Of a DNA stretch of 32,000 nucleotides, positions 1 to 32,000 are shown piece after piece. The translations under genes were made by a program, and so were the position numbers. Position 1 is the first letter of the stretch. Every line of letters starts with the position of its first letter. The notes under the pieces were generated by a model. The model was not told the origin of the DNA and ran no database searches. It saw only the letters and a list, made by a program, of their open reading frames with translations. The stretch comes from Promethearchaeota archaeon (GTDB lineage Archaea > Asgardarchaeota > Lokiarchaeia > Sigyniarchaeales > Promethearchaeaceae). The stretch is taken from NCBI GenBank assembly GCA_016933055.1, contig JAFGBS010000031.1, positions 82,465 through 114,464 on the forward strand. Direction: 5' to 3'.

Positions 1-1
1 T

Positions 2-529
2 AAAAAGCGTTTCACCGTGTTCACTTTTATGTATACGGCTATCATCATTTGGATGTCATTTTCGTTGCAAATGCTGTTTTCCACGGTGGGAACAGATCCC
101 AAACCTTGGATTATCGAAGTCAATCGCAATGTTGCAATTATCTCATTGGTATTATCTGCAGTGATTAGTATTTCTTTGTCAGTTTTTTATGCATGGATCA
201 TTACAAACTATCGAAGAACCGAAATTGCCACATTGAAGTGTATTGGGTACACCAATAATAATGTACGGGTCATTATAGTAGGAGAACTCATATGGGTAAC
301 TATGTTTTCCTTTCTTATCGTATTTGAACTACTAATTCATGTCGTTGCTTTCAGTGCCTACTTTTATTATACAGCGGATCGTTTGTCAGATTTTTCACCC
401 TTTATCCGATTCGGACCTCTATTAATTACTATCGCATTGTTCTTAGTTGCTCAAATAGGCGGAATATTAATCGCATATCGTCGTGTACTACGGCTGAGAC
501 CAATAATTGCATTAAGGATTCAAAAATAG
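2..529 (+). CDS. FtsX/MacB/LolE-family (type VII) ABC transporter permease, 5' end probably just outside the window
   Basis: Frame is open from position 2 (KKRFTVF...). Four hydrophobic segments, the family motif YRRTEIATLKCIGYT (R..EI..L..IG) and a C-terminal RLRPIIALR motif. Directly upstream of an ABC ATPase. Confidence 0.85.
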   Translation, partial: KKRFTVFTFMYTAIIIWMSFSLQMLFSTVGTDPKPWIIEVNRNVAIISLVLSAVISISLSVFYAWIITNYRRTEIATLKCIGYTNNNVRVIIVGELIWVTMFSFLIVFELLIHVVAFSAYFYYTADRLSDFSPFIRFGPLLITIALFLVAQIGGILIAYRRVLRLRPIIALRIQK

Positions 530-533
530 GAGG
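528..533 (+). promoter_or_regulatory. Shine-Dalgarno site AGGAGG for the ABC ATPase
   Basis: AGGAGG ends 7 nt before the ATG at 541 and overlaps the permease stop codon. Confidence 0.75.
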
Positions 534-540
534 AATAAAA

Positions 541-1218
541 ATGAAAGAAATCATGATAAAATGTGAGGGTGTACATAAAGAATTCCGTCTTCGAGGAAAT
601 ATTATCCGAGCCTTGATTAATGTCAACGTTGAAATAGAAGCCGGAGAGTTTATAATGATTCAAGGTCCAACCGGATGCGGAAAAACTACCCTTCTAAATG
701 TAATGAGTGGATTGGATCTCCCAGATGAGGGATCAGTCATTTTAGATGGAGAGGATATTGCCCGAGCGAATGAAGATCGTCTAAGTAACATACGAAGACA
801 AAAAATTGGTTTTGTATTCCAAGACTTTAACTTAGTTGAACACTTAACTGCGATCGAAAATGTGGAAGCCTTGTTATGGCCTACTGTATTGCGAACAAAA
901 GAAATTGAAGATCGTGCTATTGCTGCACTACGCGCCGTTGATGTATTGGAACGGAAGGATCACTACCCCTCAGATCTTTCTGGGGGTGAAAGACAAAGAG
1001 TAGGGATGGCAAGAGCTATAATTCACCAACCTCGAGTACTTTTTGCCGATGAGCCTACTGGAAATCTAGATCCTACTTCAGGAAAGAATGTTCTGGAACT
1101 TTTGAAAAAATTAAATAAAGATCTCGGCACTACTATGGTTGTGGTAACCCATGACTCTAGTCTAGTTCAATACGGAGATCGAGTTATCAAAATGGATAGG
1201 GGTCGAATAGTTCGATAA
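541..1218 (+). CDS. ABC transporter ATP-binding protein, LolD/MacB/FtsE-like
   Basis: Walker A GPTGCGKTT, Q-loop FVFQDFNL, signature LSGGE, Walker B LFADE, D-loop PTGNLD, H-loop VVVTHD. Confidence 0.95.
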   Translation: MKEIMIKCEGVHKEFRLRGNIIRALINVNVEIEAGEFIMIQGPTGCGKTTLLNVMSGLDLPDEGSVILDGEDIARANEDRLSNIRRQKIGFVFQDFNLVEHLTAIENVEALLWPTVLRTKEIEDRAIAALRAVDVLERKDHYPSDLSGGERQRVGMARAIIHQPRVLFADEPTGNLDPTSGKNVLELLKKLNKDLGTTMVVVTHDSSLVQYGDRVIKMDRGRIVR

Positions 1219-1228
1219 TCCCTCTTTT

Positions 1229-1855
1229 TTATTTTTTTAATTTTAAGATATTGATGCCAAATTTCTTTAGTTGTTGATATACAAAACTCATTGGAAGACC
1301 GATCACATTAGAAGGGGACCCTGAAATGGATTCGATAAATACACTTGCTCTGTCAAACATCGAATAACTACCGGCCCTCCATTTGTATTCATCACTGTAA
1401 GTCACATAATTTTCGATTTCTTCATCCGATAATTCAGCAAATTTTACATCTGTTTTGTCTATATACTCAACGGTGGTATCGGATTCGCTATCATAGATCA
1501 CCACACCGGTCATAAGAACATGTGTATTTCCCATGAGTTTTTGCAGTATTTCTTTCGCACACGAAATATTTTCTGCTTTACCTATCAATTCTCCACGGAA
1601 ATCTACGATAGTATCTGCTGCAATTATCACATACTGAGGTGTTTGAATCAATATCGGATTTTTTTCCAACATCAATCGCACTGAATATGCTTTTCCCTTT
1701 GCATGGAGTATGCATAATTGTGTGGAAGATAAATCCATAGTATTCCTTTCTTTGTAATCACTTACTATCACGATATGAGGAATATTTGCATTCGAAAGAA
1801 GTCGTTTTCTGTCTCGTGATTGACTGGCAAGAATAATGGTTTTCTTAGGTTCCAT
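1229..1855 (-). CDS. maf: Maf-family nucleoside triphosphate pyrophosphatase
   Basis: IILASQSRDRKRLL N-terminus, AKGKA, IAADTIV (catalytic Asp), GKA, H.LMTGV, AGSY and NVIGLP motifs. Confidence 0.9.
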   Translation of the reverse strand: MEPKKTIILASQSRDRKRLLSNANIPHIVIVSDYKERNTMDLSSTQLCILHAKGKAYSVRLMLEKNPILIQTPQYVIIAADTIVDFRGELIGKAENISCAKEILQKLMGNTHVLMTGVVIYDSESDTTVEYIDKTDVKFAELSDEEIENYVTYSDEYKWRAGSYSMFDRASVFIESISGSPSNVIGLPMSFVYQQLKKFGINILKLKK

Positions 1856-1867
1856 TCTAAACTATAA

Positions 1868-2575
1868 CTAATCCAATTGTTTCTTAAACAATACTAATCC
1901 CATTTTTATAAAAGACTTGCATAGGCTGTAGACTCGGGTGAGGGGTACGTCAGTTTCATCTGCGATAGTTCCCAAATCTTTCACTCCATCAATTGCTTGG
2001 AACACTAATTTGGAATCATTACTGGAAAACAAGTCGTATATACCTCGTTCATATATCTTCTTAATTCTTTTATAGGGAACTAAACTCGCATCGAACTTGG
2101 AAATATTACCTCCGCTAAATTCTTGAGGATTTTCTAGACTATCTTTATGATGGATTATATTTTCTAAAATTGTTTCAAAATCCTTGAATATCTCGGTTTC
2201 TCCATCCCATTTGTTTTCCGTAATGAATGGAAATCGGCGGATAAACGCGGAACTAATTTTTTTTAACATAGCTTCAACCATAGTCCCTTCGATATCCTTT
2301 CCCTTGGATGCTCCTACAAATAACAGATTATGATCATTTGGCGGTTTAAAAAACAAGAAACTTACATCTTCCATCTTCATTTCCTTCATATTTCCAAGGG
2401 CATCAACATTTTTTGCGAACGAGTTGATAGCTGATAAAAATCCTGATATCATCGTAATCTGGTCTTCATTTGGACGGCTATTGTCATATAAACATTCATT
2501 TCTAGTAAATATGGGAAGCCCGTTTTTTAAAATGAACAAATCGTTTAACATCGGAGACACATTAGCTTTAGCCAT
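1868..2575 (-). CDS. Soluble longin-like domain + C-terminal winged-helix protein (Asgard-type; NPRL2-like architecture)
   Basis: Longin-like pattern LFILKNGLPIF...MISGFLSAINSFAK...MKEMKMEDVSFLF...AFIRRF...WDGETEIFKDFETIL. C-terminal IDGVKDLGTIADETDVPLTRVYSLCKSFIKMGLV is wHTH-like. Start reassigned from TTG 2644 to ATG 2575 (ATG 2551 is also possible). Confidence 0.65.
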   Translation of the reverse strand: MAKANVSPMLNDLFILKNGLPIFTRNECLYDNSRPNEDQITMISGFLSAINSFAKNVDALGNMKEMKMEDVSFLFFKPPNDHNLLFVGASKGKDIEGTMVEAMLKKISSAFIRRFPFITENKWDGETEIFKDFETILENIIHHKDSLENPQEFSGGNISKFDASLVPYKRIKKIYERGIYDLFSSNDSKLVFQAIDGVKDLGTIADETDVPLTRVYSLCKSFIKMGLVLFKKQLD

Positions 2576-2644
2576 CTCTTGTCGAATAATGAACACCTTA
2601 GAATCTAAATAAGTGAGTGTACTATCTTCATAACACAGCTTCAA

Positions 2645-2670
2645 GAAAAAAAAGGTTAAGAAAAAGAAAA
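2645..2670 (-). terminator. Oligo-T archaeal-type terminator after the zinc-ribbon membrane protein gene
   Basis: Minus strand reads TTTTCTTTTTCTTAACCTTTTTTTTC about 20-45 nt after the stop at 2693. Confidence 0.45.
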
Positions 2671-2692
2671 TTAGAATTTCACAATTTGAGAA

Positions 2693-3490
2693 TTACAATT
2701 TTGTTCCACAATTCGGACAGAAGGGGTCTCCCAGAACCACTTTGGAATGGCAATTTGGGCATAATAGACCCTTTGTGCTAGTAGAAACTGAGGAATCAGT
2801 GACTGTAGCTATTTTTGGCTCAGCTTTTTTCTTTTTTGCCTTTTTGACTTTAGTGGTCTCTAAATCTCCTCCTGGTTTGTACTTAAGACTGCCAATTAGA
2901 GCACCAAATACACCTGCAATCAACCCACCTTCAACACAAGCGGTTAATACTGCTGCAATATATGGCAAATCGGTCATCCCAGAAAATAAACCATTCAATA
3001 CCGCCATGAGATCAAAAATACCTGGTAAACCAGCACCACCTAATGCGGCATTCACAATCGCCTGAATTGCAATCGGAAACACTCCGATTGCTAGTGCATA
3101 TCCTAAGCCAATAGCTAAACCCGTATCAAATCCTTGTCGCGCTTTCTTGCAAAATAATGCAGCTGTTATCGTTCCCACTAATAACCATGGTAACACAATT
3201 GCTAATGCCATACCTATATCGTCTGGTCTGTAATATAATGCCCAATGAAGCGGGAAGAACCAGAGCATCATAATTCCCAAAATACCTTGAATTATAAACG
3301 GAATAAAACCAGCAAGAAATCCTGGTAGGGGAACTAAACTAAATGCAGTATCTATTGCATCTCCGATTCCAATAAATAGACTTCCGGTGATTGCAGCACC
3401 CAAATCTAATACATTAAAGGAAAACCATGCCAGAGGTATCAAGCACAACATCCCAAGGCAACCTGTCCAAATTACACGCCATAATCCCAT
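2693..3490 (-). CDS. Multi-pass membrane protein with Lys-rich linker and C-terminal zinc ribbon
   Basis: About 5-6 Gly-rich hydrophobic segments, linker KVKKAKKKKAEPK, and a C-terminal CPNC-x10-CPNC zinc-ribbon motif. Confidence 0.75.
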   Translation of the reverse strand: MGLWRVIWTGCLGMLCLIPLAWFSFNVLDLGAAITGSLFIGIGDAIDTAFSLVPLPGFLAGFIPFIIQGILGIMMLWFFPLHWALYYRPDDIGMALAIVLPWLLVGTITAALFCKKARQGFDTGLAIGLGYALAIGVFPIAIQAIVNAALGGAGLPGIFDLMAVLNGLFSGMTDLPYIAAVLTACVEGGLIAGVFGALIGSLKYKPGGDLETTKVKKAKKKKAEPKIATVTDSSVSTSTKGLLCPNCHSKVVLGDPFCPNCGTKL

Positions 3491-3702
3491 TTTTTAATCA
3501 TTTCCTTTGTTTTCGTTGTTTCTTTGTAGGTTTCTTATAGATCAAGAAAATTTGTAAACATAAATGCTTGGGTCTTATAACAAAAATCCTCACCTTTATA
3601 TCTTATTCGATTTGAATTTTGATGCGCTTTCGAATGCAAGTTTTGATTTGACGATTCTTCTAGTACTATTACAATCAAGTAACAAAAAGAAAAAATAGGA
3701 AA

Positions 3703-4671
3703 TTATAAAATTAGAGATTGATGGAAATTTTTTTGAAATCTTTGGTGAATATCTGTAATTGTGAATTGTTGGGATTGAGGTCCAAGAGACTCTACCACAA
3801 AGGAACCTACAACACTCCCTAATTTACATGCATTTTCAAATAGAAGTCCACCGGCTAACCCAAATAATAAACCCGCTCGAAATCCATCCCCTGCACCGGT
3901 AGGATCCATTATTTTTTCAGGACGGCAACTTGGAATTTGGTAAATGTTCCCTTGATAATGGCATTCCGAACCCTTCGCTCCTTGAGTGATAATCAAGTTT
4001 GAATTTAAAGAGAGCAACTCTTTCAAGGTGTAATTCATTATCTTGAGTATCATATTAATTTCATATTCATTTCCTATTAGTAAATACGATTTTGGGATGA
4101 GATCAAGTAAGGATTCTCTAGAAAATTCTGGAGTAACTTGCCCTGGGTCGAAAATATATGGAATTTTCATGTCAACTAATTCATGGGCCCATTTTATCAT
4201 CGCTGGTGAATAATCTGGACTTAATGAAGCTATTTTAAAGGTGTTCGGTTCCGGATATTTCTCTTTTAAATTGATTGATGTTCCTCTGTTCATTGCCCCC
4301 CTGTGAAAAATGATTAACTGATTTTTTGCATAGTCATTAACAATGTAACATGTCGCAGAATAGGAATCTGGGTGAATTTCTCCCTCGAAATTGACATTTG
4401 GAAAGTATTCTATTCGGTCCTTATATCCCAAATCAATAAAATCTTTACCTACGGAGGTTACCAATGCTGCATGGGCTCCCAATAAAGATAGGTTATAGCC
4501 AATATTTCCGGCGGTACCTCCAAATAATTTTTCTTTAGTTTCCGGCATCACAGCAAGATTGAATAGGTGATTTATGGGATCCATGGAAATGGTTTGGTTC
4601 ATATCCCCACTAAAACTCATAATAAAATCATACGCTATGGAACCCAGAACGAGTATCTTACGGTTATCCAT
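3703..4671 (-). CDS. PfkB/ribokinase-family kinase, probably a nucleoside kinase
   Basis: ILVLGSIAYD, PfkB signature 1 GGTAGNIGYNLSLLG, DPGQ, NEYE, TQGAKGS, signature 2 DPTGAGDGFRAG. ATG at 4671 preferred over TTG 4695. Confidence 0.9.
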   Translation of the reverse strand: MDNRKILVLGSIAYDFIMSFSGDMNQTISMDPINHLFNLAVMPETKEKLFGGTAGNIGYNLSLLGAHAALVTSVGKDFIDLGYKDRIEYFPNVNFEGEIHPDSYSATCYIVNDYAKNQLIIFHRGAMNRGTSINLKEKYPEPNTFKIASLSPDYSPAMIKWAHELVDMKIPYIFDPGQVTPEFSRESLLDLIPKSYLLIGNEYEINMILKIMNYTLKELLSLNSNLIITQGAKGSECHYQGNIYQIPSCRPEKIMDPTGAGDGFRAGLLFGLAGGLLFENACKLGSVVGSFVVESLGPQSQQFTITDIHQRFQKNFHQSLIL

Positions 4672-4764
4672 GCAAAAACCAACATTGCATCTCAATTAAA
4701 ATTATAGATTGATTACAACTAACTTTTTGAAAATGGATTTTAAGGACGGATAATTTAGAGACTC

Positions 4765-5778
4765 ATGGGAACACCCAATCAGAATGAAGTTCGATTTGAT
4801 CCCATCCTTCGCGAATGGGTTATAGTTGCTCAAAATCGTACAGTTCGACCCGTTTTAGGTAAGACTTTTACGGATGAAAAACCATCTTATACATGTCCAT
4901 TTTGTCCCGATTCACCAGAAGGCGCAGGGGATTGGGTAGTTAAAGCTCTTCCTAATAGATTCCCGGCATTAAGTAACGAAATAGAAGGCAATTTTGCAGA
5001 CGAGACTCAATTATTCGATTTTTATCGCACTCGACCGGGAAAAGGTAATTGTGAAGTTCTCCTATATTCTCAAGATCATGAAAAAACACTTGCCGAATTG
5101 TCTATTTCGAATATAATTGCATTAATTGAACTTTGGAAAGAACGATTTCTATTCAATATGAATAATGAAGAGATGAGATATTCCTTTATATTTGAGAACC
5201 GAGGAGAAATAATTGGAGTTACTTTGCATCATCCTCATGGTCAAATGTATTCCTTTCCATTTATACCTCCTCGTATTGAGCGTGCCGTAAATTCTTCTCA
5301 AGAATTTTGGATGGAAAATGGAACATGTTTATTTTGTAAAGTCATTGAAACCGAAAAAAAAGACCAAAGTCGAATTATCGAAGAAAATGATGATTTCTTA
5401 GCTTTTATTCCATATTTTGCTAAATGGCCGTTCGAGATCCACATCTATCCAAAGAATCATTTTTCCTATATTTCACAAATCCCTCCAAATCAGTCGTATA
5501 ACTTTGCTACAATAATTAAGCACACAGTGCAGCGTTTAGATCAATTATATGGCTTTGTTATGCCCTATGTTTTTTCTCATCATAATGCTCCTTATAATTT
5601 CGGTCCTCTTCACGCCTATGATCATTTTCATTACCATATTGAAATATATCCCCCTTATCGTGCGAAAGACCGGATAAAATATATAGCAGGAGTGGAAATG
5701 GCAACACATACATTTATTAATCCTACAAATCCACAAGAAAATGCAAAAATGCTTCGGGATATCGAGTTGAACTTGTGA
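4765..5778 (+). CDS. galT: Galactose-1-phosphate uridylyltransferase (GalT family)
   Basis: RFDP...EWV...R..RP, CPFCP, NRFPAL, active-site FENRG...HHPHGQ, and C-terminal HIEIYPPYR...KYIAGVE. Confidence 0.88.
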   Translation: MGTPNQNEVRFDPILREWVIVAQNRTVRPVLGKTFTDEKPSYTCPFCPDSPEGAGDWVVKALPNRFPALSNEIEGNFADETQLFDFYRTRPGKGNCEVLLYSQDHEKTLAELSISNIIALIELWKERFLFNMNNEEMRYSFIFENRGEIIGVTLHHPHGQMYSFPFIPPRIERAVNSSQEFWMENGTCLFCKVIETEKKDQSRIIEENDDFLAFIPYFAKWPFEIHIYPKNHFSYISQIPPNQSYNFATIIKHTVQRLDQLYGFVMPYVFSHHNAPYNFGPLHAYDHFHYHIEIYPPYRAKDRIKYIAGVEMATHTFINPTNPQENAKMLRDIELNL

Positions 5779-5788
5779 AGGGATTGTT

Positions 5789-6334
5789 ATGGCTTCAAAA
5801 TCATTGATTGCGATTGTTGGTTTACCAGCTTCGGGTAAAACTAGTGCTATAGAAGGAATTAAAGACATTGGTACGATTGTTACGATGGGGGATATAATCC
5901 GAGAAGAAGCCTTACATCAAGGTTTAGAACCTACTTCAGAGAATATTGGGAAGTTAGCTAAATCTCTCCGTAATGATCATGGAGAAGACATCATTGCACA
6001 ACGATGTATTGATAAAATCCAAAACCTCACAGATAAAATCATTTTAATTGATGGAATTCGCTCCACAGCCGAAGTTGAACGGTTTCGGGAGAGATGGAAA
6101 TTATATGTGATTGCAATTACTACTCCTGAAGAAATTCGTTTCAATCGTATACTTAAAAGGGGACGATCCGATGATCCTACAAATATTGACCAAATTCTTG
6201 AACGGGATCGACGGGAACTGCAATTTGGATTAAGAGAAGTTATTGACAATGCGGAGTTTGTTATAATTAATAATCAAGATGTATCTAGTCTACAAAAAAA
6301 AATTAAAAAATTGGTGGAAGAACTTTTAGCATGA
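5789..6334 (+). CDS. P-loop nucleoside monophosphate kinase-like protein (archaeal UPF0200 / dephospho-CoA-kinase-like family)
   Basis: GLPASGKTS, MGDIIREE, IDGIRS..E, RGRSDD, RDRREL.FGL. ATGA overlap with a UPF0201-like gene, a conserved archaeal pair. Confidence 0.8.
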   Translation: MASKSLIAIVGLPASGKTSAIEGIKDIGTIVTMGDIIREEALHQGLEPTSENIGKLAKSLRNDHGEDIIAQRCIDKIQNLTDKIILIDGIRSTAEVERFRERWKLYVIAITTPEEIRFNRILKRGRSDDPTNIDQILERDRRELQFGLREVIDNAEFVIINNQDVSSLQKKIKKLVEELLA

Positions 6335-6771
6335 TAACCGTCGAAATTAAGGTGGAATTGAATCCAACTGAGGAAGTACATAAAATTTTAGAATTGATCA
6401 ATAATTTTACACAAATCAATGAAGAACAGATCACTATAGAGCAAATTTCTGAGGGATACTTCCTCTATAGTGCGAAAATAGAGGGGAGAAAAACCCTTGA
6501 CTCTATGTTTAACGGTCTACGTAGTCAAAGAACTGTCGAATCCGCACGAAAATATCTTATGGGAAAAAGAAAAGAACATAGTGTCTCATTCATGTTAAAT
6601 AAACAAGCTCTCCTTATGAACAAATATCATTTCTGTCATTCACCAGAGGAGAGTCCTATGGGACCCGTGTGGATAAAAATATCTTCTGATGACATAACAA
6701 GAGTTTTGAACTATTTAGTACCTCACACTATTAAAGGACAACCCCAAGAGGTGTCATATCTCCCTGACTAG
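6331..6771 (+). CDS. UPF0201-family putative RNA-binding protein
   Basis: V.LNPTE...KI, LRSQRT..SAR..L, F.LNKQA and SPMGP..I.I motifs. Follows the UPF0200-like kinase. Confidence 0.8.
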   Translation: MITVEIKVELNPTEEVHKILELINNFTQINEEQITIEQISEGYFLYSAKIEGRKTLDSMFNGLRSQRTVESARKYLMGKRKEHSVSFMLNKQALLMNKYHFCHSPEESPMGPVWIKISSDDITRVLNYLVPHTIKGQPQEVSYLPD

Positions 6772-6848
6772 TTTATCTAAACATACTCTAGTAATTTGTT
6801 GTTTTCATAAGCTTAATAGAATCTAAGACATATAGGTTCCATGAAACT

Positions 6849-7373
6849 ATGGAAAAAGATAATAATTTGTTCAAGGATAATCTTCACGCTGTCGGGAAAC
6901 TTAAATATGTACAAGATTTAAAGAGTTCAGATATTAATTGCATATTATGCGAAATTTTGGCAGATTCTGAGAAAGTCGAAGTCTTAAAAATATATCAAGA
7001 TGATACAATGGCAATCTCCCTTAACCTTTATCCTTTCAATCCCGGACATTTAATGATCTTTCCTGTTCGTCACATAGTGGATTTCCGAGAATTAACTGAG
7101 CCAGAGATAATACGTCTTTCATATTTGATCGCTAAATGTCAAGACATGCTAACCGAGATGTATAATCCCCTCGGGTATAATGTCGGTTTTAATCAAGGAA
7201 AGGCAGCAGGGGCTAGTATAGAGCATCTTCATCTACATATTGTACCCAGATTCAAGAGGGAGTTAGGTTATATTGATATTATTGGGAAGACGAGAGTCCT
7301 TGTAGAAGATGTGCATTCAGTCTATAAAAAAATGAAAACACTAACTCCAAAATATTTTGATAAAAACGAATAA
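6849..7373 (+). CDS. HIT-family nucleotide hydrolase/phosphorylase
   Basis: CILC, LNLYPFNPGHLMIFP.RH, GYNVGFNQG..AGASI, and histidine triad HLHLHIVPR. Confidence 0.9.
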   Translation: MEKDNNLFKDNLHAVGKLKYVQDLKSSDINCILCEILADSEKVEVLKIYQDDTMAISLNLYPFNPGHLMIFPVRHIVDFRELTEPEIIRLSYLIAKCQDMLTEMYNPLGYNVGFNQGKAAGASIEHLHLHIVPRFKRELGYIDIIGKTRVLVEDVHSVYKKMKTLTPKYFDKNE

Positions 7374-7378
7374 ATTCA

Positions 7379-8848
7379 TTATTTTTTACCAAGATCTCTT
7401 CGAAGAATCTTTATTCGCTTTTTATGTTCGGTTATTTCTTTTTGTAGCATGTCTAATTCTTTTTCATGACTTTCCTTCATCTCTTTCAGACGACGATTAA
7501 GTTTGCCTTCTATTTTTTCCTTATTTTCGATTTTCTGTTGCAAATCCTGTATCTGTTCCTCTAATGTTCCTTGTTCGTTCCGTAGGCTTTCTAATTCCAG
7601 ATTTTCTTTTATTGTTGAGCTACGCAATTGTTCCACTTGAGTTTCTAATCGGGATATGATCGCTGCATCACCTGTATTTTGCTCTTTTAATTTCTTGACT
7701 TGATCATATAATACTTGTTTTTGGCGTTCTTGTTCAACCACTCGTTCGTTTAATGCGTTGATCTCTTGAGCTAGATTTTCAGCTTCTAAAGCATTATCCC
7801 GTTTCTGTTCCACCTGCTGGGTTAGTTCTGCGATTATTGTGGTATTCTCAAAAGTGGTCTTTTGTAAATCTTCAATTTGTTTTTCTAATTCAAAAATTAG
7901 TTTTTCTTTGGTGGTAATTACTTGATCTTTGTTCGCAAGAATTTTTTTCAATTCCTCATAATCCGATCGTTTTACAGTATCTGCTTCCATATACTGAATT
8001 TGTTCATTGTATCCACTAATTTCTTTCTGTAAATCCTTAATGATAGCGTCTTTGTTCGCTAATTGCTCCTTATAAGAGGTGATTACACTAGAATCCTCCG
8101 CTATTTGGAATTGGCTTTGAGAGAGTTTCTCATTTATGGCTTGATTTTCCTTTTCCAGTTCTATGATCGTGCTCTTGAGATTTACTAACTCGGTTTTATA
8201 TCCCTCGAGTTCATGAACTAAATCCTTAAATTTTGAAGAGATTTCTGTTGATTCCGTTTTATAATGTACCAATTCGGCTTGTTGTTGATTGTTTAACCTC
8301 TCCAAATCCTTAATTTTTGATAAATTAATCGTGTTTTGCTCTCGCAAGCGAGTATTTTCTCTTATGAACTCTTGCTTTTCAGCTGAAATTACTGCAATTT
8401 CATCATCGAATGATTGGTTTAATGCAGTTCTATTTAGTAATGCTTGATTTTGGGCATTGATTTGTTCAATTTGCAGTTCATAGGAACGTGCAAGTTCCTC
8501 TCTTTCTTTTATTGCATCTCCCAACTTAAACATGAATTCATCCTTTTCAGCTTTAATTGCATCCAATCGTTTCTGCAATTGTCCGAGTTTCACTGAATAC
8601 TGTTCTTGAATTTTCTCGGTATTCCTTTTTTGGTCATCCCCTTGTATAAGCGCATCCAATTCTTGATTCTTCTTCTGTAACTCAAGGATTTTCTTATTCA
8701 ATTTTTCAATTAACTGAGCTTGTTCCTGGGTTCGATCGACAGAATTTTCTGATTCTTTTTCTTCTACCCATCCTAGTCCGGATAGAGCTTCTTTTATTGC
8801 ATCATCTTCTTTGATGTCCTTTTCATTTTGATTATTCAAGATGCTCAC
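7379..8848 (-). CDS. Long coiled-coil protein of unknown function (489 aa, GTG start)
   Basis: Almost entirely E/K/Q/L/I/N heptad-type sequence. No Walker motifs, no TM segment. Short N-terminal motif DDAIKEALSGLGW. Confidence 0.7.
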   Translation of the reverse strand: MSILNNQNEKDIKEDDAIKEALSGLGWVEEKESENSVDRTQEQAQLIEKLNKKILELQKKNQELDALIQGDDQKRNTEKIQEQYSVKLGQLQKRLDAIKAEKDEFMFKLGDAIKEREELARSYELQIEQINAQNQALLNRTALNQSFDDEIAVISAEKQEFIRENTRLREQNTINLSKIKDLERLNNQQQAELVHYKTESTEISSKFKDLVHELEGYKTELVNLKSTIIELEKENQAINEKLSQSQFQIAEDSSVITSYKEQLANKDAIIKDLQKEISGYNEQIQYMEADTVKRSDYEELKKILANKDQVITTKEKLIFELEKQIEDLQKTTFENTTIIAELTQQVEQKRDNALEAENLAQEINALNERVVEQERQKQVLYDQVKKLKEQNTGDAAIISRLETQVEQLRSSTIKENLELESLRNEQGTLEEQIQDLQQKIENKEKIEGKLNRRLKEMKESHEKELDMLQKEITEHKKRIKILRRDLGKK

Positions 8849-8969
8849 GTAGTTGATCTATAATGACACATAAGGTATTGTAACTTTATCTTTTTTTTCC
8901 AATAGAATAGAAAAAATTCAACCTATTAATAATTCATTCAACATAGGAAATAAAGAAAAAAATGAGTAA

Positions 8970-10028
8970 TTAGTATAGTTTTTTCCAATCTAAATATTTC
9001 TGCGCTTGTTCTTTGCACAAATCCGTTTCACCTTGTTGGATTTGGATGCGCACATTTTGGATATTCATTGCAGTTGTATAAGTATCTGTCGATACAAGGA
9101 TGATAGGAATTCCTTCTTCTTCTGCTTTAGCCAATGCTTGTACTTCTGGTTGCAAATTTCCTGTAAGAACTATCAAAGAAACCCCCAATTCGATTGCTGT
9201 GAGTATAATATCCGATCGGTCCCCACCTGTGATCACACCTAGATTTTGGGATTTTCGCATGTAGGTAATAGCATCGTTACATTGCATCGCCCCAATAATG
9301 AAACGCTCTACCCGATTGTCTTTTACAACATTAATTTCTTCTGTAAGAAGCTTTCCCCCAGTCGCTTCTAATACTTCACCTACTGTGGGTGAGGATAATA
9401 ATTTCGATTGAGGAATAACCCCCAACAAAGGTACATTTCTTCGTTGGAATATTTGTTCATATTTTTCTTTAATTTTGGTTAGTTGTAGATCGGTCATATT
9501 TGTTAAAATAATTCCCTTTAGATCTAATTCATTCCGATTGATTTCTTCCAAAGCCATAATAATTTTATCTAAATCACTATCATCTTTGCACATGGAAACT
9601 AAAACCACAGGGGACTCCAGTAATTTCGCAAGTTGGGGGTCATCTAAACCAAGCGAATGAAATTGGGTATAGTCATGGTTTCCTTCGATGAACAAAATAT
9701 CCGTTTTCGAAGCCATTTCTTCAAAAGCATCCTTTATGAGTTCTTGTACTCCTTTTACCTTATCAAATGGAATTTCATCCAAAAAAGCAGTCGGAGAAAT
9801 GAAAATCGGACAAATTTCCTCTCTGGAATATTTCCGATCCAGCATACGATGAATCACATTGACATCCTTGTCTGCTTTAGTGACTTTCACATCAGAAAAG
9901 GGGTCTCCTATGGGTTTAAAATAACCGGAATTCATTCCGTCTTCTTTAAACACAAGAAACAATCCAATACTAACGGCAGTTTTGCCGGAAGCAGACGCAG
10001 TCGACATTATATAGATTGATTTTGACAT
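8970..10028 (-). CDS. BioD-like/DRTGG protein (stand-alone Pta N-terminal regulatory-like module, no catalytic PTA domain)
   Basis: STASASGKT P-loop, YFKPIG, IEG, and DRTGG-type ITGGDRSD...LTG. Start reassigned to ATG 10028 (or 10034) to avoid overlap with the ACD gene. Confidence 0.82.
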   Translation of the reverse strand: MSKSIYIMSTASASGKTAVSIGLFLVFKEDGMNSGYFKPIGDPFSDVKVTKADKDVNVIHRMLDRKYSREEICPIFISPTAFLDEIPFDKVKGVQELIKDAFEEMASKTDILFIEGNHDYTQFHSLGLDDPQLAKLLESPVVLVSMCKDDSDLDKIIMALEEINRNELDLKGIILTNMTDLQLTKIKEKYEQIFQRRNVPLLGVIPQSKLLSSPTVGEVLEATGGKLLTEEINVVKDNRVERFIIGAMQCNDAITYMRKSQNLGVITGGDRSDIILTAIELGVSLIVLTGNLQPEVQALAKAEEEGIPIILVSTDTYTTAMNIQNVRIQIQQGETDLCKEQAQKYLDWKKLY

Positions 10029-10056
10029 TTTCATTCCAATTTTTCTAATTTTAATT

Positions 10057-12207
10057 TTACTTCTTTTTCTGTTTAATAGTAATTTTAATATCCACAGCGC
10101 TATAAGCGTCGTGTTCAGGACTTTCCTCAAAAACTAAAAGAGGATTTATATCCAATTCAACGATCTGGGGAAAATCATGTACTAATTGCGAAATTCGAAC
10201 TAGGACATTTAATATAGCCTCTATGTCCGAGGGAGGTTCCCCCCTTACTCCTTTGAGTATGTTATATATTTTGGTTTTGCTCAATTGAGCGATAGCTTCC
10301 TCTTTATCATATTTGTAAGCTAAATCGAAAGAAACATCTTTCAAGAAATTAGTATATATACCCCCGGTCCCCACCATTAGTAATGGTCCCCATTGGGGAT
10401 CTCGGGTCATTCCAAGAATCATCTGGGTGGATTTCTTAAAAGATTCCGTCTGAACCATTTCTTGCAGCTCAATTCCATAAATTTTCGCGTTCAGAGGGCC
10501 ATATTTCTGAACGTTATTTATTATTCTTACAAAAGCGTCCCTAGCTTGTTGTTCATCCTTAACATTAAGAATAACACCCCCACAATCGGTTTTATGAATA
10601 ATATCCGGGGATACGACCTTCATAACTAACGGAAATCCAATTTTGGTGGAGAGTTTTTCTGCTTCACTTGGACTTTTTGCAATATACGTTTTGGGATTTT
10701 TAATTCCATATAATCGAAAGATTTCACTTGTTTCTGATGATAGTAGTACATTTCTGCCATCGATTTGTGCATTATCAAAAATCTCTGAAATCCTTTCCGT
10801 TGAAATTCTGTAACGAGCGATTTTTTTCGAATTGATGTTGGGTTTTTTCTGATTTTCCACGTACTCACAAATAAATTTTATAGCTTTTATTGCTTGCTCG
10901 GGGAATTCATAGCACGGAATAGTGGAGTCTTGAAGATGATTTATAGGTTTCACCATCGAGGATCCTCCCATAAATGAAGCAACGATTAATTTTTGAGGGA
11001 ATTTTTCTTGGATTTCCTTCAATACTTGAGCAACTCCTAATGGTTTCGTTTGAGCTTGAGGTGTAACTAAGATTAATGCACCGGCACAGATTGCATTTTC
11101 CTCTTGAAACACCGTTTCTAAGGCAATCCGATATCGTTCTGGGGGTGCATCTCCGATGATGTCAACTGGATTATATACTGCAGCTTCGGGAGGCAATCTT
11201 ACTCGTAATAATTCAGTTATCCGACTTGAAAGTCGTGACAATCCTACATTATAGGCTTCAAATGCATCTGTTGCAACGATTCCGGGACCTCCAGCATTGG
11301 TAACAATTACAAAATGATTTCCTTTTGGTAGAGATGCCCGATCAAATATTCGAGCCATATCAAATAAATCTGTCATTGTTTTTGCTCGAATTACTCCGCA
11401 CTTCTCAAATGCAATCGAAAAAGCTATATCATTTCCCGCAAGAGCACCTGTATGACTGGAAGCTGCTCGGGAACCCGCTTCGGAGATTCCGGATTTTAAG
11501 ATAATTACTGGTTTTTTATGAACAGCATCTGGCACTATTTTGAGGAATTTTTGTCCATCATTAACGCTTTCCAAATATAGAAGAATGATTTTAGTATCGG
11601 GATCATTAGCTAATTCTTCAATTAAATCAGTCTCATCAACATCAACTTTATTCCCCATCGAGATGAAATTAGAAAAACCCATATCTTGAGTTTCAGCCCA
11701 GTCTAAAATAGCGGTTAACATAGCTCCGGACTGAGATACCACAGCGATATTCCCTTTTTTAGGACTTATGGCTGAAAATGTCCCATTATAATACGGAGAA
11801 ACAATTCCTAAACAATTGGGACCAATAATACGAATTTCATGTTGTTGGGAAATCTCCTTGAGTTCTTTTTCATATAAAGCTCCTTGCCCCCCTACTTCTT
11901 TAAATCCAGCACTGATAATAATTAATCCTTTTATTTCTAATTTGACGCACTCCTTTACCACATCCAATACGAATTTAGCTGGAATGCAGATTATCGCGAT
12001 ATCAACTGAATCTTTTACATCCGAAATGGAGGCATAGGCTTTGTATCCACAGATTTCATCTTTAGTCGGATTGATGGGATAAACATTTCCTTTAAACGTG
12101 GAGATAATATTATGAAAAACCGAGTTTCCCACCTTCCCTGGGGATTCACTAGCACCTATCACCGCAATACTCTTAGGTTTTAAAAAGAACGATAGCTTTC
12201 TCTTCAT
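10057..12207 (-). CDS. acdAB: ADP-forming acetate/acyl-CoA ligase (ACD), fused alpha-beta
   Basis: CoA-binding PKSIAVIGAS/YPINP, IIGPNCLG, SQSGA, GNK.D, phospho-His SSHTGALAG, TNAGGPG, NPVDIIGDA, ATP-grasp PDIIHKTD.GGV and ELDINPL. No GNAT domain. Confidence 0.9.
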   Translation of the reverse strand: MKRKLSFFLKPKSIAVIGASESPGKVGNSVFHNIISTFKGNVYPINPTKDEICGYKAYASISDVKDSVDIAIICIPAKFVLDVVKECVKLEIKGLIIISAGFKEVGGQGALYEKELKEISQQHEIRIIGPNCLGIVSPYYNGTFSAISPKKGNIAVVSQSGAMLTAILDWAETQDMGFSNFISMGNKVDVDETDLIEELANDPDTKIILLYLESVNDGQKFLKIVPDAVHKKPVIILKSGISEAGSRAASSHTGALAGNDIAFSIAFEKCGVIRAKTMTDLFDMARIFDRASLPKGNHFVIVTNAGGPGIVATDAFEAYNVGLSRLSSRITELLRVRLPPEAAVYNPVDIIGDAPPERYRIALETVFQEENAICAGALILVTPQAQTKPLGVAQVLKEIQEKFPQKLIVASFMGGSSMVKPINHLQDSTIPCYEFPEQAIKAIKFICEYVENQKKPNINSKKIARYRISTERISEIFDNAQIDGRNVLLSSETSEIFRLYGIKNPKTYIAKSPSEAEKLSTKIGFPLVMKVVSPDIIHKTDCGGVILNVKDEQQARDAFVRIINNVQKYGPLNAKIYGIELQEMVQTESFKKSTQMILGMTRDPQWGPLLMVGTGGIYTNFLKDVSFDLAYKYDKEEAIAQLSKTKIYNILKGVRGEPPSDIEAILNVLVRISQLVHDFPQIVELDINPLLVFEESPEHDAYSAVDIKITIKQKKK

Positions 12208-12244
12208 TTTTTAGCCTCAAGTCACCCGGATTGGCTGGAACATG

Positions 12245-12274
12245 CATGAATAAAATTCATGAATTTATATATAA
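12245..12274. promoter_or_regulatory. Overlapping palindromes plus a palindromic TATA-like box in the divergent acd / kaiC-like intergenic region
   Basis: CATGAAT-AAA-ATTCATG (12245-12261), perfect 14-bp AAATTCATGAATTT (12253-12266), TTATATATAA (12265-12274). Confidence 0.55.
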
Positions 12275-12370
12275 CAACACATCTCGTACTTTAAAAGATT
12301 TTTTGCAAGATATTTTAGGAAAGAAAGCTTTTTTAACTCCAACTATTCATTCATTTCGCAGCGGATCAAA

Positions 12371-13078
12371 ATGCAAACACAACGTATAAAAACTGGAGTT
12401 TTTGGTTTAGATGAACTTATTGAGGGAGGATTACCGAAAGATTCGATTACATTAGTATCTGGAAATTCTGGAACGGGTAAAACAACTTTATCTCTGCAAT
12501 TCTTATATAATGGGATAAAACAATTTGAAGAACCTGGAATTTATATCGGATTAAGCGAGAATATACATCGCATTTCACTTGCTGCAGAGCGATTTCATAT
12601 GAATTTGGAGCAATTTTCTCGGGATGATAATCTTGTATTTTCTGATATTCCGGCATTAGAAATCTCTGAAATCACTAAAATCGTGAAATCAATCGATGAT
12701 AAATATAAACGGTTGGTAATCGATCCTATTTCCGCATTAACTTTTAAGTATGAAGCAGATGTGACCATGCGGGAAAAAATCCGAGAACTTGTCGAATTAA
12801 TCCGAGAGAAGGAAATAACGGCAATTATCACCACAGAATTATTAGAAAATTCAAATACCATATCTCGATTTGGTGAGGAGTTTCTATCTGATGTCGTTAT
12901 CGTTCTATATTATTTTCGTGAAGGAGCGCGACGATTCAGAGGAATTGAGATACGAAAAGCAAGATTGACCAATCATTCCGAACAGATACATCTGTATAAA
13001 ATTAGTTCACGTAATCCATTAGAAACAGGTATTCCCTGTGGAATTCAAGTATTTCCAAATGAAAAAGTCTTCAGTTAA
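12371..13078 (+). CDS. Single-domain KaiC-like/RAD55-family RecA-superfamily ATPase
   Basis: IKTGVFGLDELIEGGLP, Walker A GNSGTGKTT, Walker B LVIDPIS, and DVVIVL...RGIEIRKAR. Confidence 0.85.
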   Translation: MQTQRIKTGVFGLDELIEGGLPKDSITLVSGNSGTGKTTLSLQFLYNGIKQFEEPGIYIGLSENIHRISLAAERFHMNLEQFSRDDNLVFSDIPALEISEITKIVKSIDDKYKRLVIDPISALTFKYEADVTMREKIRELVELIREKEITAIITTELLENSNTISRFGEEFLSDVVIVLYYFREGARRFRGIEIRKARLTNHSEQIHLYKISSRNPLETGIPCGIQVFPNEKVFS

Positions 13079-13082
13079 ATGA

Positions 13083-13823
13083 TCACTCAGGATATATAGC
13101 AATTCCATACTTTTCTAAGTCTTTGTCATCGAAATTATCCGGATACTTACTGAAAAATTCTGATAAATTCCTTTTTTCCAAGCAATCTAATATAAGAACG
13201 GGAATATTATATTTCAAAATTAAAGAAGGAAGCATAGGATCTACTAAGCCCTTTCCTAAATTTCCAAAATACCCCATTATCTTAATGTGATCCCATAATT
13301 TAGATGCCTTTATTTCTTTTATTTCTTCATTATTGATTGTAAGATATGGTTGACGTTTAATCAGGATACAAAGGGGAGAGTTTAGCAGATTTCCATAATA
13401 CAGAGCAATAGAATCTGAGGAGACTTGCCATGAATGAGATAATGCGTCTCTTTTTTTGAAGTCCTTGTACAAATTGAAAAATTGCACGTTTTTGTACTTG
13501 TATTTCACCCTATCTAATTGTGTTACTAGATGAGAATTGGATTTTCTGAATAATAGATCCACTTGAGATTTTATGAATTTTGCATTTTGTCCCATGATTT
13601 TAATAGCCTTCCAGTGATATGTGCTTTCATTCTTGAACGCTTGAGGATCTAGTCTGTATTGGGACCGCAATTCATTACATCTCCTCCCTCCGCCTGCAAT
13701 TATCACATATATAGTCTGCGGATTCACATTTGGCATAAATCCGTTCAAAACTGAATGTAGAATTGAATTATTTTCGAAAACCTCACCCCCAATTTTGAGA
13801 ACAAGATATTCGTCAGCTTTCAT
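13083..13823 (-). CDS. mfnE: Amino-acid-kinase-family protein, MfnE-like (methanofuran biosynthesis kinase)
   Basis: VLKIGG, IAGGG, YHWKAI..M, LSHSWQVSSDSIA, VDP motifs. TGATG overlap with the mfnF-like gene. Confidence 0.7.
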   Translation of the reverse strand: MKADEYLVLKIGGEVFENNSILHSVLNGFMPNVNPQTIYVIIAGGGRRCNELRSQYRLDPQAFKNESTYHWKAIKIMGQNAKFIKSQVDLLFRKSNSHLVTQLDRVKYKYKNVQFFNLYKDFKKRDALSHSWQVSSDSIALYYGNLLNSPLCILIKRQPYLTINNEEIKEIKASKLWDHIKIMGYFGNLGKGLVDPMLPSLILKYNIPVLILDCLEKRNLSEFFSKYPDNFDDKDLEKYGIAIYPE

Positions 13824-15109
13824 CAACTCACCTGATCTGACAATAATTCATGTTGAACTATCTGTTTAAGGAACACAATACCTAAGCAAATCGCTGTAGA
13901 TAATACATGTTCTTGTTCGGATAGAGATTTAAAGAATATTTGATTTTCATGGATATTCAATTCTCGCAATGCGGGGATCAATAGAATTTTAGCACCTAAA
14001 CCTGTGACATTAAAGCGAATTTTGGAAACTGGTATCAAGAATCTTCTGATGAAATGGTTAATTGAACGGCGAATTGCTTCTTGAACCATTTCTTTTTGGG
14101 ATGTATAGATGTATTGTGCCATCTCCTCAATTTCGTGTTGTTGAATAAGATTTATATCTCCGCATATGATTCGAGCCAATCGAGCAAAACACTCTTCAAT
14201 CGATTTACCTCTTCCATCTGCAGTGTCACACGAATATTCTCTCTCTGTTATCATTCCCAATACAGTATACACATCCGCCATGATCGCAAATTCTTCGAAG
14301 GAAATGGGGCATAGAGAATTTCGAAATGGAACATGTCGAACTATTGATGCAATTGGGGGGCGAAGAATTCCCGTGTAAAATAGTTCGTAATTTAACATCC
14401 GATCTACATCATTCTTTCCTATGGGAACGGGTTTTCCATCTTTTATTGGAATTATATCTGTTGTGGTTGTTCCCATATCTAATAACATACCTAATCGTTC
14501 CCGTTCGCCAAAAACAAGACTGGGTGCAATCCAATTAGATGCAGAAACGGAAAGATAATCCTCTAAAGCTTCTTTCACGGAAATAAATTCCGCATTTACG
14601 TTAATCACGTGTATAAAATTAGGATTGAACACTTCTTGGAGTTGCTCGCAAATTAATTTTATGCCTTCTTGCTTTGTGGAGAATGCATCACTCAATTCTG
14701 CTGTAATAGTAACTGCTATATCATAAGAAACAGAAATTGCATTAGCTAGTTCTTTTTTTGTTTTCCTGAATATCCCATTTGTACGTTGGTAGAATTTTTC
14801 CGTGTTGACCAATTTAAGAGAACATATAGATGGATATTGTTGGGATACGTGATTTAAGAGTTTTTTTTCGGTATTAGATTGTAAAATTTTAAGAACTTTC
14901 ATAAAATCTTGCCGCTTTCGTTCCCAAAATGGAAAATATTGTGTAGAATAAAATAACGAAGAGGAAAAATTTAGAATATTCCCGTAATGATCAAGATTTA
15001 GCGGTTCTGATTGGGATTTATACTCGGATAGATCCAAACACAAAAATGACGTTTTTGTATTTGCACCTCCTATATCCAAACTTAAAATAAACTTACATGT
15101 CTCAAGCAT
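13823..15109 (-). CDS. mfnF: MfnF-like hydantoinase/oxoprolinase-family protein (H4MPT/methanofuran-linked C1 pathway)
   Basis: LDIGGANTK, YFPFW, TITAELSD.F.TK.EG, NWIA, LDMGTTTTDIIPI, ELFYTG..R, E.FA..ADVY, CDTADGRGKS.E.C..RLAR.IC.D. Confidence 0.8.
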   Translation of the reverse strand: MLETCKFILSLDIGGANTKTSFLCLDLSEYKSQSEPLNLDHYGNILNFSSSLFYSTQYFPFWERKRQDFMKVLKILQSNTEKKLLNHVSQQYPSICSLKLVNTEKFYQRTNGIFRKTKKELANAISVSYDIAVTITAELSDAFSTKQEGIKLICEQLQEVFNPNFIHVINVNAEFISVKEALEDYLSVSASNWIAPSLVFGERERLGMLLDMGTTTTDIIPIKDGKPVPIGKNDVDRMLNYELFYTGILRPPIASIVRHVPFRNSLCPISFEEFAIMADVYTVLGMITEREYSCDTADGRGKSIEECFARLARIICGDINLIQQHEIEEMAQYIYTSQKEMVQEAIRRSINHFIRRFLIPVSKIRFNVTGLGAKILLIPALRELNIHENQIFFKSLSEQEHVLSTAICLGIVFLKQIVQHELLSDQVS

Positions 15110-15127
15110 TCAAATTCTCTCTGCGAA

Positions 15128-16381
15128 CTATAAATAAATCTGATCCGTGCCATTTCGGCTTTGTCTTATTAAGTTATAAAAACTATCCAATTGGTAATCA
15201 AAGGATAATTCACTGTCTAAATAGGTTGCTAAATATAACAATATTTGGAATTCCATTTCAATCACCCTCTTGGGAGTCAGTTTTATGTCTTCTTGTAGGT
15301 CTGTTTCAGTTTTGAAGAACGATTCTGTTGTTAGCACTCCTCTAGATGTATTAGAGTCCTTTCTTAATACCCGAAATTTATTGGGAAAATAGGAGGATTT
15401 AGATGAAAAATTAAAATGATTTTTACCTTGACTCCTTTGGGTAATCTCAATAGATTCTTCTAAGGTTTTTAGTCGTGAGAGAACCATATCCAAGTTAAAT
15501 TTCCGCTCTAATTGCTTTCGATAGATCTTTTTGATTGCACTGATAAGTTCTTCGGTCTCAGGCACCATTTGTATGTTAGATCCATTTATCATATCAAAAA
15601 AAGGTTCTACAACTTCTTGAGTTATCCATAGGAGAATATTGTCAATCCGATTTTTTTGAATAAACGACGTGTCCGAATAAATAGGAATTTTATTCTTGAT
15701 GCGCTTCTTCATTTGCTCCAAAATTTCCAGAAAGTTATCAAAACGAGTAATGGTTGTGAAATATCCGATAACAGAAGCGGATACGAAATCTCTAGTAATC
15801 TTTTCTAAAACCATTTTATCGAGTTCGGACTCTAAATATTCGGTTAATTCTTTTAAGGTGGCAGTACCGTCTAAAATTTCACGAAAGATTTCAATTAATC
15901 GTATACGAAACTCGTTTACTTCGGCAAAGGAAATTCGAGAAGAGTACAATAAAATTTTAACCACATTCGAGAGAATGAATTTATCCAAGTAGGATAGTAT
16001 TACATAATTTTCGATGGAACCTTCCAATTCTAAATATTGTTCTTGGGGGATTAAGGAAGTATTTTTAATTTGCTCTCGAGAAAAGATATTAAATAATCGC
16101 AATCGAAATAATGACAAGGTTTCCATAATATATTCCTCCATCAACTCATTCACGAACCCGGACTCTTGAATGATCTTTACAAATTTTGATTTGAATACTC
16201 CATGGGAATAATTTTGGAGGATGGAATCCACAAAGAGCGCACATAGATTTTTTTGCATGGATTTTATTTTTTTTTGTTCAACATTACCGGCCGATTCAAG
16301 TATTATTTGAGAAATGGAATCCCATATAATGAAATCGAAGAAATCCCTTATTTCTCTTCTGAATTTAGTCTCACTTAACAT
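15128..16381 (-). CDS. Hypothetical all-helical protein
   Basis: Long ORF (451 aa from 16483; likely start ATG 16381, MLSETKF) with amphipathic helical composition. No motif recognised. Confidence 0.6.
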   Translation of the reverse strand: MLSETKFRREIRDFFDFIIWDSISQIILESAGNVEQKKIKSMQKNLCALFVDSILQNYSHGVFKSKFVKIIQESGFVNELMEEYIMETLSLFRLRLFNIFSREQIKNTSLIPQEQYLELEGSIENYVILSYLDKFILSNVVKILLYSSRISFAEVNEFRIRLIEIFREILDGTATLKELTEYLESELDKMVLEKITRDFVSASVIGYFTTITRFDNFLEILEQMKKRIKNKIPIYSDTSFIQKNRIDNILLWITQEVVEPFFDMINGSNIQMVPETEELISAIKKIYRKQLERKFNLDMVLSRLKTLEESIEITQRSQGKNHFNFSSKSSYFPNKFRVLRKDSNTSRGVLTTESFFKTETDLQEDIKLTPKRVIEMEFQILLYLATYLDSELSFDYQLDSFYNLIRQSRNGTDQIYL

Positions 16382-16509
16382 GCGCGTCTTCTCGTCTTTT
16401 AAACATAAGAAATTATGCAGAATCGAAAATATTAGACTGATTACGATCTTTCTCTTACAGTTATAAAAAAGTACGCCATACATTCGTTTGGAATGTGTTA
16501 ACCCTATTT

Positions 16510-17580
16510 TTATCTAAATTTGGATAGATCTAATTCGAATAGTCCGTGGTCTTTAATCACATCTAATATTTTTTCAATTAATAACTCAAGATTTTTTTTA
16601 TCTTTAGCATTGGTTCGTATTATAGATAGATTTCCTATTTCTGGCTCAATTTTTTTCTGGAGTTCTTCCATTTCTTCATCTGTTGCAAGATCCATTTTAT
16701 TGAATATAATTATGCAAGGCACACCCACCTTATTGATGAATTCATGCAAGATTTCTTTGAATAAGGATATTTGATGATGTATTGAATAACCTGATGTTTT
16801 CGACGGATCAAAGATAAAGATGATAATATTGGAAATTGTTCGCAATGCCAGTATCGCTTTTTTCTCAATATGATTACGTTCGATCATCGGTCGGTCTAAA
16901 ATTCCTGGTGTATCAATCAACTGGAATAATTTAGTGTCTTGGGCATCTTTATATAATCCTATGATTATCTCTTTGGTGGTGAAAGGGTATTCTCTGATTT
17001 GAGGTTTGGCAGTCGAAATAGCCCTAACCAGGCTTGATTTTCCTACGTTAGGGTAACCCGCAATAACTGCTGCTGGAAGCTCCGTATCAATTACTGGGAT
17101 AGACTTTAATTGCCTTCGGGCCTTTTCTAAATATTCCAATGTATTTTTCTGTGCTTTAATGACGGATGCAACCCGTGCATAATATTGTCTTCGCACTATA
17201 CTACATTGATTTGAGCTGGTTTGCTGGTTAATTTCCCGAATTTTTGAGGATAATAATTTCTGCAAGACAGGAATTATTCCATTCAATCGTCCCAGATTAT
17301 TTTTTAAAATCTCTTTATCTACTAAAAGATGACTTAATTCTTGGTAAAAAGGATGTAATTCATCTAAATTGGGAACAGATTGGATGATATTTTTAATCCG
17401 ATTTACAATATAGGAATTAACATTTTGAATTCGATTTACTTCATTTCTTTTTGCTTTTAAAACATTATCAAAGCGTTGAGGAATTGGGGCAGTTTTTTTT
17501 GAGCTACGACCGAATGCAATGTCAATGAGTTCTTCTGCGCTAGGAACTGGATAAAAATTTTCAAAAGGATTCTTTGCCAT
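16510..17580 (-). CDS. nog1: NOG1-family (Obg/DRG-like) GTPase, large ribosomal subunit biogenesis
   Basis: N-terminal helical NOG1 region (ELIDIAF.R...LHPFY.EL), G1 AGYPNVGKSSL, G2 YPFTTK, G3 DTPG, G4 NKMD. Start ATG 17580 or 17592. Confidence 0.9.
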   Translation of the reverse strand: MAKNPFENFYPVPSAEELIDIAFGRSSKKTAPIPQRFDNVLKAKRNEVNRIQNVNSYIVNRIKNIIQSVPNLDELHPFYQELSHLLVDKEILKNNLGRLNGIIPVLQKLLSSKIREINQQTSSNQCSIVRRQYYARVASVIKAQKNTLEYLEKARRQLKSIPVIDTELPAAVIAGYPNVGKSSLVRAISTAKPQIREYPFTTKEIIIGLYKDAQDTKLFQLIDTPGILDRPMIERNHIEKKAILALRTISNIIIFIFDPSKTSGYSIHHQISLFKEILHEFINKVGVPCIIIFNKMDLATDEEMEELQKKIEPEIGNLSIIRTNAKDKKNLELLIEKILDVIKDHGLFELDLSKFR

Positions 17581-17863
17581 TGGTGGATGCACCGGTCACA
17601 CGTTTTATATATAGAATTTGGTTTGTTTGCTCGTTGAAAATCTTTTCTATTCTGTGAAAGGGAATCCGAATTCTTTCTTGAATCGCAGAATTCCAATATT
17701 CAAATGAATCCGAATGGATTTCGAGTAAATTTTCAAATGCAATAATTAAATAATCTTTAGGGACCCCCCGATGTGTATATTGAATCATGACATGAGTTTT
17801 TTGGCTGGAATACTTGGGGTCCCATTTGATTTGATTTAGTAATTCACGAATTGTCAGCAACAA
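17561..17863 (-). CDS. DUF504 (MJ1316-like RNA-end-recognition domain) protein
   Basis: IRELLNQIKWDP, I.Y.HRG and IPFHRIEKI motifs. Confidence 0.8.
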   Translation of the reverse strand: MLLTIRELLNQIKWDPKYSSQKTHVMIQYTHRGVPKDYLIIAFENLLEIHSDSFEYWNSAIQERIRIPFHRIEKIFNEQTNQILYIKRVTGASTNGKESF

Positions 17864-18001
17864 TCCCCCAAGTCCATGAGCTACAGTTCATAATTTGATA
17901 GTTGTATAACTTTTAAATTATATTATTTTACACCATCAACTTATTATTTTAACGATATAAGGGTAGTTTTTATTAATATTTTTCAGCAACACGTTTTTAA
18001 T

Positions 18002-18027
18002 TTTCAACACTTTTGTAAATATTGAAA
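18002..18027. promoter_or_regulatory. Imperfect inverted repeat immediately upstream of the ArsR gene (candidate autoregulatory operator)
   Basis: TTTCAACACTT-TTGT-AAATATTGAAA: 9 of 11 arm positions are complementary; ends 4 nt before the ATG at 18032. Confidence 0.45.
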
Positions 18028-18031
18028 TATA

Positions 18032-18346
18032 ATGAACAAAGAAAGAAAACTTGCACGGCTTTTCTCAGCCCTTTCAGATGAAACCCGGATTCAGATATTG
18101 AACTTATTAAATGATGGAGAACTAACCGTGAATGACATTCGGGATGTTATTGGTACCTCACTTCCCGCAATATCCTATCAATTGCGTATCTTGAGTTCAG
18201 CTGATCTGGTGAAATATGATAAAAGGGGTCGAAAAAAATTCTTCCGCATAGCAGATGCCCATGTAAAAAAGATTCTAAACCAAGGATTGGTGCATGTAGG
18301 GGAAGATCTAATGGATGAGGACTCAGATATAGAGATTTTGATATAA
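18032..18346 (+). CDS. ArsR/SmtB-family transcriptional repressor with an alpha5-type metal site
   Basis: FSALSDETRIQIL..L, ELTV.DI, S..AISYQLRIL, LV...RG, and alpha5 motif D-x-H-x10-H-x2-E (DAHVKKILNQGLVHVGE). Confidence 0.9.
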   Translation: MNKERKLARLFSALSDETRIQILNLLNDGELTVNDIRDVIGTSLPAISYQLRILSSADLVKYDKRGRKKFFRIADAHVKKILNQGLVHVGEDLMDEDSDIEILI

Positions 18347-18538
18347 AATCAGATTCAGAATATGCTTGACTAAATCCAAAAGGTTCATGCAAAAGAATTT
18401 TAGAAAAATCGAGTAAGATCAGGATAACAAATTAACCTAGATGAGCTGTAGATATTCATCTCTTTTTTCAACGCAATAATCGGTATATATATTAACTTGA
18501 AGATTGAATGTTGAATAAAAATTTAGAGATGAATAATC

Positions 18539-19966
18539 ATGGTAAGTTCGAAATCTACTCCCCAAACTGGAGTTAAAATTAGTTTCGGACGGATAGTGGC
18601 TTGGGGGATTGCTTCTTTAGGTCTTTCAACCATATCTGGGGTATACGGAGCGCTACTTTCGATATTTTATAACGATTTTCTTGGATTAGTGGACCGAGGT
18701 CCATGGATAGTTGTAGTAGTATCGATAGCTTACGCTGTTTGGAATGCACTCAATGATGGGATTTTTGGATTTATAAGCGATTCTACCAAGTCCAAAAAAG
18801 GACGACGTATTCCCTATATGAGATGGACCTCTCCCTTCCTTGCCCTATCCTTTGCTTTAGTCTGGTTAGCACAATCTAGTTGGGGTATATGGGCGATTTT
18901 TGTGTGGATGTTATTCACGATGCTTTTTTATGATACAGCCTACACAATAATTGGATTGGTATACTCAGCCCTTCTGCCTGAAGTTACTGAAAATGAGAAA
19001 CAGCGACATAGATTACAGTTATCCGCTAGTTTTTTTGGATTAGTAGGAACCATTCTAGGATTTCTCCTTCCAATGATGTTCCAAACGGACTCCACAATGT
19101 TACGCATTGTTATGGCTACCGTTGGTGTCATCGGATCTTTAATGGTTTTTCTAACGACGTTCTTTTTCAAAGAACGTCCTGAATTTAGTCAAGTGGATGA
19201 ACCATTAAAATTGAAAGATTCAATTAAACATACGTTTAAGAGTAAATCGTTCGTAGTCTTAGTAACTGCAAATTTTATGTCAATATTTATGCAAGCTACC
19301 TTGTTAAGTTCTGTTATATATGTAGCTACCTATGTTACAAATGATGTATTTTCAGACATACTTTTGTTAGTGTCAATATTTGTTCCGTTAATACTTGGTA
19401 TTTTTCTAACACCATTAATAAGTAAGAAATTGGGAGTCGTGGGCGCAGATCAGCTATTATTAACATTTGCTGGCATTGGACTTATACTCATTACATTCTT
19501 ACCTACTCAATTCATTGTAATTGGATATGCATTAGCTGGATTCGGTCTAACGGGACCTCAAGTTTTTACGAATATTATGTTTGCACAAGTTTCCGATGAA
19601 GATGAAATTGTTACAGGTGTAAGGCGAGAAGCTGCTTTTTTCGGTACAAATGCACTCATTACTAAACCAGCTCAAAGTCTTTCTCTCATTATGATAACAT
19701 TGATGTTAAGGTATTCAGGATTTAAAGAACGAATAGGAACCTTAATTTTCAATGGACCGATTGATTCAGTTTTAGGGCAACCCTCAGGAGCCATCTTGGC
19801 AATAAAATTATTTTCAGGATTAGTTCCTGGTGTGCTCATGATAATTGAAGTGTTAATCCTTTTTGTCTATCCATTAAAGGGTAAACGCCTTGCAACACTG
19901 GAACAAAAAATTTTAATTCTTCATGACGAGAAACACAAAAAACTGAATGAAATGAGTAGAGAATAA
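18539..19966 (+). CDS. MFS transporter, glycoside-pentoside-hexuronide (MelB/GPH) family
   Basis: About 12 TM segments, WNALND...G..SD.T.S..GRR.PY, YSAL.PE.T, D.DE..TG.RREA.FFG. Confidence 0.9.
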   Translation: MVSSKSTPQTGVKISFGRIVAWGIASLGLSTISGVYGALLSIFYNDFLGLVDRGPWIVVVVSIAYAVWNALNDGIFGFISDSTKSKKGRRIPYMRWTSPFLALSFALVWLAQSSWGIWAIFVWMLFTMLFYDTAYTIIGLVYSALLPEVTENEKQRHRLQLSASFFGLVGTILGFLLPMMFQTDSTMLRIVMATVGVIGSLMVFLTTFFFKERPEFSQVDEPLKLKDSIKHTFKSKSFVVLVTANFMSIFMQATLLSSVIYVATYVTNDVFSDILLLVSIFVPLILGIFLTPLISKKLGVVGADQLLLTFAGIGLILITFLPTQFIVIGYALAGFGLTGPQVFTNIMFAQVSDEDEIVTGVRREAAFFGTNALITKPAQSLSLIMITLMLRYSGFKERIGTLIFNGPIDSVLGQPSGAILAIKLFSGLVPGVLMIIEVLILFVYPLKGKRLATLEQKILILHDEKHKKLNEMSRE

Positions 19967-19975
19967 ATCGTTTAA

Positions 19976-19992
19976 TTTTTTCCTTTTTTTTT
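19976..19992 (+). terminator. Oligo-T terminator (T6-CC-T9) after the GPH transporter
   Basis: TTTTTTCCTTTTTTTTT starts 10 nt after the stop. A near-identical motif follows the gene ending at 28445. Confidence 0.55.
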
Positions 19993-20138
19993 CGGATTTT
20001 AAATAGCTAATACTAGATAACATGCTATGGAGACCCGACCATCTGCGGAAGAAGAAAACCAATCGCTAAAAAAACCAGAAGCTGGAAAGTTCTTATTTCC
20101 TTGGAAGCTGATTCTTCTTAATGAAATGGTAACTCTAT

Positions 20139-21197
20139 TTAATTATGAGCAAGAATGAGGATCTCGTTAGAGGATCGGGTACTTAGCGCATATTTATGGT
20201 CGATACTATTAACAATCGATACTGCACTCCAACGTTCTTTTAAAAGATCAATCAACTCAGTTGTGGAGGGTATTCCATCAGAACGATGAGAAAGAAGTAT
20301 ATTGGATTCTTTATAGCGTTTTAAGAGCATTTTAAAAGCGTTATATATATTTCTTTTATCATTCCATACATTATATATGGGTTTTATCCTTTTATGCTTA
20401 GATTTGGTATCAATTTGATCAATCCAACTATCATATTGCATTATTCCCTCGAGAAAATGGTATAGATCACGATATATAATGTTCTCCCCCCGTTTTGGAA
20501 TATAGGGAGGATCTATATACACCAAATCAAATCCGTTTTCGTAATAATCCAAGGGAACTTGCATGACATCTAAACTAAGTGCTGAACACCCATGATTCGT
20601 TTTAATTATATATGAGTTAACTTCTTCGGCAAATTTTTTGAAGTGCACTTCAAACGGGGTATCCCAAGTGACTTTATTTCCGAAGGAGCGATTTACATTG
20701 CGTGTACGCAAATATAAATTCTTACGATGGAATAAACTAAAAGGTCTTTTTGTTATACATGATTGGAATAAACACCAAAATCCCAAATCTCGTGTATATC
20801 CTGGTTCTAGTTCATACAAATTCGAAATCACACGATCTAACCAGATATTTTCGTCATGAGTATAATAAATATCTGCGAACTGCTCTTCAATAAGATGAGG
20901 GTGTTGATTATAGGATTTTTGATGCAAAATTCGGTTGACATCGGCCTTAGTGAGTCTAACCTCTGAATTTTCAATTAGTGCACGACCCACAGTATAATTA
21001 AATTTCAAATGATCATTGAAGAGAACTTGCTTATCCAGCCTTTTAAATAAATACGAAACTACTCCCGTACCTGCAAAAGCATCCAAAACAGTTGTAAAAT
21101 TTAAATTTTTAACTACATCATAGATTGCGGGAACGATCTTTACCTTTGAGCCTCTGTATCGAGTAGTAAACGTAAAACCGTCTAAAAAAGATGTCAT
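20139..21197 (-). CDS. Orphan DNA adenine (N6) methyltransferase, D12/alpha class
   Basis: Motif X RYRGSK, motif I LDAFAGTG, ND, and motif IV DLVYIDPPY in alpha order. No endonuclease gene adjacent. Confidence 0.85.
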   Translation of the reverse strand: MTSFLDGFTFTTRYRGSKVKIVPAIYDVVKNLNFTTVLDAFAGTGVVSYLFKRLDKQVLFNDHLKFNYTVGRALIENSEVRLTKADVNRILHQKSYNQHPHLIEEQFADIYYTHDENIWLDRVISNLYELEPGYTRDLGFWCLFQSCITKRPFSLFHRKNLYLRTRNVNRSFGNKVTWDTPFEVHFKKFAEEVNSYIIKTNHGCSALSLDVMQVPLDYYENGFDLVYIDPPYIPKRGENIIYRDLYHFLEGIMQYDSWIDQIDTKSKHKRIKPIYNVWNDKRNIYNAFKMLLKRYKESNILLSHRSDGIPSTTELIDLLKERWSAVSIVNSIDHKYALSTRSSNEILILAHN

Positions 21198-21198
21198 T

Positions 21199-21891
21199 TT
21201 ATTTCTTCAATACTTTTTTAACAGAACCATCTTCCAATCCTATGTAGCATCCATCCACCATATCAACAAATAATCCAGTTTCGACAATTCCTGGGATCCT
21301 TATTAATTCCAATTCCAAATTTAAAGGGTTCTTGATTAAGCTGAAGTCTGCATCCAAGATAAAATTACCGTTATCAGTTACTATTGGTCCCGCTTTATTC
21401 ACTGCCATACGTAAAGTAGGAATCCCTTTCATTTTTTCGATTTTTTTCATGATCGGGATATATGAACTTGGGATAACTTCAATAGGAACTCCCTTTTTCC
21501 ATTTTTCACCTAATACTTTGGAATCTTTATTGAAATCCGCAACAATAATGACCCTTTTAGAATTATAAGCGAGAATTTTTTCTTGAACATGGCATCCTCC
21601 CCCACCCTTGATTAAATTCAAGTCTTCATCAATCTCATCTGCTCCATCAAACGTGACATCTACAACAGGAAATTCATTTAATGAGCCTATGGATAGACCA
21701 TGATGGATAAGTATTTGGGTAGTTTGAAAAGAAGAAGGAATGCAGATGATATCTTGTTTTCCCCAATCAGCAATCCTTTTCACTGCATAAACTATAGTGG
21801 AACCGGATCCAATTCCAATTATTTTATTATTCATTAAATTTTCGTCAACTGCTTGATAGGCAGCATTTTTTTTCGCTTCTTCTACCGACAT
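21199..21891 (-). CDS. rpiA: Ribose-5-phosphate isomerase A
   Basis: [50 protein letters not shown]. Confidence 0.95.
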   Translation of the reverse strand: [230 protein letters not shown]

Positions 21892-21933
21892 TTCTGATCT
21901 CTTTTAACCTCACAGATTAATAAGTATTATTGC

Positions 21934-23073
21934 TCAAATTAGTTCCTTAAGGTTGTTTGTATTCATCACTTTGGAATACATAAAAGGATCTGTTGCACCC
22001 TCCGTAGAAAAAACTAAAAAGTTGGTCGAGTCATCGATATGATAATATTCTCTTATTTGACTCCCTTCTTCTGAGAATAATAGAACAAGCGCTGCAAAGC
22101 TTGCAGCTCCCGATTCTCCCGATACTATATTCTGTTTTGCGAGAACTTTCATAGCTTTCAATGCCTGTTCATCACTGACCAAGAGAAATGCATCCACCCC
22201 CTCTCTTAAGATTGGGAAAGAAATGGTTGAAATCCTTCCACAACTCAATCCTGCCATTACAGATTCATATCGTCCTTTTAAAGTTATGATTAAATCTTGA
22301 CGAATCGATTCTAATGCACAAGGGGCTTTTTTCGGTTCTACTCCTAAGATAATCGGATGATATGGGGAAGTCGACTTGTAGAACTGTATTACGGCAGAGA
22401 TAAAACTACCTACTCCAATTGGGGCTATAATCACATCTGGATTTGGTAGGTCGTTTGTAGACAACTGTTCTTCGATTTCCCAAAACATTGTGGAATATCC
22501 CTCTACGATGTACTTCGGTATATCTTCATATCCCACATAACCCGTGTCTTGGATTATTATTGCATCTTGCTTACTTGCAATTTCTACGGCTTTATCGTAA
22601 TTTCCATTTATGATTATTACTTGAGCTCCTTCGGACTCAATCGCTCTAATTCTCGATTCTTTAGTATGTTTTGGGACATAAATCCGAGCTTTTAAACCTA
22701 ATAGTCTGGCTATGAATGCTACTGCTCTACCATGATTTCCATCCGTTGCTGTGACTAACTCTAATCCTCCACATTTTGCTAATTCTGATTTAAATTCATC
22801 AATAGTAGAATATTTTATGTTAAATTTTTGTTCTAACACTTTAAAAGTTGCAAAAGAAGCTCCCAATACTTTAAAAGCGGGTAAAGTAAAACGATTGGAT
22901 TCATCTTTGACATAAATGTTATTATATCCATAAAATTCTGCTATATTTTTTACAGAATGTAAAGGTGAGGCATTATAAACAGGCAGAGAACGGTGAAATT
23001 CAAGTGCTCTTGTAGAAAAAGGAGGGAGGTTGATACTTGATTGTGCACGAGAATTAATAAGGAAATTTGACAT
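21934..23073 (-). CDS. dpaL: Diaminopropionate ammonia-lyase family (PLP-dependent, fold type II)
   Basis: VKDESNRF.LPAFKVLGAS (PLP Lys), TATDGNHGRAVA, QDTGY.GY..IP..I..GY.T, MAGLSCG, SGESGAA, STEGATDP. Confidence 0.85.
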   Translation of the reverse strand: MSNFLINSRAQSSINLPPFSTRALEFHRSLPVYNASPLHSVKNIAEFYGYNNIYVKDESNRFTLPAFKVLGASFATFKVLEQKFNIKYSTIDEFKSELAKCGGLELVTATDGNHGRAVAFIARLLGLKARIYVPKHTKESRIRAIESEGAQVIIINGNYDKAVEIASKQDAIIIQDTGYVGYEDIPKYIVEGYSTMFWEIEEQLSTNDLPNPDVIIAPIGVGSFISAVIQFYKSTSPYHPIILGVEPKKAPCALESIRQDLIITLKGRYESVMAGLSCGRISTISFPILREGVDAFLLVSDEQALKAMKVLAKQNIVSGESGAASFAALVLLFSEEGSQIREYYHIDDSTNFLVFSTEGATDPFMYSKVMNTNNLKELI

Positions 23074-23090
23074 ATATTCCTCATCACAAT

Positions 23091-23540
23091 TTATAAATTG
23101 TGTTCATAAAGAAGCAATTCGGAGCGTTTAATTCCCAATTTCATGAGAATGGACTGAAATCGGGAGTTTTTTGGATCGCACAAAATCTCAATTTTTGAAA
23201 TATTCATGGTATTTTTGATGTATTTGAATAGTTCTCTCATAATTGCTTCTTCAATTCCTTTTGTGTATGCATCTTCCTTATATGTTAGAACTTGATGGAT
23301 TATGCAATGAGGGTTTCCAAACTCGTCATTATACGGGGAAAATGTGCCTGCGCCAATAATTTTTCCATCTTCTTTAGCGAGAATTATTGAATTACGTAAT
23401 TTAAGATCCAGAACACGTTGCTCTATTTCTTTTTTGAACTGGGCTTGCTCAAAAGGAATATAACTCCGATCTGAAAATGCAATTGCTAATTTAATAAACT
23501 CTTCTTTATCTTTCCGCGGATCATATCGTACAATTTCCAT
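23091..23540 (-). CDS. GNAT-fold putative N-acetyltransferase (degenerate)
   Basis: MEIVRY...EEFIKL, IILAKEDGKIIGAG, weak motif A (YTKGIEEAIMRELF), IEILC...KLGIK. Size typical of GNAT proteins. Confidence 0.55.
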   Translation of the reverse strand: MEIVRYDPRKDKEEFIKLAIAFSDRSYIPFEQAQFKKEIEQRVLDLKLRNSIILAKEDGKIIGAGTFSPYNDEFGNPHCIIHQVLTYKEDAYTKGIEEAIMRELFKYIKNTMNISKIEILCDPKNSRFQSILMKLGIKRSELLLYEHNL

Positions 23541-23644
23541 ACATGGATCTTAGAGTGAAAGCTCAAAAATGTTGTTGTTTTAATTACACTGTTATTAACT
23601 GCTTGTTCTTCACTTTTTTTAACATACATGTATATTGAGGACCT

Positions 23645-24133
23645 ATGAAAATCTACATAAAAAAGTGGGCACATAATGCAAAATTACCCACTAGATCGCA
23701 TATAGATGATGCGGGATATGACTGCTATATACGGTGTTTCAAAAAACCAGTTTTAAAAGGTGGAAATAACCAACTCGTAGAATTAAATGTAGATGAATAT
23801 ACTCTCAAACCCTTGGAACGAATTGGGTGTCCATTAGGTTTCGGAACTGCGATTCCAGTAGGATATTATGCAGCAGTGGTTCCTCGAAGTGGAAATGCTT
23901 TATGGAAGGGACTTTCTATAGTGAATACTCCTGGCACTATCGATGCTGGTTATCGAAATGAATGGATGGCAATAGTCGTGAATTTATCTAATGATGATGT
24001 CATCATAAGAAAACATGAAAAAATTTGCCAGTTTATCATTCGTAAACTTCCAGAAACCGAATTGATAGAAGTTGCGGACCTATCAGAATCCGATAGGGGA
24101 TTAGGAGGATTTGGATCGACTGGAAAAAATTAA
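23645..24133 (+). CDS. dut: Trimeric dUTP diphosphatase
   Basis: All five motifs: AGYD, PRSG, GTIDAGYR.E, ICQF, RGLGGFGSTG. Confidence 0.95.
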   Translation: MKIYIKKWAHNAKLPTRSHIDDAGYDCYIRCFKKPVLKGGNNQLVELNVDEYTLKPLERIGCPLGFGTAIPVGYYAAVVPRSGNALWKGLSIVNTPGTIDAGYRNEWMAIVVNLSNDDVIIRKHEKICQFIIRKLPETELIEVADLSESDRGLGGFGSTGKN

Positions 24134-24299
24134 AGGGTATTTTTTTACAATTCTGTATTTCTTATACTATTTTTTCTATACTTAAGCATTTACGAGGTAT
24201 TTAACAAATTATATAAACAGAGTAATTTCATAATATCGATTTGCTCAAAACAGACAAAGATATCTAATTTCTGTGATTTCCTGAAAATAGGTGCAAAAA

Positions 24300-27200
24300 A
24301 TGAGAAAAATTAACTTTAAGATAACATACTCACTTAGAAAACTTAATAGATTAGTATTTATCACGTTTTTCATCCTTTTAACAATATCTGCTGCATCAGT
24401 CCCATTATCTCTCCATGATAAAGGATACGAAACTGATACAGAAATAAATGAGATTATTATGACAACTCCAGAATCCTCAGATCTATTCGAAAATAACATT
24501 CTCTATTCAGGGATTGAAAATCCATTAACTGTCAATGAAACTGCTATCCACTCTTCCACCAACCATTTTACTATTGGGAATGGAACGAATTCTCTATACT
24601 CATCTCAATATGCGGAATTTCCCATAGATTCCACGCATGATTGGGAGGGATATTACTATAATGCAACCTTTACAAATATCCAAGATGAACGTGATTGGAT
24701 CGAACAAGGGGATATGGGAAGTGATTCGGGATTAGTTGGATTAGTCAAAACAACACTTGGCACCCCCATAGAATCACAACATGACTACCAAAATAATCAA
24801 GATGCAGATCCTTCTGATCCTGATGGAACGATAACCAGTAACAGCGATTTTGTTCGAGTACATTTCAGTAGGTTTGAAGTAGAAGATGGTTATGATTTTC
24901 TGTATGTTTATGATGGTTCCAATAATTTGATCGATTGTATAACTGGATTGTATCCCCTAGGATTGAATTCAAGTATGTACAATGCAACCATTCTGAAATT
25001 TTCCATCCAATCTGACGGAACTGTTAGAGAGTGGGGATACTCCATTGACTATATTGAAGAAATAAATCAAAGTACTTGGAGAACTTATAAAACTTACATG
25101 AATCCTGAATTTGCTAATTCCAAAATTAGTGAATTAGGAGGTGCATCTTCCTTAGGAGCATCATTCATTGGTGATTATGACAGTTATGATGGTTCATATG
25201 ACTATTATATCGGAGAAGTAGGATTTTATGAAGAATTTATAGTTCCACGTGGTAAGGTTACAGATGCGTGGTTCTCAATGGATTATTATTTAAATAAAGG
25301 GCTTGAATCAAACGATTTTCTGATTTATTGTAAAATAAATGGTGAATTTGTTTACACTCGAGGATTTGGAACAATAATCAATTTAGGACGAAATTTATGG
25401 CATTCAACAGGAGCAATTAATCTCCTACTATGGGAAAATGCTACTCAGATATTTAATCCAACCATTCAAAATCAAAACTTGAATATATCCTTCGGCATTT
25501 ATGCTCCTTTCTCCTGGGGTTATTACGGTGGTGAGGATGTAATTCAGCAAGAAGCCTTTTTTGATAATATATCATTAGTCTTAAAAACTGAAGCAAATTG
25601 TACTCAGATCGGTATTAATTTACAAATCGATGGTTTATCCGTATCTGAATCCCCTTCCTGGGGTTCAGGATCTTTAACCAAGTATGGATCATGGGATAGC
25701 AATCCAATGCAACTGCTTTTAAGTACTGATGCAGAAAAATTGGAATTTGATCTCAACTCGAAAATATATGGATATCATACAGATTCTACGCATGAACAAA
25801 CCAATGGAGTAACTGGAGCAAGAGTCACGATTTTTTCAAACGACACGATTCAATGGGATTCGTATCATAATGTTTTCGTCCCATCCCAATATTCTGAATT
25901 CTCTTACAAGGTTTACAAACCTTTTGATTGGAATATCACAAATGTTGAGGATCCAACAGGTTTACAACATTTGAGTTATATTGGTGGTGATATAGGCGAG
26001 AATAGTTTTATAATTGAAAGTGATTTTTTGGGTTGGTGGTATTTTGAAGCGAAATCAGATAGTCTATTAATATCTTCATCTACAGACTTGTGGGATGAAT
26101 TAACATGGAAAGATTATGATAGCGAAGATATCTCTTATGATATTGGAGATAGTATAAGAATTAGAACAGCTGTTTCCAATCCGAGTCTCATTGGCAATTT
26201 GCTCTCTACAACAGCGAAAATTACGGTGTATTACCCAAATGGAACGATTTATTACACAGATCATGCAAATCCAGATGGTTCTGGTAATATACAATTTTCA
26301 GATCATGGGATCTTGGCAGCCAATACTTCTGGCGGGGTGTATCAATATAAAATAATATGGACAAATGGAACTGCTGCTGGTGGGCTAAATGGTTCATTTG
26401 AGATCAAGCATGCTATTCAACATACACTCCTTTATCCAAGAGATGCAATATTAGATTATAATACTGAAGCAGTATTCGGAGATATAATCCCTGTCCGATT
26501 GAAATTAAATGATTTAAATACTGGGATATTATTATCTGAATTAGACGTTGAACATAATTGGATCACGGGAAATAATACACTAACAAAAATGGGCTCTGGA
26601 ATTTATGATGTTTCATTTGACACGCTTGATTTACCAGGAGTTGGGAAATATGAAGTAGATTTCACTGTCTCTGGACTAGGATTTTATTCCATTTATTTCA
26701 CTTTAAATATTAGTATTGTCTCAGAAACAGAGCTAAAAATCATAGGATTAGATAATAACATTGATTACGGAACGAATTTTACTATAGAAATTGACTATCG
26801 CACAAAACCTGAACCAATCGGAATTCTTAATGCTCTGATTACCACTAATATTACAGATTATTATGTGGAAGAACAAGTAATTGATGGGCATTATTTGATA
26901 GAAATTAATTCTTCAAGTTCCTTTGTAGGTGCTGGAACATATGACATTCAGATAAATGCATCTCAAACAGATTATTATTCTCAAGTATTGGTGACCCGTA
27001 TTCAAATCCTTCCCAGGTCGATATATTTTGAAATACATATCAATTCTGTTGATTGTACATCAAATAAATCGTATGCTACTAAAATCCAAGAAGATCTGCA
27101 CTTCTCAATAGGAGTTTATACAGTATCAGGGGGTATACCCGTATTGACTGGAACTGTACAGTTATCTGATGGAGTTTCATACTCTTCCCCCTTCTCTCTA

Positions 27201-28445
27201 ATAGAAAATAGATATTATAGCATGATCGGATCCTCATTTTTTGGATTGGGAGTAAATTTTATTAGCATTATTTTCAATGAGACTGGTTACCAGTCTGCTT
27301 CGGAGATTTTACAAATATCTGTGACCCGTATAAACTTAGATGCGATATTTCAAGATTCTGATACCATGTTGGTAACCAGTAGGGATGATTTTTCTACACG
27401 AATTTTTTTAAAAGATCCCAGAACTTCAAATCCGATTTTAAATGCAACGGTTACGTATAGCTGGACCTTCGGTACGGGTTTTCTAACTGAAATCGGAGAA
27501 GGGTGGTATGAATTTTCAGAAACTGCTCCTACTCAATCTGGAACCTACAAAGTGACATTTACTATTACACCTGTAAATTCTGATTATGAGATTTTAACCA
27601 TGCAAATGACTCTTGTTTCACAAAAACCAGATACTATTGTGAAATGGTGGTGGATAGCGATCCCGGTTGGTGCTGTTATTGCAGTTTTATCCGGTTCTTT
27701 AATTGCTATAGGAGTAAAACAAAAACAAACGAAAACCCGAGAACAAGAAATCGCACGATTAAAACTAAAAACTCAGATTTTTGATGACATAACTAACATC
27801 AAAGGCATTCTTCTGATAGAGAAACACAGCGGTTTGCTGATGTATAGGCATGTATTAAGTGGTTTGGACGAAGAGAATGAAGAATTATTCTCAGGTTTCA
27901 TAAGAGCAATTCTTCTATTAGGTAAACGATTTATCCGAGATGAGGAGGAGATTGAAAAAGGTATGGTATTTGAGAAAAAAGAGTTCATTGAATTTACTCA
28001 CGAAAATTTCAAGATTTTGTTGGTGGGTGGTCATAAAATAATTATGGCACTTATTCTTGAACAACAAGCTTCGAAAACTATTCGGGAAAAAGCAACAAAA
28101 TTCATTGAAGAATTCGAGGGGATCTATGGATCAGTTTTAGAGGGTTGGAATGGAAATCGAAATGTATTCGAAGACACCACTCCAAAGCTATTCGAGGAAA
28201 TCTTCAATCTCTCTTTATTAAAAGCATTCAAATTAACAGACAATTCTAAAATTTACGAGAAAAAATTGATTACTCCAGGTTCCATCTCAGAGCGAGTTTC
28301 GAATGTAATACAAACCCTACTTGAAGAAAAGGAAAGTTTTCATTTGAAAACCATCATTTCATTAATACCTGAAGGTGACCAACTTGCTGCTAAAGAAATA
28401 ATCCTGAAATTTATAAAAGGGAAATATATTATTCCTTTGGATTAG
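24300..28445 (+). CDS. Large single-pass receptor-like surface protein, paralog 1: leader / CUB-like / beta-rich / Ig-like repeats / TM / cytoplasmic longin-like + putative winged helix
   Basis: Hydrophobic leader LVFITFFILLTISAAS. CUB-like ESQHDY...VHFSRFEVEDGYDFLYVYDG...FSIQSDGTVREWGYSIDY (about 24768-25058). Repeated Ig-like strands. TM WWWIAIPVGAVIAVLSGSLIAIGV (27645-27716). Tail LFSGFIRAI...WNGNRNVF. ATG 24300 has AGGTG 6 nt upstream. Confidence 0.8.
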   Translation: MRKINFKITYSLRKLNRLVFITFFILLTISAASVPLSLHDKGYETDTEINEIIMTTPESSDLFENNILYSGIENPLTVNETAIHSSTNHFTIGNGTNSLYSSQYAEFPIDSTHDWEGYYYNATFTNIQDERDWIEQGDMGSDSGLVGLVKTTLGTPIESQHDYQNNQDADPSDPDGTITSNSDFVRVHFSRFEVEDGYDFLYVYDGSNNLIDCITGLYPLGLNSSMYNATILKFSIQSDGTVREWGYSIDYIEEINQSTWRTYKTYMNPEFANSKISELGGASSLGASFIGDYDSYDGSYDYYIGEVGFYEEFIVPRGKVTDAWFSMDYYLNKGLESNDFLIYCKINGEFVYTRGFGTIINLGRNLWHSTGAINLLLWENATQIFNPTIQNQNLNISFGIYAPFSWGYYGGEDVIQQEAFFDNISLVLKTEANCTQIGINLQIDGLSVSESPSWGSGSLTKYGSWDSNPMQLLLSTDAEKLEFDLNSKIYGYHTDSTHEQTNGVTGARVTIFSNDTIQWDSYHNVFVPSQYSEFSYKVYKPFDWNITNVEDPTGLQHLSYIGGDIGENSFIIESDFLGWWYFEAKSDSLLISSSTDLWDELTWKDYDSEDISYDIGDSIRIRTAVSNPSLIGNLLSTTAKITVYYPNGTIYYTDHANPDGSGNIQFSDHGILAANTSGGVYQYKIIWTNGTAAGGLNGSFEIKHAIQHTLLYPRDAILDYNTEAVFGDIIPVRLKLNDLNTGILLSELDVEHNWITGNNTLTKMGSGIYDVSFDTLDLPGVGKYEVDFTVSGLGFYSIYFTLNISIVSETELKIIGLDNNIDYGTNFTIEIDYRTKPEPIGILNALITTNITDYYVEEQVIDGHYLIEINSSSSFVGAGTYDIQINASQTDYYSQVLVTRIQILPRSIYFEIHINSVDCTSNKSYATKIQEDLHFSIGVYTVSGGIPVLTGTVQLSDGVSYSSPFSLIENRYYSMIGSSFFGLGVNFISIIFNETGYQSASEILQISVTRINLDAIFQDSDTMLVTSRDDFSTRIFLKDPRTSNPILNATVTYSWTFGTGFLTEIGEGWYEFSETAPTQSGTYKVTFTITPVNSDYEILTMQMTLVSQKPDTIVKWWWIAIPVGAVIAVLSGSLIAIGVKQKQTKTREQEIARLKLKTQIFDDITNIKGILLIEKHSGLLMYRHVLSGLDEENEELFSGFIRAILLLGKRFIRDEEEIEKGMVFEKKEFIEFTHENFKILLVGGHKIIMALILEQQASKTIREKATKFIEEFEGIYGSVLEGWNGNRNVFEDTTPKLFEEIFNLSLLKAFKLTDNSKIYEKKLITPGSISERVSNVIQTLLEEKESFHLKTIISLIPEGDQLAAKEIILKFIKGKYIIPLD

Positions 28446-28448
28446 CCA

Positions 28449-28467
28449 TTTTTTTTTCCTTTTTTTT
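28449..28467 (+). terminator. Oligo-T terminator (T9-CC-T8) after paralog 1
   Basis: TTTTTTTTTCCTTTTTTTT starts 3 nt after the TAG at 28445. Confidence 0.6.
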
Positions 28468-28486
28468 AAGTGACTTAAATATAAAA
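28465..28486 (+). promoter_or_regulatory. Perfect 7-1-7 palindrome overlapping a TATA-like box upstream of paralog 2
   Basis: TTTAAGT-G-ACTTAAA (28465-28479) runs into TTAAATATAAAA (28475-28486). Confidence 0.45.
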
Positions 28487-28542
28487 GTATGAATTTTTTT
28501 TAATCTCGTATTGTAACAAGAGATGATAAGGAAAGAAAGGAT

Positions 28543-31500
28543 ATGCCAAAATTAACGAGGTTTTATAAGAATTACATAATTTTGGCCATCCTTTTTTTGG
28601 GAATCTTTTCAAATATCAACACTAGGTTCCTGCCAGAAGTAAATAATACAATTTCTAAAGGAGTACACGATTCACCAGTCAGTTCAGATGTTTTTGATTC
28701 AGGAATCCTTTATTCAGGAATTCAAGATCCTTTAGGAATAAATGAAACGGCTATTCATACAGCAAGTGACCATTATACCATCGGAAACGGAACTAACCCT
28801 GATTATACCTCCCAAAATGCGGAATTTCCTCTTGATGTAACAAATGACTGGTACGGATATCGATACTCAGCTAATATCACTAATCTTGTGGATGAACAAG
28901 ATTGGATTTTAAACGGAAACTTTGGCAGCGATGTTGGTGTAACCCCTTCTACTCATATTGTACAAACATTTGAATCCTCCCATCCTTATGCTAATTCCCT
29001 AAATTCCGATCCCAGCGTCCTTGCAAACATAATAGCATCAATCGATGGAAATGGATGTAATTATATGAGGATTCATTTTGTGAATATTTCTACTGAGTGG
29101 AATCTAGATACACTTTATCTATGGGATGAATCCAATAATTTATTGGGTTGGTATGAAGCAAACTATGAAGATCTAATAACTCCTTGGTTTAATACATCTG
29201 TTGTAAACATCACAATGGAGACAAGTTCTTCGGGCACTGATTATGGGTTCTATATTGATTATTTCGAGACATATAATGGACAACTCTTTTCATTTAATTC
29301 TGATAACTGGACTCCCTATGGGAAAGGACTTGATTCAAGCAGAATGAATGCAGTCGCGAGTCATCAATTGAACAATTCTGCCATAAATGTTACACTAGCA
29401 GGAGTTCCGGGAACCGGGAATTCATACAGTTATAAATTTGATGAATCTGGAATATATCAAGAATTATCCATTCCTCGTGGAGGGGTACATGAAGCATGGC
29501 TCTCTATGGATTATAATGTACTTAGGGGGATTAATAACAATGAAATGATTTTATTTTTCAAAATTAATGATGTAATAATTTACCAGCGTGGATTTCAAAC
29601 TATTACGGGAGAGGGATTAACAAAATGGCATACCACGGGATTAGTTCAAATATCAATTCCTTCTTCAGTATTTAATGACCCAGTGAATGACCAAATCGTA
29701 AATATTTCTGTTGGTGTACAAGCAACAAAAAACAAAGTATATTCATTTAATCATGCGGACTTGCAGGAGGTCTATTTTGATAATATCACCTTAATTTTAA
29801 AAGCAGAAGTAAACTGCACTAATACGAATATAAACTTAAAAATTGATGGTCTTTCTCCGATTGATTCTCCTCTCCAGTGGGGAGAAGGAACTTTCAACCG
29901 ATTCTATGTCTGGGATACGAATCCAATTGAAATTTCATTAAGCACTGATACATTAAAGGTTGAATTTGACTTAGAATCTACAATATATGCTTTTCATTTC
30001 AATTATTCAAAACTGGAAGAGTATGGTGATGTAGGATCCCAAGTTATCATTTATACCAATAATTCTGTCCATTGGGAAACTTATTATCGAGTATATATTC
30101 CACTTTATTATGGGAATCTTGGATTTTCAGGAAACAAACCTCAAGATTGGGAAATGCTTCAGATTAATAATCCTCTAGACGATTCTGTGCCATTCTTAGA
30201 CGGGGAAAAAGGAGACGAGATATTTACGGTTGAGGGAGTAAATACTCCAGGCTGGTGGCGTTTTAAAGCAAGATCTACTAATATGATACCCTCCACTTCC
30301 ACAGAAGTATGGAATGGAATGGATTGGGAAAATTATCTTGATCAGATTACGTATAATATTAGCGATACATTGAGAATAAGAACCGCATTAAATGCATCAC
30401 TGGGTAATATTGAAAATAACGCCTCAACATGGGCTAATTTGACTATTTACGATCCAGACGATGGAGTATGGCATACTGAAAGTGTACATCCAGATATTAC
30501 AGGAGGAATTCAATTTTCTGATGTGAATATTGGTGCTTTTAATACAACGGGGGGAACCTATCGATACAAAATTATTTGGACAAATGGAACTAGTGCCGGA
30601 GGAAGAAATGGAACATTTATCGTTCAAAGAAACCTAGCATTTTCAATTTTGTATCCCAGAGACGCAATTGGAGATATGGTGACGGAAGAAATTCTCGGAG
30701 ATGTTATTCCACTTCGATTTATTTTGAATGATTCATTTACTGGAGTGAAACTGTCTAATTTACAGGTCCAATACAACTGGACTACTGGTACCGAATCTCT
30801 CATTGAAATTAGTCAAGGTATTTACGACGGAGCTTTAGATACTTTAGATTTAATGATTCCTGGCTATCACGAGATAAAATTTATAGCTTCTGGTTTTGGG
30901 TATCATAACTTAACTTTTATTTTAAAGGTTAATTTAGTTGAAGAAACCGAGGTAAAAATCATAGGACTAGACAATAATATCGATTATGGTACCAATTTTA
31001 GTATACGGATTAGTTATACATCAAAACATTTGAGCTATGGGATACCTGATGCCAATATCACTCTAAATTTATCTTCTACACACTATCTCGTCACCCCTGA
31101 AGTTGAAGATGGAAAATACATGATAGAGATCTCCAGCAAAGATGCATTTATGGGAGCAGGGTTTTATGACATTCAAATTAATGCTTCAAAACTCTATTTT
31201 CAAGATCAAGATATTGTCACTCGAATTCAAATCCTACCACGAACAATCTATTTCCAAATTTACATTAATTCTGCCGACTGCACCCTCAATAAATCCTATT
31301 CAAGCATCATAAAACGAAATCTAAATTTCTCGATTGGTATCTATTCATCAGCAGAACACTTACCTATATTAGAGGGGAGTGTATATATGACAGATGGAGT
31401 ATATACATCAGAAGCATTTGAAATTGTAGAGAGTTATTACTATTTGGAATTAAATACGTCTCAATTTGGATTAGGTACTCATTTTATCAGTATTATTTTT

Positions 31501-32000
31501 AATGAGACAAGTTATCAATCTGCATCTGAGAACCTAATGTTATCTATTACTCGTTTAAATTTTAATGCTTCATTTTACAACACCGAGGAAACCTTAGTTA
31601 TCGATCGGAACAAGGACTTTGAGGTGATTATAAGTGTTGAAGATCCATTGACTCATTTACCCATTACTGAGGCTAATATTTCCTATAGCTGGGTTTTTGG
31701 TCGAGGATTTCTGACAAATCTGGGTGATGGAAGATATGTATTCGAAGATTTAAGTCCCTACAATCTTGGTACGTATAAAATCACTTTTACAATTTCGTCA
31801 CCAAATGAGGATTATGAAACCACTACATTAACGTTGACTTTAGTATCTCAATTACCGGAAGGTACTTCCAGAATTTGGTGGTTTTTAATTCCTAGTGGAA
31901 TTGTAGCAATTATTACCACATCTATCTTACTTTTCAATGCCTACAAACGAAAAGTGATTATTCCAAGACAAGAACAGGAAATTAAACTACTAAGAAAGAA
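28543..32000 (+). CDS. Large single-pass receptor-like surface protein, paralog 2 (3' truncated by the window; not in the ORF track)
   Basis: I translated frame +1 from ATG 28543 (MPKLTRFYKNYIILAILFLGIF) to the window end with no stop (over 1150 codons). Collinear with paralog 1 (ILYSGI.DPL..NETAIH, GNGTN, YKIIWTNGT.AGG.NG, LYPRDAI, KIIGLDNNIDYGTNF, TRIQILPR.IYF, FISIIFNET.YQSASE). TM IWWFLIPSGIVAIITTSILLF near 31873-31935. Confidence 0.9.
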   Translation, partial: MPKLTRFYKNYIILAILFLGIFSNINTRFLPEVNNTISKGVHDSPVSSDVFDSGILYSGIQDPLGINETAIHTASDHYTIGNGTNPDYTSQNAEFPLDVTNDWYGYRYSANITNLVDEQDWILNGNFGSDVGVTPSTHIVQTFESSHPYANSLNSDPSVLANIIASIDGNGCNYMRIHFVNISTEWNLDTLYLWDESNNLLGWYEANYEDLITPWFNTSVVNITMETSSSGTDYGFYIDYFETYNGQLFSFNSDNWTPYGKGLDSSRMNAVASHQLNNSAINVTLAGVPGTGNSYSYKFDESGIYQELSIPRGGVHEAWLSMDYNVLRGINNNEMILFFKINDVIIYQRGFQTITGEGLTKWHTTGLVQISIPSSVFNDPVNDQIVNISVGVQATKNKVYSFNHADLQEVYFDNITLILKAEVNCTNTNINLKIDGLSPIDSPLQWGEGTFNRFYVWDTNPIEISLSTDTLKVEFDLESTIYAFHFNYSKLEEYGDVGSQVIIYTNNSVHWETYYRVYIPLYYGNLGFSGNKPQDWEMLQINNPLDDSVPFLDGEKGDEIFTVEGVNTPGWWRFKARSTNMIPSTSTEVWNGMDWENYLDQITYNISDTLRIRTALNASLGNIENNASTWANLTIYDPDDGVWHTESVHPDITGGIQFSDVNIGAFNTTGGTYRYKIIWTNGTSAGGRNGTFIVQRNLAFSILYPRDAIGDMVTEEILGDVIPLRFILNDSFTGVKLSNLQVQYNWTTGTESLIEISQGIYDGALDTLDLMIPGYHEIKFIASGFGYHNLTFILKVNLVEETEVKIIGLDNNIDYGTNFSIRISYTSKHLSYGIPDANITLNLSSTHYLVTPEVEDGKYMIEISSKDAFMGAGFYDIQINASKLYFQDQDIVTRIQILPRTIYFQIYINSADCTLNKSYSSIIKRNLNFSIGIYSSAEHLPILEGSVYMTDGVYTSEAFEIVESYYYLELNTSQFGLGTHFISIIFNETSYQSASENLMLSITRLNFNASFYNTEETLVIDRNKDFEVIISVEDPLTHLPITEANISYSWVFGRGFLTNLGDGRYVFEDLSPYNLGTYKITFTISSPNEDYETTTLTLTLVSQLPEGTSRIWWFLIPSGIVAIITTSILLFNAYKRKVIIPRQEQEIKLLRK

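Follow-up and report, generated by a model that had tools for sequence, protein, structure and literature searches.

Introduction

The link between eukaryotic ribose-5-phosphate isomerase (RPIA) and Asgard archaea is already published. In the tree of Santana-Molina et al. (2025, Nat Ecol Evol; PMC11976288), Asgardarchaeota are adjoined, with 97% UFBoot, by a large cluster of eukaryotic RPIA from Amorphea and a few Discoba. RPIA is treated in that study as one of six putative Asgard contributions to the central carbon metabolism of LECA, with a later replacement of RPIA by RpiB in some eukaryotes (PMC11976288). Since RPIA is one of the few central-carbon enzymes for which an Asgard-eukaryote link has been claimed, it bears on the question of whether the host supplied metabolism besides informational and cytoskeletal genes.

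Here, we describe the rpiA gene of a 32,000-nucleotide stretch of Promethearchaeota DNA, which we call the window. A sequence-only reading of this DNA had proposed that its RpiA looks like that of eukaryotes rather than that of typical prokaryotes, and that the eukaryotic isomerase may descend from the Asgard host lineage, with transfer in either direction as the alternative. We found that the window protein belongs to a subtype of RpiA shared by eukaryotes, Lokiarchaeales and some Hodarchaeaceae (the two archaeal groups together are referred to as Loki/Hod), to which it adds one further, rather divergent Lokiarchaeal member.

An intact gene for RpiA in the window

Judged by its sequence, the window gene is an ordinary, intact ribose-5-phosphate isomerase A (EC 5.3.1.6), as had been read from the ORF, and every motif quoted in that reading is present in the translation (Table 1). 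We assigned RpiA function because the protein scores well over the curated cut-offs of the family profiles, matches solved structures over its full length and retains the catalytic residues. PF06026 was matched at profile positions 1-173 of 173 (1e-60, 204.7 bits; cut-off 26), and the scores for TIGR00021 (241.6 bits; cut-off 126.4) and NF001924 (222.5 bits; cut-off 192) were likewise high. A phmmer search found 21 solved RpiA chains that match nearly the whole protein with E values from 1e-63 to 1e-25 (best 1.4e-63), and the window protein is predicted to adopt the RpiA fold.

Pairwise alignment with E. coli K-12 RpiA placed E. coli D81, D84, K94, E103 and K121 opposite D82, D85, K95, E104 and K122 of the window protein, which also keeps the Ser and Thr residues of its phosphate loop. 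For E. coli Asp81, Asp84, Lys94, Glu103 and Lys121, we assume the roles known from the E. coli and Pyrococcus horikoshii structures. The DGADE and KGGG...EK motifs were kept across every group in an alignment of 95 sequences. The window enzyme would use the acid-base chemistry typical of RpiA to interconvert ribulose-5-phosphate and ribose-5-phosphate.

Table 1. The rpiA gene and its landmarks, in positions of the window
Feature	Position	Strand	Remarks
rpiA, RpiA of the eukaryote/Loki subtype	21199..21891	-	intact ORF, ATG start, 230 aa
Phosphate-binding loop GIGSGST, residues 26-32	21796..21816	-	S29/S31/T32 aligned to E. coli T28/S30/T31
DGADE, residues 82-86, active-site aspartates D82 and D85	21634..21648	-	aligned to E. 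coli D81, D84
Residues 95-105, catalytic K95 and E104 and signature Cys100	21577..21609	-	aligned to E. coli K94, E103
Cys100 codon	21592-21594	-	signature Cys within residues 95-105
W-K-K-G, residues 131-134, 2-3-residue insertion ahead of PIEV strand	21490..21501	-	alignment gaps elsewhere

The whole genome (3.76 Mb, 36 contigs, 91% complete) contains a single PF06026 match, which is the window's rpiA, and a search for RpiB gave no match in this 91%-complete assembly; the window RpiA is the sole ribose-5-phosphate isomerase found in the genome. Searches of the same 91%-complete genome found neither a ribulose-phosphate 3-epimerase nor a transketolase above the cut-off. The genome encodes a transaldolase/FSA-family protein. 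Its best match to hexulose-6-phosphate synthase scores 199 bits and lies in a 473-aa frame as a candidate fusion, at 18146-18763 of contig 6; two further matches are weaker, and PHI-like SIS matches are weak only. A PRPP synthase (275 bits) lies approximately 18 kb upstream of rpiA on the same contig. In the usual archaeal scheme, fructose-6-phosphate is converted via hexulose-6-phosphate to ribulose-5-phosphate, which RpiA isomerizes to ribose-5-phosphate for PRPP. The window RpiA probably has this metabolic role, taking ribulose-5-phosphate from the archaeal reverse ribulose-monophosphate route and feeding ribose-5-phosphate to PRPP synthase.

The gene lies between a PALP gene and a methyltransferase gene. 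This trio is conserved within the genus only, and it was absent within 1.5 kb of rpiA at 53 other Loki/Hod loci. Conservation of the neighborhood gives no clue to gene mobility.

The window protein resembles eukaryotic RPIA

Among solved structures, the window protein scored highest against 1xtz (217.6 bits), the S. cerevisiae Rki1 structure, followed by the euryarchaeal RpiA structures 1lk5 (172.6 bits) and 3ixq (152.7 bits) and by E. coli 1ks2 (102.9 bits; phmmer). When we searched 1.84 billion proteins as 50%-identity representatives with phmmer, the named top matches were Balamuthia, Anolis, Lynx, a frog, two heteroloboseans and fungi, at 46-58% identity, and a chytrid, a zoopagomycete, Seison and nematodes were further eukaryotic members. 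The identity to Balamuthia RPIA was 58% by phmmer and 56% by BLASTP. Eukaryotes outscored any archaeon outside Loki/Hod by 30-100 bits. A beetle protein (P0021) that also ranked very high was set aside; it is an incorrectly modelled tandem gene, and its two partial RpiA copies inflate the score.

The nearest proteins of all are a small group of metagenomic Promethearchaeota sequences at 74-84% identity, and one genome of the same genus carries a copy that is 80% identical. Among GTDB species representatives, identities of 50-62% were seen only in Promethearchaeia/Lokiarchaeia and in records labelled Hodarchaeota or 'Heimdall', and the next best representatives (Bathyarchaeia, Methanosarcina, Odin, Jord and Thor) did not exceed 48%. 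Archaeal RpiA outside Lokiarchaeales and Hodarchaeaceae was at most 49% identical to the window protein, and bacterial RpiA was 27-38% identical. With a best structure in yeast Rki1, eukaryotes as top representatives and other archaea at 49% or below, the proposal that this RpiA is eukaryote-like was borne out.

The resemblance is also seen from the eukaryotic side. When a heterolobosean RPIA was used as the query, Lokiarchaeal RpiA, including that of MK-D1 and L. ossiferum, was 60-66% identical to it, about as close as the proteins of oomycetes, fishes and Capsaspora. Plastid- or bacterial-type eukaryotic RpiA (plants, apicomplexans) reached only approximately 120 bits in the search against solved structures and lies far from the clade described below.

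Two characters set the subtype apart

We collected signature characters from the 95-sequence alignment and from pattern counts over all collected sequences. A Cys after GGGG is present at all 60 Loki/Hod-type loci and in 136 of 138 eukaryote-clade proteins, compared to 4 of the 109 remaining prokaryotic loci, which comprise 47 from other Asgard archaea, 54 from TACK and Euryarchaeota and 8 from Bacteria. Ordinary archaeal RpiA has Ala at this position, except at 4 of 101 archaeal loci. The W..G.P[IVLM]E pattern was found at 59/60 Loki/Hod-type loci, in 103/138 eukaryote-clade proteins and at 0/109 other prokaryotic loci, and the W-x-x-G site is a gap in all other Asgard, TACK, euryarchaeal and bacterial rows of the alignment. 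The expectation that many prokaryotes lack both characters agrees with these counts (4/109 and 0/109), which make the Cys after GGGG and W-x-x-G the discriminating characters of the subtype.

The vertebrate motifs that the sequence-only reading had cited, including LGDQW, are visible in the 95-sequence alignment, and the cited yeast motifs are visible in the alignment of the window protein with 1xtz. One cue did not hold. GSGST, as opposed to GTGST, had been taken to point to eukaryotes; GSGST is common in Bathyarchaeia and other TACK RpiA as well as in other Asgard RpiA, and we rejected it as a eukaryotic signature. The two remaining characters provide a quick diagnostic for the subtype and pose a testable structure-function question.

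The subtype has a narrow range among the Asgard archaea sampled

We refer to families by code where needed: f1 is the window's own family (including Harpocratesius repetitus and Promethearchaeum sp.), f22 is Hodarchaeaceae (including B3_Heim), f8 includes Jordarchaeum, f3 clusters with an Odinarchaeia record, and f7 clusters with a Thorarchaeota record. A survey of 151 genomes of the phylum returned an RpiA match in 145. Scores above 250 bits occurred only in f1, f2 and four of the seven f22 genomes, and all others among the 151 scored at most 190 bits. In a survey of the class (81 genomes), the seven genomes from other orders had RpiA of at most 49% identity or were without a match. The RpiA of these other Lokiarchaeia orders (f28-f30) was 44-49% identical to the window protein, and neither the Cys nor W-x-x-G was present in it. 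Together with Thor, Odin, Jord and the other sampled Asgard families, these orders have ordinary archaeal RpiA types. Among the genomes searched, the eukaryote-like type was not found outside Lokiarchaeales and part of one Hodarchaeaceae genus.

Within Hodarchaeaceae, the subtype is present in B3_Heim and in the closed 4.9-Mb chromosome CP070695, among others. Since a closed chromosome carries it, the Hodarchaeaceae copies are not a binning artefact. Three genomes of the GTDB genus of B3_Heim have a divergent RpiA instead, which is 30-32% identical to the window protein and groups with other Asgard families. All eight Hodarchaeaceae sequences of the subtype fell, in one to three places within Lokiarchaeales, inside a 22-row clade (100/98 in dataset 1, see below) that leaves out the basal Lokiarchaeal lineages, namely the f1 genomes, MK-D1, L. 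ossiferum and Harpocratesius. An Asgard-wide presence of the type, with copies in the sister orders and native copies in Hodarchaeales, was not found among these genomes.

Eukaryotic and Loki/Hod RpiA form one clade among archaeal sequences

Three trees were inferred with IQ-TREE under LG+C20+F+G4 (PMSF), with support given as UFBoot/SH-aLRT. Dataset 1 (95 rows) comprised 20 eukaryotes, 28 Loki/Hod, 24 other Asgard, 10 TACK, 6 Euryarchaeota and 7 Bacteria. For dataset 2 (98 rows), Seison was removed, the long f6 branch was given relatives, and probable invertebrates, the other Lokiarchaeia orders and further database representatives were added. Dataset 3 (53 rows) was built to minimize long-branch attraction and held only short-branch eukaryotes, including echinoderms, a hemichordate, a nemertean and insects, and close archaeal outgroups. 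The eukaryote sample of all trees is without Archaeplastida and plastid-type RpiA.

Eukaryotes and Loki/Hod formed a clade with 99/84 in dataset 1, 100/99 in dataset 2, where the bootstrap was not fully converged, and 100/99 in dataset 3; these values should be read with the caveat that UFBoot may overstate support under model misfit. The eukaryotes of this clade are animals, fungi, Capsaspora, Amoebozoa, Heterolobosea and oomycetes, and its stem in dataset 3 is approximately 0.48 substitutions per site. The clade branches from among Asgard, TACK and euryarchaeal RpiA, with bacteria outside and monophyletic in datasets 1 and 2 (97/88 in dataset 1). Nesting among ordinary archaeal or bacterial RpiA, apart from eukaryotes, had been named beforehand as the result that would speak against a eukaryote-like RpiA; the window sequence instead fell with the eukaryotes at 99-100 UFBoot. 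Since the clade sits among archaeal and not bacterial RpiA, the simplest reading is that the eukaryotic enzyme is of archaeal ancestry. The published RPIA tree (PMC11976288) is in independent agreement with this clade.

Loki/Hod monophyly had 99/92 support in dataset 1 and dropped to 54/84 in dataset 3. The window RpiA is a divergent Lokiarchaeal member, with a stem of its own of approximately 0.3 substitutions per site in dataset 1. What lies next to the clade shifted with sampling, from family f6 in dataset 1 to Odin (97/89) in dataset 2. The f6 sequence (L116) as sister of the clade (91/88, dataset 1) was rejected as a long-branch artefact, and it moved off after four relatives were added.

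The branching order inside the clade differed among the trees. In dataset 1, vertebrates and Seison branched first and Loki/Hod joined the remaining eukaryotes at 98/86, and in dataset 2 Metazoa again branched first (96/90), with the P0177 group, leaving Loki/Hod among the other eukaryotes. The interior of the clade in dataset 3 is a star, in which Metazoa are monophyletic (100/99) and not basal and Balamuthia branches first at only 87/69. In no dataset did any of the 200 bootstrap trees unite the eukaryotes in one clade, and an AU test on dataset 1 did not reject eukaryote monophyly (delta lnL 11.5, p 0.292).

Four sequences that entered the clade in dataset 2 (P0177, P0181, P0190 and P0208; 100/99) were considered as an archaeal sister group, and this placement was rejected. 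Three of them have the Cys and two have the W insertion, and the nearest named relatives of P0177 are all animals, at 50-56% identity. Divergent eukaryotes are the most likely source of all four.

The eukaryote that branches first varied with sampling and was always a long branch: nematodes, vertebrates with Seison, the P0177 group with Metazoa, or Balamuthia. The nematodes, which stood at the base of the clade in a FastTree overview, were dismissed as a long-branch effect. Because the basal eukaryote changes in this way and the nested topologies break up Opisthokonta, the shifting root inside the clade points to an outgroup drawn to long branches. Altogether, the clade of eukaryotes with Loki/Hod and its embedding among archaea are robust, and the position of the root within it is not.

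The other Lokiarchaeia orders grouped with f16 in a backbone polytomy of dataset 2, and not beside Lokiarchaeales. A clade of all Lokiarchaeia orders with eukaryotes was not rejected by the AU test on this dataset (delta lnL 10.4, p 0.315). Vertical descent within Lokiarchaeia is permitted by these data and not supported by them, since the subtype was not found in the sampled genomes of the sister orders and these branch apart from Lokiarchaeales in the free tree.

Origin of the subtype and direction of transfer

We lean towards an Asgard origin of the subtype, a history whose direction we infer. RpiA with a Cys after GGGG and with W-x-x-G would have arisen within archaeal RpiA diversity, in an Asgard lineage on or close to the Lokiarchaeales stem. 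It would then have entered the eukaryotic stem prior to LECA, carried by the host or acquired by transfer. A later spread from Lokiarchaeales to Hodarchaeaceae would account for the Hodarchaeaceae copies, since all of them lie inside the 100/98 clade that lacks the basal Lokiarchaeal lineages. Counted against this history are the position of Loki/Hod inside eukaryotes in two of the three trees (98/86 and 96/90), the lack of a measurable eukaryotic stem branch and the very short stem of Loki/Hod (0.05-0.07). Those features would fit better if a stem or early crown eukaryote had given a modified RPIA to the ancestor of Lokiarchaeales, where it replaced the native gene, a course of events that we consider rather unlikely. 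The subtype would then have arisen on the eukaryotic stem from the archaeal RpiA of the host and passed later from Lokiarchaeales to Hodarchaeaceae, so that eukaryotes would still owe their enzyme to archaea, and the Lokiarchaeal gene would be secondary and no evidence of host heritage. Loki/Hod sits among non-metazoan eukaryotes at 98/86 and 96/90, a branch of eukaryotes only occurs in no bootstrap tree, and Loki/Hod is compact, short-stemmed and about as far from each eukaryotic lineage as those are from one another (60-66%). The Asgard range in the genomes sampled, one order and part of one Hodarchaeaceae genus, is narrow, and sister orders of the same class are without both signatures and branch elsewhere. 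Against such a gift from eukaryotes, their monophyly is not rejected by the AU test (delta lnL 11.5, p 0.29), the apparent basal eukaryotes are always long branches that change with sampling, and the interior of dataset 3 is a star in which Metazoa are no longer basal. Moreover, the nested topologies conflict with the monophyly of Opisthokonta and need extra events or an artefact, and no tree recovered a specific eukaryotic donor group. Because the root inside the clade shifts with sampling, the trees do not fix the direction of transfer, and a single protein of 230 residues cannot polarize it. The caveat of the sequence-only reading, that transfer in either direction is an alternative, stands with a branching order that varies among trees.

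Strict vertical descent from a Hodarchaeales-like host is a further possibility, in which the shared ancestor of Hodarchaeales and eukaryotes would already have had the subtype as its own and Hodarchaeales would have passed it to Lokiarchaeales. The subtype does occur in Hodarchaeaceae, including B3_Heim and the closed chromosome CP070695, and work by Eme and colleagues from 2023 is said to favor Hodarchaeales as the closest relatives of eukaryotes at present. However, the Hodarchaeaceae copies are nested in Lokiarchaeales (the 100/98 clade), which is the opposite of what this model predicts, and three genomes of the genus of B3_Heim have the divergent RpiA (30-32% identity to the window protein). 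We regard descent from such a host as improbable, and it is disfavored because of this nesting inside Lokiarchaeal diversity. Far less probable still, to the point of being negligible, is that the window protein is an ordinary archaeal RpiA whose eukaryotic resemblance arose by chance, convergence or composition. The GSGST cue, widespread in TACK and other Asgard RpiA, would suit it, but the shared insertion occurs in no other sampled prokaryote and the clade has 99-100 support under a site-heterogeneous model in three datasets. The window protein also scores 30-100 bits higher against eukaryotes than against archaea outside Loki/Hod, the GC of the gene (0.349) equals that of the window (0.350), and the amino-acid composition of the sequence was not flagged as unusual. 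We take this reading to be refuted by the trees and the shared insertion.

The proposed descent of the eukaryotic isomerase from the Asgard host is partly supported: the clade with Loki/Hod within archaeal RpiA speaks for an archaeal ancestry, and the narrow distribution, the nested Hodarchaeaceae copies and the ordinary RpiA of other Asgard archaea lend no support to the host lineage as such. RPIA alone is weak evidence for host heritage, since its Asgard side is confined to Lokiarchaeales with nested Hodarchaeaceae copies and 230 residues cannot polarize transfer. If the gene had instead passed from eukaryotes to Lokiarchaeales, one of the six published 'Asgard contributions' to carbon metabolism would run in reverse, and the gene would be evidence of ancient gene flow from proto-eukaryotes to Asgard archaea.

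Comparison with known systems

Compared to the published RPIA tree (PMC11976288), our analysis narrows the Asgard side to Lokiarchaeales with nested Hodarchaeaceae copies only and places oomycetes in the cluster as well. It also finds that eukaryote monophyly is neither recovered nor rejected.

Ordinary archaeal RpiA (1LK5 and 3IXQ; Bathyarchaeia, Methanosarcina, Thor, Odin and Jord) has the same fold family, catalytic residues and length as the window protein and often shares GSGST with it, but none has W-x-x-G, and all lie outside the clade supported at 99-100. The RpiA of MK-D1 (Promethearchaeum syntrophicum), Lokiarchaeum ossiferum and B3_Heim is of the same clade and length class and has the same signatures; nevertheless, the proteins of MK-D1, L. 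ossiferum and Hodarchaeaceae are only 50-63% identical to that of the window. Although the window genome belongs to the GTDB family of MK-D1 and Harpocratesius, its RpiA groups with sequences of family f2 in dataset 1, and it resembles eukaryotic RPIA less than typical Lokiarchaeal RpiA does, the latter being 60-66% identical to that of a heterolobosean.

Eukaryotic cytosolic RPIA, as in S. cerevisiae Rki1 (PDB 1XTZ) and vertebrates, is of the same family and subtype as the window protein and aligns with it over the full length. Many eukaryotic models carry an N-terminal extension of 40-300 residues and yeast Rki1 has small eukaryotic loop insertions, both of which the window protein lacks. 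What the eukaryotic and window enzymes have in common is the Cys after GGGG, the W-x-x-G insertion and the KAGP...TDNGNF segment.

Results

RpiA of the window genome is placed away from that of the other members of its family. This genome carries the GTDB family code f1, which is common to Harpocratesius and a Promethearchaeum sp. When we used loci L003, L007, L034, and L041 as comparison sequences for its placement in trees, the window RpiA fell inside a clade dominated by family f2, apart from the other f1 sequences (UFBoot/SH-aLRT support of 98/95), on a long stem of about 0.3. The placement and the stem together point to either accelerated evolution or transfer within the order.

We found two RpiA types in a single GTDB genus of Hodarchaeaceae (g36, to which B3_Heim belongs). 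The Loki/eukaryote type is present in four of its genomes (among them loci L027, L030, and L031 of G062, G102, and G119). On the other hand, three others (G130, G136, and G139; loci L138, L139, and L140) possess a very divergent RpiA instead, which has 30-32% identity to the window protein and groups with other Asgard families in trees. Since both types are found inside g36 and each genome has a single RpiA match, these sequences suggest a recent replacement through transfer from Lokiarchaeales.

One animal sequence, P0021 from the beetle Rhamnusium bicolor (GenBank 'hypothetical protein NQ314_005381'), is a 371-aa gene model that holds a tandem pair of incomplete RpiA copies, both of which lack internal segments. 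An error of annotation or assembly probably explains this model, and the doubling of the RpiA domains pushes it too high among HMMER hits.

In the window, rpiA lies on the same strand as a pyridoxal-phosphate-dependent enzyme (PALP) gene, which ends 42 bases upstream, and it looks co-transcribed with the gene for a D12-class methyltransferase, since the latter starts one base past the rpiA stop codon. The trio is kept in G185, the sole other genome of the genus, at a DNA identity of 72%, and was not found within 1.5 kb of rpiA at the 53 other Loki/Hod loci checked.

Since a search of the window's own genome (G000) found no epimerase, RpiB, or clear transketolase, the ribulose-monophosphate route is the probable source of its pentoses, rather than a pentose-phosphate pathway. 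The hexulose-6-phosphate synthase of this genome is a predicted fusion, since its domain lies within a longer frame.

Features in the window and elsewhere in its genome (G000)
Feature	Location	Strand	Length	Remarks
GTPase	window 16510-17592	-	360 aa	NOG1_N, MMR_HSR1, and NOG1 domains
D12-class N6-adenine DNA methyltransferase	window 20139-21197	-	352 aa	PF02086, 7e-17
Pyridoxal-phosphate-dependent enzyme	window 21934-23073	-	379 aa	PF00291 PALP, 2e-56
Small GNAT acetyltransferase	window 23091-23540			precedes PALP gene
Hexulose-6-phosphate synthase domain	G000, contig C6, 18146-18763			within 473-aa frame
PRPP synthase match	G000, contig C5, 64613-65518			one TAA read through

The GTPase encoded in the window is the archaeal counterpart of Nog1, the eukaryotic nucleolar GTPase of ribosome biogenesis.

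Follow-up and report, generated by a model that had tools for sequence, protein, structure and literature searches.

The 32,000-nucleotide stretch of DNA analysed here, referred to as the window, derives from a Promethearchaeota archaeon of Lokiarchaeial lineage, within the Asgard group. On its + strand, positions 24300..28445 hold the gene for P0001, a 1381-aa single-pass type-I surface glycoprotein, as defined from the open reading frame (ORF), its translation and the database copy. The ORF opens at a GTG (24291) or an ATG (24300) and ends at 28445, giving 1384 or 1381 aa. The database copy is 1381 aa long and begins at the ATG, and residue numbers of P0001 are counted from the GTG at 24291. 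A leader with a basic n-region and a hydrophobic core spans residues 4-36 (24300..24398, +; hydropathy peak ~17-42) and is, based on hydropathy, a signal peptide or an N-terminal anchor. Hydropathy and flanking charges place a single transmembrane (TM) helix at residues 1119-1144 (27645..27722, +), the sole TM-grade segment by hydropathy besides the leader, with the basic stretch KQKQTKTR directly C-terminal to it. The 1078-aa ectodomain contains 25 N-x-S/T sequons versus one in the 240-aa tail. By the heuristics of hydropathy, the positive-inside rule and sequon bias, P0001 is a type-I single-pass protein with its N-terminus outside and its C-terminus inside the cell. These heuristics support the leader, single TM helix and ~240-aa cytoplasmic tail described in an earlier note on this DNA.

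Downstream on the same strand, a tandem paralogue 43% identical to P0001 occupies 28543..32000 and runs off the contig. Its remainder is on contig C27, whose start shares an exact overlap of 87 nt with the end of contig C5. This second paralogue is 1374 aa when complete and carries the same TM helix and longin/winged-helix tail. The conserved tandem array of two to three paralogues is a new finding. Full-length homologues of P0001 form 17 clusters, and these clusters, the relatives of the tail and the tandem paralogue confirm that the ORF and its architecture are not due to chance.

The head of P0001 begins with a region (residues 45-148; 24423..24734, +) that is well conserved in 18 orthologues. 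AF2 models it with a pLDDT below 50, so no fold can be read from the first 104 residues of the model; the region probably contributes strands to the jelly roll of the head. Residues 153-260 (24747..25070, +) model as a CUB domain, a fold known chiefly from animal receptors, identified by structure matches and a weak sequence signal. The head model has the beta-sandwich CUB fold, and its top eight structure matches are all CUB domains (Z 10.0-10.7, VIA-align), led by C1s CUB1 (Z 10.7, rmsd 2.9, 98 aa), with NRP2, enteropeptidase, Kremen, PCPE-1 and cubilin at Z 10.0-10.4. Further CUB domains follow from MASP, TSG-6 and neuropilin-1 (Z 9.2-9.9, VIA-align). The matches cover model residues 108/109-216 at a pLDDT of ~80-90, with a few, including NRP2, reaching 249. 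In sequence, Pfam CUB (PF00431) has no match in P0001 itself at E ≤ 10 and matches three of 18 orthologues (best E 1.9e-5), while the best match of the P0001 family profile among PDB sequences is the neuropilin-2 CUB (E 0.022). An orthologue-sized ORF from a genome of the same family exceeds the Pfam CUB cut-off, as do proteins from 15 of the 121 genomes sampled across the phylum. The fold therefore supports a CUB-like domain where the earlier note had placed one, and sequence supports it weakly.

The two canonical CUB disulfides, formed by four conserved Cys, are absent because residues 150-262 contain a single Cys. One disulfide is missing in some animal CUB domains as well. D202 (in 'Y-D') is invariant in 18/18 sequences; D242 (in 'S-D') is found in P0001 but in neither paralogue 2 nor P0159. 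Each of the two Asp residues aligns with its acidic counterpart in neuropilin-2, and the Glu of the Ca2+-binding Glu/Asp/Asp triad would be E196 or E198, as the alignment fits either.

A jelly-roll domain of CBM/MAM/lectin-like type follows at residues 264-439 (25080..25607, +), based on VIA-align and Foldseek. It matches CBMs, the reelin N-terminal region, a MAM domain and lectins (Z 9-10, VIA-align), and the head matches tandem CBM22 domains in Foldseek (E 3e-8). The jelly-roll matches extend over model residues 91-392, yet only 120-160 residues are aligned, and in the model the CUB domain appears to be inserted in the CBM/MAM-like jelly roll. Metazoan CUB proteins (neuropilins, Kremen, cubilin, C1s/MASP, enteropeptidase, PCPE-1) compare with P0001 at Z 9.5-10.7, an rmsd of ~3 Å over ~98 residues and 14-26% identity, and in both P0001 and metazoan CUB receptors the domain belongs to the extracellular head of a single-pass protein. 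The receptors differ in that the CUB domain of P0001 appears nested in a jelly roll and the cytoplasmic tails are unrelated. A CUB head atop a longin/winged-helix cassette is likewise a new finding.

The membrane-distal stalk (residues 440-714; 25608..26432, +) has no match in Pfam, PDB or Atlas and is unrelated to the modules downstream. These are four tandem units of ~95-110 aa (715-812, 813-905, 906-1017 and 1018-1116; 26433..27638, +). Modules 715-812, 813-905 and 1018-1116 (~95 aa each) are mutually homologous at hhalign values of 88-98% (715 vs 1018, 97.7%; 715 vs 812, 95.2%; 812 vs 1018, 88.2%), and 906-1017 is weaker (62% against module 1018). Invasin_D3 is matched in 6/15 orthologues (best E 8.4e-5, at P0001 residues 1045-1094 within the last module), scoring 18-23 bits against a cut-off of 33, and PKD matches on the last module are also sub-threshold. 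P0001 resembles Big, invasin and PKD adhesin stalks in having tandem ~95-110-aa beta modules beside the membrane, a likeness in which every score falls under the Pfam cut-off and three to four modules are recognisable. On this sequence evidence the modules are probably Big/Ig-like, three of them clearly homologous and the third in order less so. The "about 5 Ig-like modules" proposed earlier are thus partly confirmed, by three or four related modules, while residues 440-714 have no detectable relative.

The 240-aa tail was modelled by AF2 with a pLDDT of 89.9 and a pTM of 0.84. It starts with a juxtamembrane helix, a0 (tail residues 1-25, AF2 helix 2-25; 27723..27797, +), with a net charge of +2 in P0001 and a family median of +5, and with D22 and N25 almost invariant in the family. 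The longin domain follows at tail residues 26-166 (27798..28220, +; AF2 pLDDT ~90, VIA-align, Foldseek) and has the order b1 b2 a1 b3 b4 b5 a2 a3. DSSP assigns strands 26-33, 39-44, 88-93, 96-102 and 106-112, helices 52-77 and 118-139, and further helices in 147-166. The tail therefore shows the five-stranded sheet, element order and whole-domain match of the longin fold. Over model residues 24-165, VIA-align matches it to sedlin (Z 12.4), VAMP7 (12.1), Sec22 (12.0) and the Loki longin 8yqg (11.5), and Foldseek searches of PDB and Swiss-Prot return AP sigma, VAMP7, COPI zeta, MglB and NPRL2. Roadblock domains score lower (Z 7.8-9.7, ~2-3 Z units under the longins) and cover model residues 18-141 only. 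In Pfam, the tail matches no family at E ≤ 10 except a chance match to DUF2935, and no longin-type model exceeds its gathering cut-off; among 62 relatives of the tail there is one match to Intu_longin_1 (E 0.0096).

A linker strand and helix lead into a short winged-helix-like unit in the AF2 model (tail residues 168-240; 28224..28442, +). Its elements (H188-202, E206-207, H208-213, H217-232, E236-238; pLDDT >90) follow the a1-b1-a2-a3-b2 winged-helix topology; the protein terminates before the last wing strand. The net charge of the unit is -1 in P0001 (family median 0), and that of its third helix is 0 (family median -2). Recurrent sub-threshold matches are to DnaD_N, Rio2_N, DsrD, RuvB_C, RPA_C and Rpc34; this mixture of families and the lack of a basic recognition helix set the unit apart from DNA-binding winged helices. 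The predicted-structure check of the tail, through the AF2 model and its structure matches, confirms the previously proposed order of a longin then a winged helix, with the winged helix predicted to be short and non-basic. The earlier note had made its proposal depend on a longin tail, a cytoplasmic location of that tail and a CUB-like head, all three of which the analysis supports.

Eukaryotic longins (sedlin/TRAPPC2, VAMP7, Sec22, Ykt6, AP sigma/mu N-terminal domains, COPI zeta) and the Loki Roadblock-Longin 8yqg share the fold and b-b-a-b-b-b-a-a order of the tail, matching it at Z 11.5-12.4 over ~120-130 residues with a sequence identity of just 5-14%. Unlike in these known longins, the domain in P0001 lies between a TM helix on its N-terminal side, topped by a large ectodomain, and a C-terminal winged helix. 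Longin SNAREs have the reverse order of cytosolic longin, SNARE motif and C-terminal anchor. In NPRL2/NPRL3 (GATOR1), FLCN, SMCR8 and Asgard 'NPRL2-like longin' proteins, as in the tail, a small domain comes C-terminal to the longin; these GAP longins are soluble, whereas P0001 is TM-anchored and has neither a DENN nor an NPRL2-specific domain.

The juxtamembrane helix, longin and winged helix form a cassette that is not limited to P0001. Proteins sharing the tail at E ≤ 1e-3 comprise 395 representatives. Among the best 150 relatives, the cassette begins within ~25 residues of a hydrophobic helix in 138, under ectodomains of ~20 to 1600 aa. It was found in 187/201 sampled genomes of the phylum, most with several matches, and structure matches to the whole cassette in AFDB and ESM Atlas are archaeal, mainly from Promethearchaeota. 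The genome of P0001 has five full copies, each behind the TM helix of a large protein. The cassette is thus a Pfam-dark, phylum-wide, multi-copy unit coupled to a TM helix beneath unrelated ectodomains, and P0001 is therefore one member of a large family and not a singular system.

Within the longin domain, G37, in the loop before strand b2, is invariant in the family, and R107, at the b4-b5 hairpin, is present in 60/62 diverse members. The motif around G37 is S-G-x-P, with Pro in 32/62. P0001 instead has S-G-L-L, with no Pro after G37, and carries G102/I107 in place of the family D/R; across its near clade position 107 is Ile, Val or Leu. The near-invariant Asp102/Arg107 hairpin, the best-conserved pair of the cassette, has been lost in this clade only, which is a new finding. 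Both paralogues in the window lack the pair, which makes a scaffold-only role likelier for them than a catalytic one. The spread of the cassette, the apparent nesting of the CUB domain and this Asp/Arg loss were all absent from the earlier note.

Longin and winged-helix folds serve eukaryotes in docking small GTPases. Published work describes longin and roadblock domains as GTPase platforms and, for Asgard archaea, fusions of these domains to GTPases (PMC10933270, PMC4917890). The genome of P0001 encodes a 294-aa protein in which a longin is fused to a Ras/Arf-like GTPase, and this longin aligns with that of the P0001 tail at hhalign 92.7% (E 4.4e-7). The longins of SNAREs and coats also work without touching GTPases, and fold likeness does not by itself establish the function of the tail. 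No small-GTPase gene was found adjoining P0001. The five cassette genes are 5-36 kb away from their nearest small-GTPase genes, no closer than expected by chance given ~50 GTPase genes in 3.76 Mb.

The best explanation, with a probability of roughly 0.5, is that the tail of P0001 is a membrane-anchored docking platform under a ligand-binding surface protein, serving what we infer to be a GTPase or longin/roadblock partner. Outside, a ligand-binding head (CUB, apparently inserted in a CBM/MAM-like jelly roll) would be borne on a stalk ending in three to four Big/Ig-like modules. Inside, the cassette directly past the TM helix, comprising the juxtamembrane helix, longin and short non-basic winged helix, would hold a cytoplasmic partner at the inner membrane face beneath each surface protein. 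This partner would be either a small GTPase (Arf/Rag/Rab-like) or a soluble adaptor of the longin/roadblock kind. Such a platform would share the membrane-held GTPase-docking logic of Ragulator (LAMTOR1-5) and the MglB/roadblock platforms for Rag and MglA, although Ragulator is lipid-anchored via LAMTOR1 and not fused to a surface protein. Counted against a docking platform are the absence from P0001 of the best-conserved surface residues of the family and the lack of an adjacent GTPase gene.

It is possible, if doubtful, that P0001 is an envelope protein or adhesin with a solely structural part to play, its tail only anchoring, oligomerising, sorting or quality-controlling it, for example in organising a non-S-layer Asgard envelope. 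It would then neither signal nor have a GTPase partner. Lokiarchaeal cells have many complex surface proteins and no ordered S-layer (PMC9834061), consistent with such a role. The heavy sequon load and long beta-rich stalk also fit, and lineage-specific tandem expansion with fast-diverging heads is typical of surface proteins. The missing GTPase neighbour and the retention of the domain after loss of its conserved Asp/Arg point the same way. However, a 240-aa two-domain cassette is unneeded for anchoring alone, and it is far better conserved over the phylum than the ectodomains, keeping the surface-loop residues G37 and R107. The GTPase fusion of a related longin in the same genome also argues against a purely structural tail.

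An unlikely alternative is that the cassette of the wider family is a membrane-anchored GAP-type longin akin to FLCN, NPRL2 and SMCR8, with Arg107 as arginine finger and G37 at the GP-motif position, the two genes in the window being inactive pseudo-GAP partners. The catalytic arginine fingers of GAP longins are NPRL2 R78, FLCN R164 and SMCR8 R147. The cassette family has its invariant Gly before b2 and its near-invariant Arg at the b4-b5 hairpin; a GP motif ahead of strand b2 combined with an Arg finger occurs in the GAP longins of eukaryotes and in part of the Asgard longins (PMC12290439, PMC8213707). Human NPRL2 6-234 also aligns structurally with tail residues 25-237, and 'NPRL2-like longin' fusions have been described in Asgard archaea (Liu et al., bioRxiv 10.1101/2020.10.19.343400). 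However, any equivalence of R107 and G37 to the Arg finger and GP motif is tentative, the family motif is S-G-x-P and not G-P, and P0001 carries Ile at 107. The top fold matches, moreover, are longins of SNARE, TRAPP and AP proteins, and neither FLCN nor NPRL2 is among them.

A ToxR/CadC-like membrane-tethered transcription regulator, with a sensing ectodomain and a winged helix that contacts DNA either in place or once freed by proteolysis, is very unlikely despite the C-terminal winged-helix-like unit and the automatic annotation of some structural neighbours as ArsR, TrmB or HTH_47, given that the unit is non-basic and truncated with no second wing strand, that its weak matches include protein-binding and DNA-binding families alike, and that DNA-binding regulators would not usually occur in several to a dozen or more copies per genome beneath ectodomains of unrelated kinds.

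If the tail of P0001 is indeed a docking platform, adhesion or ligand binding at the cell surface would be tied to intracellular machinery, for example that of membrane or cytoskeleton remodelling, or to the sorting and turnover of the surface protein.

The 240-aa cytoplasmic tail of P0001, which combines a juxtamembrane helix, a longin, and a short winged helix, is a phylum-wide, TM-coupled cassette. Scanning 1.84 billion representative proteins returned 395 relatives of the tail at E ≤ 1e-3, 62 of which make up the tail alignment A1. Among the best 150 of the 395, with lengths of ~200 to 1955 aa, the cassette begins no more than ~25 residues from a hydrophobic helix in 138, the remaining 12 being mostly fragments that start within the cassette. 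It lies mostly at the extreme C-terminus, with ~200 further residues after it in some proteins. The ectodomains are mutually unrelated and nearly Pfam-dark, with any match at 1e-5 in only 6 of 59 (FG-GAP_3, Laminin_G_3, Big_1, Big_3_5, and a caspase domain). In a survey confined to sampled genomes of the phylum, the A1 profile matches 187 of 201, most of them several times, and 85 of 86 high-quality genomes. A search for longer homologous proteins yielded close relatives only. The source genome encodes five full-length copies, all preceded by a TM helix and belonging to large proteins, as well as longin-only matches. In AFDB clusters and in the ESM Atlas, the structures that match the whole cassette come from archaea, chiefly Promethearchaeota.

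The tail yields nothing meaningful against Pfam and PDB sequences, either alone or as a 62-sequence profile, and its fold was assigned from an AlphaFold2 model built with A1, which is confident (pLDDT 89.9, pTM 0.84). In tail numbering, the juxtamembrane helix (2–25) is followed by a longin in the order b1, b2, a1 (52–77), b3, b4, b5, a2 (118–139), and short helices (147–166). In an exhaustive VIA-align search longins rank on top over model residues 24–165, led by sedlin (Z 12.4, 126 aa aligned, rmsd 2.8), VAMP7 (Z 12.1), Sec22 (Z 12.0), AP-5 sigma (Z 11.7), and a Lokiarchaeota longin, PDB 8yqg (Z 11.5). Roadblocks, including MglB, LAMTOR, and those of Asgard archaea, score Z 8–9.7 over residues 21–141. 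Foldseek against PDB and Swiss-Prot agrees, returning AP sigma, VAMP7, COPI zeta, and SEC22, and also aligns NPRL2 residues 6–234 to tail residues 25–237. The longin read from the sequence in the earlier note is thereby confirmed, and the C-terminal winged helix that it proposed is likewise upheld. The latter, in truncated form, comprises helices 188–202, 208–213, and 217–232, with a short strand after the first and a last strand at the end. Besides this model topology, it is indicated by recurrent sub-threshold matches of family members (DnaD_N in seven, Rio2_N and DsrD in four each, and further RuvB_C, RPA_C, and Rpc34) and by automatic annotations carried by structural neighbours. A homodimer prediction with two copies of the tail and A1 scored 0.01 without controls and speaks neither for nor against dimerisation.

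P0001 is encoded by a single ORF on the + strand, starting at 24291 (GTG, from which residues are counted) or 24300 (ATG) and ending at 28445; the database copy, of 1381 aa, has the ATG start. Only two segments are of TM grade by hydropathy, a leader (residues ~17–42, with Arg/Lys ahead) and a helix at residues 1119–1144 (nt 27645–27722, +) with a basic stretch after it. The 1078 aa between them contain 25 N-x-S/T sequons and are enriched in Ser, Thr, Asn, and Tyr, while the tail has one sequon and is enriched in Glu, Lys, Ile, and Leu. By these heuristics of hydropathy, charge, and sequons, P0001 is a putative type-I protein whose ectodomain would be glycosylated and whose tail would lie in the cytoplasm, in line with the single TM helix and inward tail originally proposed. 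An archaeal S-layer or PGF-sorting reading was set aside because a folded 240-aa tail comes after the TM helix.

The CUB fold is usually regarded as an animal extracellular module. In an AlphaFold2 model of the head, built with 18 orthologues, residues 149–439 reach pLDDT of about 80–90 and residues 45–148 failed. Model residues 109–216 (protein 153–260) match CUB domains by VIA-align, the best being C1s CUB1 (Z 10.7, rmsd 2.9, 98 aa), with neuropilin-2, enteropeptidase, Kremen, PCPE-1, and cubilin at Z 10.0–10.4 and 14–26% identity. Matches to CBMs, a MAM domain, reelin, and lectins (Z 9–10) span model residues 91–392 with only 120–160 residues aligned, which implies a predicted jelly roll that would carry the CUB as an insertion. 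Foldseek returns tandem-CBM and CUB-EGF-CUB matches. P0001 itself has no Pfam CUB match; 3 of the 18 orthologues do, with a best E of 1.9e-5. The head family profile has its best PDB matches in the two CUB domains of neuropilin-2 (E 0.022), with the register kept at 'Y-D' (D202, invariant) and 'S-D' (D242). The canonical CUB cysteines are absent, the domain having one Cys. These fold matches and orthologue hits sustain the CUB-like N-terminal domain of the earlier note. Across the phylum, 15 of 121 sampled genomes have a Pfam CUB above cut-off vs. 0 of 14 control prokaryotes, and the literature searched yielded no account of a CUB domain from Asgard archaea. The above-cut-off Asgard CUBs (loci L020–L023 and others) are mostly in ORFs of about 430–590 aa.

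The stalk modules at residues 715–812, 813–905, and 1018–1116 are homologous at 88–98% in hhalign with the orthologue alignment, with 906–1017 weaker at 62%. The last module has sub-threshold Invasin_D3 and PKD matches. Residues 440–714 show no relation to the downstream modules, and searching the ESM Atlas by features with residues 440–720 gave no usable match. The earlier architecture is essentially right, save that three to four Ig-like modules are demonstrated rather than about five.

Downstream, an ORF on the + strand that begins at 28543 and reaches the window end shares 43% identity with P0001 from leader through TM helix. The last 87 nt of the window (31914–32000), at the end of its contig C5, are identical to positions 1–87 of contig C27, and across this join the second paralogue attains its full 1374 aa and ends in the same TM helix and longin/winged-helix tail (58% identity). 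No third tandem copy follows it. A syntenic locus in a related genome (L018:9001–20086) carries three tandem paralogues vs. two in the source genome, and a farther Lokiarchaeota genome has one copy. The first L018 paralogue, P0154 (1262 aa), covers only 42% of the tail query, and its tail seems shortened. Homologues of P0001 carry source names that place it in Promethearchaeota/Lokiarchaeota. The genes around P0001 are housekeeping genes: dUTPase, GNAT acetyltransferase, PLP enzyme, RpiA, D12 methylase, MFS transporter, and a NOG1-type GTPase; upstream, dUTPase, GNAT, PALP, RpiA, methylase, and MFS are kept at L018. The NOG1-type ribosome-biogenesis GTPase (16510–17592, −), 6.7 kb upstream and also syntenic at L018, is no candidate partner of the Ras/Arf type. 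A scan for bacterial-type promoters and terminators, unsuited to archaea, gave the same result as shuffles. Matching sequencing runs are DNA from sediment and hot-spring metagenomes, with no RNA runs listed.

Other proteins bear some likeness to the tail. A soluble 258-aa protein at 1868–2644 (−), with no Pfam match, has weak similarity to tail residues 8–151 (BLASTP E 0.013) and the S-G-F-x-x-A-I helix in common with it; it may represent the cassette in stand-alone form. About 3.7 kb ahead of the window start, at C5:78412–78759 (−), a polytopic membrane protein has ~10 hydrophobic segments and, at its end, a longin that matches the tail profile at E 1e-10, with one in-frame TAA within the match. 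When the ESM Atlas was searched by shape, the tail model also matched, through its longin part and at TM about 0.5, bacterial clusters from Pseudomonadota, Cyanobacteriota, and Chloroflexota that carry OmpA/BON or SH3_3 domains. By this shape match, longin/roadblock-like modules may occur in bacterial envelope proteins too.

Longins are abundant in Asgard archaea, where NPRL2-like longin fusions and longin-GTPase fusions have been described (bioRxiv 10.1101/2020.10.19.343400; PMC10933270; PMC10936438). In the source genome, which has about 50 Ras/Arf-type genes in 3.76 Mb, none of the five cassette genes has a small-GTPase gene next to it; an operon link was rejected there, the nearest lying 5–36 kb off. 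One Lokiarchaeota relative has Arf/Ras genes 3 and 6.5 kb from a cassette gene, a spacing that is unremarkable because such genes are so numerous. The source genome also encodes a 294-aa fusion (L024:299–1183, −; C17:468098–468982) of a tail-like longin (residues 2–116) to a Ras/Arf/Roc-type small GTPase (residues 130–266), in agreement with longin-GTPase fusions known from Asgard archaea (PMC4917890, PMC10933270). Its longin matches that of the tail in hhalign (92.7%, E 4.4e-7) and both have the G-F-x-x-A motif, which is indirect support, by domain fusion, for a role of such longins in connection with GTPases.

At roughly even odds (~50%), we infer that the cassette acts as a docking platform, anchored in the membrane beneath a surface protein that binds ligand or mediates adhesion. 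A role in structure or sorting alone has a clearly lower probability. A GAP-type catalytic cassette in Arg-bearing relatives is improbable, and would be argued for by a few conserved residues. G37, in the loop ahead of b2, is invariant in the 62 diverse cassette members of A1, within an S-G-x-P context whose Pro occurs in 32, and the a1 motif S-G-F-x-x-A-I is almost invariant. D/E102 and R107 flank the b4–b5 hairpin, with R107 in 60 of 62. This arrangement is suggestive of the GP motif ahead of b2 and the arginine finger reported in FLCN/NPRL2/SMCR8-type GAP longins and some Asgard longins (PMC12290439, PMC8213707), a resemblance by analogy. P0001 alone among the 62 has G102 and I107. The Asp/Arg pair is also absent from the second paralogue and the closest orthologues of P0001, and is kept in farther orthologues with the same ectodomain and in the other three cassette copies of the source genome. 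Finally, a DNA-binding membrane regulator is very hard to credit, since the winged helix is not basic (net charge −1; third helix 0 vs. a family median of −2).

Asgard archaea encode small GTPases and longin/roadblock proteins by the dozen and, to our knowledge, are without the lipid anchors by which eukaryotes place GTPases on membranes. No description of a TM-coupled longin/winged-helix cassette, or of a CUB-headed member, was found in the literature searched. A bolder extension of the docking platform, speculative and rather unlikely, would make the cassette a true transmembrane transducer in prokaryotes. By binding ligand, the variable ectodomains (in P0001 a CUB/lectin-like head) would control whether Asgard Arf/Rag/Rab-like GTPases are recruited to the plasma membrane or hydrolyse GTP there. 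Such a transducer would represent an ancestral form of the eukaryotic membrane-parked longin/roadblock GTPase platforms (Ragulator, GATOR1/FLCN, TRAPP), in which copies that lack the Arg, P0001 among them, would pair with Arg-bearing copies and serve as regulatory pseudo-enzymes. One genome holds both the Arg-less tandem pair and Arg-bearing paralogues, a natural comparison for biochemistry. P0001 brings a CUB head to the cassette family, and a phylum-wide family of surface proteins with a longin platform just beneath the membrane offers a route, concrete and open to testing, that leads from the surface to the GTPase/longin machinery, relevant to syntrophic cell-cell contact and to protrusion models of eukaryogenesis.

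Follow-up and report, generated by a model that had tools for sequence, protein, structure and literature searches.

An intact second member of a tandem pair of membrane glycoproteins with a predicted longin tail in a Promethearchaeota genome

The locus and the end of the contig

We analyzed a stretch of 32,000 nucleotides (the window) from a Promethearchaeota (Loki-type Asgard) genome. It ends in a gene, here called paralogue 2, that lies directly downstream of a gene of the same architecture, paralogue 1. The features of the two genes and of the spacer that separates them are:

24300..28445, + strand: paralogue 1, 1381 aa from the ATG at 24300, same architecture as paralogue 2
28446..28542, + strand: spacer between the paralogues, 97 nt
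28449-28457: run of nine T's, directly after the paralogue 1 stop
28460-28467: run of eight T's, after the paralogue 1 stop
28476-28485: TATA-like TAAATATAAA, 57 nt before the paralogue 2 ATG
28494-28501: further run of eight T's in the spacer
28543-32000, + strand: paralogue 2, from its ATG at 28543 to the last full codon of the window
G000:C27:88-754 (L004): continuation of paralogue 2, with the stop codon at C27:752-754

We found that frame +1 of paralogue 2 is open for all 1152 codons in the window. At 35% GC, stops are expected at ~7% per codon, so this frame is far beyond chance; by our own arithmetic, the chance of an open frame of 1152 codons is ~e^-85. The end of the window (32000) is also the end of contig C5. 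The last 87 nt of C5 (C5:114378-114464) are exactly the first 87 nt of contig C27 (C27:1-87), and this stretch is unique in the genome. With C5 and C27 joined, paralogue 2 is a protein of 1374 aa, encoded by a frame without a stop over 1374 codons. In addition, 24000-32000 is contained without any difference in a Logan contig from run X1 (196,707 nt), which extends past 32000, and a run from a second, unrelated study contains pieces of the locus at 100% identity. A single contig of G001, a genome of the same genus, carries the end of paralogue 1, a spacer, a complete and uninterrupted paralogue-2 orthologue of 1390 aa with its tail, and then the start of a methyltransferase, the same one that comes next in C27. 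Based on the overlap, the synteny and the bridging contig, we infer that joining C5 to C27 closes an assembly gap. The gene is intact and has 1374 codons, of which the first 1152 are at 28543-32000. A preliminary description had proposed an unlisted second paralog here; the gene is there, and past 32000 it runs without a stop or frameshift into a longin-fold tail.

The same description had proposed an array extending past the end of the window. In fact it is only paralogue 2 that extends. The paralogue 2 stop (C27:754) is followed by a Type ISP/MmeI-like N6 DNA methyltransferase and then by an MttB-family methyltransferase, and no further close copy of the paralogues was found in tandem past 32000 or elsewhere in the genome. 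That is, the tandem array here has two copies and no more. One relative has three copies and a gene fossil, and the array wins and loses copies in relatives.

The spacer contains T-runs and a TATA-like box, where the preliminary description had proposed a terminator and a TATA-like box and, with them, possible independent regulation of paralogue 2. T-runs follow the paralogue 1 stop in all three of the genomes compared. The 10-mer TAAATATAAA is found twice in the window (0.58 expected) and is conserved across species, as it also precedes the orthologues of paralogue 2 in G001 and L020. A scan for bacterial-type promoters and terminators, a model that is wrong for an archaeon, found promoter-like sites no commoner than in shuffled sequence and no hairpin terminators. 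Nothing in two metatranscriptome runs of the same study matched 24000-32000.

An old pair under purifying selection

The two paralogues are an old tandem pair, with paralogue 2 downstream. By BLASTP, 490 of 1132 aligned positions are identical between the paralogues (43%, with 64% positives and 3% gaps). The alignment is collinear from residue 32 to residue 1151, ending in RQEQEIKLLR versus TREQEIARLK, and so bears out the proposed correspondence from the leader through the transmembrane (TM) helix to the charged juxtamembrane start. Whole proteins are 60-64% identical between orthologues and 43-48% between paralogues. Between paralogue 1 and paralogue 2, identity is lowest in the heads (31% for the CUB region) and highest in the tails (53-61%). 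Orthologues, too, show the tail to be the best-conserved part of the protein, at 82% and 73% identity.

In G001 and L020, each copy has an orthologue of its own, with order and synteny kept. Paralogue-2 proteins form a clade with support of 100/99, separate from the paralogue-1 clade, whose support (92/94) is under the 95/80 star threshold. Two GenBank "hypothetical proteins" from a Promethearchaeota MAG, EU530_11575 and EU530_08620 (P0154 and P0007), have the same order of domains from leader to tail as paralogue 2, as does paralogue 1. P0154 is the paralogue-2 orthologue: its identity is 64% across the full length (G1_par2) and 66% in the head, with the same tandem order and flanking genes. 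In contrast, paralogue 1 is only 43-45% identical to paralogue 2.

Synonymous sites are saturated (Nei-Gojobori pS ~0.75, and 0.65-0.84 across all comparisons), so dN/dS ratios by domain are undefined or meaningless, and what can be stated is that pN is well below pS. pN is 0.23-0.36 overall and 0.11-0.19 in orthologue tails. Purifying selection maintains both copies and constrains the tail most and the head least. The tandem pair arose by an old duplication, before speciation. The preliminary description had read the wide synonymous divergence as an old duplication retained under selection, and the saturated synonymous sites, the low pN and the syntenic orthologues in two related genomes agree with that reading.

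Paralogue 2 is truncated by a contig end, and the paralogue-1 orthologue of one relative has a frameshift in its tail, as might be expected if the second copy were an assembly duplicate or a decaying pseudogene. We regard this as refuted and give it almost no weight. The paralogues have a nucleotide identity of 55% overall, and their longest exact common run is 15 nt. Among identical residues other than M and W, only 46% use the same codon, and a 15-residue motif that is identical in both proteins, KIIGLDNNIDYGTNF, has synonymous codon differences at 7 of its 15 positions. Against decay are the frame of 1374 codons without a stop, a pN far under the saturated pS and the intact orthologues in G001 and L020. 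The pieces at 100% identity in the second, unrelated study also argue against an artefact.

Layout of the protein

Paralogue 2 is a type I single-pass membrane glycoprotein, with the topology taken from sequons and hydropathy. The ectodomain has 35 sequons, about twofold more than expected (16.3 +/- 3.4), and the tail has none. The parts of the protein, with folds as predicted from models, are:

28543..28632, + strand: N-terminus, residues 1-30; basic start, then a hydrophobic stretch with the hydropathy peak at residue 12; putative signal peptide or signal anchor
28633..28950, + strand: conserved N-terminal segment, residues 31-136; 53% identical between paralogues
28951..29289, + strand: predicted CUB-fold domain, residues 137-249 (model residues 108-220)
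29290..29811, + strand: predicted beta jelly roll, residues 250-423 (model residues 220-394)
29812..31875, + strand: sequon-rich stalk, residues 424-1111; 46-61% identical between paralogues
31876..31944, + strand: single membrane helix, residues 1112-1134; hydropathy peak, with basic KRK on the C-terminal side
31945..32000, + strand: start of the charged juxtamembrane helix, residues 1135-1152; the window and C5 end here
C27:113-523: longin domain, residues 1162-1298, predicted from the model and structural matches
C27:527-751: helical, possibly winged-helix-like end, residues 1300-1374

That is, a leader is followed by ~100 residues to which no fold is assignable because the model pLDDT is ~30, then by the CUB and jelly-roll domains, the stalk, one TM helix, a charged linker of ~25 residues, the cytoplasmic longin domain and a small helical end. 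A Pfam search of both full proteins found nothing above the cut-off.

The head is predicted to start with a CUB beta-sandwich fold. The model of this region (pLDDT 74-92 in the CUB part) matches the CUB domains of enteropeptidase, C1s, Kremen, neuropilin and cubilin with Z 9.8-10.5 and rmsd 2.5-3.2 over ~100 aligned residues. There was no direct match to Pfam CUB (PF00431) above the gathering score for P0002:120-260 or P0001:130-270. The sole link to CUB in sequence is transitive: the region is 38% identical to P0157 (E 8e-15 and 2e-9), and the second such domain of P0157 matches Pfam CUB with 43.9 bits. Residues 137-249 have one cysteine, so the two canonical CUB disulfides (four cysteines) are missing. 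The jelly-roll model matches CBM15, CBM22, CBM36 and reelin repeats (Z 9.6-10.8), and MAM domains too (Z in the range 9-10.8); its resemblance to carbohydrate-binding modules is a likeness of fold only. The stalk of ~690 residues probably consists of Ig-like beta sandwiches, as suggested by sub-threshold Atlas leads to Big_3_5/MG Ig-like clusters (scores <0.9); a search of the PDB with the stalk profile gave no significant match, and the stalk has no match in Pfam.

The preliminary description had predicted that a longin tail would be found just past 32000. The tail is present in C27 and is 56% identical to the tail of paralogue 1, which itself matches the tail profile with E 3e-70. The tail model has a pLDDT of 89.7 and the order bb-a-bbb-aa (by DSSP, E8-15, E21-26, H33-55, E64-70, E73-79, E83-89, H95-117 and H123-143), which agrees with the longin order b1-b2-a1-b3-b4-b5-a2-a3. 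Out of 48,161 chains, the 16 that match best are all longin domains, with Z 10.5-12.8 over model residues 7-143; they include Sec22, sedlin, VAMP7, AP5 sigma and the Lokiarchaeal Roadblock-Longin protein 8yqg, and Foldseek agrees. Roadblock chains reach Z 8.5-10.4 over model residues 3-114 only. The juxtamembrane helix precedes strand 1 and is mostly outside the tail model, and roadblock (PF03259) chains, with the order a-bb-a-bbb, match the core only. Judged from the model, the topology of the tail fits longin better than roadblock.

At the level of sequence, the tail has no match above cut-off to the Pfam longin families Longin, Sybindin, Sedlin_N, Clat_adaptor_s and Intu_longin. A Pfam search with 42 tail relatives gave two marginal Intu_longin_1 matches at E 0.008 and nothing above cut-off, and a PDB sequence search with the tail profile gave nothing significant. 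There are weak hints that the last 75 residues may be winged-helix-like (DsvD at E 0.11, and an Atlas row with HTH_47 in 50% of its members).

The tail is not confined to this pair. Its profile matches 329 representatives at E<=1e-3, and the module is found in 100 of the 121 genomes of the phylum (E<=1e-10), in up to 16 copies per genome, and the proteins that carry it differ widely in their ectodomains. Of 131 representatives, 125 have a hydrophobic 19-mer no more than 70 residues before the module, at a median distance of 23 residues.

Possible roles of the tail

The predicted tail shares its fold and order, including both C-terminal helices, with eukaryotic longins (Sec22, VAMP7 and Ykt6; sedlin/TRAPPC2 and synbindin; AP sigma and zeta-COP) and with 8yqg, but is only 6-12% identical to them in sequence and has no Pfam longin match. 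Unlike in these proteins, the longin domain here is ~25 residues below a type I TM helix and follows a sequon-rich ectodomain of 1100 residues. A longin/roadblock-superfold platform at a membrane is also found in Ragulator (lipid-anchored LAMTOR1 with roadblock heterodimers) and in MglB-MglA, which recruit or regulate small GTPases (PMC5680233, PMC3747258). In contrast to these systems, the anchor here is the protein's own TM helix with a large extracellular part. The combination of a longin with a small helical, possibly winged-helix-like domain is like that in NPRL2/NPRL3-type proteins and in the "NPRL2-like longin domain" class of the asCOGs; in Asgard archaea such longins occur in fusions with many other domains (10.1101/2020.10.19.343400). 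The window also encodes a soluble longin + winged-helix protein, at 1868-2644. No NPRL2 or NPRL3 chain was among the best 50 structural matches of the tail. Animal single-pass CUB receptors (neuropilin, Kremen, cubilin fragments) likewise have a CUB fold at the outer end. In contrast to those receptors, the CUB region of paralogue 2 is without the canonical disulfides and a direct Pfam CUB match, and the cytoplasmic part is unrelated to theirs; the likeness in layout does not imply a shared ancestor. Our literature search found no paper combining Asgard with a CUB domain and no description of a membrane-tethered longin receptor or of a form with a CUB ectodomain.

Longin and roadblock domains serve as GTPase platforms (PMC3747258), and in MK-D1, 26 of 74 small GTPases carry a fused roadblock or longin domain (PMC10933270). 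The genome studied here has at least 54 Ras-like matches in 3.76 Mb. It is possible that the ectodomain binds a glycan or the surface of another cell, and that the tail keeps a longin platform close below the membrane, at a constant spacing, akin to the way that membrane-anchored Ragulator presents roadblock dimers. Its partner might be a longin or roadblock protein of the cytoplasm, or one of the numerous GTPase-longin or GTPase-roadblock fusions of Lokiarchaeia, and a small GTPase would then be recruited or regulated where the surface protein sits. Two paralogues would provide two binding specificities with one type of intracellular output. Taken alone, this chain of binding, platform and recruitment is tentative, and we hold it at well below even chances. 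The explanation as a whole, an intact paralogue-2 membrane glycoprotein with a longin tail plus a GTPase platform, is the best one and in our view somewhat probable. Any link of the tail to GTPases is one that we infer. No GTPase gene adjoins paralogue 2; the nearest Ras-like gene is at C27:8259-8747, 7.5 kb downstream, a distance that is not unusual because there are ~54 such genes in 3.76 Mb (our own estimate, p ~0.2).

Longin domains also work without GTPases, as in SNAREs, and the fold gives no certain function. The proteins could be a passive surface coat or adhesin that replaces an S-layer, with a tail that only anchors, spaces or oligomerises them (longin to longin) and engages no GTPase. 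The large, sequon-rich and fast-evolving ectodomain, the carbohydrate-binding-module-like fold in its head and the lack of an adjoining GTPase gene are consistent with a coat, as is the frequent dimerisation of longin and roadblock domains (PDB 8yqg title; PMC10933270). Lokiarchaeal cells have complex surface proteins on a single membrane without an ordered S-layer, and such surface densities are visible by cryo-tomography (PMC9834061). We consider this rather unlikely; it leaves out that the tail is the most conserved part of the protein and is common to quite different ectodomains across the phylum, which suggests a common cytoplasmic partner over anchoring, because a TM helix alone would anchor. 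Alternatively, the longin tail could be a sorting tag that steers the surface protein to protrusions or vesicles through coat- or adaptor-like proteins. In VAMP7, Sec22 and Ykt6, it is the longin domain that controls how the SNARE is sorted. Sec22 and VAMP7 longins are among the best structural matches of the tail, as are AP sigma and zeta-COP subunits, and genes for adaptor-like and ESCRT proteins are present in Asgard genomes (10.1101/2020.10.19.343400). In longin SNAREs, however, the longin is at the N-terminus of a tail-anchored protein, whereas here it follows a type I TM helix, and there is no SNARE motif in the protein; sorting seems to us decidedly improbable.

A more specific form of the GTPase-platform reading is that the tandem paralogues make a heteromeric receptor, in which the longin tails would pair under the membrane and recruit or switch one of the at least 54 small GTPases when the CUB/jelly-roll head binds. 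Duplicated longin or roadblock pairs are found in TRAPP, Mon1-Ccz1, NPRL2-NPRL3 and Ragulator. A complex prediction for the two paralogue tails, made with two alignments, scored 0.00 and gives no verdict either way. We think such a receptor unlikely. If it does exist, it would be a prokaryotic pathway from surface receptor to GTPase in the lineage closest to eukaryotes.

Our results indicate that the second copy is real and complete, that the gap from C5 to C27 can be closed, that the pair is older than speciation and that copy number varies in relatives. Asgard genomes encode dozens of small GTPases and longin and roadblock proteins, and the cells have complex surface proteins. A longin domain fixed ~23 residues under the membrane, below large, fast-evolving, sequon-rich ectodomains, is a concrete place to seek a link between the cell surface and GTPases.

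The second gene and the contig junction

We found that the reading frame of paralogue 2 starts with an ATG at 28543 and stays open, without a stop, to the very end of the window (1152 codons in the ORF list). By BLASTP it aligns with paralogue 1 (24291/24300-28445, + strand) over its residues 32-1151 without rearrangement (43% identity, 64% positives, 3% gaps), and the alignment ends in matching charged stretches past the membrane helix. That is, the second copy is collinear with the first from leader to transmembrane helix, as the preliminary description had proposed. The wide synonymous divergence that it had noted was also found; in its example, a 15-residue motif identical in both proteins, 7 of the 15 codons are different. 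At the nucleotide level the genes are 55% identical overall, with no exact common run longer than 15 nt, values on which a copy made by the assembler was rejected for this pair. No recent gene conversion between the two genes was seen in the nucleotide comparison.

The window (C5:82465-114464) ends exactly where its contig, C5, ends. C5 and a second contig of the assembly, C27, share an exact overlap of 87 nt, made up of the end of C5 (window 31914-32000) and the start of C27 (positions 1-87 of its stretch L004). The overlap is inside the paralogue 2 gene and occurs nowhere else in the genome. Across it, the frame is intact for 1374 codons, to a stop at C27:752-754. The 222 residues added from C27 are 56% identical to the tail of paralogue 1, so the tail predicted just past 32000 is present.

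The join has three independent lines of support. A Logan contig of 196,707 nt from X1, a run that is probably of the source sample, contains 24000-32000 without a difference and extends past 32000. In G001, a genome of the same genus, one contig (C121) carries the last 128 codons of the paralogue 1 orthologue, a spacer, and an uninterrupted paralogue 2 orthologue of 1390 codons with its tail. On the 3' side of that orthologue are a conserved spacer and then the start of a homologue of the C27 methyltransferase (43% identity, E 3.5e-13). Judging from these sequences, C5 and C27 can be joined into a putative scaffold of ~311 kb. Contig pieces with 100% identity to 24000-32000 were also present in X2, a 2017 hot-springs metagenome run from another study, and in a 2021 sediment run, probably the source. 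In G001 the end of the paralogue 1 orthologue is on two contigs (L019:3-400 and L008:4609-4995) with a few amino-acid differences. The probable cause is variation between strains, by which the assembly was broken at this same locus.

The tandem array in this genome ends at two copies and does not continue beyond the window as had been suggested. Two methyltransferase genes follow paralogue 2, and tblastn of the genome with either paralogue found no further close copy; its remaining matches were two distant relatives, one on C35 and the other near 192 kb on C27. With a tail profile, the genome gave five full-length tails, those of both paralogues and of ORFs on C27, C10 and C35, and about eleven weaker matches to the longin only.

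Within L004:806-4703 (C27), directly after paralogue 2: N6 DNA methyltransferase, Type ISP/MmeI-like, with specificity domain, 812 aa (PF18135 at 5.9e-49, PF02384)
Within L004:806-4703 (C27), next: MttB-family trimethylamine methyltransferase homologue, 474 aa
L005:5058-10334 (C27): large ORF with longin and helical tail module, about 1758-1768 codons
C10:~70453: large ORF with the same module, 1960 codons
C35:~41870: large ORF with the same module, 761 codons

The 1758-aa C27 protein has ~400 residues beyond the tail module, with weak TPR/MIT-like matches.

Predicted architecture of the protein

The closest homologues of the protein are from MAGs with the database name 'Promethearchaeota archaeon'. 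Paralogue 2 has the following features:

N-terminus: basic, then hydrophobic
First 100 residues past the leader: no fold assigned
Residues 137-249: CUB-fold domain (structural match to CUB domains, Z 9.8-10.5)
Residues 250-423: jelly roll, carbohydrate-binding-module-like (also reelin and MAM matches; Z 9-10.8)
Stalk: 690 residues, no fold assigned
Residues 1112-1134: single membrane helix, followed by basic residues

The N-terminus, the membrane helix with its basic residues and the sequon counts fit a predicted type I glycoprotein, with the N-terminus outside and the C-terminus inside. The ectodomain has 35 N-glycosylation sequons versus 16.3 +/- 3.4 in shuffles (25 versus 13.6 +/- 3.0 for paralogue 1), and the tails of both have 0-1.

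The head was modelled with AlphaFold (residues 30-450, 14-row alignment). Mean pLDDT was 66.8, mostly 70-92 for residues 136-424, and the model has two domains. Neither paralogue had a direct Pfam CUB match. The putative CUB assignment has support through two repeats of P0157, a subtilase-like protein: the CUB stretch is 38% identical to them (E 8e-15 and 2e-9), and the second repeat matches Pfam CUB (43.9 bits). The CUB region of paralogue 2 has one cysteine, and the usual disulfides are therefore absent. P0157 itself (1082 aa, ENA metagenome) has two tandem CUB-like domains (residues 199-412) ahead of its catalytic domain.

We modelled the tail from an alignment of its relatives (42 rows; pLDDT 89.7, pTM 0.83). 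The order of elements is bb-a-bbb-aa, then a helical end. The model was compared exhaustively with 48,161 chains of solved structures, and longin domains took places 1-16 (Z 10.5-12.8 over model residues 7-143), including AP5 sigma, Sec22, sedlin, synbindin, VAMP7, CPLANE and the Lokiarchaeal Roadblock-Longin protein 8yqg. Roadblock and MglB chains came next (Z 8.5-10.4, model residues 3-114 only), and Foldseek gave families in agreement. As to fold, this ranking therefore bears out the predicted longin tail. In Pfam sequence searches, neither the tail nor its relatives had a match above cut-off. The last 75 residues bear a weak likeness to a winged helix.

Age, selection and the spacer

Orthologues in this genome and G001 are 60% (paralogue 1) and 64% (paralogue 2) identical; identity between paralogues is 43-48%. 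L020, a locus on an ENA contig from a third, related genome, shares the upstream synteny (MFS transporter, D12 methylase, RpiA, PLP enzyme, GNAT, dUTPase). After these genes it has three tandem copies (L020:5637-16722), compared to two here:

T_a: paralogue 1 orthologue, with a frameshift inside the tail near L020:9371
T_b: early branch of the paralogue 2 clade
L020:14066-14190: gene fossil of ~40 codons, like the 3' end of paralogue 1, between T_b and T_c
T_c: groups with paralogue 2 orthologues; cut by the contig end

In a tree, the seven genes form one clade (100/100) separate from order-level relatives, with support of 100/99 for the paralogue 2 clade and 92/94 for the paralogue 1 clade. 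Based on these clades, the duplication predates the split of the three species, and units of the array have since been gained or lost. The three copies and the fossil point to an event in L020 that duplicated paralogue 1, spacer and paralogue 2 together as one unit, after which most of one gene was lost. Both halves of T_a, on either side of the frame change, are still 72-81% identical to paralogue 1; the change reflects an error of assembly or else a frameshift that arose very recently.

Nei-Gojobori pS was ~0.75 throughout, that is, saturated, and dN/dS is therefore not estimable. Between orthologues, pN was 0.23-0.26 overall, 0.11-0.19 in the tails, and up to 0.40 in the CUB and jelly-roll parts of paralogue 1. 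Decay was rejected on the low pN against saturated pS. The values show purifying selection in a gradient, with the tail constrained and the head evolving fast, and agree with the earlier view of an old duplication kept under selection.

In the spacer, T-runs and a TATA-like box lie where a terminator and TATA-like box had been described upstream of paralogue 2:

Directly after the paralogue 1 stop (+ strand): T9 and T8 runs
28476-28485: TATA-like TAAATATAAA, 57 nt 5' of the paralogue 2 ATG
28494-28501: further T8 run, between the TATA-like box and the ATG

Oligo-T tracts act as terminators in archaeal transcription, in which the TATA box is A/T-rich and located ~25 nt upstream of the start. 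These elements fit a putative separate promoter for paralogue 2; the T8 run at 28494-28501 complicates a simple terminator-promoter reading. The 10-mer occurs twice in the window (0.58 expected). It is kept at the corresponding place 5' of the paralogue 2 orthologues in G001 and L020, where the remaining spacer has diverged.

Proposed role and the tail family

In the reading that we favour, this is a surface binding protein that would hold out a longin platform on the cytoplasmic side of the membrane. A GTPase fusion, or a longin or roadblock protein of the cytoplasm, might be the partner of this platform, a tentative proposal made by analogy to Ragulator, TRAPP and MglB (PMC5680233, PMC3747258, PMC10933270). 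There is no GTPase gene next to paralogue 2, the nearest being 7.5 kb away, and at least 54 Ras-like matches were counted in the genome. The main alternative, rather unlikely, is a passive coat or adhesin whose tail serves solely for anchoring or oligomerising; that the tail is a sorting tag is improbable. An artefact or pseudogene is excluded.

L004:8214-8762 (- strand): Ras-like small GTPase, 182 aa, 7.5 kb downstream of paralogue 2
Window 16510-17592 (- strand): 360-aa ORF with a weak Ras match (E 1e-5)

A 257-aa ORF at window 1868-2644 (- strand) had no Pfam match at E<=0.001.

Abundant Asgard longin domains, fused to many other domains, have been published (10.1101/2020.10.19.343400; PMC10933270). 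No paper in the literature searched describes the layout CUB, jelly roll, stalk, membrane helix and longin. Among 1.84 billion proteins, the tail search gave 329 representatives at E<=1e-3, 88-1914 residues long. Of 121 genomes sampled from the phylum, 100 have the tail (E<=1e-10), as do 51 of the 52 high-quality ones, in up to 16 copies per genome that are often near each other on a single contig. All Atlas clusters that share this two-domain tail are from Promethearchaeota. Paralogue 2 adds new information on how the contigs join, on how old the duplication is and on the dynamics of the array. Of the 131 representatives whose upstream sequence was long enough, 125 have a strongly hydrophobic 19-mer <=70 residues before the tail module (median 23 residues). 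The trait that defines the family is thus a longin positioned closely beneath the membrane.
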